Origin: Dehalococcoidia bacterium
Lineage (GTDB): Bacteria > Chloroflexota > Dehalococcoidia > DSTF01 > JALHUB01
Length of the DNA stretch: 59,260 nucleotides
Assembly: GCA_034420175.1 (NCBI GenBank)
Contig: DAOULP010000225.1
Span: forward strand, 1 to 59,260
Reading direction: 5' to 3'
Part shown: piece by piece, positions 1 to 59,260 of the stretch
Layout: every line of letters starts with the position of its first letter
Numbering within the stretch: the stretch's first letter is position 1
Made by a program: the position numbers and the translations under genes
The notes under the pieces: model-generated
Told to the model about the DNA's origin: nothing
What the model saw: only the letters and a program-made list of their open reading frames with translations
Databases searched by the model: none

Positions 1-1
1 T

Positions 2-1168
2 GCGCGACTGGATGAGCAGCAGGTGGATGTCCGGGGAGCTGGCGACGATGCGCACCGCCTCCATGTAGTGATCTCGGTTGTTGATGCCCACCGTGTCCAG
101 CGGGTTGCGCACGCTGGTCCCTGCCGCTGGGGTGAACTCGCGCAGTCGGGCCTGCAGCTCCTCTGACAGGGCGGGCACGCTTAGTCTCTCATGCTCGGCG
201 GCGTCCGCGGCGAGCACGCTGCTGCCGCCACCAACACCCATTATGGCGATGCCCCGACCGGCCGGCCGCTCCAGGAAGGAGAAGGTGACCGCCAGGTCCT
301 CCAGCTCGGTCAGCGTGTCCACGCTCAAGGCTCCCGCCTGACGGCAGGCCGCCTCCCACACCTGGGCCGTCCCGGCCAGGCTGCCTGTGTGCGAGTTGGC
401 GGCCCGGCTGCCTGCTCCAGTGAGTCCACCCTTCAGCACGATCGTCGGCTTGGCGGCGGCGGCCGCGGACAGGGCGCGCAGGAAGCGGCGGCCGTCCTTC
501 ACCCCCTCGATGTAGGTGGTGATGATCGTCGTCTCCGGGTCAACCGCGCAGTACTCCAGGAAGTCACTCTCGTCTAGGTCAACCGCGTTGCCGTAACTCA
601 CGACCTTGCTGAAACGCACTCCGCGCTGCGCGGCGTAGAGAACCAGCTCTTCGGCGTTGAGGCCGCTCTGAGAGATGAAGGCGACGTTGCCACTGTCTTT
701 GGGGCATTCGCGGTTGAAGGCCACGCCGGCGCCCGGGCAGTAGAGGCCCATACAGTTGGGCCCGATGATTCGGATCCCGGCGGCCTGCGCCCGGCGCAGC
801 AGTTCCCGTTCCAGCTCCGCACGCTCCTCATCCCCGGTCTCCCGGAAACCGGCTGTGAAGAAGTGGATGGAGCGCGCGCCCTTGGCAGCTGCGTCGTCGA
901 GCAACTGCAAGACGCCCGCCGACGGGATGCTGGAGATGACGTGGTCCACCGGCCCCGGCACCTCGAGCAGCGAGGGATACACTCGCAGGCCCAGCGCCTC
1001 CTGCGCGCGAGGGTTGATCGGGTAGATCGGGCCGGGGAAATCCATGAATTGGAGGGCCCGCACGAACATCGCGCCGCCGCCCCACTCCCGTTGTTTCCCG
1101 GAGACTCCTACGACTGCTACGGACCGGGGATGGAAGATGTCGTCGAGGGGGTGAGGGGAACTCGCCAT
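2..1168 (-). CDS. CoA-binding protein / ADP-forming acyl-CoA synthetase alpha-type subunit (3' end runs off the window)
   Basis: Hand translation from ATG 1168: MASSPHPLDDIFHPRSVAVVGVSG...IYPINP...RIIGPNCMG...AFISQSG...SYGN...SHTGSLAG. These are succinyl-CoA-synthetase-like/ACD motifs. Not in the ORF track because there is no stop in the window. Confidence 0.9.
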   Translation of the reverse strand, partial: MASSPHPLDDIFHPRSVAVVGVSGKQREWGGGAMFVRALQFMDFPGPIYPINPRAQEALGLRVYPSLLEVPGPVDHVISSIPSAGVLQLLDDAAAKGARSIHFFTAGFRETGDEERAELERELLRRAQAAGIRIIGPNCMGLYCPGAGVAFNRECPKDSGNVAFISQSGLNAEELVLYAAQRGVRFSKVVSYGNAVDLDESDFLEYCAVDPETTIITTYIEGVKDGRRFLRALSAAAAAKPTIVLKGGLTGAGSRAANSHTGSLAGTAQVWEAACRQAGALSVDTLTELEDLAVTFSFLERPAGRGIAIMGVGGGSSVLAADAAEHERLSVPALSEELQARLREFTPAAGTSVRNPLDTVGINNRDHYMEAVRIVASSPDIHLLLIQSR

Positions 1169-1252
1169 AATCACACATCACTATAGCACTGTCCATCGTA
1201 AGGGGGGAGTGGAATCTGGGCGAAGGCTGCGGTACGCTGTTAGGAGAGCGCA

Positions 1253-2206
1253 ATGCCCTACGAACTCCCACCCATGAGGCCGCCCAGCGAGGCCCGCTCC
1301 CTGCTCATCAGGGTCATGCGCGGCTGCCCCTGGAACTACTGCACCTTCTGCTCCGCCTATAAGAACGTGCCGCGGAAGGTGCTGATGAGGTCCGTAGACG
1401 AGGTAGAGGGCGACATAACGGAGTTGCGGGCGGCCTTCGATGAGGCGCGCAGCCGTGGCGACATCGTGGAGCCGAGGACCGCCTTCCTGGCCGACTCCAA
1501 CGCCATCATCGTCAAGACTCCTGACCTGGTTGAGATCGTCAGGTTCTTGCTGGAGGCCTTCCCATCCCTGGACCGAGTCACCTCCTACGCCCGCGCAAGA
1601 ACGGTTCTCACCAAGGATCTGGAAGAGCTGCGCGAGCTCCGGAGCGCCGGCCTAAACCGTCTTCACCTGGGGTTGGAGAGCGGCGACGACGGCGTTCTCG
1701 AGCACGTGAAGAAGGGCGCCAGCTCTGAGCAGATGATCGCCGCCGGCCTCCGGGTCAAGGAAGCCGGCTTTGAGCTCTCCGAGTACGTGATGCCGGGTTT
1801 GGGGGGCCGTGAGCACTCGCGAGAGCACGTGGAGGGCACGGCCCGCGTCCTCAACGCCGTCGACCCGCATTACACCAGGGTCAGGTCACTGATCCTGGGC
1901 CCCGGCACGCCGCTCTATCAGGAGTACGAGGCGGGGACCTTCCAGGCGATGTCGGTGCTGGAGCTGACGCACGAGATCCGAGCCCTGGCAGAGCGCCTGG
2001 AGATCACCGGCCAGCTCTGCTTCGACCACTTCTCCAACCCCCCCTTCCTGCGGCAGGATTGGGAGGGCTACAAGTTCCCCGAGGAGAAGCAGGTGGTCGT
2101 CTGCACCATCGACGAGGCGCTGGAGCGCCGGCGGGCCCGCCTCCAGGACGGTGAGGCCGGCGTATCTGAGGACGGCGCTGGTCCTGTCGTCGGCTTCCGG
2201 CTTTGA
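1253..2206 (+). CDS. Radical SAM protein
   Basis: CxxxCxxC motif (RGCPWNYCTFC), followed by TIM-barrel motifs AFLADSN and LGLESG. Confidence 0.9.
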   Translation: MPYELPPMRPPSEARSLLIRVMRGCPWNYCTFCSAYKNVPRKVLMRSVDEVEGDITELRAAFDEARSRGDIVEPRTAFLADSNAIIVKTPDLVEIVRFLLEAFPSLDRVTSYARARTVLTKDLEELRELRSAGLNRLHLGLESGDDGVLEHVKKGASSEQMIAAGLRVKEAGFELSEYVMPGLGGREHSREHVEGTARVLNAVDPHYTRVRSLILGPGTPLYQEYEAGTFQAMSVLELTHEIRALAERLEITGQLCFDHFSNPPFLRQDWEGYKFPEEKQVVVCTIDEALERRRARLQDGEAGVSEDGAGPVVGFRL

Positions 2207-2285
2207 TGGCAACGGTGCGCCGACACCCTAGGAGCCTCCCGAGCTCCGCCAGGCACCACGCCCAGGGAGCGCGAGGAGTAAGGCC

Positions 2286-3443
2286 ATGACCGAGCGACCG
2301 ACGGGCCCCACGTTCAAGGTCAAGCGCCAGCCGGACTTCGCCAACCTGCGCCGCACCATGCTCCGCGAGGGCCCTCCCGGTCCCGTCCCCTTCGTCGAGC
2401 TCTTCGCTGACCCGGCTATCATGGAAGCGGCCCTGGGCGAGAGGTTCGCCTACAATGCGCCGACCGCGGAGGAGGAGCCCGACGAATCGGCGCGGCGACC
2501 GGCTCTCCGTGGCCGCCGCGTCCTCGACATGATCCTCCGGTTCTGCTATGAGACCGGCTACGACTACGTCTACGCCTGGACGGGGCTGACGTTCCCGGGC
2601 CAGCGCCGTGCCGCGGCTCCAGACACGGCCTCGGCCTCGAACTGGCCGGGCGGAACTCGCTACTGGCAAGACGAGACCACCGGGCCCATCCAGTCGTGGG
2701 ATGACTTCGAGAAGTACCCCTGGCAGAAGCCCGAGGAGATCAGCTACCACGCCATCGAGTACTTGAACTCGGTGGTCCCCGAAGGCATGAAGATAAGCGT
2801 CGTTATCGGCGGCGTCTTCGAGAACGCCTCCTGGCTCATGGGGCTGGAGTCCTTTGCCTACGCGCTGCACGATCAGCCCGACCTGGTGACCGCTCTCTGT
2901 CAGCGCGTGGGCGATCTCGCGGTCGCCGCCGCCAGCACCGCTGTGACCATCGACAACGTTGGCATGGTGTTCCTCGGCGACGACATGGGGTACAAGACTG
3001 CCACTGTGATTTCGCCGGCCCATTTGCGTCAGTACGTGCTCCCCCAGCAGAAGCGAATCGTTGATGCCGTTCACGCCGCCGGACGGCTCTTCCTTCTTCA
3101 CTCCTGTGGGAACGTAGAGAGCATCATGGACGATCTCATAGACGACGTGGGGATCGACGGCAAACACAGCTTCGAGGATGTCATCCTGCCCATAGAGGAG
3201 GTCTACCGCCGCTGGGGTGGTCGCACGGCGATCTTGGGCGGAGTCGACATGGACCTCCTTGCCGGGGGCAATGAGGAGCAGGTGAGGGCGCGGACCCGCC
3301 AGATTCTCGAGACCTGTGGCGCCGCGGGCACGGGCTACTGCCTGGGCACGGGCAATACCGTCGCCAACTACGTGCCCATGCCCAACTACCTGGCTATGCT
3401 CGACGAAGGCCGGCGCTGGAACCGCGAGCGCTTCGGCACCTAG
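2286..3443 (+). CDS. Uroporphyrinogen decarboxylase (URO-D/MtaA-like) family protein
   Basis: GDDMG, LHSCG, ILGGVD and CLGTGN motifs typical of URO-D-family TIM barrels. Confidence 0.85.
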   Translation: MTERPTGPTFKVKRQPDFANLRRTMLREGPPGPVPFVELFADPAIMEAALGERFAYNAPTAEEEPDESARRPALRGRRVLDMILRFCYETGYDYVYAWTGLTFPGQRRAAAPDTASASNWPGGTRYWQDETTGPIQSWDDFEKYPWQKPEEISYHAIEYLNSVVPEGMKISVVIGGVFENASWLMGLESFAYALHDQPDLVTALCQRVGDLAVAAASTAVTIDNVGMVFLGDDMGYKTATVISPAHLRQYVLPQQKRIVDAVHAAGRLFLLHSCGNVESIMDDLIDDVGIDGKHSFEDVILPIEEVYRRWGGRTAILGGVDMDLLAGGNEEQVRARTRQILETCGAAGTGYCLGTGNTVANYVPMPNYLAMLDEGRRWNRERFGT

Positions 3444-3481
3444 GGACGGAACGCGCGAGAGCAGACGGGCGACAGCCTCCT

Positions 3482-4255
3482 GTGACACGCACTGTCAGAT
3501 CGCACATCCAACCAGACGGCTGCGACCCCTACCAGTCGCTGCCGCGCTGGCAGAAGGTGGACCTGGCCCTCCTCGACCTGCGGGAGGGCCATTCGGTGCT
3601 CGACGTCGGCTGCGGGCCGGGCTACCTTCTCAGGAAGGCTGCTCGGCGGGCCTCCCTGGCTGTTGGCGTCGACCTTGACCACGAACGCCTCCGCGCCAAC
3701 GCCGCCAGCTCGGTAGAATGGGCGTCCCTTGGCCCTCACCCCGCCGGTTTCGTCGTCGCCGACGGGCAGCGGCTCCCTTTCGCCGACGCCTCCTTCGACC
3801 GCATCATCTGCACCGAGACGCTGGAGCACGTGGCCGACGCTCACATGGCCCTGCGCGAGCTGGCCCGTGTCTTACGGCCGGGCGGCCGGCTGGCACTGAG
3901 CGTCCCCCACTTCTTGTGCGAGGCGATCCTGTGCCGGCTGATCGGGGGATACCTGGAGTTCCCGGGCGGCCACAGGCGCGTGTTCACCGCCGAGGGCCTC
4001 GCTCGGGCGCTGAGGCGGGCGGGGCTGGAGCCCTACGCGGAGTACCGTCGGGATTCGCTAGAGGCGGTCTACTGGATACTGCTGTCTCTGCTGGCGCGGC
4101 CGCCGCGCCGGCTGGACGGGGCGCTGGCGGCGGTGGAGCGGTGGCGGACCCGGACGCGCGGCGAACCGTACTCTCGCTTCTACCACGCCGTCGACCAGGT
4201 GGGTAACCACCTGCTGCCCAAGAGCGTCGTGGTCTACGCCCTCAAGCCCGGATGA
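3482..4255 (+). CDS. Class I SAM-dependent methyltransferase
   Basis: VLDVGCGPG motif I; LPFADASFD...LEHV...RVLRPGG. Confidence 0.9.
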   Translation: MTRTVRSHIQPDGCDPYQSLPRWQKVDLALLDLREGHSVLDVGCGPGYLLRKAARRASLAVGVDLDHERLRANAASSVEWASLGPHPAGFVVADGQRLPFADASFDRIICTETLEHVADAHMALRELARVLRPGGRLALSVPHFLCEAILCRLIGGYLEFPGGHRRVFTAEGLARALRRAGLEPYAEYRRDSLEAVYWILLSLLARPPRRLDGALAAVERWRTRTRGEPYSRFYHAVDQVGNHLLPKSVVVYALKPG

Positions 4256-4300
4256 CCGTGCGAGAGACACGAGGGATAGCCGCTAAAGGCCCGCAGCGTC

Positions 4301-5665
4301 CTAGCCTGCCTCCCAGCCATCCAGTCGGCGCAGCGTCTCCTTCAGGTTCTCCTCCATGAAGCGAGACGTGAGGCGGCGGATGCCGTCACGGTCGCCGCGG
4401 CGCTCGAGGGTCCGTATTTCGTCCGCCAGGCTCTCCGAGCGCGACGCCAGCTCCTGCTCCCACTCGCCCCAGGACTGCTGGAGGCGAACACGCTCGCTGC
4501 GAGGGCGGTCGAGGACCGCGTCCTGAAGGGTCTTGAAGCGCCACCACGGTGAGTCCGCATCGAAGGATGCGCCACCCACAGCGTGGGCAGCGGGCACGTC
4601 GCCCTCCAGATACAGAGGGAGGAAGACACCGGTGCAGGGCGCCGCAAGCGAGGCCCAGAGGTCGGGCAGGCCATCCCACTCGGGCCGCAGGCGGGCCACG
4701 ATGCTGGCGGTTGTCCCGTCGAAGGGGTCGGCGTGGAAGCAGAGCGTGAAGAAGTCGTCGCCCTCCCGGTCTCGCTGCTCCGGGAGGATGGTTCCCGACT
4801 CGCCGTGGTCGCGGAGGAAGCGCATCATGTCTCGGAGCGTCAGCCGGCCTTCGGCCTCCTTCAGCAGGGCGCAGCCGCGAGCGAAACGCCCCTCCGATAG
4901 GCGGCCTGGCACGACCTCCGTGCTGCGGTAGGCGCTGGCGAACCGGAGCCGACCGCTGCCGGCCTTCCACCAGCCCTGCTTCACCGCGTGCTCCTCGACG
5001 TCTTGCGAGGCCAAAGACCAGTCGTCCTCGATGCTGAGGTGGTTGGAGATACTCCCGACGCCTTCCACCTGGCGCGTCGCCCACCGCTTGCCGGATGTCT
5101 CCAGTATCCAGGCGTCTGTGGGATCGGCCATGAGGAAGGAGTTGTGGTAGCCGAAGGTTCCGTTCGGATGGGCCGGCCCGCCCTGTCCGTGTGTCTCTAG
5201 GAGCCCTGTGATCACCTCCAGCGCCTCGCGGGCGGTCGCGGCGCGTTCCAGCCCCAGGCGCACCAGGTCCATCCCCAGCAGTGCCTCTGGGCCCTGCGGC
5301 TCGTGGCTGAAGACGGCTTCGTTGCCGATGGCGACGCGGCAGTCGTTGACGCCGTGCTCCAGGCCCCAGAGCCAGTAGGGCTGGGAGCCGATGAAGCCGT
5401 GCGTCTTCTCGACCTGGGGGATGGAGAGGTACTGGCAGCGGACGCGCGAGCCCGGCGGGTGGTGTTGCGGCGGGACCTGCACCAGCGGCTGCGACTCGAG
5501 GACCGGCCGGTCGCTGTTCTTGGCGAAGAGGGTGGAGCCGTCGGCCGTCGCGCTCGGCAGCGCCACGAGGGTATCGCAGCCGAGGGCAGGCAAGGCGCAT
5601 GTGGGCGCGGGCTCGGCGATGGCGCGCTTGTCGCGCGAGGCCCAAGAGGACGTTTCTGGTCTCAT
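4301..5665 (-). CDS. Peptidase C69 (secernin/dipeptidase, Ntn hydrolase); true start may be nearer 5593
   Basis: CDT nucleophile motif, FAKNSDR, EHGVN, GNEAV, GMDLVRLGLERA. Confidence 0.85.
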   Translation of the reverse strand: MRPETSSWASRDKRAIAEPAPTCALPALGCDTLVALPSATADGSTLFAKNSDRPVLESQPLVQVPPQHHPPGSRVRCQYLSIPQVEKTHGFIGSQPYWLWGLEHGVNDCRVAIGNEAVFSHEPQGPEALLGMDLVRLGLERAATAREALEVITGLLETHGQGGPAHPNGTFGYHNSFLMADPTDAWILETSGKRWATRQVEGVGSISNHLSIEDDWSLASQDVEEHAVKQGWWKAGSGRLRFASAYRSTEVVPGRLSEGRFARGCALLKEAEGRLTLRDMMRFLRDHGESGTILPEQRDREGDDFFTLCFHADPFDGTTASIVARLRPEWDGLPDLWASLAAPCTGVFLPLYLEGDVPAAHAVGGASFDADSPWWRFKTLQDAVLDRPRSERVRLQQSWGEWEQELASRSESLADEIRTLERRGDRDGIRRLTSRFMEENLKETLRRLDGWEAG

Positions 5666-5727
5666 GTCTGGCCAAGCCTTTCTAGGCTGCGGCTTGCGGC
5701 AGCGTGCGTGCTGCCCTCGTTTCGCTT

Positions 5728-6963
5728 CTAGTACCTGTCCAGAACGAGCCGTGCGGCGGCCAGCGAGAGGACCTCGTTGCAGCCGTCCTCGATCATGGAG
5801 GCGCGGGCGTCCCGGAAGAGCTTCTCCACCGGCATGTCCTTGCAGAGTCCGTATCCGCCGTGGAGCTGGATCGCATCGCTGGCCACCTCAAAGGCAACCT
5901 CCGTGCAGTAGACCTTCGACGCCACTGAGTACTGGGCCTGAGGCGGAAAGGCGGTGGTGTTGTAGATGCTGGCCGCCCTTGAGATGGCGCGGGCGGTCTC
6001 CACCTTCGTGAACATGTCGAAGAGCTTCTTCTGTACGAGTTGGTGTTCGGCGATGGGCTTGCCCCCCTGCACCCGCTGCTTGCAGTAGCTGAGCGCCTCC
6101 TCGAAGGCGGCCCTGGCGACACCTGTGAAGACCGTGCCCATGCCGGCGTTGGCCGCGGCCAGGATCGCGTCGACGATCGGAGGGAAGGTCGCCGGCTCCA
6201 CCAGCATGTAGTGCTTGGGGATGCGCACATTGTCGAAGAAGATCTCGCCCTGGTTCAGGGCCCGCTGTCCGAGTTTCTCCAGGGGCGGCCCCTTGGACAC
6301 GCCGGGCAGGGTCAACGGCACGAGGGCCACGCCGCTGCCCGCCATCCCCTGCGCCGGGTCCAGTGTGAGGAATAGTAGGGCGTGTGTGGCGATGGTGCCG
6401 TTCGATACCCAGGCCGCCTTCTGACCGTTGATGACCCACTCGTCGCCATCGAGCACGGCCTTGACGTCGAACGTGATGCTGGGGTCGTGGAACTGTTCTG
6501 TGCCGAAGAGAACGCAGTCGGACCCGTGCTCGGGCTCGGTGATTGCCCAGCAGCCGATGTACTTCGCCTCCCGGTCCTGGGCGAAGGGGATGACGAACTC
6601 ATTCATGAGGTCCTGGTTTCCGCTCATGAGGGCGAAGCTGAACGGCATCGCCGTCACCCCCAGGCCGATCGCGAAGTCCGCGCTGCCCCAGGATATCTCC
6701 TCGCTTACGATGTGCTGCTCCAGTGGTCCCAGCCCTGCACCGCCGAGCTCCTCGGGGAACCCCTGGGTGTGGTGTCCCTGCTCATAGGCCTGCCGGAACA
6801 CCTTCCAGAGGGCGGAGTCCTCCTTGATGACGTCCTCGGCGGACAGCTTGTCCAGCTCCATGCTCGCTGGACGCAGCACCTCCTCGGCGAATCGGTGCGT
6901 CTCCTCCTTCAGGGCAACCTGGGCGGGAGTGAGGTCGCGGTTGAGGTCCAGGTACGGGCTCAT
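5728..6963 (-). CDS. Acyl-CoA dehydrogenase
   Basis: CWAITEPEHGSD, INGQKAWVSNG, IQLHGGYG, KLFRDAR; AAAGGAG RBS before ATG 6963. Confidence 0.95.
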   Translation of the reverse strand: MSPYLDLNRDLTPAQVALKEETHRFAEEVLRPASMELDKLSAEDVIKEDSALWKVFRQAYEQGHHTQGFPEELGGAGLGPLEQHIVSEEISWGSADFAIGLGVTAMPFSFALMSGNQDLMNEFVIPFAQDREAKYIGCWAITEPEHGSDCVLFGTEQFHDPSITFDVKAVLDGDEWVINGQKAAWVSNGTIATHALLFLTLDPAQGMAGSGVALVPLTLPGVSKGPPLEKLGQRALNQGEIFFDNVRIPKHYMLVEPATFPPIVDAILAAANAGMGTVFTGVARAAFEEALSYCKQRVQGGKPIAEHQLVQKKLFDMFTKVETARAISRAASIYNTTAFPPQAQYSVASKVYCTEVAFEVASDAIQLHGGYGLCKDMPVEKLFRDARASMIEDGCNEVLSLAAARLVLDRY

Positions 6964-7131
6964 CTCGGCTCCTTTCGCCAACTGCGCGGGTTCCGGCCCG
7001 CCACGCGTATCCTACCCGAAGACGCGCCACTGTCAACGATGCGCGGCGGTCAGGAGCCGGTTGTCCGGCTTCGCAGGCTGCAGAGAAGCCCCCCCGCCCC
7101 GAAGGCTCAGGACAGGCGGCTTCTGCACACC

Positions 7132-7160
7132 GCTCGTGGTGAGCCTGTCGAACCACGAGC
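7132..7160. repeat. REP-like palindrome GCTCGTGGT-GAGCCTGTCGA-ACCACGAGC
   Basis: 9-bp stem around a conserved loop; related copies at 10003-10025 and 10041-10071. Confidence 0.7.
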
Positions 7161-7187
7161 AGCCCCCTTGGGTTTGCCGGCGCCCTG

Positions 7188-8444
7188 CTACATCCGCCGG
7201 ATCTTCTGAGAGGCGATGCCGGTGAACGAGGCCAGCATCAGGCCCACGACGGCGAAGGCGGCCACAGAATGGGGCGCCCCGAGCCCGCTGGCGGAGGCAC
7301 CCATGGCGAGGTTGCCGAAGGGCGAGAGGCCGCTGGCCATGTTGAACAGCGCCATCCCCCGTCCGCGGTGGGCGTCGTCCAGGCTGAGCTGGAGGATCGT
7401 TTGATTGAGGGTGACGAATACGGACCAGCCAACGCCGGCCACGATGAGGATCGCAAAGGAGAGAGGGAACAGCCGCGACAGGGCGAAGACCAGGACCATC
7501 CCCATGTAGAGGAGGGCGGCTAGCGACATGGCCTTCCCTTTGCTGGCCCGACCCTGCATGCTCGCTGCCACTAGTCCACCGGGGATCGACCCGAAGCCGA
7601 CGCCGGTCAGCAGGACTCCGTAGCCGGTGGATCCGACGTCAAGGATATCCTCGGCGAAGACCGGCATCATGGTCACGTAAGGGTAGATGATAACGTTCAC
7701 AATAACGTTCATCAGCACCAGGCGTGACAGCACCTCGTCCCGGCGGACATAGCTGAATCCTTCTCGGATCCCGGCCAGCACCGGTACACGCACGGGCTCG
7801 ACCTGTGTGTAGATCCGGAGCATCAGAGTGGCGGTGACGGCCACCGCGTAGAACACGGCCTGCCCGTAGAAGGCGAACTCCACGCCGGCGGCGCCGACGA
7901 CGATGCCCCCGAGGCTTGGCGCCACGATGCGAGAGACGTTGCCCACGACTGAGTTGAGGGCGATGGCGCTTGTCAGGTGCTGTGGGCCCACCACGTCGTA
8001 GATCAGCACCTGGCGGGCTGGCATGTTCAACGCCACGTTCGCGCCGACGATGATGGCCATGACGTAGAGGTGCCATAGCTGCACCAAGTCGGTGGTCACC
8101 AGGAGCCCAATGGCTAGCGAGACGACGGCCGGCACCGTCTGCGTGAAGGCGGCCAGACGCCGTCGGTCCAGCCGCTCCACTGCTACGCCGGCGAGGGGCG
8201 AAACAAGGAGCGTGCTGATTCCTCGCAGGAAGGCGACGAGCCCGAGCTGGAAGGCGGAATCGGTGATCTCGAAGACCAGCCAGCCGCGCGCCACCTCCTC
8301 CATCCAGTTGGCCACCTGGCTGGCCGAGGTGCCCACCAGAAGGAGACGGAACTGACCCAGTGCAAGCGAGGAGAAGGCCGGCGCCCGCGCCAGGCGCCGG
8401 GCAAGACCGCGACGGCCCTTGGCCGTCTCTTCGGCTTCGTCCAT
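7188..8444 (-). CDS. MFS transporter (EntS/DUF894-like)
   Basis: About 12 hydrophobic segments; [11 protein letters not shown] loop motif; D..RGR.M.LF motif. Confidence 0.9.
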
Positions 8445-8675
8445 TGGTCCTTGCGCTCCGCGGACAAGGGGCGAAGTGGGGTCCTCGTGGGGCTGACGCC
8501 GTCCACGGCCACCGAGGGCTTGTTTCCCATTCTAGTCGGTCCGTGTCGCCAAGCGGAAGCGGCGGGGAGGCCCCGAAGGCCGGTGTATAATGGCGGCGAC
8601 GGCCAAGATGTTCATGGTGATGCCGGTGCCCGCGCGGCGCACCGAGCGTCCCGATGCACAGGGAAGGAACAGATC

Positions 8676-9911
8676 ATGTACGACTCCCTACTGACCCAAG
8701 ACCAGCGCCAGCTCCGCGATGAGGTGGCGGCCTTCGTTCGCGACGACGTCCCCCGCCAGCTTATCCTGGACATGGACGCCGAGAAGGTGTACTACCCCCG
8801 TGAATTCCTGGAGGCGGCCGCCCGTCGTGGGTTGCTGGGACTCCGTTTCCCCGAGGAGTACGGCGGCCGCGGCCTCTCCTGGGCCGACGAAGTCGTCGCC
8901 ATGGAGGAGGTAGGCGTAATCGGGGGCTCCCTGCCCTGCCTCTACTCGCTGGTCAGCATCGTCGGGGAGGCGCTGCACGTCTTCGGCACGCCGGAGCAGA
9001 AGGAGAGGTGGCTGCGACCCGCCCTCGAGGCGCGGCTGACGGTCGCCGAGGCGCTCACGGAGCCCCGCGGCGGCTCGGACTTCTTCGGGGCCACCACGAC
9101 GGCCACGCGTGACGGCGACTCATACGTCCTCAACGGCCAGAAGCGCTTCATCGTCGGCGCCGAGGGGGCGGACTTCTTCCTTGTCTATGCCCGCAGCAAC
9201 CCCGACGCTCCTTCCCACGAGTCGCTCAGCGCCTTCATCGTCGAGCGCGGACCCGGCGTCGAGGTGCAGCACGTCTACGGCCTGATGGGCACCCGCGGCG
9301 GGGGCACCGGCCGCGTCTACTTCCACGATGTCCGCGTACCCATCGAGAACCTGATCGGCCGGGAGCACGGAGGCGCCGAGGTCTTCTACCAGATGATGAT
9401 CCCGGAGCGCATGACGAGCTCCGCCGGCTCCCTCGGGGGGGCGCGGGCCGCCCTCGAGATCGCGGCCCGCTACAGCGACCAGCGCAAGGCCTTCGGGCGC
9501 AAGATCCGCGCCTTCGAGGGTGTCAGCTTCAAGGTGGCGGACAGCATTGGCCTATTGGATGCCGCTCGCGCCCTGGTCTACGTCACGGCCCGCGCCATCG
9601 ACGCGGGAGACGACCCGGGCCGGCTGCGACGCCTGGTCTCGGAGTGCAAGAAGTTCGGCACCGAGTCGGGCTGGCAGATCATCAACAACGCGATGCAGGT
9701 CATGGGCGGCATCGGCTACACCCGTGTCTACCCAATTGAGCGCCTGCTGCGCGACTCCCGCCTCAGTCTCATCTGGACAGGCACCAGCGAGATCATGAAC
9801 CTCATCATCCAGCACGAGTACTACCAGGAACTCGCTGCCTGCCGCTACGGCCGCGATGTCGAGGCCGACGCCCAGCACGCCGAGGAGCCGGGCGAGAAGG
9901 TGTACGAGTAG
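8676..9911 (+). CDS. Acyl-CoA dehydrogenase
   Basis: [33 protein letters not shown]; GGAAGGA RBS before ATG 8676; TATAAT at 8587-8592 upstream. Confidence 0.95.
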
Positions 9912-10002
9912 GCTGCGTCACCGTCCGCGGTGGATGATCGCCTCGACACCGCGCGCGACCGGCCAGCAGGGGGACTGGTGGGACGATCAGGATGCTGCTG
10001 CA

Positions 10003-10071
10003 CGCCCTGAGCGTGTCGAAGGGCGGGCGGTCCTGCATTCCACTCGCGGTGAGCCTGTTGAACCACGGGTG
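10003..10071. repeat. Two REP-like palindromes between convergent genes
   Basis: CGCCCT-GAGCGTGTCGA-AGGGCG (10003-10025) and CACTCGCGGT-GAGCCTGTTGA-ACCACGGGTG (10041-10071); same loop family as 7132-7160. Confidence 0.65.
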
Positions 10072-10095
10072 CCCCGAGGCCCTCTTCTCACTCCA

Positions 10096-10953
10096 CTACT
10101 GAGCAGCGGAGGCCGACGCTTGGGGCGGGTAGAGGACCAGCTTGCTGCCGTGTGAGGGGTCGGGGCCTACTTCGGCCATCGCTTGGGCCACTGCCTCCGC
10201 CGGCGTCATGTTCTCGACCAGCAGGTGTCGGAGCAGGTGCTCGGTGGCGGCGTCGGTGTGGTCCGCCGACACGCCGCCGTCCCAGCCGATGACCGTCCCC
10301 GCGCCCTTGTCGACGAAGGCGCTGGCGGCCGTGTCGGACTTGAGCACGTCGCAACCCATCACAATGACGGTGGCGCTGTCGAAGTCGCCCTTCATGCTGG
10401 ATCTGATGAAGCCCCCGCCAATCCCGAAGAGGAAGTCCGGGTCGTCTTCGGAGTAGTGGACGCCGGCCACGTTCGCCGCCATCTGATCCTCGACATGCTT
10501 CCTTCCGTCATATGGCTCCGCGGTGAAGAGGAACGGCTTGTCCGTGGACGTGCGGCCGCCGCCCTCATGGAGTATGCCCGCCGAGTGTACCCTCAGGACG
10601 AGGTAGTCGTAGCCGTGGGTTGGAAGATCTCGGTAGAAGTCTACCGTCACCTCCTCGCCGGGGTAGTAGTCCACCGTGTAGCCGGCCTCCTCCAGCGTGT
10701 CCGTGGCTGATTGGACGAAGTCCGGATTGGGATAGGTCAGGGCCAACTGGTCCACGATCGCCGCGCTGGGAGGGCCAGGGGCTTCACTCGACCGGGAGCC
10801 GAGGAGGATCAGCGGCACAGCGACGGCGGCCACGACGACCGCGAGGAGGGCGGCAAGCATCGCCCTCCAGCGCGGGCCACGTCGAGAGGCCGCCGGAGTG
10901 GGACGGGGCGCCACCCCCTTGGAGCGGCGCCCCCTTCTCTTCTCTCTACTCAC
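10096..10953 (-). CDS. Membrane-anchored exported protein, putative caspase/CHAT-fold (clan CD-like) His-Cys peptidase; start may be 10860
   Basis: N-terminal TM helix, then LVLRVHS and VIVMGC (beta-strand followed by His, and beta-strand followed by Cys). Fold assignment is inference. Confidence 0.6.
   Translation of the reverse strand: MSREKRRGRRSKGVAPRPTPAASRRGPRWRAMLAALLAVVVAAVAVPLILLGSRSSEAPGPPSAAIVDQLALTYPNPDFVQSATDTLEEAGYTVDYYPGEEVTVDFYRDLPTHGYDYLVLRVHSAGILHEGGGRTSTDKPFLFTAEPYDGRKHVEDQMAANVAGVHYSEDDPDFLFGIGGGFIRSSMKGDFDSATVIVMGCDVLKSDTAASAFVDKGAGTVIGWDGGVSADHTDAATEHLLRHLLVENMTPAEAVAQAMAEVGPDPSHGSKLVLYPPQASASAAQ
10905..10933. terminator. Conserved GC-rich hairpin 39 nt downstream of the first VGG-tail gene
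   Basis: GGGGCGCC...GGCGCCCC stem; near-identical to 12656-12682. No U-tract on the minus strand, so terminator function is uncertain. Confidence 0.45.
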
Positions 10954-10971
10954 GAAATGTATCGGCTGCGC

Positions 10972-11997
10972 CTACCGAAGCCATCGCCTCCTAGTGTACC
11001 AGGCGCCCGCCGTCATAGCGATCGCCGCAGCGGCCAGCCCGGCGGCCAGCCCAGCGTAGGCGCCGGTCGACCAGCCGGAGCCGTCAGCGGGCGTACCGGA
11101 CTGCGCCGAGACGTCCGCCCCCGGCGCGAGCTCCGCCACGCCTCCGACCTTGGCGGGGAAACCGCACGGGACGCCCGAGGACCCAGCGGGTGGAACCTCG
11201 TGGGCTAGCTTGTCCTGGATGATGACATCGGGGCCGTCTTTCACGGTGTAGAGCGCGACAATGCTGCCGCCTACGTTGTCCCCTGTGGTGTTGATTGTGA
11301 CTGCGCGGGCACCGCCTGGGGACAAGTCGAATGGAGCCGGCGCCACCCAATCCCACGTGTTGAACGAATCCAGCGCCACAAATGAGAGCAGCGACGGATC
11401 CGATCCTATCTTGAGTTCGCCCACCGTCAGGGTATGTACGGGATCATCGTTCCACAGCCACAACTCGTGTCCGTACTCGCCAGGCTTGTTGGGATCAGCC
11501 GCCGGATCGCAGATAGCCCAACCGTGGTCGGGCCCGGCGTCACTGGGGTCCTGGCCTTCATGGGTCCACTCGATCCCATACTCCCGCTTGGTGTTGAAGG
11601 CGGTCAGCGTCCATTCGAAGTAGAAGGTCAGAGATCCGCCGTCGGGGATGATGAAGTTGTCGCACGTGACATCAACGGCGTGCATGCCATTGTCGCCGTT
11701 CGCATGGGGATTCCCGATGCCCGGGAGGCTCTCGTCAGGCTGGTCGCCTCGCACCCCCACACAGTCCGTCAAGGGCGGCACCTCTCCAGTGATGGCCCAG
11801 CCAACCACTTCGATGGAATCCTCTTTCTGCCAGAACTTGATGTGGAAATCGGTGGCCGTGATGCCAGTCGTGTTCTGGTATGTGACTATCTCTCTCTGCG
11901 TATAAGGACTGTCTGCCGCTGCCGGGCCGGCAGCCTGAGAAGCCAGCGCCAGAGTGGCAACCATTGCGGCCAGCGCTGTCAGAACCACCCACCTCAT
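10972..11997 (-). CDS. Secreted/surface protein with C-terminal VGGVAEL-TM-WYTRRR tail
   Basis: GGGAGG RBS; signal peptide MRWVVLTALAAMVATLALASQAA; C-terminal hydrophobic helix followed by RRR. Confidence 0.85.
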   Translation of the reverse strand: MRWVVLTALAAMVATLALASQAAGPAAADSPYTQREIVTYQNTTGITATDFHIKFWQKEDSIEVVGWAITGEVPPLTDCVGVRGDQPDESLPGIGNPHANGDNGMHAVDVTCDNFIIPDGGSLTFYFEWTLTAFNTKREYGIEWTHEGQDPSDAGPDHGWAICDPAADPNKPGEYGHELWLWNDDPVHTLTVGELKIGSDPSLLSFVALDSFNTWDWVAPAPFDLSPGGARAVTINTTGDNVGGSIVALYTVKDGPDVIIQDKLAHEVPPAGSSGVPCGFPAKVGGVAELAPGADVSAQSGTPADGSGWSTGAYAGLAAGLAAAAIAMTAGAWYTRRRWLR

Positions 11998-12386
11998 AGC
12001 TGCACCTCCCTCGTGCAGTACGTGGGACCGACCGCCGGTCCCTGGATAGCCGCCTCCTTCTGTTGCCTGTCCCACCGGGCTCCCGACCTCGCGCTCACGG
12101 CCACCCGGTGAGATCATTCCCTTCCCTCTCTGTTGCCTCTACGCCCTCCCCCTTTGCCGGGCAGGTCAACAACGTGGCGGCCTAAGCCACGTGCTCCAAC
12201 CCGGGGCATGCCTGACGCCCCAACCGCTGTCTGCTCGCGCGGTCGCCGCAAACAGCGAGCAAGTCGGGGTCGGACCGGAAGCCGGCACTCTCATGCCAGC
12301 AATCCCGCAGACACAGCCATTGCCGTAGGACGCCTGCTACTGGGCGAGGCCAACGCGTAGTGGGGTGTGATGCCACCAGCGAGGCC

Positions 12387-12415
12387 TATTTACATCGGCT
12401 GGTGGCGCTTGTCAA
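12387..12415 (-). promoter_or_regulatory. sigma70-like promoter upstream of 10972..11997
   Basis: Minus strand reads TTGACA-N17-TAAATA (plus strand TGTCAA 12410-15, TATTTA 12387-92). Confidence 0.55.
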
Positions 12416-12447
12416 GCCCCTTCGGGATAAAAGTTTTCAGTAAGGAG

Positions 12448-12514
12448 AGGAGCGGCCGGCGTCGCGGCGCTGTGGTGCGCCCCGTGGAGAGTCCTAGCGC
12501 GGAAGTGCGCGGCC
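12448..12514 (+). repeat. 67-bp direct repeat, copy 1
   Basis: AGGAGCGGCYGGCGTCKCGGCGCTGTGGTGCGCCCCGTGGAGAGTCCTAGCGCGGAAGTGCGCGGCC; 2 mismatches to 14149-14215. Confidence 0.95.
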
Positions 12515-12655
12515 TCTAAGGGCCTGGCCCTTACGATGGTGGCTCGTCGCGAGGGGACCAATCCACCCCGTCGGCGGCTGATGGCGCGGAGCGCACCAGC
12601 GACAGCCGAGCGCCGCTGCGGCCATCGATGGCAGCGAGGAAGGCGAGGATGGGGA

Positions 12656-12682
12656 GGGCGCCACCCTCCCGGAGCGGCGCCC
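12656..12682. terminator. Conserved hairpin downstream of the second VGG-tail gene
   Basis: GGGCGCC...GGCGCCC; homologous to 10905-10933 and at a similar distance from the stop codon. Confidence 0.45.
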
Positions 12683-12722
12683 CCCTTCTTCACTTTCCAC
12701 TGACGGAACCTGTCTGCTGCGC

Positions 12723-13727
12723 CTACCGGTGCGATCGCCTCCTGGCGTACCAGCCGCCTGCGCTGAGCGCGAGCAGAACTGTGGCGAGAACGGCTGCCAG
12801 CCCGGCGGAGGTGCCTGTCGACCAGCCGGACCCGTCAGACGCGGACTCCTGCGCCGATGTCTCCGGCCCCGGTGCCAGCTCCGCTATGCCGCCGACCGCC
12901 GCCGCATTCTCCGCGGGCCGTATGCCGTGCGCTGTGGCTCCGGCCGCTGTCATCACAACAGTCCCCTTCGTCCTCGGTGACTGGCAGGTGATGCCGGGAA
13001 AGAAGTTGCTCGTGAGCCCCGCGGCCTCCACAACCACGTGACCCGGCGGGTCATCGAGCGGGTTGGCGGTGTGGCACCAGTTCTCGCCGGTGGCCTGGAA
13101 GAGAAACGGGTCGCGCCCCTCCAGGTGCCAGTCAAGCACCATAACCATATTCGGCGGGTCGACCTGCCTGAATGTCAAGATAGGCTCCACGGGGAGCAGG
13201 ACGTCGAATGTGCCGCCGTCGGCAAACTCATGCCGGATGGTCATGGTCCCCTGCTGCTGCACCGGGTCTGGACCCTCGAGCACCTGAACGGTCAGGTCCC
13301 ACGCCTCGGGGTCTAGACCCCCGTTCTCTGTGACGGTTATGGGGTCTACGCTCTTGAGCTCCAGCCGGACCATCTCGATGTCAATGGTGTCGGGGAAGGC
13401 GGGCCCTGCGTCCTGCAGCCGCTCGACAATGGTGTCCGTTGGAAACAGCCCGGAGAAGGCCCCGAATGAATCGAACGGCACCCCTTCCAGGGCGACTGTG
13501 CCGTCGAACGGGTCGGAGCCGGGGCCGAAGAAGTCGGCAGGTATGGGATCACCCGACAAATCCATGTAGGTCACACTGCTATCCGTCTCCAGGAGGTCAT
13601 GCCCCGCCTGCACCACATCTGGTGAGGCCGTCGCCGTGTTCGCGCCGCGGGCCACGAAGGCCAGGGCTACGACCGCTGCCGTCAAGATCAGCGAGGCCAG
13701 CCCTCTGCAACCCCATCTGCTCTTCAT
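12723..13727 (-). CDS. Secreted/surface protein with C-terminal VGGIAEL-TM-WYARRR tail
   Basis: AAAGGAG RBS before MKSRWG; signal peptide; acidic beta-rich body; tail homologous to that of 10972..11997. Confidence 0.85.
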   Translation of the reverse strand: MKSRWGCRGLASLILTAAVVALAFVARGANTATASPDVVQAGHDLLETDSSVTYMDLSGDPIPADFFGPGSDPFDGTVALEGVPFDSFGAFSGLFPTDTIVERLQDAGPAFPDTIDIEMVRLELKSVDPITVTENGGLDPEAWDLTVQVLEGPDPVQQQGTMTIRHEFADGGTFDVLLPVEPILTFRQVDPPNMVMVLDWHLEGRDPFLFQATGENWCHTANPLDDPPGHVVVEAAGLTSNFFPGITCQSPRTKGTVVMTAAGATAHGIRPAENAAAVGGIAELAPGPETSAQESASDGSGWSTGTSAGLAAVLATVLLALSAGGWYARRRSHR

Positions 13728-14148
13728 GTCAAGCTCCTTTCCACCGGGAACGCACTGCGGCTGGTCATTCATCTGGGACGACCAACCCTGCTCGCCAGGC
13801 GGCCCGGCGGAATCACCCTCCCCCGGCAGCCGCCATATGCCAAGATCGAAGGAGCTTCGCGGCTCCCTCACGCTAATCGAAGGTGGGGCGGGGACGACCA
13901 ATGATCAGAAGTGCTATGCCACCAGACTACTCATGTTCTCGCGGATTCCCGTTGCCTGTCAAGCCGGCGCAGCGGCAGCGGCATATCGACCAACTGCTGC
14001 GGCGCCTCTTGGACACCGCAGAGCGGCCCACAGCAAGAGGCGTCTAGAGGGTTGGGCGGCACCACTCATGAGGCAGCAGCTCTCCGTTCGGTAACACTTG
14101 CTCATGAGGCCTGGCGGTCCCTTCGGTCCAAAAGCTCTCAGTCGGGAA

Positions 14149-14215
14149 AGGAGCGGCTGGCGTCTCGGCGCTGTGGTGCGCCCCGTGGAGAGTCCTAGCG
14201 CGGAAGTGCGCGGCC
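14149..14215 (+). repeat. 67-bp direct repeat, copy 2
   Basis: Matches 12448-12514 at 65/67 positions. Confidence 0.95.
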
Positions 14216-14244
14216 CTTAACCGCCTTCGGGCTGCCGCAGCGGG

Positions 14245-15621
14245 TCACCGGCGAGGGACCGGGCGACGCTCGTCGGCGGCTGGCGCTTCAGTGCCAATCG
14301 CCCGGTAGCCTGGGTAGAGGATCGCCACACCGGCGATGAACACCGTCACGATGACGCCGGTAGCCGCGACGGTGGTCGGTGCGCCGATCGCGTCGGCGAG
14401 AGCCGTCATGGGCAGCGTCGCCAGAGGCATAAGCGACCAGCTCAGCATGTACACGCTCATGACCCGTCCATAGAAGCCCGGCTCAACCTGGGAGAAGATG
14501 AGGGAGTTGTTGAGGGTCATGTAGCTGTTGAACGTTAGACCGACGACAGCAAGCGTCGCCAGTGCCACGTAGTAGCTCGGCGCTTCGGCGAAGGCGAAGA
14601 CCCCGAGCCCGAAGGCGATCCCCAGCACCAGTTGCAGCGTGGCTTGATGGGGATAATCGCTGAAGTAGGCGATGAGGAGCGAGCCCACGATCGCTCCCAC
14701 TCCGACGAAGGCGCCCATGAGCCCGAACCCCACGGAGCCCACCTCATGGACGTCTTTGGCGAAGACGGGTAGGAGAGCGGCGTAGGACATGCCCAGCAAG
14801 ATAGGGACGAACCCCATCAGCATGAGGATGACCAGGCTGCGACGACTGGAGACGTAGCGCAGGCCAGCGCCCATCTCCTCCCACAAAGGAGCCTGCTGGT
14901 GAGCCGGCGGACCGCTCCGGGGGATTGGGAAAAGGGTCAGGCCCACGATCACGTAGAGCAGTACCATGACGTAGAAGACACCGGACATGCCGATGAAAGG
15001 CATGGCGATGAAGCCTCCCGCCAACGCCGGCCCAATGATGCGGGTGCCGTTCATGGCGGCGTTGTTGAGGGCCAGGGCGTTTGTTAGCTCCTCCTCACCG
15101 ACCAGTTCCGGCAGCAGGGCCATGCGCGCCGGGACAGCGAAGGCCCAGACCACTCCCTGACCAACGCCCAACACCACTAGCTGCCAGATGTCGATCACCC
15201 CCGTGTGGACGAGGACGGCCGTGATGAGAGCAACGACGCCCATCCCCGCCTGCACCACGATGAGCAGACTTCGCTTCTCCACGCGATCGGCCACGACGCC
15301 GGCCACGAGGGAGAGGAGCAGCATGGGCACTCCCCAGGCCACCCACACCAGCCCCAGGGCCGTTGCGGCGCCGGTCAGGTCATAAGCCAGGTATCCCCGG
15401 GCGTAGGTGTCCATCTGCATGGCCAGGAAATAGGCCAGCATGCCGGACCAGAGCCAGCGATAGGGGACTATGCGAAGCGAGGAGAAGGTCCGGCGCCAGC
15501 CGGCAGGCGGCGTTCCGGCAACCTCGGCGACCGGCTCGGGTGGGGAGATCGCGGCGTCGCTGTCCTTGCCCGCGCGCCCGCGGAGCCCATTGCCGAGTTC
15601 GGTGGTCGTGCACTCCTTCAC
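14245..15621 (-). CDS. MFS transporter (EntS/DUF894-like)
   Basis: GVVADRVEKR motif, about 12 TM segments, YGRVMSVY; same family as 7188..8444. Confidence 0.9.
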   Translation of the reverse strand: MKECTTTELGNGLRGRAGKDSDAAISPPEPVAEVAGTPPAGWRRTFSSLRIVPYRWLWSGMLAYFLAMQMDTYARGYLAYDLTGAATALGLVWVAWGVPMLLLSLVAGVVADRVEKRSLLIVVQAGMGVVALITAVLVHTGVIDIWQLVVLGVGQGVVWAFAVPARMALLPELVGEEELTNALALNNAAMNGTRIIGPALAGGFIAMPFIGMSGVFYVMVLLYVIVGLTLFPIPRSGPPAHQQAPLWEEMGAGLRYVSSRRSLVILMLMGFVPILLGMSYAALLPVFAKDVHEVGSVGFGLMGAFVGVGAIVGSLLIAYFSDYPHQATLQLVLGIAFGLGVFAFAEAPSYYVALATLAVVGLTFNSYMTLNNSLIFSQVEPGFYGRVMSVYMLSWSLMPLATLPMTALADAIGAPTTVAATGVIVTVFIAGVAILYPGYRAIGTEAPAADERRPVPRR

Positions 15622-15681
15622 GGAATCGGACCTACCTTGCCGAGAAACCGGGGTGTTGGGGGTCGAAGAGACTCGCCGAGG

Positions 15682-16926
15682 CTAGTTCACTACGCCCGTG
15701 CGGACCAGTTCCTCAATCTCGCTGTTGGCCATGCGCAGCAGCTCGCCCAGGACGTACTTGTTGTGCTCGCCCAGGCAGGGGGAGGGCCGCGGAATAGCGG
15801 CTGGGGTGTCGGAGAGGCGCCAGGGCGGCCCGAGTGCAAGCCGTGAGCCGATGACCGGGTGCTCCACCTTCTCCAGGACGCCCCGATCCCGCAGGTGCTC
15901 GTCCTGCGCAAGGGCGGCGCCGTCCAGCAGCGGCATGGCGGCCACACCCGCCCCCTGGAGAGCCTCGGCCGCTTCCTCAGCGCTGCGCCCGCGGCTCCAC
16001 GCCGAGATGATCTCGTCGAGTTCCTCCTGGCGCCGGTAGCGGCTCACGACGTCGGCGAACCGAGGGTCGTGCTCCAAGCTGCGGTTGCCCAGCACGCTGC
16101 ACAGGGCGCTCCACTCCTTGTCGGAGCCCACGGCGATGCTGATCCAGCCTTGGCCCTCCTCACCCTCGATCGAACCGTCGCCGCTGGCCTGGCAGGGGTA
16201 GCAGTTGTGCGGCGCCATGGTGCGATGGCGGTTGGCGGCGCGAGTCGGCACGCGACCGTTCATGGCGTAGTCCATGAAGACGCCGCCGATGAGCGCGCTC
16301 ACCGCCTCTGTGGAGGACACGTCGACGTTCTGTCCCTCGCCGGTCCGGTGGCGGTGGAGAAGCGCGGCCAGTACGGCCACGGCGCAGGTCGTACCCACGC
16401 GCAGATCTACCGCCCCGCTCATGGGGCTGGGGGCCCCATCCGGGTAGCCGGTGACCGATGAGGCGCCTCCCAGCGCGGCGAAGGTCGGTGCGTACCCCAC
16501 ATAGGCGCGCTCGGGCCCCGTTGCCCCGACGGCCGACGATGAGACCATGATTATGTCCGGCTTGACGGCACGCAGGTCTTCGTACCCCAGGCCCAGCTTG
16601 TCCAGCGTGCCCGGCCGCATGTTCTGGGTCACGACGTCGCTGACGCCCGCGATCCGGCGGGCGATGTCCACCGCCCGGGGCTGCTTCAGGTCCAGGCTGA
16701 CGCTGAGCTTGCCCACATTGAGGTCGCCGAAGATGACCGAGTGGTCCGGGCTCGCGAGGACGGGGCCGGCCATCAGGGATCGCACCCGCGTGTGGTCGAG
16801 ACGGCTGCGGCTCTCGACCTTGATGACCTCTGCCCCCAGCAGAGCCAGGAGGAGGGTCCCGTGAGGGCCTGCCCACGCCCACGTGAAGTCGAGAACACGG
16901 ATGCCCGTCAGCGGGCCTTGCTTCAT
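15682..16926 (-). CDS. Family III CoA-transferase (CaiB/BaiF)
   Basis: GIRVLDFTWAWAGP, GAEVIKVE, NVGKLS, D at the expected catalytic position (VDLRVG), PSPCLGEHN. Confidence 0.95.
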   Translation of the reverse strand: MKQGPLTGIRVLDFTWAWAGPHGTLLLALLGAEVIKVESRSRLDHTRVRSLMAGPVLASPDHSVIFGDLNVGKLSVSLDLKQPRAVDIARRIAGVSDVVTQNMRPGTLDKLGLGYEDLRAVKPDIIMVSSSAVGATGPERAYVGYAPTFAALGGASSVTGYPDGAPSPMSGAVDLRVGTTCAVAVLAALLHRHRTGEGQNVDVSSTEAVSALIGGVFMDYAMNGRVPTRAANRHRTMAPHNCYPCQASGDGSIEGEEGQGWISIAVGSDKEWSALCSVLGNRSLEHDPRFADVVSRYRRQEELDEIISAWSRGRSAEEAAEALQGAGVAAMPLLDGAALAQDEHLRDRGVLEKVEHPVIGSRLALGPPWRLSDTPAAIPRPSPCLGEHNKYVLGELLRMANSEIEELVRTGVVN

Positions 16927-16938
16927 CGTCTCCGTCCT

Positions 16939-18138
16939 CTAGATGACGCCCGCAGCGGACAGACGGGCCAGGTCCCGTCGCGAGTGGTCCAGCCGCGCGC
17001 AGTAGACTTCATCATTGTGCTCACCGAGCAGAGGCGCCGGTCGTTCCGCCCGCCATGGCGTCTTCGAGAACAGGTATGCGGCAGTGGGATACTCCAGGCG
17101 TCCGGCCTCGGGGTGCTCTATCTCGGCGAAGAAGCCGCGCTGTCGTGCCTGCTGCCAGGCCATCACCTCGGCGACGGTGCGCACGGGCCCCAAGGGGACG
17201 CTCCCCTGCTGTGCCCGGTGGTAGAGCTCGTCGCCGCTGAAGCCGGCTGCCCACTCCTCGATGCGGGGCTGGATCTCGTTCCGATGCTGGGAGCGGTTGA
17301 TCTCATCGCGGCAGTTCTCTTCCAGGGCCCAGGGTGGTCTGCCCATGACCTCCACGAGGCCCTTCCACTGCCCGTCCTGGGCGGCTGTGATGACGACATA
17401 CCCGTCGCGGGAACGCACCAGCCCTCCGACCATCCCTGGGCGCTTGACCGGCGTGGGGTCGTTGGCGAAACGGCTGATGTCGACCCTCTCCAGTGCCACC
17501 AGCGCCTCCTGTTCGGACACCTCGACCTGCTGGCCGCGGCTCGTCCGGAGTCGGCCGAGCACCGCTGCCAGGCTGGCGAGGGCGGCCGCCAGGCCGGCAT
17601 CGTACTCACCGACGTACCCGCCACCGATCACGGGGCCCTTCGCTGCCTCCTCCGGGTCTTGGTAGAAGAACGATGAGTGGCCGCTGCCGTGGTAGAGGTT
17701 CAGGTGATAGGCGCGCCAGTCGCGGTGGGGGCCCGACGCGCCAAAGGGCGTGATGGAGGTGATGATGAGCTTCGGGTAGGCGGCGGCCAGATCGCTGTGC
17801 CGCAGGCCCAGCGCCTCGGCACGACCCGGCGGCATGTCCTCGACGAGGATATCGGCGTGGGCGAGAAGCTCGTGCAGGAGCTGACGACCGCTCGCCGTCG
17901 CCACGTCCAGCGTGACGCCCAGCTTATTGGTGTTCAGGTAGAGGAAGTGGCCGCTCCGTTCCCCGTGAGGAAGGTCCTCCGGGAAGGGCCCCATGCGCCG
18001 GGCCGGGTCGCCACGGGTGGGCTCCTCGATCTTCAGCACCTCTGCACCCAGGTCAGCCAGGACCTTGGTGCAGTAGGGGCCGGCGATCAGGCTGCACAGC
18101 TCGATGACCCGCAGGCCCGCCAGGGCCGTTTCCGTCAC
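16939..18138 (-). CDS. Family III CoA-transferase (CaiB/BaiF), second subunit
   Basis: LAGLRVIE, GAEVLKIE, LNTNK, PAPLLGEHN. Confidence 0.95.
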   Translation of the reverse strand: MTETALAGLRVIELCSLIAGPYCTKVLADLGAEVLKIEEPTRGDPARRMGPFPEDLPHGERSGHFLYLNTNKLGVTLDVATASGRQLLHELLAHADILVEDMPPGRAEALGLRHSDLAAAYPKLIITSITPFGASGPHRDWRAYHLNLYHGSGHSSFFYQDPEEAAKGPVIGGGYVGEYDAGLAAALASLAAVLGRLRTSRGQQVEVSEQEALVALERVDISRFANDPTPVKRPGMVGGLVRSRDGYVVITAAQDGQWKGLVEVMGRPPWALEENCRDEINRSQHRNEIQPRIEEWAAGFSGDELYHRAQQGSVPLGPVRTVAEVMAWQQARQRGFFAEIEHPEAGRLEYPTAAYLFSKTPWRAERPAPLLGEHNDEVYCARLDHSRRDLARLSAAGVI

Positions 18139-18415
18139 GATGATGCCTCTTGGGTGTCTAGTTCTTCCATTGTCGGGGCCGTGACACTGCCGCCCATCCT
18201 AGGCCCCGCCTCGGGGTAGGGCAAGGGCCTTCCTTCCCTTCGTGGCAGGCCAACTGTGCTGTTTCGGAGATTCGCAGCGGGAGCGCGGCAATAGGTGGAT
18301 CCATCTGCCCCGGCGAAGGGAGCCGCTACTTGACGGAGTCAGGCGATCATCCGAAGATGCTTATCAAAGCGGACGGGACCGACCGTCCGCTGCTGACGGG
18401 CGATAGCATGAGGGG

Positions 18416-19600
18416 GTGATGGTGCGCGCGATCCTTCTCGCTTGCGTGGTCGTTGCCCTGGCCGCGTTTCGCGCTTCCTCGGCCGATGACGTTTCCGCCG
18501 AGCGTCTGGTGGCCTCCCAGATCGCCGTCTCGGCGCAGGAGTGCGCCTCGTCGTCTGCCGACACCGTGACCGTTACCTTCTCCTGGGTCCCATCGCGCCG
18601 CGGCCAGCAGTGGCTGGACCTCAGCCTCATCAACGACGGCTTCGCTCCCGACACCTTCGCTGGCGTTGGCCCTTTGGCGCCTGAAACTAGTACCTTCACC
18701 TGGCCCAATCTGAGTCCCGGCCTCACTCACTTCCTGCGCGTCAATACTCTCAGCCCTTTCGGCTGGGAGCCCAGTGAGACCGTCTCCTTCCTTGCCCAGG
18801 CCTGCGGCGCCGGCCCTGTCGCGCCCCCGCCCAACGACGAGTTCGTCGCTCTGCGCGAACGGCTGCGGGCCGAAATCGCCGCCGCGGGCTTCAGAGCGGC
18901 GGTGGCCGTAACCGACCTTCAGACGGGCGAGTCCATCGAGGTCAACGGCGACGAACCGCGGCTGCCGGGATGCACGATCAACTTCTTCGTGCTCCTCTCG
19001 GTAGTCATGGATCTCCAGCAAGGGCTCTACCCTCAGGCCGAGGTGGATGACCTCATCGCCCGCACCGTGTGGAGCAGCAACCCCATCACTGCCCGCGACC
19101 TCCTCCGCAAGACGGGGCTGGGTGACATCGGGGCTGGCCTGGCAAAGATCAACAACCTCTTGGATGTCTTGGGCCTGCCGATCTCTCTCTACGATCATCC
19201 GCCCGCCTACCCACAGGAGTCGCTGCACGGCAGCGCCAACCTGCTGACGGCCAACGAGATGACCCGCGCCCTCGCCGCTCTCTACGAGGCGAGGATAGTT
19301 AGCCCGGACTGGCGCGATTACCTGCTGCAGAAGCTGACGGTCGTCAAGCCCGGCCTTCAGTACCTCATACCGGCCGGGGTCGGCGACGGCGTCGTGTCCC
19401 ACAAGAACGGCTTCTTCGCCCACCCGCTGGGGTGGGTGGACAACGATGCCGGTGTCGTCATCTTCGACCGTGGCGGCAACCGCTACGCCTATGCCCTCTC
19501 GTTCTTCACGGAGAACGTCCCCTACAAGTACGCCGACATACCGCTGGGCCAGACCGTCTCGCGACTGGTCTGGCAGTACTTCAGCAATCGGTATCCCTAG
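18416..19600 (+). CDS. Exported class A beta-lactamase-fold ('serine hydrolase') protein with an altered active site
   Basis: Signal peptide, beta-rich N-terminal domain, then AAVAVTDLQTGE, LPGCTIN, SSN, HKNG, NDAGVV. Confidence 0.8.
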   Translation: MMVRAILLACVVVALAAFRASSADDVSAERLVASQIAVSAQECASSSADTVTVTFSWVPSRRGQQWLDLSLINDGFAPDTFAGVGPLAPETSTFTWPNLSPGLTHFLRVNTLSPFGWEPSETVSFLAQACGAGPVAPPPNDEFVALRERLRAEIAAAGFRAAVAVTDLQTGESIEVNGDEPRLPGCTINFFVLLSVVMDLQQGLYPQAEVDDLIARTVWSSNPITARDLLRKTGLGDIGAGLAKINNLLDVLGLPISLYDHPPAYPQESLHGSANLLTANEMTRALAALYEARIVSPDWRDYLLQKLTVVKPGLQYLIPAGVGDGVVSHKNGFFAHPLGWVDNDAGVVIFDRGGNRYAYALSFFTENVPYKYADIPLGQTVSRLVWQYFSNRYP

Positions 19601-19606
19601 TCGCCC

Positions 19607-20530
19607 ATGAGCGAACGGCCGACCTGGCGACTGCTCGGGTTTGTCTTGGCGCTTCTGTTCGTGCTGGCCGGGGCGGCCGCAGACGGCGGTGGAGCGAGGG
19701 CTCAAGCTGAGCCGCGCCTGAGCCGCCTGGGCATCTCCCTCTGGCCGGAGTTCGACAGCCCCCCGGGCGGGGCCGTGTTTGACGGCCCTCCGGTCCTGGT
19801 GATTGTCCAGGGGGAGCTAGCCCCCGATACTGACCTGCCAGCTCGTCTGAGCGTCCGCATCCCGGTCGTTGCCGGCGAGCCCTGGGCGGTGGCTTCCGCC
19901 GTCGATTCCACCGCCTCCCCGACCGACCTCCCGTACGAGACGAGCACTGAGGGCGACTCGCTGGTGGTCTCGCTGGAGACACCGGACCCCATCGTCCTCC
20001 TGGAGTTCTACCTCCCTGCCATCGAGGACGGTGCCAGCCGGGAGTTCACGTATGTCTGGCCCGGCGACCTGGCTGTCGAAGCTGTGACGCTGCGGGCCCA
20101 GGTTCCCCTTGGGGCCGAGGACTTCCAGTCCGAGCCGGTGCTGGGGCCCGCGGAAGTGGGGACGTACGGGCTCTTCCACCGCCAAACCACGCTGGGCGGT
20201 CTGGAAGCTGGCCAGACTCTCAGCTTTCAGATCCAGTACACAAAGGGCGACCCGCGCCTAACCGTCGACATCCTCACCGAGGGCGAGTCCGACACCGACC
20301 GTGGGGGCGTCCCTCTGGGCTGGCCTATCTTGCTGGGTATGGCCGCCGCCGTGGTGGTGGGCGTCAGCGTGCTGGTCTACTATCGTCACTCCTACGGCCG
20401 TCCGTCTGCGGCCAGGCCGCCTCGTGGCGAGGAGGCAGGCGGTGCCGGCTACTGCACCCAATGCGGCAAAGCGCTCTCAACGGAGGACCGCTTCTGCTCC
20501 CGGTGCGGTACGCCCGCTCGAAAAGCCTGA
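19607..20530 (+). CDS. Single-pass membrane protein with C-terminal zinc ribbon
   Basis: Signal peptide, extracellular domain, TM helix, CTQC...CSRC. Confidence 0.8.
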   Translation: MSERPTWRLLGFVLALLFVLAGAAADGGGARAQAEPRLSRLGISLWPEFDSPPGGAVFDGPPVLVIVQGELAPDTDLPARLSVRIPVVAGEPWAVASAVDSTASPTDLPYETSTEGDSLVVSLETPDPIVLLEFYLPAIEDGASREFTYVWPGDLAVEAVTLRAQVPLGAEDFQSEPVLGPAEVGTYGLFHRQTTLGGLEAGQTLSFQIQYTKGDPRLTVDILTEGESDTDRGGVPLGWPILLGMAAAVVVGVSVLVYYRHSYGRPSAARPPRGEEAGGAGYCTQCGKALSTEDRFCSRCGTPARKA

Positions 20531-20560
20531 GTTTGGCCAGGCGTGAGGAGGGGGGAGAGC

Positions 20561-21229
20561 ATGTCCCCTGCAGACAAGCTGGTCGACGAGATACGTCGCG
20601 ATCTCAGAGAGGTGGAGGTCCTCATCGCCGGGCACCCGTATCTCCAGGCCCTGGAGCAGGGACGCATCGCCCGCGAGAAGCTGCGCATCGTCGCCGGCGA
20701 GCAGTATCACATCGTCGGCAGCGACATGCGGAGCTTCGCCCTGCTGGTGAGCCGCTATGGAGACAGCCCGAGTGGGCGCTTCTTCCTCGACATGGTCCAG
20801 GGAGAGCAATCCGCGTTGGCGGCCCTCTCCTCGTTCGCCACCGCGATCGGGATGACGGAGGACGATCTGCAGGCATACGAGCCCACGCCCGGCGCGCAGG
20901 CGTACCCCTCATACGTGGCCTGGCTGGCTCTCCACGCCTCCGACGCCGAGGTAGCCGGCGCCTTCGTGGTCAACCTGGCCGCTTGGGGAGCGAACTGCGC
21001 CGTCGCCAGCAGGGCCCTCCAGAGTCGCTATGGACTGAGCCGCGAGCAGGTGGAGTTCTTCGAGCTCTTCGCTGCGCCGTCGCCTGAGTTCGAGAAGGCG
21101 GCCCTGGACTTGGTCGAGGTCGGCCTGGCTCGTGGGGTGGAGCCGCGCCTGATCGGTCGAGCCGGCCGCATGCTTCAGGGATACGAGTTGCTCTTCTGGG
21201 ACACGGTGCATTCCGCTTCCAGGGAGTAG
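20561..21229 (+). CDS. TenA/THI-4/PQQC family protein, non-Cys (TenA_E-like)
   Basis: HPYL...GEQY...ELLFWD; VNL in place of the catalytic PC motif. Confidence 0.8.
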   Translation: MSPADKLVDEIRRDLREVEVLIAGHPYLQALEQGRIAREKLRIVAGEQYHIVGSDMRSFALLVSRYGDSPSGRFFLDMVQGEQSALAALSSFATAIGMTEDDLQAYEPTPGAQAYPSYVAWLALHASDAEVAGAFVVNLAAWGANCAVASRALQSRYGLSREQVEFFELFAAPSPEFEKAALDLVEVGLARGVEPRLIGRAGRMLQGYELLFWDTVHSASRE

Positions 21230-21904
21230 GTGATGGCAAGGAGCTTCTCGCAGCGATTGCGGGAGAAGGCTGATGCAATCTGGGAGGCCCAGCACCGCCA
21301 CCCGTTCGTGCGCGGCATTGGCGAGGGCACGCTGGACCTGGAGTCATTCAAGTTCTGGGTCCGCCAGGACTACCTGTTCCTCGTCGAGTACGCCCGTGTG
21401 CTCGGCCTGGCCGTGGCCAAGTCCCCCGACTTGGACACCATGACCCGATTCGCCGGCCTCCTGGACGAGACCCTGAGAGTAGAGATGAGCCTCCACCGCT
21501 CCTACGCCGCCGAGTTCGGCATCTCCGAACATGAGCTTGAGCAAGAGGTGATGGCGCCGGCGACCCGTGCGTACTCGGACTTCCTCGGGCGCACCGCCGC
21601 ACTGGGCGACTTCCCGGAGCTGGTGGCGGCGTTGACTCCCTGCATGTGGGGCTTCTGTGAGATCGGGCAGCGGCTGGCCGCTGGTCCGCAGCCCGCCGAC
21701 GACCGCTACCGCCGCTGGATCGAGATGTACAGCGCCCCGGAGTTCGCCGAGCTGGCCGCCTGGTGCCGCGAACTCCTGGACCGGCTCGCGGCCGGCCTCG
21801 ATTCAGAGGGGCGGCGTCGCCTGGAGCAGGCCTTCCTCACCAGCAGCCGCCAGGAGTATCTGTTCTGGGAGGCCGCCTACCGATGGCAGGGCTGGCCGGT
21901 CTGA
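21230..21904 (+). CDS. tenA: Thiaminase II / aminopyrimidine aminohydrolase
   Basis: HPFV, QDYLF, LTPCMWGF (catalytic Cys), WIEMY, EYLFWE. Confidence 0.92.
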   Translation: MMARSFSQRLREKADAIWEAQHRHPFVRGIGEGTLDLESFKFWVRQDYLFLVEYARVLGLAVAKSPDLDTMTRFAGLLDETLRVEMSLHRSYAAEFGISEHELEQEVMAPATRAYSDFLGRTAALGDFPELVAALTPCMWGFCEIGQRLAAGPQPADDRYRRWIEMYSAPEFAELAAWCRELLDRLAAGLDSEGRRRLEQAFLTSSRQEYLFWEAAYRWQGWPV

Positions 21905-22037
21905 GAGCGTTGGTGGTGCGCCTCCATGCCCGCCGTGGCGTGAGGGCTTGGCCATCGGGAGAAGACAGAAAAGAAGACGCCAATTGGGCAGATGAGCCCT
22001 TGACATAGGATGCATGGGTCATGTACATAGAGCGTGT

Positions 22038-22513
22038 TGAGCATGGATGGTGTGTCAGCGCCGGTGTAGTAAAGGTGAACTCCGGCGCGATCCGGAAGGA
22101 ACCTGACGAAAGTTCAGAGACGGCCTAAGCATTCCTACAAGAGTCATTTGAGCCGTTGAGGCTAAGAACCGAGACGGGGTGAGGCTACCGGAAGGGCGGG
22201 GCCATAGCCTCACTGTCAGGTCTCGGGGAGCCGACGGCGAAACCGGCACGGCCCCGCTGCCGGTTGTTTGTTTGCAGGAGGTCAAGAAGGGCTAGCGACT
22301 GAGACTCGAGAGCAGTGGATCGGGCCCCAGGCAGTTGGCACCGGCTGGGGCCCGAGGCAACAGGAGCGCGAGGCACCCGCTGCACCCCTAATTGTACACC
22401 GGGGGCAGCCGGGGTCAAGCCTGGCTGCCCCCATTTCTTGCGGCAAGCAGCCCGCCTGAAGGGGTACTTGCCCAGGCCCCACCTCCTGTTGCGGAAGGGA
22501 AAGGAGGTGGGGC
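22038..22513 (+). promoter_or_regulatory. Long structured 5' leader of the tasA-sipW-like operon (candidate attenuator or riboswitch)
   Basis: At least six stems readable by eye, including terminator-like AACCGGCA/TGCCGGTT followed by GTTTGTTT; TTGACA at 22000-22005 upstream. Family not recognised. Confidence 0.5.
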
Positions 22514-22589
22514 GTATAGCGTCTACCACTTGTGCGGTGACCGTCACAGTCAGACTTGACGGAGAGCAACAAGGAGAGAGGACAGGCAA

Positions 22590-23750
22590 GTGAGAAGACG
22601 AACCATCGGCCTTAGTCTGCTCATGATCGGCCTCGTCGTAGGTCTGCTGAGCATCGGCAGCTGGGCTGTCTTCAACGACACGGAGACCGCGGGGTCCTAT
22701 ACGGCGACTGCGGGGGGCCTGGATCTGGAGCTGGACGCGACGCAGGTCGTGCCAGCCGAGATCTCGGACCTCAAGCCATCCGACTGGCACTACCTTGGGC
22801 CCTTCGAGCTCCACAACGCGGGGGGCAACGCGGGTGTGCTGGACCTGCACTTTGCCAACATCGTCGACTCCGGCGGCGACCTGACTGACCCGGAGGAGGC
22901 GGCCCAGTACGCTGGCGCCATCGACGACATCAGCAACTGGATAGATGTCGACTGGTGTGTCGACGCTGTTCTGAACGGATCGCGAGACTGCAACGGTCCG
23001 ATAATCGGGAAGCTGGGGGAGCTCGAGAGCCAAGTCATCGACCTCGGCGTTACCCTGCAACCGAGCGACCGCGTCGAGCTCTGGCTGTCGTTCCACCTCG
23101 AGACGGAGGCCGGAAACGAGTACCAGGGTGACCAGAGCACGTTTGACATCGAGTTCACGCTCCACCAAGCGAACCTGGGTGCGCTGGGCCTTCCGGCCGG
23201 CACCGCCTGCGTCCGGCTGGAGAACAAGGACACGACGACCTGGGATCCCATCCTTGGCGATGCTCTGTATGGCTCTGTGTGCTACGGCGTCGACGGCAAT
23301 GGCGACCTCGTGGTACTGCTGGAAGCCAGCGGGCTGGACGACAGCAAGTACTACCAGATCGGCATGACCGGCCCGGACAGTTGCTCGGACACCGATGACC
23401 AACTGGCCAGCGGCACGCAGCAGTACCCCGACTTCGACAGCCACTTCTGGGTGGCTGGCGCGCCGGCAAGTACGTGCACAACCGTCGGCTTCGGGTTCCA
23501 CAACTTCGCCTACGAGCAGCCGGTGGGTGGGATGATCCAGCAGACCTACACCATCAACAACGCTGGCGTCCCCGACCCGGCCGACAGCACGGACGTGGTT
23601 GCGAGCCACCCGGCCCTGCCCAGCGGCGTCTACACTGGCGTGAAGTTCCTTGTCAAGGAAGTTCCGCCTGGATTCCCGCCGCCACCGTGGCCAGCCACGT
23701 ACACATCGGTCTTGATGGAGATGAACACGCTGAGCTTCAACCTCCCGTAG
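22590..23750 (+). CDS. TasA/CalY (camelysin-like) SipW-dependent secreted protein with an extra C-terminal domain
   Basis: SipW-type signal GSWAVFNDTE; LKPSD...HNAG; AGNEYQGDQSTFDIEFTLHQ. Confidence 0.85.
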   Translation: MRRRTIGLSLLMIGLVVGLLSIGSWAVFNDTETAGSYTATAGGLDLELDATQVVPAEISDLKPSDWHYLGPFELHNAGGNAGVLDLHFANIVDSGGDLTDPEEAAQYAGAIDDISNWIDVDWCVDAVLNGSRDCNGPIIGKLGELESQVIDLGVTLQPSDRVELWLSFHLETEAGNEYQGDQSTFDIEFTLHQANLGALGLPAGTACVRLENKDTTTWDPILGDALYGSVCYGVDGNGDLVVLLEASGLDDSKYYQIGMTGPDSCSDTDDQLASGTQQYPDFDSHFWVAGAPASTCTTVGFGFHNFAYEQPVGGMIQQTYTINNAGVPDPADSTDVVASHPALPSGVYTGVKFLVKEVPPGFPPPPWPATYTSVLMEMNTLSFNLP

Positions 23751-23763
23751 GCTGGGAAGCAGC

Positions 23764-23796
23764 GGCAGGTGGGGCGGCAGCGCCGTCCCACCTGCC
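23764..23796 (+). terminator. 15-bp intercistronic hairpin between the tasA-like gene and sipW
   Basis: GGCAGGTGGGGCGGC-AGC-GCCGTCCCACCTGCC. Confidence 0.6.
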
Positions 23797-23805
23797 AGTC
23801 AATGC

Positions 23806-24609
23806 ATGAGGTACTTCAGAACCGGCGCCAAGCTGGCCGCGGCCCTCGCCAGGACGCTTGTCTATGCCGTCCTGAGCCTCTCTGTGCTGGCTGTCCTGGC
23901 CATCGTGGTGCTCCCCCGGATCTCGGGGATTCGATTCGCCGCCGTTCTCAGTGGCAGCATGCAGCCGGAGGTGGCCACGGGAGACCTGATCGTGGCCTGG
24001 CCGGTAGATCCAACGCAGATCGAACTAGGCGACGTGATCCTGTTTCGCTCGCCTTCGGACCCCGGCGCGAAGGTCGCCCACCGTGTCGTGGAAATCGACG
24101 CCGACGGGAGCTCCCTGGCCTTCGTCACCAAGGGCGACGCCAACCAGTCTCGGGACCGTCTGCCGGTGCCCGCAGGGCGCGTCCTCGGCAGGGTGCAGTT
24201 CCACCTACCGCTTCTTGGTCACGTGATCCGCCAGATGAATGAACCCCTGATGTTCCTCCTCGCCTTGGGAGTCCCCGGGGCCTTCATCATTGCCGGTGAG
24301 ATGTGGAACATCGTGAGGGCGCTCAAGGGCGACAGGTCTAGGGAGCCCGGCATCGATCTGACCAGGGGGCACGCCAGTGAGGCGCCGGAGCGTCCGCCGG
24401 TGCCCGCGCGCGCCATGGCGGGCAGGTTCTGGTTCCACGCAGCGCTTCTTCGTCACGTCATCCGGCAGATCACGAGACTCATGGCCTTGCTCATCGTCCT
24501 GGCGGTGCCGGTGACCTTCATCATTGCTGGGGCAGCATGGGGCATCGTCAGGGCGCTCAAGCCAGACAATTCCAGGGAACTCGGCGCAGAGCCAGGGAGC
24601 GACCAGTGA
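23806..24609 (+). CDS. sipW: Signal peptidase I, SipW/S26B (ER-type)
   Basis: LSGSMQP (Ser), GDLIV, VAHRVV (His), FVTKGDAN. Confidence 0.9.
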   Translation: MRYFRTGAKLAAALARTLVYAVLSLSVLAVLAIVVLPRISGIRFAAVLSGSMQPEVATGDLIVAWPVDPTQIELGDVILFRSPSDPGAKVAHRVVEIDADGSSLAFVTKGDANQSRDRLPVPAGRVLGRVQFHLPLLGHVIRQMNEPLMFLLALGVPGAFIIAGEMWNIVRALKGDRSREPGIDLTRGHASEAPERPPVPARAMAGRFWFHAALLRHVIRQITRLMALLIVLAVPVTFIIAGAAWGIVRALKPDNSRELGAEPGSDQ

Positions 24610-25928
24610 ACCGTTCCCTCAGGGTGCGCGTCTCGGTCCCCGGCGGTGTGCTGGTCCTGGCCGCCCTTGGCGTCCTGGTGCTGTCGCGGGTCGGGGGGGC
24701 CTACGGCCTCTTCTCGGACACCGAGAGGGCCTCTGGGTTCCTGGCTGCCTCCGCCGACTTTCCCCCGCTGCCCGCCACTGTGGACATCGACCCCGACACC
24801 CTCAACCCGGAGAGCGAGGGCTACTTCGTCACGGCCTACGTCGAGCTGCCCGAGCCGTGGGACGTGGCGGACATCGATGTCTCCACGGTGAGGCTGGCGG
24901 TCCAGGGCGAAGCCGCCACCGTTTCGGCCGAGAACCATCCGACCGAGCTCGGCGACCACGATGGAGACGGCATCGCCGACGCCATGGTCAAGTTCCACCG
25001 CCAGGCGGCGCTGGGCCTGTTCGAAGGGACGTTCGGGCCAGTCACCACCAGGGTGACGGGCCAGATCGGCAATCGAACCTTCCAGGGCACCTGCACGGTC
25101 AACGTCCTTGACCCGCCGCCCGCGATGCCGTCTCCTTCTGCCACGCCCGCGCTAACAAGTACCGCGACGGCAACGGCCACCCCGGCGCTTTCCTTCTCGC
25201 CCACGGCTACAGCCGCCCCGGCGGAGGCGTCGCCCACGGAGGAGCCCACCGCGACAGCCACGGTGCCCGAGGACGGTGTGACCTCGCCCACGCAACTGAC
25301 GTGCGCCAGGCTCAACCTTTTCGAGCGGCGGATGGAATGGCTGCCGGCGTCCCACGTTGACCGCTACGTCCTCTATCACGATGGCCCCTTCGGCAGCGAT
25401 GCCTTCGACGAGGTTGCACAGGTAGACAGCCCTGCCACCACCTATGACGACGTCTCTCCCAGCTTCTTCCACCACCGCTGGTATGTGGCCAGCATGGTGG
25501 GTACCTGGGAAAGCGGCTCTAGCCACAGCCTTGAGGTACACTGCCGACCGACCGTCTACTTCCCCGCCCCCCGTGGCCTCAACGGCAGTAGCCACGACTG
25601 GCAGCGGACCGTCAGGCTGACCTGGGAACCCGTGGCGGGGGCGGTTCGCTACGGCGTCTTCCGCGCCGCGCAGAGCGGCGGGCCGTACGAAATGGTGGCA
25701 CTTGTTGAGCGTGCAGGCTACGGCGACAACGCCGTCAGCGACGGTGTCACGTACTACTACGTCGTCGTGGCCCTGGACGCCGCCGGAAATGAGTCGGACC
25801 CCAGCGATGAACTCGCTGTGGCATACGTAGCTCCCACACCTTCGCCCACCCCTACTCCCACGGCTGCTGTCACGGCGACACCTTCCTCCACACCTGAGGC
25901 GAGCGCCACGGCCACGGCGCCGCCCTAG
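24606..25928 (+). CDS. SipW-dependent secreted protein with Thr/Pro linkers and fibronectin type III-like domains
   Basis: GTG overlaps the sipW stop; GGAYGLFSDTE signal; VRYGVFRAAQSGGPYE and YYYVVVALDAAGNES FN3 motifs. Confidence 0.8.
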   Translation: MNRSLRVRVSVPGGVLVLAALGVLVLSRVGGAYGLFSDTERASGFLAASADFPPLPATVDIDPDTLNPESEGYFVTAYVELPEPWDVADIDVSTVRLAVQGEAATVSAENHPTELGDHDGDGIADAMVKFHRQAALGLFEGTFGPVTTRVTGQIGNRTFQGTCTVNVLDPPPAMPSPSATPALTSTATATATPALSFSPTATAAPAEASPTEEPTATATVPEDGVTSPTQLTCARLNLFERRMEWLPASHVDRYVLYHDGPFGSDAFDEVAQVDSPATTYDDVSPSFFHHRWYVASMVGTWESGSSHSLEVHCRPTVYFPAPRGLNGSSHDWQRTVRLTWEPVAGAVRYGVFRAAQSGGPYEMVALVERAGYGDNAVSDGVTYYYVVVALDAAGNESDPSDELAVAYVAPTPSPTPTPTAAVTATPSSTPEASATATAPP

Positions 25929-26010
25929 CCGAGCCCCGCGGAAGGCCCGCCGGCGACCCCGACCAGGCCTGTCCACTGGCGTGCAGGACAGTTGTGCTTG
26001 AGGGCCGGTC

Positions 26011-26841
26011 CTAGTGTGTCTCGATGCCCCCTGTAACGTTGATGGCCTGGCCCGTCATGTAGTCCGACTCGCTGGAGGCCAGGAAGGCCACCAGGTTCGC
26101 CACGTCCTCGCCCCTCTCCAGGCGCCCGAGGGGGATGCGCTTGACGGCGTCGGCGAGCACGTCCTCGTAGGGGATGTTCCCCACCACCGAGGCCACGCGC
26201 CAGCCCCAGCGCATCAGCTCCGTGTCCACCACGCCCGGACACACGGCATTCACGTTGATGTGCTGCTCGGCTACTTCCCACGCCATGACCCGCGTGAAGG
26301 CGACGATGGCCGCCTTGGCCGCAGAGTAGGCAGAGAGGAAGGGGCTGCCTGTCTTGCCTGCCTGAGAGGAGACGTTGATGATCTTGCCGCCGCCGCCACG
26401 CTCGATCATGTGGCGGGCCACCGCGCGCGAACAGAGGAAGGTGCCGGTGGCGTTGATGGCCAAGGTCTTGTTCCAGGCCGATTCCTCCATCATGACGATG
26501 GGCCCCGGCCCAGGCGCGCCGCCGGCGTTGTTGACGAGGATGTCGATGCGCCCGAGCGCCTCCAGCGTCTGCGACACCATCGACTCGATGGTGGCGTTGT
26601 CCGTGACATCAACGGGCAGCGGCAGGGCGCGAACGCCGGCTTCCCGGATCAGGCGAGCCGTCTCCTCCAGCCCCTCGCGGTCGCCGAGGCCGTAGTCCGG
26701 GAACTCCTCGAAGCTGCGGCAGATGTCGGCCGGTACCACGTCGGCGCCCTCCCGTGCCAGCCGCACGGCGATCGCCCGTCCGATGCCCAGTTCTCGCCCG
26801 GCGCCTGTCACGATGGCCACTTTGCCCTTCAAGTCGTACAT
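26011..26841 (-). CDS. Short-chain dehydrogenase/reductase
   Basis: TGAGRELGIG, NNAG, YSAAK, NAVCPG. Confidence 0.95.
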   Translation of the reverse strand: MYDLKGKVAIVTGAGRELGIGRAIAVRLAREGADVVPADICRSFEEFPDYGLGDREGLEETARLIREAGVRALPLPVDVTDNATIESMVSQTLEALGRIDILVNNAGGAPGPGPIVMMEESAWNKTLAINATGTFLCSRAVARHMIERGGGGKIINVSSQAGKTGSPFLSAYSAAKAAIVAFTRVMAWEVAEQHINVNAVCPGVVDTELMRWGWRVASVVGNIPYEDVLADAVKRIPLGRLERGEDVANLVAFLASSESDYMTGQAINVTGGIETH

Positions 26842-27018
26842 GTGCACCTCCCAAAGAGTCTCCTCGGTCGGATTCGTCTCGCTGATGTGGTAGCGCTGTG
26901 AGAGCCGCTGCGGCGCCAGTATACAACGCCCGCCTGGACGATGGCCCACCGCCGGGGTAACCTGGTCTTCGCGCCGAAGTTGGACTGGTGGACCGGTTCG
27001 CCGAGGAGGCCGTCGCCT

Positions 27019-27723
27019 GTGGCTCTGGTTATCGCGCACCGTACCTGCCCCCTGCACGAAGCCGAGAACAGCCTGGAGGGGATCAAGCGGGCGGGCGCCC
27101 TTGGGGCGGATGGGGTCGAGATAGACGTCCGCCTCACGCGGGACGGCGTGCCGGTGCTCGTCCACGATCGCACGCTGCTGCGTGTGGCCCGCTGGCCACT
27201 GCCGACGCGCTGCTTCACGCTCGCACGGCTGCGACGCATGAAGCGCTGCGACAACGGCCTGCCGATCCCGACCTTCGCCGAGGCGCTATCGGCCCTTCCC
27301 CCGGGCCTCGTCATGGCCATCGACGTCAAGGAGGCGCGGGCCGCGATGCCTGCGATCGCTGAGATCCGCCGGCAAGGCGCCGAGGAGCGTGTGCTCCTTT
27401 GGGCCAAGGCGGGGGCGGCCGTCAGCGTCTTCGCTCGCGAGCTTCCGCGCGTCGAACGAGCCCTTCTTCGCGATACTACGAGCGCGCGGGCAACGCGCCG
27501 CTTCCTCGAGGACGCGGAGCGCTGCGAAGCGCACGCGGTCTCAGCCCACTGGGATCGGATCACTGCCGAGTTCGTCGCCGACGCTCACAGGCGCGGGCTA
27601 AGGGTCTACGCCATGGCGCAGGACCCGGATTCCCAGGCGTCTCGGCTCGCGACAGGGCTTGATGGGGTGGTCACCAACTGGCCAGAGGAGGCGCTTGCAG
27701 CCGTCAGAGGTGGACGGGCGTGA
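27019..27723 (+). CDS. Glycerophosphodiester phosphodiesterase family protein
   Basis: IAHR, ENSL, DGVEIDVRLTRDG..V..HD, IPTFAEAL, DGVVTNWP; GAGGAGG RBS before GTG 27019. Confidence 0.9.
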   Translation: MALVIAHRTCPLHEAENSLEGIKRAGALGADGVEIDVRLTRDGVPVLVHDRTLLRVARWPLPTRCFTLARLRRMKRCDNGLPIPTFAEALSALPPGLVMAIDVKEARAAMPAIAEIRRQGAEERVLLWAKAGAAVSVFARELPRVERALLRDTTSARATRRFLEDAERCEAHAVSAHWDRITAEFVADAHRRGLRVYAMAQDPDSQASRLATGLDGVVTNWPEEALAAVRGGRA

Positions 27724-28429
27724 TCCAGTCGGGGCCTCCCCAGGAAAGATCCCAGGCGTAATCGTTCGCGATGTGCGCCCACGCGGTCCAGAAGATCAGC
27801 CGCGTCACGCCATAGAACATCCCCGCCCGGTACAGTGCCAGCAGGGCCCGGTCGGGCAGGACCCCCCCGATCTTCCCCCAAACCCACGAGTCGGCCGGTA
27901 CGACGACGTTCCAGAAATAGCGTGCACGGAATACGCTGAAATGTCCCAAGGCGATCACGAGCCAGACAGCGTCCATCACCACACCGAGGCTGCTATAGTA
28001 GGCGCCCGCATCGTCGTAGCGGCCCACTTCGGCCGCATACGCCCAGATCTGGGTTGAGATGTTCTCATTCCAGAACGGCCAGAGGAGCATGGTGCCAACC
28101 GTGTCGCTCGTGTCGGTGAGGTTGTGCGCCAAGCCCCCAACCAGCAGACCGAGCGCCCAGGGCTTGCTTCGGGTCAACGCCCAGACGACCAGGGCGATCA
28201 CCGCCACGAAGAAGATCGAATGAGTGAAGCCTGCGCCCGGCCAACCGCGATGGAACTGCGCAGGCTCGGCCGCGCCGATGTTGATCGGCCCCTTGTTGAT
28301 CCCGTAGACGTACCACTTGGTGAAAGCGTCCGGAACGTACGTCCCGATGAGGATCGCGAGAAAGCTGACGCGCAGTCCGAGGTGCCGCTGCAGCACGTAG
28401 GTCTCGAAGTCGTGCGCAGCCCAGCTCAA
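27704..28429 (-). CDS. Membrane metal-dependent hydrolase (YdjM-like)
   Basis: PD, HRG..FTHS, H..TD motifs with TM segments. Confidence 0.75.
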   Translation of the reverse strand: MSWAAHDFETYVLQRHLGLRVSFLAILIGTYVPDAFTKWYVYGINKGPINIGAAEPAQFHRGWPGAGFTHSIFFVAVIALVVWALTRSKPWALGLLVGGLAHNLTDTSDTVGTMLLWPFWNENISTQIWAYAAEVGRYDDAGAYYSSLGVVMDAVWLVIALGHFSVFRARYFWNVVVPADSWVWGKIGGVLPDRALLALYRAGMFYGVTRLIFWTAWAHIANDYAWDLSWGGPDWITPVHL

Positions 28430-28764
28430 GCGGAGTCTCGCTTAGGGTGGTTCTCGGTCCGAAGGCGCCGCCTCAGGCGACGAATCACCGGCGGCCCGAA
28501 CCAGATCACCGCAACCAGCCACCCCGCGCCGTAGCTCCACCAGGCGAACACTTCCAGCCTAACGAACCCGACAGCGATGTAGATGATGGCTGCGGCGAGG
28601 TAGAGCGCGAGCTCGAGTCGGCTGGTACCGCTGCGCTGGCCCGAAGGCCTGCGGGGCTGCACGCCGCGATTGGCCGATGACTCGCTCGTCGCAGTGGTCC
28701 TGCTCACGGTGTCCAAAGGCCGACGTCCACCGCTGTTCACCACGCTGGCCGGCCGCGCGGTCAT
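28426..28764 (-). CDS. Small membrane protein (start uncertain)
   Basis: Two C-terminal TM helices followed by a basic tail; stop overlaps the TTG start of the next gene. Confidence 0.55.
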   Translation of the reverse strand: MTARPASVVNSGGRRPLDTVSRTTATSESSANRGVQPRRPSGQRSGTSRLELALYLAAAIIYIAVGFVRLEVFAWWSYGAGWLVAVIWFGPPVIRRLRRRLRTENHPKRDSA

Positions 28765-29005
28765 TGCCCGCCCGATGCCCAGTCCTCGCTGATCGCCCGT
28801 CAGGATGGTCCCCTCATCCTTCGAGTCGCCTGTGCCCACCTCTCGATAGTCCCACGAAGGGCTCTTGTCGTCCAGGCCCTCGCGCCCTGAGAGGCGACGC
28901 GGCGTTGGCCTGCTGCGATTATCTGGACGGGGACCCATTGGCGGGGTAAGCTGGTCGTCGCGTCAGATTCGAAGGGACAATCACATTTGCTGAGGAGGAC
29001 GGAAC

Positions 29006-29950
29006 GTGGAGATTGAAGACGTTCTCGAAATGGGGCAGAGGCTGCGCAACTGGGGCCGCTGGGGCCCCGATGACGAGTTGGGCACGCTCAACTTCATCAC
29101 GCCGGAGAAGGTCGCGCGCGCCTGCGCCGTCGCAAAGAAGGGAAGGACCTTCGGCCTGGCGATACCCTTCGACAGCCGGGGACCGCAGGCGGGCGGCGGA
29201 CCACGCTTCAACCCGATACACGTCATGCTCGCCACCGGTACTGACGCCGTCGCCGGCGCCCAGGACCGCCTGCCCGGTGGCTTCCGCTACACGGACGACT
29301 TGGTGATCATGCCCCTTCAGTGCGCCACGCAGTGGGATTCGCTTGCCCATGTCTTCTACGACGGCCAGATGTACAATGGCCACGACGCGCGCCTGGTGAC
29401 CTCGCGCGGCGCCGCTCGGAACAGCATCGACAAGATGAAGGAGCGCGTCGTTTCCCGCGGCGTGTTGCTGGACATCCCCCGCTTCAAGGGACTCGACTGG
29501 CTGGACCTGGGCTATCCGATCACACCGGAGGACCTGGACGGTGCGGCCGACCGCCAGGGCGTCGCAGTCGAGTCGGGCGATATCATCCTCGTGCGGACTG
29601 GCCACATGACTCTCTGCCGGTCGCGGGTGAGTTGGGAGGGCTACGCCGGCGGCGATGCGCCCGGCCTCGCCCTGGCCACCGCTCCCTGGCTGCACGAGAA
29701 GGAGGTGGCCGCGGTCGCGACGGACACGTGGGGGGTGGAGGTGCGCCCCAACGAACCGCCCAACACCTTCCAGCCCCTGCACATGGTGCTCATCCGCGAC
29801 ATGGGGCTGCTGCTGGGGGAGATGTTTCAGTTGGACGACCTGGCCGAGGACTGCGCCGCCGACGGAACCTACGAGTTCATCCTGGTGGCGCCGCCCATCC
29901 CCTTCACAGGGGCCGTCGGCTCACCTGTCAACCCCATCGCCATCAAGTAG
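29006..29950 (+). CDS. Cyclase family metallohydrolase (kynurenine formamidase-like)
   Basis: NWGRWGPDDELGTLN, TQWDSLAH, GDIILVRTG, GSPVNPIAI. Confidence 0.92.
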   Translation: MEIEDVLEMGQRLRNWGRWGPDDELGTLNFITPEKVARACAVAKKGRTFGLAIPFDSRGPQAGGGPRFNPIHVMLATGTDAVAGAQDRLPGGFRYTDDLVIMPLQCATQWDSLAHVFYDGQMYNGHDARLVTSRGAARNSIDKMKERVVSRGVLLDIPRFKGLDWLDLGYPITPEDLDGAADRQGVAVESGDIILVRTGHMTLCRSRVSWEGYAGGDAPGLALATAPWLHEKEVAAVATDTWGVEVRPNEPPNTFQPLHMVLIRDMGLLLGEMFQLDDLAEDCAADGTYEFILVAPPIPFTGAVGSPVNPIAIK

Positions 29951-29995
29951 CGGTGGCGAGCCGCGCCAGCCCGTCCGTCGGCGGTCAGGATCCAC

Positions 29996-30023
29996 TTGAC
30001 CGGGCGGGCGCCAGGCTTACACT
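29996..30023 (+). promoter_or_regulatory. sigma70-like promoter
   Basis: TTGACC-N16-TACACT, 45 nt upstream of the methyltransferase ATG. Confidence 0.45.
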
Positions 30024-30068
30024 GGCGTTGCACCCTCCTGTCGGGAGGTCGCGCGAGAGAGAACGCAC

Positions 30069-30749
30069 ATGGGACGTGCCACCTCCACCCAGCCCGATCC
30101 CGAGATCGTAAGGACCTCGTTCCGGGGCATCCGGTCTCGGTTCTATGACTTCCTGACGGCGGGCGCGAGCCGGGAATACCGGGCTGTCGCCGTCGAGCGG
30201 CTTGCGCTCCAGCCCGGGGACTTAGTCGTCGATGTGGGGTGCGGCACCGGCCTCAGCCTGCCCCTGCTCTCTAGGGCCGTTGGACACGAAGGCAGAGTCA
30301 TCGGTGTGGACGCCAGCCCGGAAATGCTCGGCCGAGCTCGCCGCCGAGTTGAGGAACGCCGGTTGGTGAACGTGGAATTGGCGGAGGCGTTCGCTCAGGA
30401 CTTCCGGCCGCCAACGCCCGTCGATGGCGTTCTGGCCTGCAACGTCAACCAGCTCATCTGCTCGGCCGAGGTGGTGCAGAATGCGGTCGGGTGGCTGAAG
30501 CCGGGGGGACAATTCGTGGCGGCGGGAGGACGTCGGGGTCCTGGGCTGGGCGGCTTCCTGCGGGCGCTCTTCCTGCGGGTCACGGTCCCCCTCATGCAGC
30601 GGGAGCGCTCGGCGGTGCGCTGGATCCTTCACCAGCAGCCCTGGGAGGAGCTGGAGCGGGCACTGGGGCCGCTGGAGCTCGAGCAGTTCTTGGACGGCTC
30701 CGCCTTCGTGGCGCGTGGCGTCAAACCGCCGGCGAGGTCTGAGCGCTAG
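30069..30749 (+). CDS. Class I SAM-dependent methyltransferase
   Basis: VVDVGCGTG, VIGVDASPEML, LKPGG. Confidence 0.9.
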   Translation: MGRATSTQPDPEIVRTSFRGIRSRFYDFLTAGASREYRAVAVERLALQPGDLVVDVGCGTGLSLPLLSRAVGHEGRVIGVDASPEMLGRARRRVEERRLVNVELAEAFAQDFRPPTPVDGVLACNVNQLICSAEVVQNAVGWLKPGGQFVAAGGRRGPGLGGFLRALFLRVTVPLMQRERSAVRWILHQQPWEELERALGPLELEQFLDGSAFVARGVKPPARSER

Positions 30750-31195
30750 GTTCTCTCCTCAAGGCTGCGGATGAGGAGAACAGGCGTCCCCGCGTGGCGG
30801 AGGACGTGATCGGCGACGCTGCCGTAGACCAGTCGGCGCAGGCCGCCGCGCCCGTGGGTGGACATGGCGATGAGGTCCATCTCGTGGCGGCGGGAGTAGT
30901 CGATGATGGCGTCGCCTGCTTCACCCTCTACGACCTCCGCGCGCACACTGAGTCCCTCGGCCTTGAGGCGCTGCACGACACTGTGTAGGTGAGAGCGGGC
31001 CTGATCCCGCTCCGCCTTGGCGGCCTCGGCAGCCGCCTCCAGTCCCACGGCGGCCGTGGCACCGGTGGACAGAGGCATCACGGCCCGGATCAGCACGACC
31101 TCGGAGCCGAGCCCCTTCGCCAGCGCCTGAACGTGCGGCAGAACTCCTTCCGCAAGCTTCGATCCGTCCAGGGGCACGAGGATCTTGCGGTACAT
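30746..31195 (-). CDS. Universal stress protein (UspA family)
   Basis: ILVPLDGS, DLIAMSTHGRGG, GSVADHVLR. Confidence 0.95.
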   Translation of the reverse strand: MYRKILVPLDGSKLAEGVLPHVQALAKGLGSEVVLIRAVMPLSTGATAAVGLEAAAEAAKAERDQARSHLHSVVQRLKAEGLSVRAEVVEGEAGDAIIDYSRRHEMDLIAMSTHGRGGLRRLVYGSVADHVLRHAGTPVLLIRSLEERT

Positions 31196-31399
31196 CAATC
31201 CCCCCTTGCTGGACTCCAACAGCAGACCGCGCAGCGCACTCGGTCAACGCAGTCCGAGGGCATCACGCCGCACTCCCCGATGGGCGAGAAGTCGCGATGC
31301 TGGCCGGCGGTGACGGCGATGGTCGTGGATCAGGGAGTCTACGCGCTGCCGCCGGGGCCAATGCGTCACGCCGGCGCCCTCCACCGTCTCGTCTGAGCG

Positions 31400-31888
31400 C
31401 TAGGTTCTCTCCTCAAGGCTACGGATGAGGAGAACAGGCGTCCCGGCGTGGCGGAGGACGTGATCGGCGACGCTGCCGTAGACCAGTCGGCGCAGGCCGC
31501 TGCGGCCGTGGGTGGACATGGCAATGAGGTCCATCTCGTGGCGGTGGGCATAGTCCACGATTGTGTCGCCTGCCGTGCCCTCCAGGACCTCGGCGCGCAC
31601 ATTGACGGCCTCGGCCTTGAGGCGCCGGATGATGCCATCCAGGTGGGCGCGGGCGCCCTCCCGCTCGGCCTTGACGGCTTCGGCCGCGGCCTCGACGCCG
31701 ACGGCGGCTGCGGTGCCGGCGGGTTCCAAGGCGGGGGGCATGGTCTCAGCCACCAGCTTGGAGAGCGGTGCCACGACCTGGATCAGGGTCACCTCGGAGT
31801 CGAATCGGCGCGCCAGCTCTTGGACATGTGGCAGTACGCCTTCGGCCAGCGTCGAGCCGTCCAGTGGCACCAGGATCTTGCCGTACAC
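31400..31888 (-). CDS. Universal stress protein (UspA family), tandem paralog
   Basis: Same motifs; C-terminal part nearly identical to 30746..31195. Confidence 0.95.
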   Translation of the reverse strand: MYGKILVPLDGSTLAEGVLPHVQELARRFDSEVTLIQVVAPLSKLVAETMPPALEPAGTAAAVGVEAAAEAVKAEREGARAHLDGIIRRLKAEAVNVRAEVLEGTAGDTIVDYAHRHEMDLIAMSTHGRSGLRRLVYGSVADHVLRHAGTPVLLIRSLEERT

Positions 31889-32173
31889 GAAGCCCCCCTT
31901 CCTGACGTTCAGATGCTGTCCCAATCAGCCGCCAAGCCGATGGCATTGTAGGCGCACAACGCCACCCGCCGCAATGGGGAACCTGTGGAAGAGAGGGTTA
32001 ATGCTGGCACAGCGGAGTGCTGCCGGAGCTGGCGCTCCGTGCGTTCGGGGTGTCAATGGTGCCAGACGCCCGTGATGGCGAACTCGCCCTGGTCAAAGGT
32101 GCCTAGGGACGCCGAATCCACCAGCGGGGCACCGTGCCGGGGCCGCGCCAGGGCCGGTCCGCCTGCGATCAGG

Positions 32174-32716
32174 CTAGTCGCAGTTCAGGTCTAGCTGGAG
32201 CCCCTTGTCGCTGGCGATCTGTTCCAGCGAGTGGCAGGCCTCCTGGAGCCGTGTTTCCTCTTCCAACTGAACGTCCGCCAGATCCGTGATAACCTGTTGG
32301 AGGTCTTCGAGTGTTTCCGCCTCTCCCACGCTCTCGGCCAGGTTCTCGATCAGGTCCACCCTGGTGCGCGCCGATTCCACGAACCGGTCGTGTGCGTCCT
32401 TCGCCTCGGACGGCGGGTTCATGTCCTCGATTTCGGCGAGAGCCTCTTGGAAGACCTCGACTCCTTCAGTCAAGAAAGCCTCGAGCGCGGCAATGGCCTC
32501 CTCGGCGCTTGTTTCGGCGGTGAAGGCCCCTTCTATCTCGGCCTCCAGAGCATTGCCCTGCTCCTCCAGGTCATCGCCGATGGCCTGGAGCTGCTGGAAG
32601 TACTCGTCTAGAGTGAGTTCGTCCCCACCGCCGCCGCCGCACGCTGTGGCGAAGCTAGCGACCGCGGCCAGCAGGGCCGTCACGAGCAGGAATCCGAGTA
32701 CGCGTCGCTTCATCAA
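32174..32716 (-). CDS. Lipoprotein, helical, unknown function
   Basis: Signal peptide followed by ATACGGGGG lipobox-like motif; acidic helical body. Confidence 0.8.
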   Translation of the reverse strand: MMKRRVLGFLLVTALLAAVASFATACGGGGGDELTLDEYFQQLQAIGDDLEEQGNALEAEIEGAFTAETSAEEAIAALEAFLTEGVEVFQEALAEIEDMNPPSEAKDAHDRFVESARTRVDLIENLAESVGEAETLEDLQQVITDLADVQLEEETRLQEACHSLEQIASDKGLQLDLNCD

Positions 32717-32879
32717 GGTCTCCTTCCTTCAATTCGGCTAGGACATGGCTCGCGGCATTATAGCACGCAACTTGGGGGGGCCTGCGCGTCCCTTCTCGAC
32801 ATGCACTGCTTGCCTGCGCTCCCCGCCTGCCGTACGATCGCAGGCACACTCCATCACCACCTAGAAAGGGCAGTCTGCC

Positions 32880-34562
32880 ATGCGCTCAGATGTCATCAAG
32901 CGAGGATTCGAACGCGCGCCCCACCGCAGCCTGCTGCGCGCAACGGGCGTCATCCGGAGCCCCGAGGACTTCGACAAGCCGTTCGTAGCCGTCGTCAACT
33001 CGTACACGGACATCGTGCCCGGCCATGTCCACCTACAGGAGGTGGGTCGCATCGTGAAGGAGGCCGTGCGTGAGGCCGGCGGCATCCCATTCGAGTTCAA
33101 CACCATCGGCGTCGACGACGGCATCGTCATGGGCCACTTCGGCATGAAGTACTCCCTACCTAGCCGTGAGCTCATCGCCGACAGCGTGGAGACGATGGTC
33201 GCCGCCCACTGCTTCGACGCCATGATCTGCATCCCCAACTGCGACAAGATCGTGCCCGGCATGCTGATGGCTGCCATGCGCCTGGACATCCCCACTATCT
33301 TCGTCAGCGGCGGCCCCATGCCGGCCGGCCGACTAGGCGACGGTCGCATCGTCGATTTCATCTCCGTCTACGAAGGAGTCGGCGCTTTTCAGGCTGGACG
33401 AATCGGCGAGGCCGAGCTACAGGAACTGGAGGAGAGGGGCTGCCCCGCCTGCGGTTGCTGCGCCGGCATGTTTACCGCCAACTCCATGAACTGCCTCTGC
33501 GAGGCGCTGGGCATGGCCCTTCCCGGCAACGGCACCATCCTGGCCACCAGCGAGGAGCGGCCCGAGCTCTACCGTCGGGCAGCCCGCCAGGTGATGCGCC
33601 TGCTGGAAGCGGGCGTCACGGCCCGCCAAATCGTCACGCCCGAGGCCATCGACAACGCCTTCGCGCTGGACATGGCGATGGGCGGCTCCAGCAACACCGT
33701 TCTCCACACCTTGGCCCTCGCCCACGAGGGCGGCGTCGAGTACCCGCTGGCGCGCCTCAACGAGGTGGCTGAGCGCGTCCCCTATCTGTGCAGCGTCTCG
33801 CCCGCCTCCAGCGTCCACCTGGAGGATGTTGACCGCGCGGGTGGCATCAGCGCCATCCTCCACGAGCTGAGCCGCAAGCCCGGCGTGCTCGACTTGGACC
33901 GGCCTACCGTCACTCTGAAGACGCTCGGCGAGAACGTGGCGGAGGCCCGGGTGCGGGACCCGGAAGTCATCCGGCCCATCGAGAACCCCTACAGCCCGAC
34001 GGGCGGCCTGGCCATTCTCTTCGGCAACCTGGCTCCGGACGGCGCGGTGGTCAAGGCCGGCGCCGTGGATCCATCGATGCTGGTCTTCGACGGGCGGGCG
34101 CGGGTCTTCGACTCGGAGGAGGAGGCCATCGAGGCCATCATGGGCGGGCGAATCAAGCCTGCGGACGTGGTCACCATTCGGTACGAGGGGCCGAAGGGCG
34201 GGCCCGGCATGAAGGAGATGCTCAGCCCCACCGCCGCCATCGTGGGTATGGGACTGGGCACCCAGGTGGCCCTGATTACCGACGGCCGCTTCTCCGGGGG
34301 CACGCGTGGCGCCTGCCTCGGCCACGTCTCGCCGGAGGCGGCGGCCGGCGGACCGATTGCCGCTCTCCGCGACGGCGACGCCATACACATCGATATCCCG
34401 AACCACCTGCTTGAGGTGGACCTGGCCGACGCTGAGATCGCGCAACGTGTGGCCGCGGCGAAGCCGCCGCGGCGCGAGCTCCCCAGTCGCTGGCTGCGCC
34501 GCTACGTCGGCCTGGTCACCAGCGCCAACACCGGCGCCGTGCTGAGGGAGCCGGACTGGTAG
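32880..34562 (+). CDS. ilvD: Dihydroxy-acid dehydratase
   Basis: [54 protein letters not shown]. Confidence 0.98.
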
Positions 34563-34663
34563 CCGGGACCAGGAGAGCATTCTCATGGCCGTCCGCCGGT
34601 GGTATCATCGGCGGCGATAGAGCACCGGAGGCCGCGCAATCGGCCGCCGGGCGGTGCGACACC

Positions 34664-35179
34664 ATGAGCATGCCTCTCGATCCGGACGAGCAGGTGCTCG
34701 TCCTGCGCCACCGCCACTGGGTGTGCATCTATCCCCGCCTGCTCGTCATGACCCTGGTCACTCTGGCGCCGGTCGTCGTGCTGTTCGTCGTTCTCTGGCT
34801 GCTCGATGAGCTCGCCGGGCGGGCCCTGCAGGTGGCGGGCGCGGCCTCCGCCGTCTGGCTCCTGTACCGGGCCCTACGATTGTTCCTCGTCAAGTACCGC
34901 TACGACAACGACATCTGGGTAGTGACCAACCGGCGGGTCATCGACAGCATCAGCAACCACCCCCTGCACCTGCACACGTCGACGGCCCACATAGCCGACA
35001 TCGAGGACATCACGGTGTCTTCGACCGGCCTCCTCGCCACTCTCTTCAACTTCGGCGACATCGAGTGCCAGACCGCGGGGGTGCAGCAGAACTTCTCCCT
35101 TCACAGCGTGGCGCGGCCGAACGACCTCCAGGCGTTGCTCAATCGCCTCCGCGACCAGCTTCGATTCGGCGCCTGCTAG
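34664..35179 (+). CDS. Membrane protein with a bacterial PH domain
   Basis: Two TM helices, then WVVTNRRVI...FNFGDIECQTAG. Confidence 0.8.
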   Translation: MSMPLDPDEQVLVLRHRHWVCIYPRLLVMTLVTLAPVVVLFVVLWLLDELAGRALQVAGAASAVWLLYRALRLFLVKYRYDNDIWVVTNRRVIDSISNHPLHLHTSTAHIADIEDITVSSTGLLATLFNFGDIECQTAGVQQNFSLHSVARPNDLQALLNRLRDQLRFGAC

Positions 35180-35185
35180 CCGGCG

Positions 35186-36064
35186 ATGAGGATCACCGCC
35201 CGGGCCCCGGTGCGGATCGACCTGGCGGGAGGCTGGACGGACGTCCACCACTTCGCCGACCGCGACGGCGGCGCCGTCCTCAACGCAGCGATTGCTCGTC
35301 ACGTGCGCGGCGAGTTGACCCGCGACCGGGGCCGCTTCCACGTCAGCTACGAGACCAACGTTCCCGCGGGGGCCGGGCTGGGCGCCTCCGCCGCCTTCAA
35401 CGTCGTCTGGCTGGCCCTCGTGAACGCGGCCATGGGCCGACGACCCTCGCCGGAGGAGCTGGCGGAGCAGGCCTACCGGTTGGAGGGCCTGTTGGGAGTC
35501 ACCGGCGGCAAGCAGGACCAGTACGCCGCCGCCCTGGGTGGCCTTAACCTGCTTCGATTCCAAGAGGGCGTCGTGCGGGTCGAACGATTGTCGCCCAGCG
35601 AGGGCACCATGCGCGCGCTCCAGCAACGGCTGGTCCTCGCCTACAGCGGCGAGTCGCGTCTCTCCGGCGACATCCACGAGCGGGTCTGGGGCGGCTACCT
35701 CTCAGGCGAGAAGGGGGTGGCGGACGCCCTGCGCCAGCTCAGGGCCATCGCTTTCGAGATGAGAGAGGCGCTGCTGGTCGGCGACCTGGCGTCGTTCGGC
35801 GTCCTCCTGGGGGAGAACTGGCGGTGCCAGAAGGCGCTCCACCCGTCGATAACGAACGGCGGCGTGGAGGAGCTCTTCCGAGTGGCGACTGGGTCCGGAG
35901 CTATATCAGGGAAGGCCTGCGGCGCCGGCGGTGGGGGCTGCCTCCTCTTCTGGTGCGAGGAGGGCGCCGCCTCCCGCGTGGCCGCGGCCCTGAGTGAGGC
36001 CGGGGCTCAGCTCATCGATTTCGCGCCGGACGATGAGGGGCTGGTGGTCCGGAGGGAGGGGTAG
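35186..36064 (+). CDS. GHMP kinase (HddA-like sugar-phosphate kinase)
   Basis: APVRIDLAGGWTD, PAGAGLGAS, GGKQDQY, GKACGAGGGG. Confidence 0.9.
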   Translation: MRITARAPVRIDLAGGWTDVHHFADRDGGAVLNAAIARHVRGELTRDRGRFHVSYETNVPAGAGLGASAAFNVVWLALVNAAMGRRPSPEELAEQAYRLEGLLGVTGGKQDQYAAALGGLNLLRFQEGVVRVERLSPSEGTMRALQQRLVLAYSGESRLSGDIHERVWGGYLSGEKGVADALRQLRAIAFEMREALLVGDLASFGVLLGENWRCQKALHPSITNGGVEELFRVATGSGAISGKACGAGGGGCLLFWCEEGAASRVAAALSEAGAQLIDFAPDDEGLVVRREG

Positions 36065-36592
36065 GGGGCAGGGCGGAGGCGATGCCCGTCACTCTCCCAT
36101 CGTGCGGTGGTGATGGCCGCCGTCACTGGCGCTGTCGACCGCTTTGCACACCACCTGCGATGGCGAAGAATGGACCCCCTGCACCGTCTCGAAGCACCTG
36201 CTCACCTTGACCAGAGGAGCCGCGGCACTCCTTCCGCGGTCCCCCTCTTCAGTGTCTTCTCCCCCCAGGCGTCGATCGATGTTGCAGATGAACGGCTGCT
36301 GAACCTTCTTCCGGACACGGCCACAAGTTCCGCCGGACGGCGACATCCTCCCTCTTGGAGTTCGTCCGGTCAGCGGTGGCGGAGCTGGGCGCCAAGCCAA
36401 GCCGCCGACGGAATTCTGTGACAGGGGACCCTCTCTGCCTCGCTGCCGAGAGGATTGGCGACTTCTCATCGCGGGGGAAGTTGCCTCTGAGCGTCAGGTG
36501 ACCTCGCTCACGGGGAAAGCTGATCTCCGCAACAACAGCTTGCCGTCGTCCACGCCTTCGGGAACGAGTGGCGACACGGACAACACCCGCAG

Positions 36593-36820
36593 CTATGACT
36601 CCCCCTCACCTACCGGTTCATGGTACGTGGCAAGAAGAGCTTGGTTCTCGTCGTACCACAGGGGCTTCTCGTTGCGAAGCATGTCCACCATTGCGCTGTA
36701 GTCTTCATATGAGAGGCCGTTGATCTGCCGCGCACCTCCCCCTTGGAAAAGCAGGACGATCGACCCGGACTTCGCGTCATGGCTCCAGGCGAGCTGGTAT
36801 TTCTCGACGCCCTTGTGCAT
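36593..36820 (-). CDS. 75-aa protein homologous to the C-terminal extension of the upstream Tgl
   Basis: AAGGGAGG RBS; 36/71 identical without gaps to Tgl residues 254-324. Confidence 0.85.
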   Translation of the reverse strand: MHKGVEKYQLAWSHDAKSGSIVLLFQGGGARQINGLSYEDYSAMVDMLRNEKPLWYDENQALLATYHEPVGEGES

Positions 36821-36855
36821 TTGCTGCCTCCCTTGATCTCAGGTGCAGGCAACGC

Positions 36856-37830
36856 CTAGGATTCATCCTCCCCAACTGACTCCTTGGCAGTTGTCAGCAC
36901 ATTCTGCAGTTGCTGATAGTACACAGGCTCCTCGTGACGCAGCGTGTCAACGAATGACATGTAGTCAGCGTGAGTCAAGGGATCAATCTGGAGACCCCCT
37001 CCATCCTTGAACAGCAAGACAACGACGCCCGAACTTCTGTCGTGAAGCCAGCCCAACTGATACTCCTTGACCTCGCGCCAGGCGGCATACTTGTCGTACT
37101 TTGCCAGACCGCTGAAATCCGGACGACCTGCTTTGTCCATCAGGTAGGCAGATTTGGTGGCCCCCGGTTTCCGATTCTTGTTCAGCGAAGCAATCATGTC
37201 GCTGGCAGACTCTATGCCGACACCGTGACCGTAGTACTCCCCGTCCCCGAGATCGATCACGTTCTCTCCTTGCCACCACGGGGTCTTCGGGTTCACTTCC
37301 GGGTTCTTGAAGTACCTCCGGTCTCCAGGTAGATAGTCCGGTTCCTTTTGCCAGGTCAACCCAAGGTCTTGGTCAGACTTCCAGCCCTTCAGCACAATTC
37401 CCTGAAATAGCTTGTTGAATATCGCTGGGTGGAGTGATTCCAGAAGCGCCTTATAGTAGACGATCATCATCGCGGTGGCGCACTCGAATGCATACTGCGG
37501 GCCATTCGTGAAGATGTCAGCAATGGCGGCAGAAGGCTCAGTGCCCTGTCTTAGTTGGAACCCGCCAGCGCTGGTGCGATCCCAGAAGGCGGAGTTGCAC
37601 TTCGAGTATTTGAAGGTGGCGAAAGTGGCGCCACTCCCCTTGAGAGCCTTTGCGCTGGCAATGATATTCGTCCTCACCTTCAGTTCGAACTTCAGTTGGT
37701 CTAGCGAACCGTAATCGTGTGCCGTGCCACTTGCGGCCATGCTGTTGATGATATCCCTTCCGGCGCTGCCTGACGGCCACTGCCCGTTGATGCTACCGGG
37801 AGAGACGGTGGTCCCCGAGACTCTGATCAT
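36856..37830 (-). CDS. tgl: Protein-glutamine gamma-glutamyltransferase (Bacillus Tgl-type transglutaminase) with a C-terminal extension
   Basis: Collinear with B. subtilis Tgl as recalled: MIRVSG, LKFELKVR, YAFECATA (Cys117), YFKNPE, QGENVI (Glu189), YGHG (His202), GATKSAYL. Confidence 0.92.
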   Translation of the reverse strand: MIRVSGTTVSPGSINGQWPSGSAGRDIINSMAASGTAHDYGSLDQLKFELKVRTNIIASAKALKGSGATFATFKYSKCNSAFWDRTSAGGFQLRQGTEPSAAIADIFTNGPQYAFECATAMMIVYYKALLESLHPAIFNKLFQGIVLKGWKSDQDLGLTWQKEPDYLPGDRRYFKNPEVNPKTPWWQGENVIDLGDGEYYGHGVGIESASDMIASLNKNRKPGATKSAYLMDKAGRPDFSGLAKYDKYAAWREVKEYQLGWLHDRSSGVVVLLFKDGGGLQIDPLTHADYMSFVDTLRHEEPVYYQQLQNVLTTAKESVGEDES

Positions 37831-38840
37831 CGTGAACCTCCCAGGTCCGCTGCTTTCAGTTGCTCCGCCAATGGAGTGCGAATCCAGGCGTCCCAAGAGT
37901 CGACCTTCTGGTGACGCGTCACGGCTGAGTGCGCGGCAAGACCGACTTTGAGGGGGTCGTCCAGGTTCCTGAATTCCTCTAGAACTCGGCCTTCGTCCTC
38001 CGTCAGGGGGCCCAGTATCTCCCCGGAGTCAATCGATACGAACCTCCCTAGGTACTTGGCCTCCAACACCACAGCATAGGGTGTCGGTTCGCTCGTCATC
38101 TGGAAGCTCTCGCCCTGGAAATACAGAAAAGGTCCGTTCTCTTCAAGCCACTTGTGGAAAGCTCGATACTGCTGTTCGCCCTCGTTGTCTCCGCGTACAT
38201 CTATCCCTGGCACAAAAGCAAGCAGGCGACGCGCTAGTTGACGCTCCCCTGCGCGTGGAGATCGAAGGCGGTCAGCAATCATCAACAGGCTGTGTGGCTG
38301 ACGGGCTTCGAAGAATGCCCACACCAGATCTTCGACGTCCACGTTCACGTTTGTCGCGGCGCGAGCGAAGATCAGCTCCACCACCTTCGGCAACACGTCT
38401 CTGTCTCCGAACGTGACCGTCAAGAGCGAAGCCGTCGCGTCCAGCACGTGGCCATACTGAGGATCCGATGCGAGCTGCGGGACGCCGGTTTCCAGCATCC
38501 ACCTCAACACGGAGTGAACCATTTGCACGTGGTCGGCTATCGATAGGCGGTAGGAAACAGCAGGCGAATCCCCCTCACCCGACAGAATGTCCCTGACAAG
38601 CTCCATTGCGATTCGGTTGCGCTCGTTCAGTCTGCCAGGGAGGGCCAGATTCTCCACATCATCCCGAAGGACAAACAGAGAGGGGAACTGCAAGTCTTCA
38701 TGATTGAGTGCGTCAGTCGCATCTTCTGCGTCACGAGCGGCGGAGTCGCGAAAGAGCTTCTTCAGCGCTTCAACGCCATCATCCTGCCTGACTTGATCCA
38801 GACGGGCTGTTCTGTGCTCGTGCTTGTCTGCTGTCGCCAC
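37827..38840 (-). CDS. Helical hypothetical protein translationally coupled to tgl
   Basis: GAGGGAGG RBS and GTG 38840; ATGA overlap with tgl; motifs DLVWAFFE, FLYFQGESFQ, EAKYL. Confidence 0.8.
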   Translation of the reverse strand: MATADKHEHRTARLDQVRQDDGVEALKKLFRDSAARDAEDATDALNHEDLQFPSLFVLRDDVENLALPGRLNERNRIAMELVRDILSGEGDSPAVSYRLSIADHVQMVHSVLRWMLETGVPQLASDPQYGHVLDATASLLTVTFGDRDVLPKVVELIFARAATNVNVDVEDLVWAFFEARQPHSLLMIADRLRSPRAGERQLARRLLAFVPGIDVRGDNEGEQQYRAFHKWLEENGPFLYFQGESFQMTSEPTPYAVVLEAKYLGRFVSIDSGEILGPLTEDEGRVLEEFRNLDDPLKVGLAAHSAVTRHQKVDSWDAWIRTPLAEQLKAADLGGSR

Positions 38841-38997
38841 GCTGCCCTCCCTCTCGCCTGCTGCCGCGCCACTTCTTCTCACCGGCGCCGACCGGGAAGC
38901 TCCGTGATGCTGTGAGTCTCGGCGCAGGTACGATGACTACCGACACGGGCGTCGAATGACGGCCCGTTCGTCGTTTTGGCGACTCAACGGTGACCGT

Positions 38998-39025
38998 ATT
39001 ATACGCGTTCTCCACCCGTTGACAA
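38998..39025 (-). promoter_or_regulatory. sigma70-like promoter driving the tgl unit
   Basis: Minus strand reads TTGTCA-N16-TATAAT (plus strand TGACAA 39020-25, ATTATA 38998-39003). Confidence 0.55.
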
Positions 39026-39193
39026 GCCCACCCGGCCAAACTCGGCGCCGATCCGCCGTGTTCAGTTCGGCGGGTGAAGGGGGACCATCGGGCTACCAGG
39101 CAGCGACCCCTGTCGCGGGGGACGGCAAGAGGTTCGCGCCTCACCCGAGGCGCGTCGGGATGGGTCTGGCGAAGGGGTCAGCCCTTACTCAGG

Positions 39194-40069
39194 CTAGTCC
39201 GCGGTAGGCGGCTCGATCCTGATGCCGGGGTCGTTGAGGTCCTTGATCTCCATGAAGAAGCTGAGGCTCATCTCGTTGCCTTCTTCGTCCTCGCCGCGGA
39301 CCTCGGCCTCCATGCGGACCGGCCAGTTGCCGTCTTTGGCCACCCACAGATCGTAGGTGATCTCTTCCGGCATGCCCTCCAGGTCCCACATCTCCCCCAT
39401 GTCCTCGCCGAGGAGATCGGCCAGGCGCGTGATCTCGGCCTCGTCCAGGTGGTAGTGAAGGGTGTCGACGCCGTTCATTGTCTCCTCATCGGCTCCCAGG
39501 CCGGTCAACTCGGGAATGGAGAAGCCCTCGCAGATGTCCGAGGTGAAGCTCATGTCTCCGCCCTCACCGGCCGTTTCCTGCCACTCTGGGTCGTCGGCCA
39601 GCTTGGTCCACTCCTGGTCGCCGATGGTGATGGTCGTCACCTCGAAGTCACCGAGCTTCATCCGCGCCTCGCTCCGGTCCGGAGCGACGAAGGTGCCCTC
39701 CACGCTCATGTCCGTGAAGCCGGTGAGCAGGGCGCCCATCAAGGGGGCCAGCGCCTCGCCGAACTCATCGAAGCCGTCGCCGGTGATGTCCGCCTCGCTG
39801 GTCGGCTGCGCCTCCTCAGGCCGGTCGATCCCCTCGAACTCCTCCAGTGCCTCCTCGAGGCCCGGGACGTCCATCTTCATGCCCATGGCGAAGCGGTAGC
39901 TCGTGATGTCTCCTGGGACCTGGCACGGGGAGTCGGCCAACGAACCGGTCGCCGTCTTGGCGGGGGACGGAGCCGGCGTCGGCTGTTCGGTGGGTTCGTC
40001 GTCCCCTCCGCCGCAAGCGGCGAACAACAGGCCCAGCAGCGCGATGAGTGCGAGTAGTCGAAGTCTCAT
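39194..40069 (-). CDS. Lipoprotein (LppX/LprAFG/LolA-like beta fold possible)
   Basis: LLFAACGGG lipobox; acidic; ETMNGVDTLHYH and YDLWVAKDGNWPVRME strands. Confidence 0.8.
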   Translation of the reverse strand: MRLRLLALIALLGLLFAACGGGDDEPTEQPTPAPSPAKTATGSLADSPCQVPGDITSYRFAMGMKMDVPGLEEALEEFEGIDRPEEAQPTSEADITGDGFDEFGEALAPLMGALLTGFTDMSVEGTFVAPDRSEARMKLGDFEVTTITIGDQEWTKLADDPEWQETAGEGGDMSFTSDICEGFSIPELTGLGADEETMNGVDTLHYHLDEAEITRLADLLGEDMGEMWDLEGMPEEITYDLWVAKDGNWPVRMEAEVRGEDEEGNEMSLSFFMEIKDLNDPGIRIEPPTAD

Positions 40070-40178
40070 GTCGGTCCTCCCCGTGGCCCCGGCGGTCGAC
40101 GGTGACCGCGGCCGGTCTGTGCCGGCCTCGTCCGGGCCACCTCGGCTTCTATGGGGATCATCGGTCGGGCGGCCGCCG

Positions 40179-40862
40179 TCAGCAGCGCCCGCCGCGTCTT
40201 GGTTGCCTTGACAGGGTGGGGGGAGAGGAGCTCTTGGCTCTCCTGGCGACCCCGACGAGCATGGGGCCGGGCACAACCAGGGCATGTCGAGTCAAGTCAA
40301 CGATCTCAAAGCCTGCTTCGGTGATGGCCTCGCCCGTGCGCCGGTTGAGGCGGCAGCCGCCGTCCAGCCATCGGGTGACGGGCGTCACCGCGTCTTGGAG
40401 CAGCCCGCGCAGGCCGCCGTCGTAGCGGACATGCTCGATGAACCGAAGGGTGCCGCCGGGCTTCAGCACCCGTCTTGCCTCGGAGAGGGCGCGGGCCGGA
40501 TCCCGCACGCTGCAGAGTACCAGGATGCTCACAGCATGGTCGAAGCTGGCCTCCTCGAAGGGCAGGTTCTCGGCGGCGTGCTGGCGCAGCTCGATGTGAG
40601 TCAGCCCCATCTCCTCCAGGCGGCTCCGGGCCCGCGCCAGCATGAACGGGTCCGGCTCCGTGGCCACCACCTCCTGCGCCTTCTCGTAGTACGGGAAGCT
40701 GTAGCCGGAGCCCGCGCCGATCTCCAGCACGCGCCCTTCCGCCCCTCCAGCGATGTACGCGCGGTGGCGGCTCACCCACTTCTCGCCGCCGCTGTTGAGG
40801 AGGTCATACACGGCGGAGTGCCACCGGCGCCCCTTGAACACATGACTGGATTCGCTGGCCAA
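40179..40862 (-). CDS. Class I SAM-dependent methyltransferase
   Basis: VLEIGAGSG, LPFEEASFD, LVLCSV, LKPGG.L.FIEHV. Confidence 0.9.
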   Translation of the reverse strand: MASESSHVFKGRRWHSAVYDLLNSGGEKWVSRHRAYIAGGAEGRVLEIGAGSGYSFPYYEKAQEVVATEPDPFMLARARSRLEEMGLTHIELRQHAAENLPFEEASFDHAVSILVLCSVRDPARALSEARRVLKPGGTLRFIEHVRYDGGLRGLLQDAVTPVTRWLDGGCRLNRRTGEAITEAGFEIVDLTRHALVVPGPMLVGVARRAKSSSPPTLSRQPRRGGRC

Positions 40863-40927
40863 CGTGTTGACTCCCGCCCTCCAATCGCCACCGCCTGCCC
40901 TGCGTCAAATGGCAGCAGTGGCTTCTC

Positions 40928-41683
40928 CTACCGGAAGAGGTCTCTGTCGGGGTCGCGGACCAGGTCGCGGCCGCGGCCGCAGCCGGTCTCGAAGCGGTAG
41001 CCGCGGATGAGCGTCGCGGGGATGCGCTCCAGCTTGCCCGCCACCAGTTCGGCGGCGGCGGCGAGCTCGTCGGCGACGGCGACCTGAGTGACACGCAGCT
41101 CGTAGCCGTAGGGGTCCTGCTGGCCGGAGTAGTTCTTGAGGGCCACGAGGCCGGCCACGCCGATCGCCACCTCGTCGCTGCCCTCGCGCCAGGGCCTGCC
41201 GAACGTGTCAGAGATGATGACTGCCACCCGCGCGTTGGCCCGCTCCTCGACAGCGCGGCGCAGCGCCTCGGCCGAGCTGTCGGGGTCCTCGGGCAGGAGC
41301 GTGAGAAGGCCCGGGCCGCCGGCGTTCGAGGCGTCGACGCCGGCGTTGGCGCAGATGAAGCCGTGGTGCGTCTCGGCGATGATGATGCCGCGGTCCATGC
41401 GCACGATCCGGCGGCTCTCGCGCAGCACCACCTCTACGTGCCGGGCGTTCTTGCCGGTCTCCTCCGCCACTTGCCGCGCAAAGCTCGACGGCTCGACGGT
41501 TGGCAGGCTCACGACCCGGCCCTCCGCCTTCGACACCACCTTCTGGGTCACGACCAGAATGTCGCCGTCGACGGGGGGCGTGTCCTGGCGATGGGCGGCG
41601 TCCAGGATGAGGGCCGCCAGGTCGTCGCCCGAATGTACTTCGGGGATACCGGCAACGCCGATGATGCGGACTTCGGGGGTCAA
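40928..41683 (-). CDS. cofE: Coenzyme F420-0:L-glutamate ligase
   Basis: GIPEV..GDDL, VVTQKVVSKAEG, CANAGVD.SN, ISDTFGRPWR.G, ADELAAAA. Confidence 0.95.
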   Translation of the reverse strand: MTPEVRIIGVAGIPEVHSGDDLAALILDAAHRQDTPPVDGDILVVTQKVVSKAEGRVVSLPTVEPSSFARQVAEETGKNARHVEVVLRESRRIVRMDRGIIIAETHHGFICANAGVDASNAGGPGLLTLLPEDPDSSAEALRRAVEERANARVAVIISDTFGRPWREGSDEVAIGVAGLVALKNYSGQQDPYGYELRVTQVAVADELAAAAELVAGKLERIPATLIRGYRFETGCGRGRDLVRDPDRDLFR

Positions 41684-42354
41684 GAGGGGCTCCGGGTCGG
41701 CCGACCGCTCTCCAGTCCGACGATGCGGACACCGGTCTCGGCCTTGTGGAGGCGGTTCAGGTTGAGGAGGAGAACGGTCAGCACCTCGACATAGCGGGCG
41801 TTGCTCAGTCTCCCGCCATCGACGGCGCGGAGGCCGGGGATCTTCTCAGCCAGGGCCATGGCCGTCGCCTTGGCCTCCGGGTCATCACCGCAGACCAGGA
41901 CGTCGCCCTCGAGCGTCGTGCCCTCCTCCTGGAGCTTGTGCGCGCTGAGGGTGTGGAAGGCGGCAGCCAGTCGAGAGCGGGGCAGGAGCCGCTGCGCTTC
42001 CTCGGCGGCGGAGCCCTCCTCCACCGGAACGGGGCGGGCCCGCCCCTTCTCGAAGGCCAGCGGCACAACCGTGTCGACCACGATCTTCCCTTCGAGAGCG
42101 TCGGCCAGCTCGGCGAGCGTGGGCCGCTGCCCGGCGTAGGGCACCGTGATGAAGACCACGTCGGCGTCGGCCACGGCGTCTCGATTGAGGGCGCCGCGGA
42201 CACGGGCCGAAGGCGAGCGCTCTCGGACCCAGGCGGCGGCGTCCTCGGCGCGGTCCGGCTTGCGGGAGCCGATGACGACCTCCTCGCCGGCCACGGCCAG
42301 GCGAAAGGCCAGCCCCAGTCCCTCGGGTCCGGTGCCCCCAATGAAGGCGATCAT
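41680..42354 (-). CDS. npdG: NADPH-dependent F420 reductase
   Basis: IGGTGPEG.GLA, VIGSR, VDTVVPL, DVLVCGDD, DGGRLSNA. Confidence 0.95.
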   Translation of the reverse strand: MIAFIGGTGPEGLGLAFRLAVAGEEVVIGSRKPDRAEDAAAWVRERSPSARVRGALNRDAVADADVVFITVPYAGQRPTLAELADALEGKIVVDTVVPLAFEKGRARPVPVEEGSAAEEAQRLLPRSRLAAAFHTLSAHKLQEEGTTLEGDVLVCGDDPEAKATAMALAEKIPGLRAVDGGRLSNARYVEVLTVLLLNLNRLHKAETGVRIVGLESGRPTRSPS

Positions 42355-42415
42355 GGGCGAATAGAATCCGTCATGCTCAGAAGTGGGCTAAGCCTAGCAA
42401 GCGCCCTGGGCGGCG

Positions 42416-43360
42416 TCAAGGAGACACCGCGCCGGCGACGCGCAGGACCTCGCGGGCCAGCGACTCGCGCTCGGCGGGGCCGGTCATGACGGTGTTGGTG
42501 ACGACAGGCCGCATCCCCAGCGCCGCCACGTCGTCCGCCTGCGCCGTGTCCTGTTCGTCCAGCACGAAGGCCTGGGCGAAAGGGGCGTAGAGTCGGGCCA
42601 CGCCGCGCGCGCTCACCTCGTGGCCGAGCCCGGAGAGCATCCCGTCGGCAGGCGGCTGGAAGACCCGTCCCGCGACGACGGGACTGACTGCCACGACCGG
42701 CGCCGAGGCGGACCGTACGGCTTCGCGGACGCCGAGCAGCGACAAGATGGGCTCGATACTGCCGATGGGGTTGCTGGGCGCTACCACGATGACCTCCGCC
42801 CCGGCCAGGGCCTCCAGCACGCCCGGCGCCGGCCGAGCCTGCTCGACACCCTGGAATCGCACCGCTCGCACGCGGTCGCGGGCGCCCCGTTTCACAAGAT
42901 ACTCCTGAAAGCTGAGAGTACCGGCGTCGGTCTCGACTATCGTGGGCACGCGATCGTCGGTCATGGGGAGCAGGCGGACCTGTACACCCAGCCGCCGGGC
43001 GATGTCGGCCGCCGCCTGGCTCAGGGTCCCGCCCCGGCGCAGGAGGGCCGTGCGGTGGACGTGGGTCGCCAGGTCGCGGTCCCCGAGGCCAAACCAAGTC
43101 TCGCCGCCGAGCCGGGCCAGCGCCTCCAGACAGTGGAACGTGTCGCCCTGGTAGCCCCAGCCGCGGCTCTCGTCGACGAGGCCGGCCAGGGCGTAGGTGA
43201 CGATGTCCAGATCGGGGCACACGTAGAGGCCGAAGAACTCCTCGTCGTCGCCCGTGTTGACGATGGCCGTCACCTGCTCCGGCCTGACGACCTGCACCAG
43301 GCCTCGCAGGAAGCGCGAGCCGCCGACGCCGCCGGAGAGGACGGTTATCAAGCCCCGCAT
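42416..43360 (-). CDS. cofD: 2-phospho-L-lactate transferase
   Basis: LSGGVGGSRF, VNTGDD, CPDLD, LGDRDLATH, LPMTDD, PSNP..SI.PIL. Confidence 0.96.
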   Translation of the reverse strand: MRGLITVLSGGVGGSRFLRGLVQVVRPEQVTAIVNTGDDEEFFGLYVCPDLDIVTYALAGLVDESRGWGYQGDTFHCLEALARLGGETWFGLGDRDLATHVHRTALLRRGGTLSQAAADIARRLGVQVRLLPMTDDRVPTIVETDAGTLSFQEYLVKRGARDRVRAVRFQGVEQARPAPGVLEALAGAEVIVVAPSNPIGSIEPILSLLGVREAVRSASAPVVAVSPVVAGRVFQPPADGMLSGLGHEVSARGVARLYAPFAQAFVLDEQDTAQADDVAALGMRPVVTNTVMTGPAERESLAREVLRVAGAVSP

Positions 43361-43420
43361 CGGTCATTCCCCCGCGTGGCCGGGAGAGGCCAGGGGGCCT
43401 GGCGGACGCGCTGAAACCTG

Positions 43421-44662
43421 CTACCGGACATCGAGGAACACCGGGTTGGACCAGGCGAAGCGGTAGGGGCCGTCGGGCCGCTCCTGAGACGTGACTTCGA
43501 CGCGGTAGTAGCCGTCTGCCGTCACACCGCCGTCGATCAGGGTGTCTTCGTAGGCAGGCTGCATGGGGCTGATCGTCCGCCAGACCTCGCCGTTCTTGAT
43601 GACGTCTATCTTGACCAGTATGGCATTCGGGCTCTCGGAGTTGGCGCAGAGCCTGAGATTGGCCGACCTGTCACCGGTGGCAGCACGGACGGTGCCGCCC
43701 ATGAGCTCCCCATTGACTTCGAAGGCGAGCGACGGCCCGGTGGTGGCGAAGCCGCGCCCCGCCTGGATGGCCTCGTAGACCGCTTCTGGGGTCAGCTCCG
43801 TCACGTAGAGGCCGTTCTTCGCCACGCCGACATTCGAGTCGGGGTCGCCGGTGTTGTGGGCGTCGCTGTTGGCGACACCGAAGATGGGCCTGTCGACCCG
43901 CCCCTCCACGTAGGCCATGAGAAGCTCATCCCACGAGTTCAGGGGCGCCTCGGGCGAGCCCAGCCACTGGCCGACGCCCGTCAGCAACTTGGTGGCGGAG
44001 TGGACGCCGAGCCTAAGGGGAAGCGATTGACCGCCGAAGGACGCCTGCGTATTCAGGTCTCTCTCGCCGTAGAGGCCGAGGTCGCTCAGCGTCTTCGCGA
44101 ACGCGAGCGCCTCTGTGTCGTCGTAGCCCAGCAGCCTGGCGTAGCGGAAGATGTCGTCGATGTGGCTCTGGTTGTAGACCTCAATCCCGTCCACGCCGTA
44201 CTCGAGCCGGGTGGAGCCCGATGTGTGGCAGTGGATCGCGATTCCCCCGTTGGAGTGAATGTAGGCGGCCCATTTTGCCAGGGTGTCCGCATACATGGGA
44301 CCGGTGCCCGCCGGGTTGGGCGGATCGGGCCACGCCTCCTCAGGGCAGAGCTCGCTGGCGTCGTCGCCTACAAAGGGCGCCGCGACGTTGAAGCCGAGCA
44401 TGTGCGAGCGGTTGAAGATGCCCTCGCTGCCGGTGATCTCAAAGCCCAGCAGGGCGAGGAAGGTGCCAGGATCCGACGCCGCAGCGGTCTCGGCAACCAG
44501 CGCCTTCCATTTCGCCCTCGTCAGGTTTCCGCAGTGGTCGGTGATGATGACGGCGTTGAGGCCACGGCGAAGTGCCGTCGCCTTGATGTCTTCCACCGAG
44601 CCCGTGCCGTCAGAGTGAGTTGTGTGAATGTGGCCATCGTAGTAGATCAACGAATACGGCAC
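43421..44662 (-). CDS. PHP-family metallohydrolase (CehA/McbA-like)
   Basis: GHIHTTHSDG, ITDH, GFEIT, SH, IHCH, NSDAH. Confidence 0.85.
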   Translation of the reverse strand: MPYSLIYYDGHIHTTHSDGTGSVEDIKATALRRGLNAVIITDHCGNLTRAKWKALVAETAAASDPGTFLALLGFEITGSEGIFNRSHMLGFNVAAPFVGDDASELCPEEAWPDPPNPAGTGPMYADTLAKWAAYIHSNGGIAIHCHTSGSTRLEYGVDGIEVYNQSHIDDIFRYARLLGYDDTEALAFAKTLSDLGLYGERDLNTQASFGGQSLPLRLGVHSATKLLTGVGQWLGSPEAPLNSWDELLMAYVEGRVDRPIFGVANSDAHNTGDPDSNVGVAKNGLYVTELTPEAVYEAIQAGRGFATTGPSLAFEVNGELMGGTVRAATGDRSANLRLCANSESPNAILVKIDVIKNGEVWRTISPMQPAYEDTLIDGGVTADGYYRVEVTSQERPDGPYRFAWSNPVFLDVR

Positions 44663-44744
44663 AGCATCAAGCCCTCAATGTCAGCCCAGGGCGGCCTGAC
44701 CGGCACGTCTCTGGTGGGTCTTCTGCCGCCAGAGTTGGATCGGA

Positions 44745-44804
44745 CCCCAGCCTCAAGGCTGGGGAATGAGAAGGCGAATCTATGCCCCCGCCTTCAGGCG
44801 GGGG
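44745..44804. repeat. Pair of GC-rich hairpins resembling IS200/IS605 or REP ends
   Basis: CCCCAGCC-TCAA-GGCTGGGG (44745-64) and CCCCCGCC-TTCA-GGCGGGGG (44785-804). Confidence 0.5.
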
Positions 44805-44949
44805 TCGAGAACCCGCCAACGACATGCCAGGCACAGGGCAACCCCTCATTTGCGCCGGACGATCGTGCATAATAGAATACACTGCTGCTCGTTCAGGCAA
44901 GTCCTGCCAGCAGGTAGGCTCGAATCTCACCCCGAATCAGGATCCCCGA

Positions 44950-45768
44950 ATGCCAAAGCCCCCGGGCGCCGACACCAGCGAAGCCCCCTCTCCCGCGGGC
45001 TGGCACGTCTCCATCGACAGGCTGACACATGTCTTCGACCGGGGCAATCGGCCCCTGACGGCCCTCCGCGACGCGAGCCTCCGCGTCGGATGGGGGGAGT
45101 TCGTTTCCGTCATCGGGCCCAGCGGCTGCGGCAAGTCCACCCTCCTCCGTCTCACCGGCGGGCTCCTGCAGCCGACGGCAGGCCGGGTGGAGGTCGCCGG
45201 CGCCACTCCGGCGGAGGCGCAGCGGCGCAAGGCCATCGGCTATGCCTTCCAGGATGCCTCGCTCCTGCCGTGGCGGACGGTTCTCGCCAATGTCGCCCTT
45301 CCATTGGAGGTGAACCGGCGGGAAGCGCGTCGCCGGGACCCCCGCGAGCTGCTGGACCTGGTCGGACTGCGCGAGTTCGAGAGCTACTACCCACGAGAGC
45401 TATCGGGCGGGATGCAGCAGCGGGTGGCACTGGCGCGGGCGCTGGTCTTCGAGCCCTCCCTCCTGCTCATGGACGAGCCCTTCGGCGCACTGGACGAACT
45501 CACGCGCCGCGCTATGCGCTACGAGCTGCTGCGCATCTGGCAGGCAGGCAACGGGGCGACCGCACGCAAGACTGTCGTCTTCGTCACCCACAGCATCCCC
45601 GAGGCCATCACCCTCTCTGATCGCGTGGTGGTGATGTCGGGGGCGCCGGGGACGGTACGCGCCGTCATCGATGTCGACTTGCCACGGCCTCGAGACGAGG
45701 ACATGGAGACGCAGCCCGCCTTCCTGGACTACGTGGTCCGCCTGCGCCGGCTGCTGGGGGTGGTCTGA
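44950..45768 (+). CDS. ABC transporter ATPase (NitT/TauT/ThiZ-like)
   Basis: [27 protein letters not shown]. Confidence 0.95.
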
Positions 45769-45770
45769 CA

Positions 45771-46661
45771 GTGGAAAGGCCCGCCGCTGGCCAGGAAGCA
45801 CTGGCTCGCCCCGACGTAACCCGCCAGCCTGCTCTGCCCGCCGAGGAAGGGGCGGCGCAGGGCCTGGCGCCCGCTACCGTTCGAGCGGTGCGCGTGGCCC
45901 GGACTGTCCTCGCCGATCTACTGCCGCCCGCTGCCGCCCTGCTGGTCGCCGCTGGCGTCTGGGAGGCCTGGGTGCGCCTGCGCGACGTGCCGGAGTACCT
46001 TGTGCCGGCGCCGTCGGCGGTCGTGGCGCGCATGGCCGAAGACCCAACCTTCTTCGCCCGCGAGGGCATGATAACGCTCCAGGGGGCGCTGGCCGGCTTC
46101 GCGCTGGGGTCGGGGATTGCCATCGCCCTGGCCGCAGCAATGGCCCACTCCAGGCTCCTGGAGAAGAGCATCTTCCCCCTGGCCATACTGGTGAAGGTCA
46201 CGCCCATCGTGGCCATCGCGCCGCTCCTGGCCATCTGGTTCGGCTTCGGGCTCATGCCGAAGGTCTTCATCGCCGCCCTCATCGTCTTCTTCCCCGTGAT
46301 GGTCAACGGTCTGCTCGGCTTTCGCTCCGTGAACCCCGGCGCGCTGGAGCTGCTGCAATCGCTGGCGGCCTCGCGACTGGAGGTGTTCCTCAAGCTGCGC
46401 GTGCCGAGCGCCCTCCCCTTGCTCTTCGCCGCCTTCAAGGTCTCGATTCCGCTCAGCGTTATCGGCGCCGTGGTAGCCGAGTGGTTCAGCGGCGACCGCG
46501 GTCTGGGGCGGGTCATCCAGGTGGCGAACAACAACCTGGACCTGGACACGGCCTTTGGGGCCGTATTCTCGCTGGCCATCCTGGGAATCGGGCTCTATCT
46601 GCTGACGGCTATCCTGGAGCGGCGCCTCCTCTTCTGGCACGAGTCGGCGACAGGGGTGTGA
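45771..46661 (+). CDS. ABC transporter permease (NitT/TauT/ThiX-like)
   Basis: YLVPAPS, TPIVAIAP, VIGAVVAEW, GLG. Confidence 0.95.
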   Translation: MERPAAGQEALARPDVTRQPALPAEEGAAQGLAPATVRAVRVARTVLADLLPPAAALLVAAGVWEAWVRLRDVPEYLVPAPSAVVARMAEDPTFFAREGMITLQGALAGFALGSGIAIALAAAMAHSRLLEKSIFPLAILVKVTPIVAIAPLLAIWFGFGLMPKVFIAALIVFFPVMVNGLLGFRSVNPGALELLQSLAASRLEVFLKLRVPSALPLLFAAFKVSIPLSVIGAVVAEWFSGDRGLGRVIQVANNNLDLDTAFGAVFSLAILGIGLYLLTAILERRLLFWHESATGV

Positions 46662-46705
46662 TGGCCGCTCTGGAGACAAGCTAGAGCACGACGCAGGCCT
46701 GACGA

Positions 46706-47791
46706 ATGAAGGAGGCACAGATGCGCTCACCTCGCCTGACCGGCACACGGCTGCTTCTGATGGCGGCCTTGCTCGCCGTGACCACTCTCTTCCTGATGGC
46801 CTGCGACGGGGACGACGATGGGGCGGCTACCCCTACGGCCGGAGGCACCCCAACGGAGACCACGAAGGTCACATTCATGGCCGGCTACAAGCCCCAAGCC
46901 AACCTGCCCTTCGTTGGTGTCTACGTGGCTCAGGAGAAGGGCTTCTTTGAAGAGCAGGCCCTGGAGGTGGAGATCCAGCACTCGGACGGCTCTCAGCACG
47001 TGCAACTGCTGGCGACGGGCAAGATCCAGTTCGCCACCGGCGACGCCGCCCAGGTGCTGCGACGCCGCGCGGAGACCGATATCCCCATCGTCGCCGTCGC
47101 TCTCGTCGGGCAGACGGGCCAGCAAGGTTGGGTGGCCCTGGCCGACTCCGGCATCGAGGCTCCGACCGACTGGGTCGGCAAGACGGTCGGCTTCCGTGAC
47201 ACCATCCCGCCCGACTTCTACGCCATCCTGGACGCCAACAACATCGACCCCAACACCGTGAAGACAGTGAACATAGGCTTTCAGCCGCCCACTCTTCTGC
47301 TCGAGGGGAGGGTGGACGTCTACCCTGTCTTCCTCTCCAACGAGCCGGACACCATCCGCCGCCAGGGCAAGGAGGTGACGGTGTTCCGGGCCGCCGACTA
47401 CGGTGTTCCTACCCTGGGCCTCACCTACATCTCAAATGAGGACTTCATCGCGAGCAACCCAGAGGCCGTGGAGCGATTCGTGAAGGCGGCCCTGCGCGGC
47501 ATCCAGTACGCCATCGACAACCCCGAGGAGGCCGTCGAGATCGTGCTCAAGTACGCACCGCAGGAGGACGCTGAGCACCAGCGCTTCATGCTGGACACGG
47601 AGATCGAAGGTGCCCAGAGCGACCTGACAGAGCAGAACGGTCTGGGCTGGCAGACCGAGGAGCAGTGGCAGGGCCTGGCTGACACGCTTCTGGAGTACGA
47701 GGCTCTGGAGAAGGCCGTGGACGTGAACGAGGCCTTCACCAATGAGTTCGTCGAGCAGGCGTACGAGGGCGGCGAGCTCATCTGGCCCTAG
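46706..47791 (+). CDS. ABC substrate-binding lipoprotein (NMT1/THI5/ThiY-like)
   Basis: LMAC lipobox; PQANLPFVGVYVAQEKGFF; F++ALRG (FVKAALRG); WQGL. Confidence 0.9.
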   Translation: MKEAQMRSPRLTGTRLLLMAALLAVTTLFLMACDGDDDGAATPTAGGTPTETTKVTFMAGYKPQANLPFVGVYVAQEKGFFEEQALEVEIQHSDGSQHVQLLATGKIQFATGDAAQVLRRRAETDIPIVAVALVGQTGQQGWVALADSGIEAPTDWVGKTVGFRDTIPPDFYAILDANNIDPNTVKTVNIGFQPPTLLLEGRVDVYPVFLSNEPDTIRRQGKEVTVFRAADYGVPTLGLTYISNEDFIASNPEAVERFVKAALRGIQYAIDNPEEAVEIVLKYAPQEDAEHQRFMLDTEIEGAQSDLTEQNGLGWQTEEQWQGLADTLLEYEALEKAVDVNEAFTNEFVEQAYEGGELIWP

Positions 47792-47811
47792 ACGCCACGG
47801 GTCTGAACGCA

Positions 47812-47842
47812 ATCGGGCCGCCCCGTCTTGGGACGGCCCGAT
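47812..47842. terminator. Probable bidirectional terminator between convergent genes
   Basis: ATCGGGCCG-CCCC...GGGA-CGGCCCGAT followed by CTGTTT. Confidence 0.6.
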
Positions 47843-47861
47843 CTGTTTCGGGGTGTCTGGC

Positions 47862-48029
47862 CTACTCCCGGCGGATCATCTTCCGGACGGCCTCCTCCAT
47901 CTCGGGCGTCCGCTCGATCTGGTGGACCTCCTTGCCGTGCTGGAAGGCCATGTCCAGCAGTTCGTCTTCGGTGTCGGCGCGGCCCTCCCAGTCACAGTCC
48001 GCACCAGTCTCGCGACATCTGAGCACCAT
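47862..48029 (-). CDS. DUF1059-like small metal-binding protein (55 aa; not in the ORF track)
   Basis: Hand translation MVLRCRETGADCDWEGRADTEDELLDMAFQHGKEVHQIERTPEMEEAVRKMIRRE with C-x6-C and H-x4-H; GGGAG RBS. Confidence 0.85.
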   Translation of the reverse strand: MVLRCRETGADCDWEGRADTEDELLDMAFQHGKEVHQIERTPEMEEAVRKMIRRE

Positions 48030-48140
48030 GGCGATCTCCCTTCCTTGCTTTGCATCCTACTTGGCTTATAAAGCAATCTTAGTTCCATCTCCCGTCCCGT
48101 GTCAAGCGCTCGGGAAGCCACCGCCCCAGTGGTCGCCCTG

Positions 48141-48168
48141 TTGACAGGCGCAGGCCATGGGGTATAGT
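48141..48168 (+). promoter_or_regulatory. sigma70-like promoter
   Basis: TTGACA-N16-TATAGT upstream of the enoyl-CoA hydratase gene. Confidence 0.65.
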
Positions 48169-48214
48169 GGCCTCGCTCTGCCGCGCAATGAGTTGGTGAC
48201 AGAGGAGGGCGATC

Positions 48215-49024
48215 ATGGACTTCGAGCAGATCATCTACGAGAAGGACGGGGGGGTTGCCACGATCACGCTCAACCGCCCGGAGCGCATGAACGCCTTCAC
48301 CGCGCAGATGATCGAGGAGTGGGCCCGGGCCCTCGTGGAGGCCCGCACGGACCCGGAGGTGCGGGCGGTCATCGTCACCGGGGCGGGACGTGGCTTCTGC
48401 GCTGGTGTCGACCTGAGGGGCGATTCGGCTCTGGTCAAGACCACCGCGGGGCGACCGTCATCTCCCGCCGAGCGCCGCAACTTGCTGCGGGACAGCGTCC
48501 ACGCCGTACCCCGTGCGGTGGGGCTTCTGGACAAGCCGTACGTCGCGGCCGTCAACGGGCCCGCCGTTGGTGCCGGCATGGACATGGCCAGTATGTGCGA
48601 CATCCGCATCGCCTCGGAGACGGCCCGCTTCTCGATGGCCTACGTGCGGATTGGGTTAGTCCCCGGGGACGGCGGCTGCTACTTCCTCCCGCGCATCGTG
48701 GGGCTGGCCAAGGCGCTGGAACTCATCTGGACGGGCGACTTCATCGACGCCAAGGAGGCCCTCCGCCTCGGCTACGTCAGCCAGGTTGTGCCGCCCGACG
48801 AGCTGATGCCGACGGTCAAGGCGTTCGCAAGGCGCCTGGCCGATGGCCCGGCGGTGGCCATCCAGTTGGCCAAGCGGCTGGTCTACCGGGGGCTGGAGGC
48901 CAGCCTGCGCGAGGCGCTGGAGGAGGCCGATCAGGCCATGGCCATCGCCCAGTCCACGGAGGACGCCCGCGAGGGCCCGCGGGCCTACGTCGAGAAGAGG
49001 CCGCCTAAGTTCAAGGGCAGGTAA
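48215..49024 (+). CDS. Enoyl-CoA hydratase/isomerase family protein
   Basis: TLNRPERMNA, FCAGVDL, VNGPAVGAG, GLVPGDGG, EKRPPKFKG. Confidence 0.95.
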   Translation: MDFEQIIYEKDGGVATITLNRPERMNAFTAQMIEEWARALVEARTDPEVRAVIVTGAGRGFCAGVDLRGDSALVKTTAGRPSSPAERRNLLRDSVHAVPRAVGLLDKPYVAAVNGPAVGAGMDMASMCDIRIASETARFSMAYVRIGLVPGDGGCYFLPRIVGLAKALELIWTGDFIDAKEALRLGYVSQVVPPDELMPTVKAFARRLADGPAVAIQLAKRLVYRGLEASLREALEEADQAMAIAQSTEDAREGPRAYVEKRPPKFKGR

Positions 49025-49184
49025 GACGGAGCCACGAGGGGTTGTCCACGATAGGGCCATGTCGGAAGTCACCGCGCACAGGATGTGCGCGGCTTGGCAG
49101 GCGAGGGGTCGCCGCGGCTAGGCCGTAGGACCAAGCCGCGGACTTCCAGTCCGCGGTGGGCACTTCGCGAGTGAGGGGGAAGAC

Positions 49185-50513
49185 ACGGACGAACTGATCT
49201 ACGCCTCAGCCGCGACGCTGGCCACGGCCATCCGCGAGCGGAAGGTGTCGTCGCTCGAGGTGGTTGAGGCCTGCCTGCGACGGATCGAAGAGGTCAATCC
49301 CCGGCTGAACGCTGTCGTGCAGGTGACGGCGGACTCGGCTCGCGCCCAAGCCCGCGAGGCCGATGCCGCTCTGGCGCGCGGCGAGGTCAAAGGGCCGCTG
49401 CACGGCGTTCCCTTCACCGTCAAGGATTGGCTGGAGGCGGCAGGCGTTATCTGCGCGGCGGGATTCCAGGAGCGGGCCGACTTCGTGCCGAAGGAGGACG
49501 CGACCGTCGTGGCGCGGATGCGCGCGGCCGGTGCGATCATGCTGGGCAAGACCAACGTCCTGTTCATGAACCCTACCGGCGGCGACCCGGCCGGCAATCC
49601 GGTTCACGGCCGCACGAACAACCCCTACGATGTGTCGCGCTCGCCGGGCTACAGTAGTGCCGGCGAGGCCGCCATCATAGCCGCAGGCGGGTCGCCGCTC
49701 GGTCTGGGCAGCGACTCAGGCGGCAGCATCCGGATGCCGGCCCACTGCTGCGGCATCGCGGGGCTGAGGCCGACCACGGGACGGGTGCCCAACACCGGCC
49801 ATTTCCCGCGCATCGGTGCCCTCAGCGATCCGCGGACGCAGATCGGGCCGCTGTCCCGCTTCATCGAAGACCTGGCGCTCACTCTGCCGATCATCTCCGG
49901 CGTCGACTGGCGCGACCCAGGAGTGATCCCGATGCCGCTGGGTGACCCAGGCGCCGTCCAGCTCCAGGGTCTGCGAGTGGCGTTCTACACCGACGACGGC
50001 ATCGCGTCCCCCACGCCCGAGACGGTTGCGACGGTGAAGGCTGCAGCCGGCGCGTTGGCTGACGCAGGCCTCGCGGTGGAGGAGGCGCGGCCCAGACGAA
50101 TCGAGGAGACGTACGAGATCACGCTCGGCTACTGGCGGCGATCGCAGATGACGGGCGAGGAGATCGATCGCTCCCTGTTCCAGTGGGACCGGTTCCGGCG
50201 CGCCATGCTCTCGTTCATGGAGGGCTACGACGCTGTCCTCTGTCCTGTCTGCGAGCGCCCAGCCGTCCCTCACGAAGCGACGGGCGATCGCGATGCGCGC
50301 GACATCAGCTACACCTTGACCTACAGCCTGACCGGGTGGCCTTGCGTCGCCGTGCGCGCCGGCACCTCGCCGGAGGGCCTGCCCATCGGCGTCCAGGTTG
50401 TCGCCGGCCCCTGGCGTGAGGACGTGGCCCTGGCCGTGGCCCAGCACATCGAGACGGCCCTGGGCGGCTGGGGGCGGCCGCCGGAGTCCAAGGGACGGGA
50501 GCCTAGAGCTTGA
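49185..50513 (+). CDS. Amidase (amidase-signature family); probable non-canonical ACG start at 49185
   Basis: GPLHGVPFTVKD, GKTN, SPGYSSAGEAA, GSDSGGSIR.PA, GLPIGVQ. The homologous N-terminal helix lies upstream of the first canonical start codon (49245). Confidence 0.9.
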   Translation, partial: TDELIYASAATLATAIRERKVSSLEVVEACLRRIEEVNPRLNAVVQVTADSARAQAREADAALARGEVKGPLHGVPFTVKDWLEAAGVICAAGFQERADFVPKEDATVVARMRAAGAIMLGKTNVLFMNPTGGDPAGNPVHGRTNNPYDVSRSPGYSSAGEAAIIAAGGSPLGLGSDSGGSIRMPAHCCGIAGLRPTTGRVPNTGHFPRIGALSDPRTQIGPLSRFIEDLALTLPIISGVDWRDPGVIPMPLGDPGAVQLQGLRVAFYTDDGIASPTPETVATVKAAAGALADAGLAVEEARPRRIEETYEITLGYWRRSQMTGEEIDRSLFQWDRFRRAMLSFMEGYDAVLCPVCERPAVPHEATGDRDARDISYTLTYSLTGWPCVAVRAGTSPEGLPIGVQVVAGPWREDVALAVAQHIETALGGWGRPPESKGREPRA

Positions 50514-50736
50514 TGTGTATGTCGCCGCCCATGCGCTTGACACTTCGCTTCAGGTCATCCATCGCTCGGTCGATCTTTCGGGGGTCATCTCCTGTGAACT
50601 TGACGGGGAAGCTCTTCCCACACGACGAGCAACGAACCCGGCGGGTAGACAGCGCTCGGCCCATGTTTATCCGAACTTGGCGACCGCACCCAGGGCAGCT
50701 AGCGTTGAAGTCCAACTTGTCGGTCAACGTCCCCAT
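50503..50736 (-). CDS. Small zinc-ribbon protein
   Basis: CPGC...CSSC; GGAGGGAGG RBS. Confidence 0.7.
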   Translation of the reverse strand: MGTLTDKLDFNASCPGCGRQVRINMGRALSTRRVRCSSCGKSFPVKFTGDDPRKIDRAMDDLKRSVKRMGGDIHIKL

Positions 50737-50897
50737 TGTGGCACCTCCCTCCGCACCTAGGACAAACGTTTCACCTACATTAGCACATCTGGTCGCTCAC
50801 TTCAATCGTCGCATTGCGTGGCGAACCTCCTGGATGAGAAGACAGGTGCCCTCCCGTCTTGGTCCGCCCCGCAGTCGGGCTCGGTGAGGAGGCCGCC

Positions 50898-52079
50898 ATG
50901 GACTTCCGCTTCAGCCCCGATCATGAGGCCTTTCGACGGGAGGTGCGCGACTTCCTGAGGGCCGAGCTGCCCTCCGACTGGGGCGGCCGTAACGACCGCG
51001 AGGACATGTCGCCGGAGGAGGCGGAGTTCGCCCGCGGGTTCGTCAAGAAGCTGGCCGGGAAGGGCTGGCTGACCATGGCCTGGCCCCAGGAGTACGGCGG
51101 CATGGGCGCCGACGCCCTCCGGCAGCTCGTCTACAACGAGGAGACGTCCTACCATCGGGCGCCCGGCGCCGGGAATCCCGGAACGAATCTGGTGGGCCCC
51201 ACCATCATCGTGCACGGCACCGAGGGGCAGAAGCGCCGCTTCCTCTCGGCTATCGCGCGGGCCGAGGAGACGTGGTGCCAGGGCTTCTCCGAGCCCGGCG
51301 CCGGCTCCGACCTGGCCTCGCTGTCGACCTCGGCCGTGGCGGACGGCGACGAGTTCGTCCTCAACGGCCAGAAGACCTGGACCTCCGGCGCCCACCACGC
51401 CGACTGGTGCATCGTCCTCGCCCGCACCGACCGGGAGGTGCCCAAGCACAAGGGCATCAGTTGCTTTCTCATGGACATGCGGCTGCCCGGCATCACGATC
51501 CGGCCCCTCGTCAATATGCTGGGCTCCGGCGCCTTCAGCGAGGTCTTCATGGACGCCGTGCGCGTTCCCCGCGATTGCCTGGTGGGCGAACTGAACCGCG
51601 GCTGGTACGTCGCCACGACGACGCTGGACTTCGAGCGCTCCGGCATCCAGCGCGTCATGTACGCCCTGCGCACCTATGAGGACGTGGTCCGCTACGCCGC
51701 CGAGACGAAGACCGACGGCGGCACCCTGCTCGACCGGCCGCCGGTCCGGCACAAGCTGGCCGAGCTGAGCATCGAGTTTCGGGTGGGGCGGCTACTGGCC
51801 TATCGAGTGGCCTGGATGCAGAGCCAGGGCCTCATCCCCAACTACGAGGCCTCCATATCGAAGCTCTACGGAACCGAGCTCCTGACGCGACTGGGGGCGG
51901 CGGGCGTCAACCTGCCGGGCCTGCGCGGCCAGTTGCGGCCGGAGTCGAAGTGGGCGCCGCTGTCCGGCCGGCTGGAGCGCTACTACCTGGCCTCGATGTC
52001 GTACACGATCGCCGCCGGCACCAGCGAGGTGCAGCGGAACATCATCGCCATGCGGGGCCTCGGCCTGCCAAGGGGGTAG
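50898..52079 (+). CDS. Acyl-CoA dehydrogenase (actinobacterial FadE-like type)
   Basis: WCQGFSEPGAGSDLASL, LNGQKTWTS, FSEVF, TIAAGTSEVQRNII; GAGGAGG RBS. Confidence 0.95.
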   Translation: MDFRFSPDHEAFRREVRDFLRAELPSDWGGRNDREDMSPEEAEFARGFVKKLAGKGWLTMAWPQEYGGMGADALRQLVYNEETSYHRAPGAGNPGTNLVGPTIIVHGTEGQKRRFLSAIARAEETWCQGFSEPGAGSDLASLSTSAVADGDEFVLNGQKTWTSGAHHADWCIVLARTDREVPKHKGISCFLMDMRLPGITIRPLVNMLGSGAFSEVFMDAVRVPRDCLVGELNRGWYVATTTLDFERSGIQRVMYALRTYEDVVRYAAETKTDGGTLLDRPPVRHKLAELSIEFRVGRLLAYRVAWMQSQGLIPNYEASISKLYGTELLTRLGAAGVNLPGLRGQLRPESKWAPLSGRLERYYLASMSYTIAAGTSEVQRNIIAMRGLGLPRG

Positions 52080-52113
52080 CGCAGCTTCGCCGGTGGGGCG
52101 ACCCGTTCGTGGC

Positions 52114-52956
52114 CTAGTCCCAGATGTCGAGGACCTTGCGCATGGTCTGCTCAAACTCCTCGTCGTCGAGCTGGCGGCGCAGCCCGACGATGGCCGCCTC
52201 TTCGCCCACCGCGTAGCGCAGCTTCGGCTGGTCCGTGTGGACCGCGTCGTAGATCGCCTCCGCCACCACCTGGGGATCGCCCGGCTCGCCGCCCCCCGGC
52301 AGCTTCTTCAGAGCCTCTGTGAACCGGAGCCCGTACTCAAGGTGTGGCGAGCCCTCCGCGAACCGGAGCTCTTCTCTTTCTCTCGCCACCCGGTATCCCC
52401 TGGTATCGAAGCCGCCCGGCTCGATAATGGCGACCCGAATGCCGAACGGATGGCACTCGAAGTAGAGGGCCTCGCTGGCCGCCTCCAGCGCGTGCTTGCT
52501 GGCGGCATAGATGCCGTTGTAGGGCTCCGCGACGACTCCGGCGATGGATGACACGTTGACAATCGTGCCTGACCGCTGCTCCCGCATCGTGGGCAGAACG
52601 GCCTGGATCAGGCGGAGCGGGCCAAAGACGTTGGTCTCGAAGATCTCCCTCGCCTCGTGAAGATCCGCGTCCTCGATAGGGCCGTGAAAGCCGACGCCGG
52701 CGTTGTTCACTAGCACGTCGATTCGCCCTGCGGAGGCGAGGACGTCTGCCACCGCCCTCCGGACCGAGGCTCCGTCCGTGATGTCGAGCTGCACCACCTC
52801 GATGTGTAGATTCTGGTTGTCCGCTGCCCGCTCCAACTCACCGGCTATCGAGGTGTCCCGCATGCTCGCAAAGACGGTATGCCCCCTGCGGCTGAAGTGG
52901 AGGGCCGTCAGCAGCCCGATGCCTCGACTGCAACCTGTTATCAGCACGACTGCCAC
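52114..52956 (-). CDS. Short-chain dehydrogenase/reductase
   Basis: ITGCSRGIG, LVNNAG, YAASK, IEPG. Confidence 0.95.
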   Translation of the reverse strand: MAVVLITGCSRGIGLLTALHFSRRGHTVFASMRDTSIAGELERAADNQNLHIEVVQLDITDGASVRRAVADVLASAGRIDVLVNNAGVGFHGPIEDADLHEAREIFETNVFGPLRLIQAVLPTMREQRSGTIVNVSSIAGVVAEPYNGIYAASKHALEAASEALYFECHPFGIRVAIIEPGGFDTRGYRVAREREELRFAEGSPHLEYGLRFTEALKKLPGGGEPGDPQVVAEAIYDAVHTDQPKLRYAVGEEAAIVGLRRQLDDEEFEQTMRKVLDIWD

Positions 52957-53138
52957 TTGTACTACCCCCTTCTGGGTCGCCTTGCCTGATGCGCGGTGCC
53001 CATCCTCGGTGCCAGAAGCCCCTCCGAGCCTGCCGTCTTTCCCTCTTTGCCGGAGGTCTCCGAGTCTGGTAGAATCCGAACAGGGAACAGGGCGCCCCTG
53101 ACTCGGAACAACGCTAGCAGGGGCAAGCCTGTTTTGTC

Positions 53139-53158
53139 AAGGGTACGATCGTACCCTT
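53139..53158. promoter_or_regulatory. Perfect 20-bp palindrome, candidate operator of the adjacent XRE regulator
   Basis: AAGGGTACGA|TCGTACCCTT, 19 nt upstream of the XRE ATG; flanked by CCTGTT...AACAGG. Confidence 0.65.
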
Positions 53159-53177
53159 TTGAGAACAGGGCTTTTAG

Positions 53178-53561
53178 ATGACCCTTGCCGAACGAGTCAG
53201 ACGGAGGATGGACGAGAAGGGGTGGACCCTGGCCGAGCTGTCACGGTCCTCCGGTGTCGCCAAAGGCTACCTTTGGGCTCTTGTTGAGGGTGAGGCGACA
53301 CGGCCCTCTGCAGAGACGCTCTACAACATCGCCACAGCCCTGGGGACCTCGATGGTTGACCTTCTTGGCAAGCCACCGTCGCCGCCTACCAAGGCACAGA
53401 CCAGAATCCCCGCTGAGCTTCAGCGGGTGGCCGGGGACTTGGGTCTCCCTGAGGAAGATGTCAGAATGCTGGCTTCCATACGCTTCCGCAACGAGAGGCC
53501 GAAGACGGAGGAGGGTTGGAGGTTCCTTTACGAGTCTATCCGGAGGAGCATAAGGGAGTAG
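53178..53561 (+). CDS. XRE-family HTH transcriptional regulator
   Basis: LAERVRRRMDEKGWTLAELSRSSGVAKGYLWALVEG..RPSAETL..IA.ALG, plus a helical C-terminal domain. Confidence 0.9.
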   Translation: MTLAERVRRRMDEKGWTLAELSRSSGVAKGYLWALVEGEATRPSAETLYNIATALGTSMVDLLGKPPSPPTKAQTRIPAELQRVAGDLGLPEEDVRMLASIRFRNERPKTEEGWRFLYESIRRSIRE

Positions 53562-53684
53562 CAGCGGTGCATCACCGGGAACGCCGCAGCCGGGACCCGG
53601 CCCGGGGCCCCTGCCCTGACTCGTGCGACCGCCGCACTGGTGAGACTAATCCGTCGCCAAGACAACGATTCTGAGGTCGGCCAC

Positions 53685-54332
53685 ATGGCGAGCGAATCGG
53701 TCCCTGTCGTCCGCGGCCTCTACGTAATCGTCGATCCCGAGCAGACGCGGGGCCGCGACGCCGTCGAGGTGACGCGCCAGGCCCTCGACGGCGGTGCCTC
53801 CATCATCCAGTGGCGCGACAAGGCCCGTGACAAGGGACAGCAGCTTCCGCAGTTGCGGGCCGTCGGCGACCTCTGCCGCCGGCACGGGGCCCTCCTCCTC
53901 GTCAACGACCACGCCGACCTCGCCCTCGTCGCCCAGGCCGATGGCGTCCACCTGGGCCAGAAGGACCTGCCGCCCGCCGGCGTCCGCGCTTTCGTGCCGC
54001 CGGCCTTCATCATCGGGGTGTCCACGAACAACGTGGAGGAGGCGCGCCGCGCTCAGGCCGACGGCGCCTCCTACGTGGCGGTGGGCGCACTCTTCGCCAC
54101 GGGCTCGAAGAGTGACACGCGGCCGGCCAGCCCCGAGCGGCTGCGGGAGGTGAAGCAGGCGGTGTCGCTGCCGGTGGTGGGCATCGGTGGGATAGACGAG
54201 GGCAACATCGACGAGGTGCTGGCGGCGGGCGCCGATGCTGTCGCCGTGATCAGCGCCGTCACCGGCGCCGGCGACGTGCGGGAGGCGGCGGCGAGGCTGG
54301 CCGCCCATTTCAGGAGCGAAACCGGGACCTAG
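53685..54332 (+). CDS. thiE: Thiamine-phosphate synthase
   Basis: GLYVIVD, IQWRDK, LLVNDH, DGVHLGQKD, SYVAVG, VVGIGGI, VAVISA. Confidence 0.92.
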   Translation: MASESVPVVRGLYVIVDPEQTRGRDAVEVTRQALDGGASIIQWRDKARDKGQQLPQLRAVGDLCRRHGALLLVNDHADLALVAQADGVHLGQKDLPPAGVRAFVPPAFIIGVSTNNVEEARRAQADGASYVAVGALFATGSKSDTRPASPERLREVKQAVSLPVVGIGGIDEGNIDEVLAAGADAVAVISAVTGAGDVREAAARLAAHFRSETGT

Positions 54333-54368
54333 AGATTCAATTGTGGCGGCAGTCCGGAGGATGCCTGT

Positions 54369-54668
54369 CTAATGTCTCCGCCGATTCTCTTCGAATCGAC
54401 CACCGTGATAGATGATAGGCCTCGGAACTCGTTCGTGGCAGTGTCGACGATCGGGCTGCTCGGGCGTCGGGAGGTACCACGAAGGCTTCTTGTGAGTAGC
54501 CCGTCCCCCATTTCTGGCGAATCGAAATCCCAGGGGTTCCAACATCGGAGAGAACTCCTCTCCCGCAACGATCCAGAAGCACCCACCCTCCAGAGTCTTG
54601 TCTACGATATCCAGATTGTATTGACCCGCCAGTTGCATCGCCTGGCTCATTTGAACTGCTTGCTCCAT
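54369..54668 (-). CDS. Hypothetical protein in a lower-GC insert
   Basis: AGGAG RBS; protein-like N-terminal 66 aa (IVDKTLEGGCFWIV...GGRATHKKPSWY); C-terminal tail doubtful. Confidence 0.55.
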   Translation of the reverse strand: MEQAVQMSQAMQLAGQYNLDIVDKTLEGGCFWIVAGEEFSPMLEPLGFRFARNGGRATHKKPSWYLPTPEQPDRRHCHERVPRPIIYHGGRFEENRRRH

Positions 54669-54863
54669 GGTATGGACTCCTGCGCGTGCTGAAGCGGCCT
54701 ACAACGCCAGGTGCGGCAAACGGTGACATGGTTCCGCTCGTGGCTTCAATGCACGTGCTCTTCACGTTATTAATCGGTCACCCTGCGGGTGTTCCACAGC
54801 CGAACACAGCTAGGCCCCTGGAACCGGGCGGGGCTGAAGATCTGCGAGCACCCGCAGTCAGCT

Positions 54864-54914
54864 CTGAGGGTTGAAACCCTCAGCTTCCAAGAAGCTGCGG
54901 ATTTCAATCCGCAG
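54864..54914. repeat. Inverted pair of REP-like hairpins (REPIN-like)
   Basis: CTGAGGGTTGAAACCCTCAGCTTC and an inverted copy CTGCGGATTGAAATCCGCAGCTTC, separated by CAA. Confidence 0.7.
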
Positions 54915-54951
54915 GGTTGTCTTCCTTTATCGGATGGCTGAAGGTCGGCCC

Positions 54952-56100
54952 CTACGAGGTTTGTTTCCGGTCCCTGTTGGCTTGGGCGGTGGCGAACCGG
55001 GCCGGGCTGAACGGGGACAGCCCCTCGGCCTCCTTGCCGTCTAGCAGGGAGCGGGCCATGAGCTGGCCGGTGATGGGCGAGAGGAGTATGCCGTTTCGGA
55101 AGTGGCCTGAGGCCACCCAGAGGCCCTCCCACCCCGGCACGGCGCCCAGGATGGGCAGGTTGTCAGGGGAGCCGGGGCGGAAGGCCGCCCAGGCGTCGAC
55201 GTGATTGGCGTAGCTCAGGGCGGGCACCAGCGTGTTCCCCATCCTTCGCAGGGAGGCTAGCCCCCGCGCCGTCGTGCGCTTTCGATACCCCACGTCCTCC
55301 ACGGTAGCCCCGACGAAGACGAAGCCGTTGGGCTTGGGAACCACGTAGCCCGTCGGGCCCCAGACCAAGTGGCGCACGGGCGGTGGGCCGCCGCCCAGGG
55401 CCAGCATCTGCCCTCGTATCGGCCTTACGGGCAGCGAGACGCCCAGAGCCGCCCCTAGGCGATTCGTCCAGGGCCCGGCCGCCAGGACCACGCTGTCCGC
55501 CGAAAGGGTCTCGTTGGCCAGGCGCACGCCGGTCACCCGATGGCCGCGGCGCGCGAGGCCGGCGACGGCCGTCTCTTGGCGGATGACGGCTCCTCGGGCC
55601 TCGGCGGCGCGGGCGAATCCCTGCACGAGCCGCGTCGGGTTCACCTGGTGCTCCAGCGGCGAGTAGATCGCGGCGCGCACGCGAGGGCTGAGCAAGGGCT
55701 CCAGGCCGCGCGCAGCCTCACCGTCGATGAGACGAACTCCCATCCCTGTGGTCTGCTGCCACTCGATCCGGGACCGGAGCTCGGCCTCCTCGGCTTCGGA
55801 GAGGGCGACGCGCAGGAGGCCTGAGGTCACGTACTCGATGTCGACGCCGACCTCGGCCTTGAGAGCATCCTTCAGCTCCGGGAAGAGTCGATGGCTGGCC
55901 AGGCAGAGGTCGAGGAAAGGGCTGGGGCCGTGCGCCTCGGCGAGAGGGGCCAGCATCCCGGCCGCCGCCCCCGACGCCTCATTGCCGATCAGACCTCGCT
56001 CGAGGACGACGACGCGGGCTCTCTCTCGTGACAAGTAGTAGGCGATGGCGCACCCGATGACGCCACCGCCGACAACAACAACGTCCGCGTCAGACGACAC
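54952..56100 (-). CDS. thiO: Glycine oxidase
   Basis: VVVGGGVIG, ASGAAAGML, RPIRGQM, GATVE, RPGSPD..P, GHFRNGILL; adjacent to thiS and thiG. Confidence 0.93.
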   Translation of the reverse strand: MSSDADVVVVGGGVIGCAIAYYLSRERARVVVLERGLIGNEASGAAAGMLAPLAEAHGPSPFLDLCLASHRLFPELKDALKAEVGVDIEYVTSGLLRVALSEAEEAELRSRIEWQQTTGMGVRLIDGEAARGLEPLLSPRVRAAIYSPLEHQVNPTRLVQGFARAAEARGAVIRQETAVAGLARRGHRVTGVRLANETLSADSVVLAAGPWTNRLGAALGVSLPVRPIRGQMLALGGGPPPVRHLVWGPTGYVVPKPNGFVFVGATVEDVGYRKRTTARGLASLRRMGNTLVPALSYANHVDAWAAFRPGSPDNLPILGAVPGWEGLWVASGHFRNGILLSPITGQLMARSLLDGKEAEGLSPFSPARFATAQANRDRKQTS

Positions 56101-56304
56101 TCAGCCTCCTCCCACCATACGCACGATCTCCAGCGTGTCGCCGTCACGGAGCTGGACGGACGCGTAGTTCGCCCTGGGGATGACGTCGCCGTTGTGGGCG
56201 ACGGCCACCAGCCGCAGGTCCACGTCGAGCTCCTTGAGGAACCCAACCAGGCCCATCTCGTTAGGCAGCTTGCGCGTCTCGCCGTTCACCGTGAGTGTGA
56301 TCAT
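56101..56304 (-). CDS. thiS: Sulfur carrier protein ThiS
   Basis: ITLTVNGE...VAHNG...LEIVRMVGGG. Confidence 0.96.
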   Translation of the reverse strand: MITLTVNGETRKLPNEMGLVGFLKELDVDLRLVAVAHNGDVIPRANYASVQLRDGDTLEIVRMVGGG

Positions 56305-56307
56305 CGC

Positions 56308-57015
56308 CTACGCCTTGGCCGACTCGGCGGCGTCCTTCTCCGAACGGGCCGGGCGCTTGCTCCAGGCCTCGCTCATGGTCTCCACGAGCTGGCGGGCCGC
56401 CGCCTGCGGGTCGTCAGCGCCGAGGATGGCGGAGATGACTGAGGCTCCCTCGCCCCCGGCCTCGATGACCTCCGCCGCGTTGCCGGCCTGCACACCACCG
56501 ACAGCCAGCACCGGGATGGAGAGCGCCTCCGATACCTTCCTCACCAGGTCGGGGCCGGCCGGCTCCACGCCGGGCTTGGACTCTGTCGCGTAGATGGTGC
56601 CGAGCTGCACGTAGTCGGCGCCGCCGCGCTGGGCCTCGATCGCCGCCTCTTCGCTGTGGACGGAGCAGCCGACAAGGGCGTGCTGGCCCAGGAGCAGGCG
56701 CGCGATCGCCACTGGCAGACCGTTCTCCGGCAGGTGGACACCGTCGGCACGAGAGGCCAGCGCGACGTCCAGCCGGTCGTTGATGATGAGGACGGCGCGG
56801 TTTCGCGTCATCTGACGCAGACGGATAGCCAGATCGAGCAGCTCGCCGGCCGGCAGGTCCTTCTCTCGCAACTGGATGACGTTTGCGCCGCCTTTGATGG
56901 CCTCGTCTACCACGGTCTCCAGGGGTGGATCACCGCAGCGATGCCGGTCGGTGATGAGACAGAGCGTGGGGAGGCGCAGCCTGCCGACGCGCGTGACAAC
57001 CGCCGTGGTGATCAA
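56308..57015 (-). CDS. ThiE/TenI-family protein (second thiamine-phosphate synthase or thiazole tautomerase)
   Basis: [33 protein letters not shown]; located between thiG and thiS. Confidence 0.85.
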
Positions 57016-57788
57016 CGCACCACCCCCTCGATCGGGCTGCTGGCCGAGGCATAAGCCTTCTTGGCGATGCGGCCGGCCAGGTAGGCCTTGCGCCCGCCCT
57101 CGACGCCCAGCCGCATGGCCTCCGCCATGAGCGCCGGGTCCTTCGCCTCGGCGACGGCTGTGTTGACGAGGACGGCGTCGGCGCCGCTCTCCATGGCCAG
57201 GGAGGCGTCAGAGGGCGCGCCGAGGCCGGCGTCCACTACCACCGGCACCTTCGCGTTCTCGATGATGATCTGGATCTCCTCCAGGGTAAGGATGCCGCGC
57301 CCGGTGCCGATGGGCGACCCGAGGGGCATGACTGTGGCGCAACCCGCCTCCTCGAGCTGCCGGGCCAGGATGGGGTCGGCGTGGATGTAGGGCAGGACGG
57401 TGAATCCCTCCTTGATGAGGATCTTCGCCGCCTCCAGCGTGCCGATGGGGTCCGGCAGCAGGTACTTAGGGTCTGGGACGACCTCAAGCTTCACCAGGTC
57501 GGAGCCCGTGACCTCCCGCCCCAGGCGCGCCGTCATCAGCGCCTCCTCGACCGTGCGGCAGCCGGCGGTGTTGGGCAGGATCGTGTAGCGGCTCCAGTCC
57601 ACCTCGTCGAGCAGCGTCTTCTGGCCCGGCTTGCCCAGGTCAAGCCGCCGGATCGCCACAGTCACCATCTCGGTGCCCGAGGCGTCGAGGGCGGCCAGCA
57701 TCTCCTCGGCGGTGCGGTACTTGCCGGTGCCCAGGAACAGCCGCGACCGGAAGCGCCGGCCGGCTATGGTCAGTTCATTGTCTGCCAT
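57012..57788 (-). CDS. thiG: Thiazole synthase
   Basis: [44 protein letters not shown]. Confidence 0.97.
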
Positions 57789-57817
57789 GCTGCGTCTCCA
57801 TTCCACGTCATTTCGCG

Positions 57818-59194
57818 TCACTCGTCGGGAGGGCGTGGAACCAGCCCACGGATGATGACCTCCATCCCCTCGCGCGAGTTGTAGGGACTGGGGACCAATT
57901 CCTCGCTGACCTTCCAACTCCCCGGGGATTCGTATTGATGGACATCCTCCCAGCGCCCCGATGTCCCCACAAGGATCACTGTGTCCTCGATGTAGACGTA
58001 CGCACCCCACTTGTCAGGCGGCTGCTCGTGGCACAGTCCGGAGGTGAAGCGCGACAGCTCGTAGCCTCCGAAGACCACGGCCCAGCGGTCGCCTAGGTCC
58101 AACTCGGTGTTCTGCACGCAGGGCCAGTCCCAGAAGTTGCCGCCACGGGACTGGGCCAGGAAAGCCTCCCACTCGGCGCGCGTGTAGAGTTGCAGTCCCA
58201 CGACGCTCAGGCCGAACTTGTCGTGCGCCAGCCGATAGTCGATCAGTGCTCTGTATGAGGGGTACGGCCGGTCGGGGAACAGGCGGGCGCTTGTCAGACT
58301 CAAGGCTGGCAGGTCATTGGCACCCGGGAACTCGACGCCTAGCCAATACGCTTGCGTCCCGATGTCCGCCCCGCGCAGTTCTTCCTCGGGGTCCGGCTCG
58401 ACGTAGCCGATGGCGGCCGGCCGGAAGAGATCGGCCGGCAACGATTCCAAGGGCACAAACTCATACTTGTAGCGCGCAGTGAACGAGTAGCGCGGTGCGT
58501 CGTTCGAGACACCTCCACCGGCTGCTGCCACCGGTAGCAGCGTGGCCTCGTCGAGATAGGTGCTCCCAGTGAAGGTGATAGTCTCATCAGAGCCCCGGGA
58601 CTCTCCCTCTATCGCCAAAGCAGGCATGTTTCGATCCTCATACTTGGCGTCTTGGTCAAAGCGGATCTCCAAGCTGCCGGAGGGACCGCAGTGAAGAAGG
58701 AACGAGACCACAGGGTTCTGGGAACCGGGGCAGAGGCGAGCGTCGGCACTCCACACATGATCCGACCCCGGCTGGCGTCCGTATAAAGCGTCGCCAAGCG
58801 AGATGACGACTTCCCGGAATTCGCCTCCCGACGAACCATCATCCCCTTCCGTTTGTGCCTTGTGGACCCATTGGCGCTCCTCGCGAGCTCTCCTGCCGGG
58901 GACGTCGAGCCACGTGTCGCCGCCGCCTGCCAGCGTCGACTTGCCCTCCTGGGGGTCGATGCTCTCCCACTCCTGCCTGCTCGTCACATGCAGCGCGTAA
59001 CCCGGGCAGGTCATCGAGTCAGCCATGCGCTCGTACACATCTTCCAGGCTCAGACTCGCAAGGTCGGGCGGAGGCGGCGGGGTCCCCCTTGATGGGCACT
59101 CGAGGGAAGTCCCGGTCCCACCGTTGCCGCCGCCGCACGCGGCGGCAACGAGGCCCAACGCGACCACTACGACCGGGAGTGCGTTCCAGTTCAT
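57818..59194 (-). CDS. Lipoprotein, unknown function
   Basis: LVAACGGG-type lipobox (LVAAACGGG); beta-rich body; EIIRGL-like C-terminal end (VIIRGLVP). Confidence 0.75.
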
Positions 59195-59260
59195 CGCCCC
59201 TTCTGACCCGCGAAGAATAGCCGGCCTTTCGTCCGCTGCACCACCTCGGCCCCCGTCACT

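Follow-up and report, generated by a model that had tools for sequence, protein, structure and literature searches.

The window analysed here, the whole 59,260-nucleotide (59-kb) stretch of a Dehalococcoidia contig, carries two genes on the (-) strand whose products, P1 and P2, end in a common C-terminal tail, and a gene for a CHAT-like, peptidase-like protein directly downstream of P1. The features of the locus are as follows.

10096..10953, (-): gene of the CHAT-like protein, the candidate cognate enzyme; the start is probably GTG 10953 and the deposited call starts at 10860
10351..10353, (-): codon of putative catalytic Cys170 (MGCD), invariant in 117 homologues
10585..10587, (-): codon of putative catalytic His92 (LRVHS), invariant in 117 homologues
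10972..11997, (-): P1 gene, deposited call, 341 aa, starting MRWVV; maximal ORF to 12117
10972..11148, (-): P1 tail, 72.1 bits against the tail profile
10987..10992, (-): AGGAGG, encoding Arg-Arg at the start of the P1 RRR cluster
10996-11058, (-): P1 TM helix, then TRRRWLR and stop
11122-11148, (-): P1 VGGVAELAP motif, then the linker
12723..13727, (-): P2 gene, deposited call, 334 aa, starting MKSRW; maximal ORF to 13901
12723..12896, (-): P2 tail, 66.3 bits against the tail profile
12738-12743, (-): AGGAGG, the same hexamer in the P2 tail
12747-12806, (-): P2 TM helix, then ARRRSHR and stop
12870-12896, (-): P2 VGGIAELAP motif

The N-termini of P1 and P2 both resemble Sec signal peptides, and the tails are 57-58 residues long. 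The linker of P2 has 23 residues, is acidic and Ser-containing and includes the string GSGWSTG. In a BLASTP comparison of the two proteins the alignment is limited to the last ~77 residues (53% identity, E 3e-17), while all remaining segments outside the tail have E>=0.38. A common tail on two secreted proteins with dissimilar bodies is what the sequence-only reading had described, and this is confirmed: the tails are present exactly as quoted, on the (-) strand, with Sec-like N-termini and unrelated bodies; the range that it gave, 10972-12905, holds the whole of P1 but just the tail part of P2. Full-length scans with Pfam and NCBIfam gave no family match for either body, the bodies matched none of the ORFs of the loci compared, and P1 and P2 are the only copies of the tail within the window. 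The P1 stop codon lies 18 nt from the probable GTG start of the CHAT-like gene, and a search for a terminator-like site in this gap found none.

The C-terminal tail family

A profile built from 28 tails was searched against 1.84 billion proteins and matched 2036 representative protein clusters at E<=1e-3, of which 576 reach E<=1e-10, with diverse bodies. The same profile scores 66-72 bits on the P1 and P2 tails, and because of these scores and the number of representatives matched, the resemblance of the two tails is far beyond chance; occurrence in these two genes only, which had been named as a finding that would overturn the sorting-signal proposal, is clearly not the case. Nearly all of the best 150 matches listed lie at the extreme C-terminus of proteins that range from 60 to 1782 aa. 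The consensus is P-VGGIAELPD, an acidic/Ser spacer, the TM segment YIALAGLAAAALVALTAGAWY and ARRRWLR, and a tail peptide with the signature motif is PVGGIAELPDVSDSS. In more general form, the signature P-VGG(I/V)AE(L)P(D) is followed by an acidic/Ser-rich spacer that varies between about 8 and 25 residues, by a conserved TM helix with AG(A/G)WY at its end and by an ARRRW(L)x cluster. Across 248 tails, the motif residues are conserved to different degrees (V 228, G 247, G 247, I 183, A 222, E 216, L 191, P 211, D 145), WYARRR hardly varies, the distance from the motif V to the TM-ending W is 34-50 residues, and three residues separate RRR from the C-terminus in 187 of them. No Cys is conserved in the tail, and the linker string GSGWSTG marks a long-spacer subgroup only, not the family as a whole. 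The use of AGG-AGG for Arg-Arg is a codon bias across the family; the hexamer is unlikely to be a Shine-Dalgarno sequence for the peptidase gene, given its spacing of 33 nt and its occurrence also where no gene follows.

The bodies to which the tail is attached include TSP_3, Beta_helix/NosD, FG-GAP, subtilase, cohesin, VWA and PD40 domains, among others. Signal-peptide-like N-termini were found in 51 of 69 Met-started tail proteins, and none of 84 tail proteins has a further strongly hydrophobic segment. When genome contigs were scanned with the pattern AG[GA]WYARRR, 46 of the 47 loci chosen belonged to MAGs of Chloroflexota/Dehalococcoidia, which have several such loci per genome, often in tandem arrays. 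The tail is distributed more widely than in the one lineage that had been proposed, since it also has a low-GC dialect, found partly in MAGs labelled archaeal. All-versus-all clustering of the ORFs in the 47 loci showed no neighbour family in more than 6 of them; DUF4389 and 7TM-HD were considered as conserved neighbours and set aside, their recurrence reflecting synteny among closely related MAGs.

The gene of the putative CHAT-like peptidase and its linkage to the tail

The product of the gene downstream of P1 has about 285 residues. Its N-terminus is basic and cytoplasmic and leads into a single TM helix, beyond which lies an extracytoplasmic domain of ~220 aa. An alignment-based AF2 model has a pLDDT of 89.8 and a pTM of 0.84, and it was used in place of the single-sequence run (pLDDT 44.6). 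The top Foldseek matches to this model are CHAT, separase and gingipain structures with a probability of 1.00 and modest TM-scores of 0.45-0.49; the named matches are the CHAT domain of DdvA (E 1.8e-6), SAVED-CHAT, Csx29, separase and RgpB, with DdvA, SAVED-CHAT and Csx29/TPR-CHAT as the best (E 1.8e-6 to 9e-4). In the model, H92 comes after strand 86-90 and C170 after strand 164-168, the two residues are retained in low-GC homologues, and the WxxxVxxxxTD...EA pattern after the Cys resembles the C-terminal region of CHAT. At the sequence level, the scores stay below the cutoffs for Pfam CHAT (PF12770; E 0.038, 13.9 bits versus 24) and Peptidase_C25 (PF01364; E 0.1, 12.3 bits versus 23), and no HMM threshold for CHAT, C25, C13 or C14 is reached. 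The family profile gave no meaningful match to PDB sequences, and among more than 1055 homologues, none of the 120 best listed has a Pfam domain. On the structural model, the protein is predicted to have the caspase-hemoglobinase (clan CD) fold with a conserved His/Cys dyad. A PADLOC defence-system scan of its context returned no matches, and a role as a defence component was rejected on this ground.

The gene is strongly linked to the tail. In 63 of 72 assessable instances of peptidase homologues (about 88%), a tail ORF ends directly upstream on the same strand. Many of these metagenome loci come from one sample series (Ga0315...) and are not fully independent; clustering nevertheless keeps the ratio, with 57/64 (89%) at 90% identity and 27/31 at 70%. 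The bodies of 43 upstream tail genes fall into 28 unrelated BLASTP groups, and since the adjacency holds regardless of body type, the link is to the tail itself. The pair also occurs on the independent long contigs L050, L052 and L054, and it is kept with the diverged tail dialect in the low-GC loci L135-L137 (37-44% GC), so that the pairing spans genomes of 37-68% GC. A few homologues have no tail upstream (L125, L076 and L083, for example), and a peptidase lies within 10 kb in only 2 of the 47 tail-selected genome loci, which means that most tail genes are not adjacent to one.

The account that we consider probable, judging from sequence patterns, gene neighbourhood and the predicted fold, is that the tail is a new sorting signal served by a dedicated clan-CD processing enzyme. 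The body would be exported by Sec, and the tail would hold it in the membrane in such a way that the signature lies just outside and ARRRW(L)x forms a cytoplasmic stop-transfer cluster. The CHAT-like type-II membrane protein would be the cognate enzyme, its external domain with the putative His/Cys dyad recognising VGGIAE..P..D at the membrane surface and cleaving there. The outcome could be release or, as with sortase, PorU and GPI8, transpeptidation to an envelope acceptor, and tail proteins that have no adjacent peptidase would be processed in trans. Catalysis, the cleavage site, the acceptor and this trans processing are steps that we infer. Clan CD enzymes usually require Asp, Arg, Lys or Asn at P1, and it speaks against clan-CD cleavage that the most invariant residues of the tail are V-G-G, with Asp at motif position 8 in 145/248. 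The sub-threshold HMM scores, the missing PDB sequence match, the modest TM-scores, the many tail genes that have no peptidase next to them and the few homologues without an upstream tail likewise count against this account.

It is unlikely, although the alternative carries some weight, that the tail is instead a conserved, unprocessed TM anchor, a stalk plus stop-transfer segment spread by domain shuffling, and that the CHAT-like protein acts at the surface in another way, by maturing or degrading envelope proteins or in signalling of the DdvA type. Conservation of the TM and juxtamembrane string AGAWYARRRW exceeds that of the corresponding part of classical sorting signals, in keeping with a role in structure or insertion, and the family-wide AGG-AGG bias points to constraints on translation or insertion and not to cleavage. 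However, the near-invariant extracytoplasmic VGGIAE..P has no obvious role in a plain anchor, and the peptidase gene follows a tail gene in about 88% of assessable cases, whatever the body type. In favour of the alternative, the first-ranked Foldseek match is the anti-sigma factor DdvA, a transmembrane regulator that spans the membrane once and carries its CHAT domain on the extracytoplasmic side (PMC11506125). The CHAT-like protein has the same single-pass topology with an extracytoplasmic CHAT-type domain, but at about 285 aa it is much shorter than DdvA, SAVED-CHAT and Csx29/TPR-CHAT (470-900 aa), and unlike them it has no sensor, TPR or anti-sigma domains and no defence context and is mostly paired with a tail-bearing secreted protein. 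A sigma-factor gene was found beside the peptidase neither in the window nor in the annotated loci, and this, like the absence of PADLOC matches, speaks against the alternative.

Comparison with named sorting signals and their enzymes

The tail agrees in architecture with the LPXTG, PEP-CTERM, PGF-CTERM, GlyGly-CTERM and MYXO-CTERM signals, all of which combine a motif, a TM helix and a basic C-terminal cluster. Like them, it occurs on signal-peptide proteins with unrelated bodies, in many copies per genome and in restricted lineages, and as for tail and CHAT-like gene, the gene for the enzyme of a named system sometimes adjoins a substrate gene. The differences lie in the motif and in the enzyme. 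VGGIAELPD matches none of the named motifs, and it stands 8-25 residues from the TM helix where the named motifs abut it; the candidate enzyme spans the membrane once and has its clan-CD domain outside, in contrast to the sortase fold, the polytopic exosortases, the rhomboids and the CPBP proteases of the named systems.

Searches with the CTERM models of NCBIfam 20.0 and Pfam gave no match to full-length P1 or P2, in line with the earlier reading, which could match the signal to no named family, and among the 28 family tails and the low-GC tails no named CTERM model covers the signature motif above its cutoff. GVDTG_CTERM (NF058571) is the named CTERM model matched by most tails (19 of 28 at E<=1), and its TM and basic part is similar. 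On isolated family tails, it scores 14.3-21.3 bits where 29 would be required, with alignments confined to profile positions ~14-44 (TM helix and basic cluster), leaving the signature outside; the P1 and P2 tails score at most 10 bits. TIGR01167 gives 16.9-18.6 bits on a few isolated tails, above its cutoff of 15.9 but over the TM and RRR part only. PEP-CTERM, PGF-CTERM, VPXXXP and PEF models of NCBIfam found nothing in P1, P2 or the low-GC tails, and the IPTL and PFE models reached E 0.13-0.68 on single tails only. GlyGly-CTERM (TIGR03501) gave no match, and the GG of the tail does not abut the TM helix. One tail matches MYXO-CTERM at E 0.0055, but the tail family has no counterpart of the invariant Cys of such signals. 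A literature search for the signature, the TM and basic strings, GVDTG or CTERM in Dehalococcoidia returned nothing relevant, and Haft's myxosortase preprint mentions neither Chloroflexi or Dehalococcoidia nor CHAT or caspase. With the generic features of tripartite signals present (motif, TM helix and basic cluster on unrelated secreted bodies, multiple copies, restricted taxa), the tail is, as far as its sequence pattern indicates, a large family of sorting-type C-terminal signals that has no name in the libraries searched.

A true sorting signal could also be the substrate of a conventional enzyme whose gene lies in another part of the genome (sortase, exosortase/archaeosortase, rhombosortase or a CPBP 'myxosortase'), with the CHAT-like protein as an accessory. 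All five known classes of sorting enzyme can be encoded far from their substrates, and the weak matches that the TM and basic part of isolated tails gives to LPXTG_anchor, GVDTG_CTERM and GPS-CTERM are consistent with this explanation, which we nevertheless hold to be quite improbable. The sequence-only reading had named a sortase, an exosortase or a rhomboid as the partner to look for, whereas the candidate that emerged is the adjacent clan-CD peptidase-like gene. Sortase (PF04203), exosortase, rhomboid and CPBP genes are found neither in the 59-kb window nor in the 7 annotated contexts, and they are absent from the 25 commonest of the 35 Pfam families that were matched by 45 polytopic membrane proteins near tail genes, the other 10 being single-member families. 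The lack of a named model covering the signature speaks against a conventional enzyme, as does the strong, orientation-specific adjacency of the CHAT-like gene, for which this explanation would not account.

That the P1 and P2 tails are class-E-like sortase signals, with GWSTG before the TM helix as an LPXTG-type pentapeptide, is hardly credible: the isolated P2 tail does score 17.6 bits on TIGR01167, aligned from STG through the TM helix to RRR, but the model matches neither full-length P1 nor P2, Pfam Gram_pos_anchor (PF00746) reaches 12.9 bits against a threshold of 20, a sortase gene was not seen nearby, the family consensus has no LPXTG-like pentapeptide directly before the TM helix, and GWSTG, restricted to the long-spacer subgroup, was rejected as a sortase pentapeptide because it is not conserved across the tail family.

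Clan-CD parallels and biological significance

The proposed pairing of a sorting signal with a clan-CD enzyme has parallels in two known systems. GPI8/PIG-K (MEROPS C13, clan CD) is a membrane-anchored Cys peptidase that acts on the non-cytoplasmic face on many unrelated substrates, and the CHAT-like protein resembles it in its membrane anchor, its clan-CD assignment, its orientation and its many unrelated putative substrates. In the GPI-attachment signal, small residues occupy the site and are followed by a polar spacer of ~8-12 residues and then by a hydrophobic segment at the C-terminus, an order repeated in the tail with V-G-G as the small residues. On the other hand, the tail has a basic cytoplasmic cluster that GPI signals do not have, and GPI8/C13 shows no sequence or HMM relationship to the CHAT-like protein, which Foldseek places nearer to CHAT, separase and gingipain. 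PorU, which is gingipain-like (C25, clan CD), serves many surface proteins as their C-terminal signal peptidase/transpeptidase; RgpB is among the Foldseek matches of the CHAT-like protein, and the Peptidase_C25 match is weak and far below threshold. PorU is, however, associated with the outer membrane of diderm Bacteroidota, and the T9SS signal is a beta-sandwich domain of ~80 aa without a TM helix, whereas the tail has one.

It is a more speculative, and doubtful, extension that the CHAT-like protein represents a sixth class of prokaryotic sorting enzyme, a clan-CD transpeptidase using a lipid or envelope acceptor as an analogue of the GPI transamidase, in a system shared by Dehalococcoidia and low-GC sediment lineages presumably through horizontal transfer. 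These low-GC lineages include MAGs labelled Bathyarchaeota/Nitrososphaeria.

How prokaryotes build their surfaces depends on C-terminal sorting signals and on the enzymes that act on them. With each further enzyme class (sortase, exosortase/archaeosortase, rhombosortase, myxosortase) a field has opened up, and sortase has also provided a tool for protein engineering. Through the gene neighbourhood described here, a motif that lacked a partner becomes part of a directly testable enzyme-substrate pair, made up of a peptidase of 285 aa and a tag of 50 aa. Should the CHAT-like enzyme act as a transpeptidase, it would amount to a clan-CD ligase that recognises a new sequence, and clan-CD enzymes would have been recruited for the exchange of C-terminal membrane anchors in prokaryotes and eukaryotes alike. 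The tail marks thousands of predicted surface proteins, among them subtilases, beta-helix/NosD, FG-GAP, cohesin and thrombospondin-repeat proteins, both in Dehalococcoidia and in uncultured related lineages of sediment and soil whose envelope biology is almost unknown, and its profile offers a simple annotation marker for the surface proteome of these MAGs.

The C-terminal tail and its family

Two minus-strand genes for secreted proteins, P2 and P1, are consecutive with the gene directly downstream of P1, which encodes a candidate peptidase. The GC content of the window is 65-70%, and no terminator-like sites were found between the three genes on the minus strand.

12723-13727, minus: P2, 334 residues (gene call)
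12738-12743, minus: AGGAGG in the RRR codons of the P2 tail
10972-11997, minus: P1, 341 residues (gene call)
10987-10992, minus: AGGAGG in the RRR codons of the P1 tail
10096-10860, minus: peptidase gene as called, 254 residues

The sequence-only reading held that P1 and P2 carry signal peptides and dissimilar bodies and share only a tail, made of a VGG(I/V)AEL signature, a linker, a transmembrane (TM) helix and a WYxRRR end. This observation is confirmed, because the two proteins align by BLASTP through their tails only (53% identity over 77 residues, E 3e-17), with the quoted sequences at their C-termini and unrelated bodies. Signal-peptide-like segments are present at both N-termini. The bodies belong to no Pfam or NCBIfam family and have no relatives among the ORFs of the loci fetched up to that comparison.

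The tail is not restricted to these two genes. A word-indexed search with the P1 and P2 tails gave 27 metagenomic proteins with a clear shared pattern, and a 28-tail profile, run exhaustively against 1.84 billion representative proteins, matched 2036 proteins at E<=1e-3, 576 of them at E<=1e-10. Among the best 150 of the 2036, which range from 60 to 1782 residues, the match reaches the C-terminal residue, or nearly so, in almost all. Across 248 non-identical tails the signature reads P-V-G-G-I-A-E-L-P-D, with V in 228, each of the two G in 247, I in 183, A in 222, E in 216, L in 191, P in 211 and D in 145. The membrane-exit segment A-L-T-A-G-(A/G)-W-Y-A-R-R-R-W-L is near-invariant, and RRR is placed three residues from the protein end in 187. 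V-to-W distances peak at 36, 39, 43 and 50 residues; P1 and P2 belong to the long-spacer mode, and a 'GSGW(S/P)xG' motif was rejected as a family signature since it is confined to the long-spacer subgroup. Short ORFs in seven loci (L029:1935-2195, L045:1590-1850, and also in L014, L030, L033, L034 and L039) end in ...LTAGGWYARRRWL and do not have the VGG signature; those of L029 and L045, from different metagenome-assembled genomes (MAGs), are near-identical also upstream of the tail. Possible identities of these ORFs are frameshifted tail genes, pseudogenes or a small-protein family of their own.

The absence of a named family for the tail, as first proposed, also holds. Full-length P1 and P2 gave zero model matches in NCBIfam (release 20.0) and Pfam, and a literature search for the tail motif strings returned nothing relevant. 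The named CTERM model that matches most isolated tails (19 of 28), GVDTG_CTERM (NF058571), aligns only through the TM and basic part of its profile and scores 14-21 bits against a cutoff of 29, while a few isolated tails pass the low cutoff of TIGR01167 (LPXTG_anchor) by the TM and RRR part alone.

Domains in the bodies of 84 full-length members are typically extracellular (TSP_3, Beta_helix/NosD, FG-GAP, Peptidase_S8, cohesin, VWA, PD40, NlpC/P60 and others). None of the 84 has an additional strongly hydrophobic segment, and 51 of the 69 Met-starting members have a signal-peptide-like N-terminus. A genome scan limited to one exact peptide pattern, AG[GA]WYARRR, found 47 loci. Chloroflexota MAGs, with the labels Dehalococcoidia, Chloroflexia or Chloroflexota, account for 46; one MAG supplied nine loci, and a complete 2.66-Mb chromosome five. 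Tandem tail genes are common (four in L005; three each in L021, L027 and L043). The reading as a surface-sorting type of signal is upheld: a signature, spacer, TM helix and basic cluster stand at the C-terminus of many unrelated secreted proteins, and this tail is genuine, abundant and as yet without a name.

The tails also have a codon bias. AGG-AGG encodes the first two arginines of RRR in 69 of 110 distinct high-GC tails (loci L003-L134), AGG being the first codon in 84 and the second in 94, with CGN third. In 34 window genes, 7.7% of the arginine codons are AGG, and for 83 RR dipeptides the ten most frequent codon pairs do not include AGG-AGG. The resulting Shine-Dalgarno-like AGGAGG lies ~12 nt 5' of the stop codon whether or not a downstream gene is present. 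As the normal ribosome-binding site of the peptidase it was rejected, being 33 nt from the start and thus too far. A putative role in a translational pause, or a rare-codon effect, as the TM helix is completed is possible.

A CHAT-like protein of clan-CD fold beside the tail

The true start of the peptidase gene is probably GTG 10953, 18 nt past the P1 stop, giving 285 residues. This start is preferred because it yields a basic N-terminus as in the homologues, which are 280-290 residues long; the deposited call (start 10860) probably misses ~31 N-terminal residues. More than 1055 homologues were found, and none of the 120 best has a precomputed Pfam domain. The Pfam scan gave only weak matches, with CHAT (E 0.038) and Peptidase_C25 (E 0.1), both of them clan-CD families. 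R90 and H92 (LRVHS), G169 and C170 (MGCD), W193, T202 and D203 are invariant in a 117-member alignment. Alignment-based modelling with AlphaFold gave a confident model (pLDDT 89.8, pTM 0.84), in which a TM helix at the N-terminus leads into an alpha/beta domain; His92 comes after strand 86-90 there, and Cys170 after strand 164-168. Foldseek against the PDB placed clan-CD caspase-fold proteins on top and generic flavodoxin-like folds below. The model matches DdvA, a transmembrane anti-sigma factor, in its extracytoplasmic CHAT domain (E 1.8e-6), and the other leading matches are SAVED-CHAT, Csx29/TPR-CHAT, separases and gingipain RgpB. There was no sequence-level PDB match and no hit to PADLOC defence models. 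The fold, the His/Cys dyad and the sub-threshold HMM matches together point to a CHAT-like homologue of clan-CD cysteine peptidases whose dyad is intact. Its predicted orientation is N-in/C-out, which would put the catalytic domain and the tail signature on the same side of the membrane.

Conservation of the tail-peptidase pair

The adjacency of tail and peptidase genes is strict, oriented and independent of the body. Both peptidase homologues in the tail-selected genome loci (L015, L017) lie directly downstream of tail genes. Three homologues chosen solely for their long contigs (L050, L052, L054) each have a tail-bearing gene immediately upstream, frameshifted in the tail in L054 and accompanied by a second, downstream tail gene in L052. 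Scanning metagenomes with the peptidase alignment yielded 80 loci, many from one sample series. Among all non-redundant instances, 63 have a tail-bearing ORF on the same strand that ends -150 to +300 nt upstream of the peptidase; another 15 have <400 nt of upstream sequence, and in a further nine with enough room no tail was detected, some of these having tail fragments, a transposase or frameshifts. Clustering of the peptidases left an upstream tail in 57 of 64 assessable clusters at 90% identity and in 27 of 31 at 70%. By BLASTP the 43 assessable upstream bodies form 28 mutually unrelated groups, and therefore the conserved element beside the peptidase is the tail rather than the protein. 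Two tail-peptidase pairs stand side by side on single contigs in L070, L072 and L085; the pair can thus be duplicated as one block.

The pairing survives large compositional and evolutionary distance. Loci of 46-50% GC (L132, L134) have the tail VGGI(V/L)EFPQ...HNYGA...WYVRRRR and those of 37-44% GC (L115, L117, L135, L136, L137) have (V/F)GG(I/V/F)xxPVDKFxLLAPYIGLxST...YVKRVKRRKEKQ, with a peptidase homologue downstream of the diverged tail in all of them. The peptidases of L115 and L117, from the metagenome scan, are 46-48% identical to the window protein and keep LRVHS and MGC. The low-GC branch seems to span both domains, going by NCBI labels, since some homologues are assigned to Bathyarchaeota or Nitrososphaeria MAGs and L125 has a family-B DNA polymerase beside the peptidase gene, whereas L135 has a bacterial DnaE.

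Candidate enzymes and proposed processing

No sortase, exosortase, rhomboid or CPBP gene was found in the window, in seven Pfam-annotated contexts, or among the 25 most frequent of the 35 Pfam families matched by 45 polytopic membrane proteins whose genes lie near tail genes. Apart from synteny between related MAGs, tail genes have no further recurrent neighbour family. Three related MAGs encode, convergently with the tail gene, a 557-residue polytopic membrane protein (L010:10169-11842, L016:3401-5074, L049:11650-13323; 75-86% identical), which probably accounts for the three 7TM-7TMR_HD and HD matches near tail genes; DUF4389 paralogues are grouped upstream in L010 and L049. Both recurrences most likely reflect synteny among relatives and not a functional link.

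The remaining window genes are mainly metabolic (acyl-CoA dehydrogenases, CoA transferases, MFS transporters, F420 biosynthesis, thiamine, ABC transport). Three segments can be recorded:

22590-25928, plus: protein with an N-terminal camelysin/Peptidase_M73 match (E 2.9e-10), Peptidase_S26 signal peptidase and a 463-residue ORF with no family; looks like a TasA/SipW-type secreted-fibre cassette
36000-39200: GC 0.59-0.63 against ~0.67, a possible acquired island; TGL protein-glutamine gamma-glutamyltransferase (PF20085, E 2.7e-100) at 36856-37896, minus, beside a 351-residue ORF with no family
40928-43360, minus: F420 cofactor cluster (F420-0:gamma-glutamyl ligase, F420-dependent NADP oxidoreductase, CofD)

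A functional link between tail and peptidase is very probable, and on balance we favour processing of the tail by the peptidase. After Sec export the tail would keep the protein in the membrane, and the peptidase would recognise VGGIAE..P..D, the signature lying a few nanometres outside the bilayer, and cleave there. In every dialect, position 8 of the motif aligns an acidic residue (LPD or PVD), which is only 58% conserved and would suit the P1-site preferences of clan CD, yet the residues that do not vary are V-G-G. In the tail-selected loci just ~5% of tail genes adjoin a peptidase gene, so that, if the model is right, most substrates would be processed in trans, many to one enzyme, with one substrate always in cis. 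Clan CD includes GPI8 and PorU, the two best-known non-sortase 'anchor-exchange' catalysts, and by analogy transpeptidation to an envelope acceptor is plausible; that the peptidase is itself a transpeptidase or anchoring enzyme is nevertheless rather doubtful. The pairing adds a testable enzyme candidate, and its protein class had not been linked before to C-terminal TM sorting signals of prokaryotes.

Follow-up and report, generated by a model that had tools for sequence, protein, structure and literature searches.

A predicted Tgl-type transglutaminase encoded with a coupled partner gene and a small module in fused and free copies on a strain-specific island of a high-GC bacterium

Known substrates of the transglutaminase Tgl are GerQ, SafA, and YeeK. 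Tgl has been held to be specific to sporulation and absent from bacteria that do not form spores (PMC3533761), and cross-linking of spore-coat proteins is the only function characterized in the family (PMC6490927, PMC3533761). The roles of the catalytic and tunnel-entrance residues have been described for the Bacillus subtilis enzyme (PMC6490927). According to PMC6490927 and bioRxiv 10.64898/2026.02.03.703564, Tgl is an always-active enzyme controlled by substrate-based localization, and the long and short forms of SafA have a common domain, co-assemble, and are handled by Tgl. Here we describe a Tgl encoded in a 59,260-nucleotide stretch of bacterial DNA (the window) and place it in the context of related loci in bacteria and archaea.

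The gene is the second in one minus-strand operon that encodes a partner protein (337 residues), then Tgl (324 residues), and then a free copy of the C-terminal domain, or module, of Tgl (75 residues; Table 1). An independent gene caller applied to the public contig returned the same 337-, 324-, and 75-residue products, in line with the three co-oriented genes of the initial annotation, and the sequence bears out the overlap of the partner stop and tgl start as ATGA that was noted there. Each gene has its own Shine–Dalgarno sequence and the free module is 69 to 78% conserved across phyla (homologues in Anaerolineae and Methanophagales metagenome-assembled genomes (MAGs) among them), which argues that all three genes are real. 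An alternative partner ORF of 351 residues starts at a GTG at 38882; we favor the 337-residue product because GGGAGGG lies just upstream of its start. The Shine–Dalgarno sequence of tgl is located inside the partner gene, which supports translational coupling, and its in-frame reading explains the conserved C-terminal Gly–Gly of the partner family; a ubiquitin-like signal at this Gly–Gly is ruled out for this reason. The promoter is a consensus match only, from a scan that returned three sites in the region against 0.6 expected, and its −35 hexamer coincides with 39025, the end coordinate given in the initial annotation. Folding of the 5′ leader of the unit gives no significant sign of structure (z-score −1.08). 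No signal peptide or membrane segment is found in the partner, Tgl, or the free module (Kyte–Doolittle 19-residue maximum of ~1.1; pI 4.9–6.1), which speaks against the hardening of a surface layer proposed initially.

Table 1. Coordinates of the three-gene unit, its expression signals, and the island that carries it
Feature	Position	Strand	Basis
Sigma-70-like promoter, TTGTCA-16-TATAAT	38998..39025	-	Consensus scan, 11/12 matches
Shine–Dalgarno of partner, GGGAGGG, 4 nt 5′ of GTG start	38845..38851	-	Read directly
Partner, 337 aa, acidic, all-alpha, unnamed family	37827-38840	-	GTG start; independent gene caller agrees
Shine–Dalgarno of tgl, GGGAGG, within partner's final codons (Leu-Gly-Gly-Ser-Arg)	37837..37842	-	Read directly
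Tgl gene, 324 aa	36856-37830	-	ATGA overlap with partner; independent gene caller agrees
Predicted Tgl catalytic core, residues 1-249, protein-glutamine gamma-glutamyltransferase	37084..37830	-	PF20085, NF002869
C-terminal module fused to Tgl (residues ~250-324) plus stop codon	36856..37083	-	Module profile, hmmsearch
Shine–Dalgarno of free module, GGGAGG, 6 nt 5′ of ATG	36827..36832	-	Read directly
Free module, 75 aa, paralogue of Tgl C-terminal domain	36593..36820	-	Independent gene caller agrees
Strain-specific island, 3129 nt	36065..39193	.	Between stop codons of GHMP-kinase gene and lipoprotein gene
Non-coding tail of island, 528 nt	36065..36592	.	Absent from relative L046

The Tgl identity assigned initially is upheld by PF20085 (E = 2.7e-100; 335 bits, cut-off 23.7; positions 1 to 244 of the 245-position profile), by the NCBIfam equivalog NF002869 (336.5 bits against a cut-off of 307), and by matches to PDB entries 7C9J (E = 5e-69) and 4P8I (E = 3e-53). 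The alignment with B. subtilis Tgl (4P8I/4PA5) spans residues 1 to 250 and places Cys117, Glu189, and His202, all listed in the initial annotation, opposite Cys116, Glu187, and His200 of 4P8I, so that the Cys–Glu dyad is retained; the back-up Glu is retained as E116 (Glu115 in B. subtilis), and the tunnel-entrance residues as F70, W150, Y173, W186, and N190 (Phe69, Trp149, Tyr171, Trp184, and Asn188). E116, C117, E189, N190, H202, F70, Y173, and W186 are invariant or nearly so in 120 homologues. As judged from its sequence, the product of the second gene is a true transglutaminase of the Tgl type and a full member of the spore-coat family, and the enzyme presumably employs the same thioester cross-linking chemistry. 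It exceeds the minimal single-domain size of ~245 to 285 residues by virtue of its extra 75-residue C-terminal domain, which no Bacillota Tgl examined harbors and which is present in only five of the 120 best homologue clusters, these five forming one cluster at 50% identity. Unlike B. subtilis Tgl, it shares its operon with a translationally coupled partner gene and with a gene for a free copy of its own C-terminal domain, is preceded by a sigma-70-like rather than a sigma-K promoter (a consensus match), and derives from a 67%-GC bacterium that has F420 genes and no visible sporulation context. A neighbor-joining tree groups it with ANME-1 and metagenome sequences in a clade of 10 members, adjoining an Aneurinibacillus/Bacillales group.

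The partner has no sequence match in Pfam (repeat families included), NCBIfam, or the PDB. Its AF2 model (pLDDT 87.8, pTM 0.84) comprises about 20 helices and one small β-hairpin, and the best Foldseek matches in the PDB are designed armadillo repeats (E = 0.08–0.2, TM about 0.2); the partner is a predicted α-solenoid protein. Homologue clusters number 46 for the partner versus 1458 for Tgl. A 10-sequence partner alignment served as query in a genome scan. The partner gene directly precedes tgl in 15 of 16 loci, among them loci of Clostridia, Bacillales, and ANME-1 and down to 31% partner identity, and the 4-nt overlap is present in each of the six loci for which genes were called. The sole partner without Tgl is a truncated copy in Clostridium sp. 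ZS2-4 (L005). Partner and Tgl are an old, translationally coupled pair that only a minority of the tgl loci of Bacillota contain and that has been transferred as one unit to ANME-1 archaea and to the bacterium of the window.

The initial annotation suggested that the family of the upstream gene sits beside tgl in clostridia, and two-gene partner–Tgl operons are indeed found in Lutispora, Thermotaleaceae, Eubacteriales, and Bacillales genomes and MAGs (L006–L010, L039–L041). These pairs, which are likewise uncharacterized, have the same partner family (31–47% identity), gene order, and 4-nt start/stop overlap as the window, differing in that their Tgl is short (250–285 residues) and is accompanied by neither a fused nor a free module; the loci of the closest short-form Tgl sequences (L043 and L044) also lack any module. 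The complete three-gene unit occurs on ANME-1 (Methanophagales) contigs (L003, L004, L011, and L025), in agreement with a co-occurrence that had been set as a check, and its architecture there is identical, with partner (57–58% identity to the window), Tgl with fused module (~66%), and free module (71–73%). In contrast to the window, the ANME-1 units are native in composition (44% GC, equal to their flanks), are followed by a protein-arginine deiminase gene, and have an archaeal BRE/TATA-like element in place of the sigma-70 promoter, which suggests host-adapted expression. Since the unit is also found in these methane-oxidizing archaea, Tgl is not confined to spore-formers.

The module aligns over its full length in fused and free copies, with 16 invariant positions, and a module profile detects it in the last 75 residues of Tgl with E = 1e-36 (hmmsearch). 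The two copies in the window are 49% identical. Free copies are 66% identical to one another, whatever the enzyme that accompanies them, versus 47 to 50% to fused copies. The AF2 model of the module (pLDDT 89.4) has a β-β-β-α-β-β topology, and sequence, profile, and structure searches of the PDB, BFVD, Pfam, and PHROG give no significant match; for the folds of partner (Foldseek against the PDB) and module (against the PDB and viral models), nothing falls below E = 0.04. A ubiquitin-like or Pup-like modifier was considered for the free module and rejected, as the β3-α-β2 fold has no β-grasp match and the tail reads EPVGE(E/G)E. A search of 1.84 billion proteins recovered mostly Tgl domains and one additional module protein (P0330), its 328-position profile retaining the Tgl core from an alignment that included five full-length Tgl sequences.

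A second type of locus, found in an Anaerolineae MAG (L012) and in JGI contigs (L016–L018), encodes an M6-like peptidase domain with a C-terminal module, followed by a gene for a free module; the free module of L012 is the closest to that of the window, at 78% identity. This domain, which matches TIGR03296 below the cut-off (E = 1e-16 to 8e-14), has no relationship to Tgl; its zinc motif is degenerate (EExxH), and it is not accompanied by the α-solenoid partner. The fused and free modules form a separate cassette, which other bacteria have behind an M6-like peptidase domain as well. More distant module relatives (32–49% identity) stand alone beside tail-collar proteins, pentapeptide repeats, and a bacteriocin-like peptide; because these contexts are unrelated, the module may function independently of any fused partner. 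Partner and module define two unnamed protein families, and the recurrent arrangement of a fused copy plus a free copy serves two unrelated enzyme-type domains.

The unit lies on an island whose exact borders, like the archaeal relatives and the module cassette common to the M6-like peptidase, were not part of the initial annotation. A comparison by blastn of the contig of the window with its relative L046 reveals the same flanks, with 90.4% and 91.5% DNA identity on the two sides, and homology that stops exactly at 39194 and 36064, the flanking stop codons; in L046 this slot is filled by a gene for a 656-residue PQQ β-propeller and the partner–Tgl–module unit is absent. The lower GC noted initially is reproduced, with exactly 29/60 and 44/60 in the two 60-mers compared there: the three genes have a GC of 0.570 versus 0.671 ± 0.015 (minimum 0.634) in 518 windows of the same length (z = −6.7), within a trough at 36.5 to 38.9 kb, and a GC3 of 0.65 to 0.74 versus 0.851 ± 0.039 (minimum 0.741) in 49 host ORFs. 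A chimeric contig had been named as a possible refutation; a second assembler gives the same junctions, and the contig is not chimeric at the island. In this high-GC (67%) bacterium, positions 36065 to 39193 are a strain-specific island gained by horizontal transfer. Such transfer, proposed in the initial annotation, follows from the composition, the ~90%-identical relative without the unit at the same site, and the nesting of Tgl in Bacillota. The intermediate GC3, well above that of the low-GC relatives (42–49% overall GC), is at odds with recent arrival from a donor of 44% GC and suggests long residence or a mid-GC donor. The borders have no convincing flanking repeats, integrase, or tRNA, and the window as a whole has no rRNA or tRNA genes. 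The 528-nt tail has no Rfam match, no tRNA, and nothing similar to the genes that adjoin the unit elsewhere, and no gene relics were found in the non-coding parts of the island. The flanking genes are housekeeping genes (F420 synthesis, IlvD, and GHMP kinase). F420 genes and a GC of 67% are atypical of Bacillota. In tblastn searches against plasmids, the CofD of the window is equally close to those of Thermomicrobium and the actinobacterium Miltoncostaea (both 53%), and IlvD has mixed best matches in Deinococcus, Gemmatirosa, and Bacillus. These matches do not single out the Chloroflexota, the apparent affiliation given in the initial annotation.

We propose, with moderate confidence, that the operon specifies a vegetatively expressed, cytoplasmic cross-linking unit. 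It would be transcribed during growth from the sigma-70-type promoter, none of its three products would leave the cytoplasm, and Tgl would make ε-(γ-glutamyl)lysine cross-links via a Cys117 thioester mechanism. The partner would bind Tgl stoichiometrically as a dedicated client or adaptor (a substrate or a substrate-presenting scaffold), a role suggested by the fact that it almost never occurs without Tgl while about 97% of Tgl genes occur without it. The module fused to the enzyme would pair with the free module by homotypic docking, whereby an assembly of the free 8-kDa protein would tether or regulate Tgl, and the outcome would be the covalent stabilization of a specific intracellular protein assembly rather than a spore coat. 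Because neither predicted fold matches a known function, we infer these roles of the partner and the module pair solely from gene arrangement. The presence of a full-strength Tgl family member in a high-GC bacterium and in ANME-1 archaea, having moved with a dedicated and previously undescribed partner, implies that enzyme and partner form a cross-linking device that is sufficient in itself and needs no spore to work. Such compact, always-active candidate transglutaminases with built-in partner proteins may interest users of protein ligation.

A role in conflict or defense, raised in the initial annotation, is unlikely. Here the variable island would carry a toxic cross-linker directed against phage or the cell itself (abortive infection), with the free module as an antidote or regulator of the fused copy. 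The slot is variable, with different cargo in the ~90%-identical L046, and the module cassette moves between different enzymes and different phyla; a double-glycine bacteriocin-like peptide (PF10439, 22 bits, below cut-off) precedes one free module, another free module is near a GmrSD nuclease, and the L012 cassette lies among STAND/AAA ATPase genes. However, partner, Tgl, and module have no PADLOC-DB 2.0 match at E ≤ 0.1, no significant PHROG match, and no relatives in 2.9 million viral contigs, and the partner–Tgl pairs of Bacillota, like the unit in the window with its housekeeping flanks, are found among ordinary genes. To our knowledge no toxicity of Tgl has been described. B. subtilis makes its Tgl in an active form (PMC6490927).

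It is improbable that the unit retains a resting-cell envelope role from its ancestor, such that the host and ANME-1 make a dormant or encased stage in which Tgl hardens a protein layer with the partner as a coat-like substrate. In its favor, spore-coat cross-linking is the one family function on record, the partner–Tgl pair is common to spore-forming Clostridia and Bacillales, and a sigma-K/sigma-E consensus scan 5′ of the Bacillota copies gave weak sigma-K-like −10 elements, with one mismatch, in L010 and L039. However, the promoter match in the window is sigma-70-like. In addition, the proteins lack export signals, and absence of the unit from a close relative places it outside a core developmental program. 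In line with the initial annotation, no sporulation gene is seen in the annotated ~55 kb of the window, and the window has no coat-like gene. Archaea are not known to form endospores.

We consider it quite doubtful that the NlpC/P60-type core is a hydrolase rather than a ligase, mainly deamidating Gln or cleaving isopeptide or peptide bonds, for example to process the partner or module. PMC11087917 describes deamidation by transglutaminases when an amine is absent, the second host domain of the module is peptidase-like (M6), and no conserved exposed Gln–Lys pair was identified in partner or module. Against this stand the equivalog-level score with a cross-linking Tgl and the conservation of both tunnel entrances, F70, W186, and H202 on the Lys side included, and the degenerate EExxH motif of the M6-like domains makes hydrolysis no obvious common theme. 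There is similarly little chance that the unit is an unselected passenger, recently arrived, unexpressed or unused, and due to decay, as might be suggested by its presence in one strain and not in the ~90%-identical relative, the lack of a function linkable to neighboring genes, and decayed copies elsewhere (the truncated partner of L005, and L011 with a frameshift in its fused module), given that the three ORFs are intact with a ribosome-binding site each, retain all functional residues, follow a near-consensus host-type promoter, and have a GC3 well above that of the low-GC relatives.

Returning to the proposed cross-linking unit, a further reading of the module, to which we assign a low probability, is that the free 8-kDa protein is a portable building block or tag, which Tgl would join covalently by ε-(γ-glutamyl)lysine bonds either to itself or to other targets, for example the partner, with the fused copy as a recognition handle. 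If true, this would be a transglutaminase-based conjugation or polymerization system common to bacteria and archaea, the same handle-plus-free-copy device having also been taken up by the M6-like domain. Full-length and short SafA, handled by Tgl in the inner coat of B. subtilis, offer an analogy only, with no sequence relationship; in the window it is the enzyme that has the shared domain, and the module would be no more than a putative substrate. A short N-terminal tail has a Lys at position 3 to 4 in nearly all free copies, and the module has two invariant glutamines, Gln9 and Gln32; these features are compatible with a tag while not constituting a test of one.

The three-gene unit of the window comprises an intact Tgl that is translationally coupled to a conserved partner protein, accompanied by a duplicated domain and carried on an acquired island. 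An independent gene caller, applied to the public contig, reproduced all three products, which bears out the initial annotation of three co-oriented genes with an ATGA-coupled first pair. In this overlap, the TGA of the partner gene is joined with the ATG of tgl. When the sequence is read directly, a GGGAGG-type ribosome-binding site precedes each of the three genes, with that of tgl embedded in the final codons of the partner (Leu-Gly-Gly-Ser-Arg). The end coordinate assigned originally to the unit, 39025, is explained by the putative sigma-70-type promoter that starts there (TTGTCA-16-TATAAT), a near-consensus match.

Coordinates of features in the window and in related loci (L003, L004, and L011, ANME-1 contigs; L043, related short-form Tgl locus; L012, Anaerolineae MAG; L016 and L018, JGI contigs; L046, relative lacking the unit)
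Feature	Location	Strand	Remarks
Partner gene	window 37827-38840	minus	337 aa, GTG start
Tgl gene	window 36856-37830	minus	324 aa
Free module ORF	window 36593-36820	minus	75 aa
Putative promoter	window 39025-38998	minus	
Lipoprotein gene	window 39194-40069		just upstream of island
Peptidase_M73, S26, 440-aa ORF	window 22590-25928		in a row
TMP-TENI genes	window 53640-54332, 56308-57015		
TENA/THI-4 genes	window 20561-21904		two, adjoining
PQQ beta-propeller gene	L046:4923-6893		656 aa
Truncated partner	L005:5334-6281		Clostridium sp. ZS2-4
M6-like + module + free module	L012:6334-8231; L016:6389-8225; L018:738-2574		
Leader peptide + free module	L020:7541-8207		also L021-L023
Tail-collar loci	L031:1781-4997; L036:453-2640		
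Tandem module genes	L028:4995-5618		
Second module copy	L024:71-568		frameshifted
Split Tgl-fused module	L011:344-1392		frameshifted
BRE/TATA-like element	L003:2600-2700; L004:5900-6000; L043:330-430		
Protein-arginine deiminase genes	L003:5003-6955; L004:8350-10245; L011:1692-3644; L024:670-2208; L043:3185-5140		

The assignment of the enzyme and of its Cys117, Glu189, and His202 is upheld by family scores (PF20085, E = 2.7e-100; NCBIfam equivalog NF002869, 336 bits against a cut-off of 307) and by alignment to the Bacillus subtilis protein; solved Tgl structures were recovered at 5e-69 (7C9J) and 3e-53 (B. subtilis 4P8I). Glu116/Cys117, Glu189, Asn190, His202, Phe70, Trp150, Tyr173, and Trp186 align with B. 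subtilis Glu115/Cys116, Glu187, Asn188, His200, Phe69, Trp149, Tyr171, and Trp184, respectively, residues that form the catalytic dyad with its back-up and both tunnel entrances at which substrates dock (Fernandes et al., PMC6490927). According to the same work, Tgl is produced already active and is controlled by the location of its substrates. A large-library profile search that included the Tgl core matched 847 clusters (50% identity) at E ≤ 0.001. Its matches include P0252 (477 aa), P0321 (1418 aa), and ≈100 other multidomain proteins whose C-terminal domain resembles Tgl more distantly (E = 1e-40 to 1e-22; domains judged by eye); by eye, the N-terminal region of P0252 is Ala/Pro/Thr-rich, and the N terminus of P0321 is hydrophobic and signal-peptide-like.

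The lower GC of the unit relative to its flanks is real: the two 60-mer counts reported originally are exact on recount, and the three genes have a GC of 0.570 versus 0.671 ± 0.015 in 518 other windows of equal length (z = -6.7), with a GC3 of 0.65 to 0.74 versus 0.851 ± 0.039 for 49 host ORFs. Contig L046, which comes from a sister sample, matches the window at 90 to 91% DNA identity and has the same genes in the same order around the site: CofD, Fno, CofE, methyltransferase, and lipoprotein at one end and GHMP kinase, a 171-aa protein, and IlvD at the other. In place of the Tgl unit it has a PQQ beta-propeller gene. Homology ends exactly at both flanking stop codons, 39194 and 36064, and thus the island spans 36065-39193 (3129 nt). 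Together, the GC/GC3 anomaly and the absence from this relative support the horizontal acquisition proposed originally, and the different cargo identifies the slot between lipoprotein and GHMP kinase as a variable site. Repeats, an integrase, a tRNA, and gene relics were looked for at the island ends, and none marks the borders. The contig is not chimeric here, since a second assembler yielded a 10.4-kb contig, 100% identical and derived from the same strain rather than an independent organism, that spans both junctions. The beta-propeller gene, a local paralogue of the adjacent lipoprotein gene, shares 64% DNA identity with it in its 5' part. The lipoprotein gene of the window (lipobox LFAACGGG; a weak, sub-cut-off match to the SCO4651 lipoprotein family at E = 6e-8) lies outside the island, because its GC is host-like and it is common to L046.

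Elsewhere in the window lie genes for F420 biosynthesis, thiamine synthesis, beta-oxidation enzymes, and transporters. CofD is 53% identical to both Thermomicrobium (Chloroflexota) and Miltoncostaea (Actinomycetota) proteins, which leaves the original placement of the host in Chloroflexota plausible. As first described, no sporulation genes are seen in the ≈55 kb annotated. Some 11 kb away from the island is a row of three genes, one TasA/camelysin-like (Peptidase_M73), one weakly matching S26 signal peptidases, and one ORF with no Pfam match, in a layout that recalls the tapA-sipW-tasA fibre operon. Thiamine metabolism is represented by two pairs of paralogues, the TMP-TENI thiamine-phosphate synthase genes and the adjoining TENA/THI-4 genes.

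The partner has no sequence match in Pfam, NCBIfam, or the PDB. Its AF2 model (pLDDT 87.8, pTM 0.84) shows a solenoid built of helices apart from a single small hairpin, a conserved element at residues ≈239 to 265 (GESFQ...AKYLG); a structure search with the model returned nothing significant (best, designed armadillo repeats, E = 0.08). A genome scan detected the family in nine species genomes, of which three are ANME-1 (Methanophagales) MAGs and two are Bacillales MAGs; the others belong to Clostridium sp. ZS2-4, Thermotaleaceae, Lutispora, and Eubacteriales. Profile searches of species genomes and metagenome contigs find tgl directly 3' of the partner gene in 15 of 16 distinct loci, confirming the original statement that this family adjoins tgl in clostridia; adjacency is kept at partner identities as low as 31%, and the 4-nt overlap is found in all six loci with gene calls. 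The sole exception, a decayed copy in Clostridium sp. ZS2-4, has a truncated partner, and tgl is absent from the entire 12-kb locus. Judged from these sequences, the dependence is one-sided: the partner appears to need Tgl, and most Tgl genes occur without a partner (46 versus 1458 homologue clusters).

The C-terminal ≈75 residues of Tgl are paralogous to the 75-aa ORF (49% identical), and both belong to a module family with 16 positions invariant across 12 members. The free module is modelled by AF2 (pLDDT 89.4) as beta-beta-beta-alpha-beta-beta ending in an acidic tail, EPVGE(E/G)E, and searches of the PDB, BFVD, Pfam, and PHROGs returned nothing significant. Long-form Tgl is found in only five of the 120 best clusters, which collapse into one at 50% identity, and the module is absent from every Bacillota Tgl examined. 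In an Anaerolineae MAG and JGI contigs, the module recurs at the C terminus of a 525-aa protein whose other domain is M6-like peptidase (TIGR03296, E = 1e-16 to 8e-14) with EExxH, a degenerate form of the HExxH zinc motif; here too, a free module gene comes next. Among free copies, identity is 66% regardless of the accompanying enzyme, compared with 47 to 50% between free and fused copies, and the fused and free pair thus behaves as a cassette. More distant relatives (32-49%) occur by themselves in unrelated settings.

Several module loci merit description. In the Anaerolineae MAG, the M6-like/module pair sits amid STAND/AAA ATPase genes. In L020-type loci, a 103-aa double-glycine-leader peptide (PF10439 Bacteriocin_IIc, 22 bits, below cut-off) precedes a free 68-aa module with no fused copy, and neighboring AsmA and RND efflux pump genes indicate a Gram-negative host. 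In L031 and L036, a relative of ≈35% identity lies between tandem genes with phage-tail-collar domains (L031 has three, one of them confirmed as PF07484) and an NTP_transf_5 nucleotidyltransferase gene. L028 carries a tandem pair of module genes, the second copy in L024 directly follows the free one, and the Tgl-fused module of L011 is a decayed copy.

The unit would be expressed vegetatively from the sigma-70-like promoter. All three proteins are acidic and lack a hydrophobic segment and are on this basis probably cytoplasmic; the surface-layer hardening proposed initially thus has no support for export, and the suggested conflict or defence role is unsupported by defence-profile, PHROG, and viral-contig searches. 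We propose that partner and Tgl may form a stoichiometric complex, with the partner a dedicated client or adaptor, and that fused and free modules may pair homotypically.

The archaeal character of the ANME-1 contigs looks genuine: FmdE and a PGF-CTERM surface protein are encoded on them, and their GC is 42 to 44%, with that of the unit equal to that of the flanks. Archaeal copies have in common a BRE/TATA-like element, CGAAAAGTTTATATACTCC, ≈95 nt 5' of the partner gene and a conserved leader with an inverted repeat, CTACGTTGGATGATTGCGTAG (L003, L004, and L043), a conservation that is notable because the L004 and L043 protein-arginine deiminases are only ≈72 to 76% identical. In a neighbor-joining tree without support values, the window Tgl groups with ANME-1 long forms and a few short forms in a clade of 10 members; in this same unsupported tree, the adjoining group is Aneurinibacillus/Bacillales, with partner-linked copies among its members. 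Most likely, the pair originated in Bacillota and left them as a partner-Tgl unit, to which the module cassette was added within the 10-member clade. The intermediate GC3 and the absence from the 90%-identical relative point to a mid-GC direct donor outside the databases searched. Tgl-like genes have been reported solely in spore-formers (Galperin et al., PMC3533761), and the literature library searched has no paper connecting ANME-1 and transglutaminase; the enzyme is of a known kind, and the partner, the module, and the nonsporulating and archaeal settings are new.

Directly 3' of the Tgl unit in ANME-1 contigs and in L043 is a gene for a protein-arginine deiminase of 631 to 652 aa (PF03068, PAD, E = 3e-130) with a Pfam-detectable PAD_M domain (E = 5e-18). 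A study of PADI evolution (PMC8826395) put the lone archaeal match down to misattribution and limited Pfam-detectable PAD_M to cyanobacterial PADIs nearest the animal enzymes; the deiminase-bearing contigs described here have the archaeal markers FmdE, PGF-CTERM, and a BRE/TATA-like promoter.

Follow-up and report, generated by a model that had tools for sequence, protein, structure and literature searches.

The transglutaminase Tgl encoded in the window (the whole 59,260-nucleotide stretch of Dehalococcoidia DNA analyzed here) carries a C-terminal extension of 71 residues, and this extension and a 75-residue protein encoded immediately downstream are paralogous copies of one small, independently folding domain, referred to below as the module. 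Profile assignments indicate that the same layout, a copy tethered to an enzyme followed by a free copy downstream, recurs with three unrelated catalytic domains. The module may serve homotypic docking, by which protein-modifying enzymes would be brought to the free small protein or an oligomer of it, a reading to which we would give slightly less than an even chance.

The enzyme itself is readily classified. The Pfam TGL profile PF20085 matched it with 335.4 bits (cut-off 23.7), aligning profile positions 1–244 of 245 with residues 1–245, and the NCBIfam equivalog NF002869 matched with 336.8 bits (cut-off 307). Solved Tgl structures cover residues 1–250 only (PDB 7c9j, E 5e-69; PDB 4p8i, E 3e-53). 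The catalytic domain thus ends at about residue 245–250, in agreement with the original prediction that the extension begins where the Tgl of Bacillus subtilis ends. E116, C117, and E189 occupy invariant columns in an alignment of 70 Tgl sequences. The corresponding catalytic residues of the B. subtilis enzyme are Glu115, Cys116, and Glu187. Cys116 and an E115A mutant of that enzyme have been mentioned (PMC6490927). Judged by profile, catalytic residues, and homology to solved structures, the window enzyme is a genuine Tgl-family member. In an AlphaFold2 model of full-length Tgl, built from Tgl sequences alone (alignment A5), the core had pLDDT values above 90, and the module part was poorly supported (pLDDT 50–74) and uninformative on docking. 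An alignment combining free modules with full-length Tgl (A4) was dropped, as it misplaced the free modules into the N-terminal half. A search with Tgl matched 1,458 clusters in a collection of 5.8 billion proteins; among the best 120, which were listed, only five align over their full length and so carry the C-terminal module, and for the other Tgl matches among those listed every named organism belongs to the Firmicutes.

Features of the Tgl locus in the window and of the enzyme–module fusions found elsewhere
Feature	Positions in window, or locus	Strand	Assignment and basis	Gap to free copy
Promoter-like site TTGTCA-16-TATAAT	38998..39025	-	candidate, upstream of gene X; 11/12 consensus; consensus scan only	
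Gene X, 351 aa (337 aa from downstream start)	37827..38882	-	family unassigned; conserved Tgl partner	
Tgl gene (ORF)	36856..37896	-	start ATG at 37830, stop at 36856; product 324 aa	
Tgl catalytic domain, residues 1–245	37096..37830	-	protein-glutamine gamma-glutamyltransferase; PF20085, NF002869, and PDB matches	
Tethered module copy, Tgl residues 254–324	36859..37071	-	ends ...ESVGEDES; family HMM E 6e-24	
Spacer, Tgl to small gene, 35 nt	36821..36855	-	holds AAGGGAGG ribosome-binding site; read directly	
Free module copy, 75-aa acidic protein	36593..36820	-	LRNEKP and EPVGEGES motifs; family HMM E 2e-32	
Tgl + module	window		PF20085	35 nt
Tgl + module	Methanophagales/ANME-1 L008–L012, L017–L020, L027–L029, L037		PF20085	33–36 nt
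Tgl + module	L046, GC 0.32		PF20085	26 nt
M6-related metalloprotease-like + module, 525–527 aa	L001/L026 (Anaerolineae), L013–L015		TIGR03296, below cut-off	28–89 nt
C39-like cysteine peptidase + module, 596 aa	L047		PF13529, E 2.5e-7	76 nt
P0100, enzyme-like protein + module	L048		N-terminal part unassigned	

The relationship between the two copies had been noticed from the sequence alone as a gapless match with 36 of 71 residues identical. BLASTP returned the same alignment, placing residues 5–75 of the small protein on residues 254–324 of Tgl with 36/71 identities, 50/71 positives, and an E value of 9e-23, a match well outside what chance would give. Both the LRNEKP motif and the terminal EP.GE.E motif are retained in tethered as well as free copies, and the 75-residue protein of the window contains no cysteines. 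This short reading frame is judged to be a real gene because a Shine-Dalgarno sequence (AAGGGAGG) lies 6 nt 5′ of its ATG, because homologues 69–78% identical occur in other lineages next to Tgl or M6-like enzymes, and because dN/dS is low. In a comparison of two archaeal loci, dN/dS was 0.011/0.207 for the free copy (a ratio of about 0.05) and 0.012/0.068 for the tethered copy (about 0.18). Between the window and the archaeal loci pN was 0.15 for both copies and pS was 0.78, at which synonymous sites are saturated. These values indicate purifying selection on both the tethered and the free copy.

Most members of the module family are not attached to anything. A profile search of 1.84 billion representative proteins gave 332 clusters (50% identity) at E ≤ 1e-3, of which 36 scored ≤ 1e-10, and the majority are free proteins of about 75 residues (70–95). 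A second search gave 263 clusters, none of which has a Pfam domain; those with a name are all annotated as "hypothetical". The sources span bacteria and archaea, including Anaerolineae, Methanophagales, Lokiarchaeota, Nitrospirales, Myxococcota, and the cultured gammaproteobacterium Sinobacterium caligoides; the suggestion in the original prediction that small proteins of the LRNEKP...VGEGE kind exist in other genomes is borne out. No Pfam family was common to 138 members at E ≤ 1, the 75-residue protein of the window had no match in NCBIfam, PADLOC, or PHROGs, and a profile search of the PDB with the module yielded chance-level matches only. By these searches the family is previously undescribed, lying outside Pfam-A, NCBIfam, PADLOC, and PHROGs. 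Locus searches used alignment A1, since the diverse alignment A2 was too variable, and the genome, metagenome, and viral scans based on A1 cover the close subfamily only; within that subfamily the viral scan found no module.

The conserved core of the module reads D.LRNEKPV.YD ... L.T..EPVGE.E, the latter part at the C-terminal end. The tail consensus EPVGExE is followed by 0–10 residues that vary in number and kind, and no glutamine is conserved family-wide. An AlphaFold2 model of the 75-residue protein, built from 106 sequences, had a mean pLDDT of 93.9. The predicted strands span residues 2–13, 18–25, and 30–36, followed by a helix at 38–50, strands at 54–57 and 62–65, and a less ordered acidic tail at 66–75, for a predicted topology of βββαββ plus a flexible acidic tail. 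Foldseek comparison of this model with the PDB and a viral library returned no significant match (best E 0.076 and 0.028, TM ≤ 0.5). The sub-threshold matches were HIV reverse-transcriptase subdomains and chromo-shadow-like domains, which were taken as noise and rejected as fold relatives.

Beyond the solitary copies, the module is found as tandem-fused repeats (P0032, P0087, P0115, and P0030) and as adjacent paralogous genes (L036, L043, and L044). Such adjacent pairs and tandem repeats are common and typical of self-associating modules. Distant free copies examined in Sinobacterium, Lokiarchaeota, Nitrospirales, and a 0.87-Mb metagenomic contig (L005) had neither an enzyme fusion nor a conserved neighbor, and the same holds for a "long" subfamily of about 110 residues whose members are 65–84% identical across Saprospiraceae, Inquilinaceae, and Promineifilaceae. 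Because the bulk of the family consists of orphans that lie near no enzyme, the small protein has to perform a function in its own right as well.

Fusions to enzymes were cataloged by running the family HMM on six-frame translations of all fetched loci and by inspecting gene neighborhoods. In all four catalogued enzyme fusions (Tgl, M6-like, C39-like, and P0100) the module sits at the extreme C-terminus, and in six of the seven distinct fusion loci having downstream sequence a free copy follows 26–89 nt downstream on the same strand. The six are the window, the Methanophagales loci L008/L017, the low-GC locus L046, the Anaerolineae locus L001, L013, and L047; by lineage, the layout is represented by three cases with Tgl and two with M6-like enzymes, plus the C39-like peptidase. 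At the P0100 locus no free copy was found within about 950 nt downstream on a short contig. Two further candidates were excluded as true fusions: P0012, in which part of an IS110 transposase precedes a module without its first 17 residues, was treated as disrupted, and P0051, which combines a piece of AdoHcyase with the module, was assumed to be miscalled. A Spo0E-like gene lies near the Tgl locus L046, and L047 has a papain-family peptidase and a chagasin-type inhibitor in its neighborhood.

The M6-like partners (L001/L013) scored 52–61 bits against TIGR03296, with E values of 1e-14 to 1e-16 and a cut-off of 110.8 bits, and their sole zinc-motif candidate is EEILH or EEVIH, that is, EExxH where HExxH is expected. 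On these grounds they are regarded as related to M6 rather than as bona fide members, and they may be inactive.

Placing tethered and free copies in one alignment clarified how they are related. The free copy of the window is 69–75% identical to the free copies found beside Tgl in archaea and beside the M6-like enzyme (L001, L013), and the free copies next to these two kinds of enzyme form one orthologous group. Tethered copies of Tgl are likewise 75% identical between the window and archaea. A tethered copy and its own free partner, however, are only 43–57% identical. As identity within each type is higher than that between tethered and free, the duplication is old. The free protein is the conserved constant and the accompanying enzyme the variable; with free copies 69–75% identical and tethered copies more divergent, the pattern suggests that one conserved hub protein serves different enzymes.

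In the window, the locus stands out from its surroundings. The region at about 36,600–39,000 has a GC content of 0.54–0.60 compared with 0.68–0.72 in the flanks, which encode ilvD, a GHMP kinase, a methyltransferase, the F420 ligase CofE, and an F420-dependent oxidoreductase; the flanking genes are housekeeping genes, with no sporulation genes among them. The closest relatives are in Methanophagales (ANME-1) archaea, whose loci are 68% identical to the cassette over 2.25 kb of DNA, and the similarity does not extend past the small ORF's stop codon. At the protein level, identity between window and archaea is 57% for the product of gene X, 66–67% for whole Tgl, and 73% for the free module, making the free copy the best-conserved gene of the cassette. 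The low-GC island, together with the 68% DNA identity to Methanophagales, indicates that this three-gene unit was exchanged horizontally between archaea and bacteria. In the archaeal loci the free copy is followed by a gene for a 650-residue peptidylarginine deiminase without a module; no remnant of such a gene was detected within the 530-nt gap that follows the small ORF in the window. PADLOC, PHROGs, and Rfam gave no match and no tRNA genes were found, leaving no sign of a defense system, a phage, or an RNA element. A literature search on ANME-1 and transglutaminase, or on Tgl and arginine deiminase in archaea, found nothing relevant.

The first gene of the cassette, X, was absent from the original prediction. 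Its TGA stop overlaps the ATG of Tgl (ATGA), and upstream of it lies one of the region's three promoter-like sites, where shuffled sequences would give 0.6. Given this overlap, the 35-nt spacer, and the promoter-like site, the genes for X, Tgl with its module, and the free module look like one three-gene operon. For its product, Pfam, NCBIfam, and the PDB gave no match. Gene X is also present in L046, a Tgl (P0369) has an N-terminal extension resembling it, and it contains the invariant motifs GEQQY and ESFQ.

How might the two copies work together? In the docking reading, the domain would associate with its own kind, and the Tgl-fused copy would bind either its co-translated free counterpart or an oligomer of free copies. 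The constitutively active Tgl would thereby be kept on the small protein instead of roaming the cytoplasm, and the small protein could serve as scaffold, substrate, or both. The M6-like and C39-like enzymes bearing the module in other organisms would follow the same scheme, with the free protein as hub and the tethered copy as an adaptor acquired by different protein-modifying enzymes. The original prediction had proposed such a docking module. What has held up is that the module is discrete and portable, occurring free, in tandem, and fused to enzymes, and the pairing itself keeps the tentative standing given above. The occurrence of the module with enzymes and in tandem in other genomes is the opposite of what had been named beforehand as counting against the idea. 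Against docking stand the many orphan copies, which mean that the primary partner of the module may be something other than itself, and the P0100 fusion, which has no free copy nearby. A role for the small protein as the substrate of Tgl has no specific support, and no glutamine or lysine separates Tgl-linked from M6-linked free copies. Gene X is an equally good candidate for a Tgl substrate and, being conserved with Tgl, might itself be the real substrate or partner in place of the module.

The orphan copies speak for a doubtful alternative, in which both copies bind some other component, whether a protein, an envelope element, or a small ligand, and not each other; the fused copy would then target the enzyme, and the free copy would bind independently as a competitor, marker, or regulator. 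Hundreds of free copies without an enzyme or conserved neighbors would fit this scheme, as would conservation across bacteria and archaea and the fact that the most conserved parts, the LRNEKP loop and the disordered EPVGExE tail, look like contacts for a ligand or partner. Yet it leaves unexplained both the regular placement of a free copy 26–89 nt downstream in one operon and the tandem and paired paralogues, and the neighborhoods offer no conserved candidate for the target. It is unlikely, in our estimate, that the tethered module is autoinhibitory or chaperoning and the free copy a trans-acting inhibitor or decoy of an always-active enzyme. Every partner is a protein-modifying enzyme that could do harm and has no signal peptide, the C39-like fusion lies near the peptidase and chagasin-type inhibitor noted above, and B. 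subtilis Tgl has no zymogen form and so needs some other control (PMC6490927). Active-site-directed inhibition is nevertheless hard to reconcile with the same free orthologue standing beside different catalytic mechanisms, a constancy that fits docking better than an enzyme-specific inhibitor; moreover, the majority of free copies have no enzyme at all, and the M6-like partners, with EExxH in place of HExxH, may have no activity to inhibit.

A covalent role for the small protein has also been weighed. We consider it decidedly improbable that the protein is a carrier covalently modified on its tail or surface residues, or a ubiquitin-like mark that Tgl ligates to other proteins by transglutamination and that the peptidases process or remove, with the tethered copy merely recognizing the handle. 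Its length of about 75 residues, compact fold, and flexible conserved C-terminal tail with a glycine would suit such a role, as would partners that are a transamidase and peptidases and the peptidylarginine deiminase gene that follows the free gene in the archaeal loci. The predicted topology, however, is βββαββ and not a β-grasp, a terminal GG is absent, the residues after GE vary so that the tail presents no defined C-terminal acceptor, a family-wide conserved glutamine is lacking, and the tail is retained in fusions as well. A broader proposal, quite unlikely in our view, would make the 75-residue protein the hub of a prokaryotic protein-modification system of bacteria and archaea, onto which enzymes are plugged through the tethered paralogue and in which Tgl would either join the small protein into a covalent polymer or lattice or attach it to other proteins as a transglutamination tag; its enzymes would comprise the transglutaminase and the metallo- and cysteine peptidases, with the arginine deiminase alongside. 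Hardly credible is a neutral origin, in which partial tandem duplication, or fusion with a neighboring paralogue, produced a pairing without function. Adjacent paralogue pairs do exist, and an enzyme fused to the first copy would give the layout mechanically, but at least six lineages, with three enzymes among them, have kept the layout, strong purifying selection acts on both copies, and no gene of the cassette is better conserved than the free copy.

The interest of homotypic docking lies in the problem that it would solve. Tgl is a minimal, constitutively active transglutaminase, and so far only the B. subtilis spore coat explains how such an enzyme is confined; the present locus is a candidate for a genetically hard-wired confinement in three small genes. 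It also introduces a new, confidently folding domain family without a solved relative and, if the assignments hold, an adaptor logic adopted by three unrelated enzyme classes, and it documents transfer of a Tgl cassette between bacteria and archaea into apparently non-sporulating lineages. Should the module prove to self-associate, it could also serve as a compact recruitment tag for engineering.

Several known systems invite comparison. Ubiquitin-like proteins, Pup, and LysW share with the module a length of about 75 residues, an acidic character, and a conserved flexible Gly-Glu C-terminal tail. Ubiquitin-like β-grasp proteins have a ββαββ(α)β topology and a C-terminal Gly-Gly, whereas the module has βββαββ and an EPVGExE tail, with no Foldseek β-grasp match at E < 0.07. 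Pup is disordered and the module is folded. LysW consists of a zinc-ribbon domain with a C-terminal EDWGE ending in the acceptor Glu; the module has no zinc ribbon and no fixed terminal Glu, and the free protein of the window has no cysteines. No ligase genes lie near the module. A likeness in gene order is offered by SpeB, a papain-fold protease of Streptococcus pyogenes with an N-terminal prosegment, whose homologue, the inhibitor Spi, is encoded immediately downstream. Here, as in the window, a tethered segment is accompanied by a downstream free homologue, but the parallel is an analogy only: the SpeB segment is the N-terminal propeptide of one protease, whereas the module is C-terminal, occurs with three enzyme classes, and is widespread as an orphan.

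The arrangement also resembles CheA P5/CheW of chemotaxis arrays and SctQ/SctQ-C, in which tethered and free paralogues pair pseudo-symmetrically, build an assembly, and place an enzyme in it; SctQ-C is an internally translated C-terminal fragment of SctQ of type III secretion. As in the window, an enzyme or large subunit has a C-terminal domain with a small free paralogue encoded next to it. These systems have no sequence or fold relationship to the module and serve as an analogy only; the assembly is known there and would be putative here, and the module serves several unrelated enzymes. For the enzyme itself, the comparison is with the spore coat. The catalytic domain of B. subtilis Tgl (PDB 4p8i/4pa5) is clearly homologous to that of the window enzyme, in which the Glu-Cys and Glu residues are conserved. 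B. subtilis produces its Tgl already active and controls it through substrate-driven localization onto pre-assembled complexes of SafA and C30, where C30 is the C-terminal portion of SafA present as a free copy (PMC6490927). That enzyme lacks a counterpart of the module and acts in the spore coat, whereas the cassette described here occurs in a high-GC bacterium with F420 genes and in ANME-1 archaea, with no apparent sporulation context. In B. subtilis the tethered copy is on the substrate, and here it is on the enzyme; by this analogy, the docking model would be a hard-wired form of the substrate-driven localization of B. subtilis Tgl.

The three-gene cassette, which runs on the minus strand through gene X, the Tgl gene with its C-terminal module and the gene for the free module (75 aa), forms a compositional island in the window, with a GC content of 0.54–0.60 at 36600–39000 versus 0.68–0.72 in the flanks. 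Its DNA is 68% identical across 2.25 kb to contigs of Methanophagales (ANME-1); this identity indicates that the cassette was moved by inter-domain horizontal transfer. A gap of about 530 nt (36065–36592) separates the small ORF from the convergent GHMP kinase gene, and no convincing ORF, Rfam match or terminator-like site was found within it.

Gene X has no relative in Pfam, NCBIfam or the PDB. Archaea and one low-GC lineage nonetheless conserve it upstream of Tgl, and the N-terminal extension of another Tgl protein (P0369) is similar to it. An ATGA overlap joins the end of gene X to the start of Tgl. The motifs GEQQY and ESFQ are invariant in the encoded protein, which ends in GG(SR) and could be a substrate or partner of Tgl.

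In the Methanophagales loci, the free module gene is directly followed by a gene for a peptidylarginine deiminase, which adds a second protein-modifying enzyme to the operon there. The deiminase itself lacks the module, and it is absent from the window.

Features at gene X and at loci of the module family
Feature	Locus	Positions	Strand	Size	Domains or motifs
Gene X	Window	37827–38882	(-)	351 aa	
Peptidylarginine deiminase	L008	5226–7178		650 aa	PAD_M + PAD
	L017	5003–6955		650 aa	PAD_M + PAD
	L009–L012			650 aa	PAD_M + PAD
M6-related partner proteins	L001	4334–5911			EEILH/EEVIH at expected HExxH place
	L013	4389–5972			EEILH/EEVIH at expected HExxH place
C39-like fusion neighborhood	L047	1076–9791			Papain-family peptidase (C1), chagasin-type inhibitor (I42), large S8 peptidase with VWA domains
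P0012	L038	1–672			Module in frame with IS110-type transposase fragment
"Long" module subfamily	L030–L034, L039–L041	Match near 5840–6180 or 4845–5180		~110 aa	MAWKWYEI...MVDLLRNEKP...EPVGEGDG

Among the other enzyme fusions, the M6-related partners have EEILH/EEVIH instead of the metalloprotease HExxH, and so may be catalytically inactive or ligate metal differently. The surroundings of the C39-like fusion are rich in peptidases and inhibitors.

Other family members carry two to three modules per chain (P0030, P0115 and P0087), with weak, sub-threshold matches to an additional FmdB-type zinc ribbon in P0030 and to a helix-hairpin-helix domain in P0087. The module of P0012 lacks its first 17 residues, and this protein is probably a family copy disrupted by an insertion sequence. 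Loci of the "long" subfamily have no conserved neighbors. Its members share 65–84% identity across Bacteroidota, Alphaproteobacteria and Chloroflexota, a conservation unusually high for an orphan small protein.
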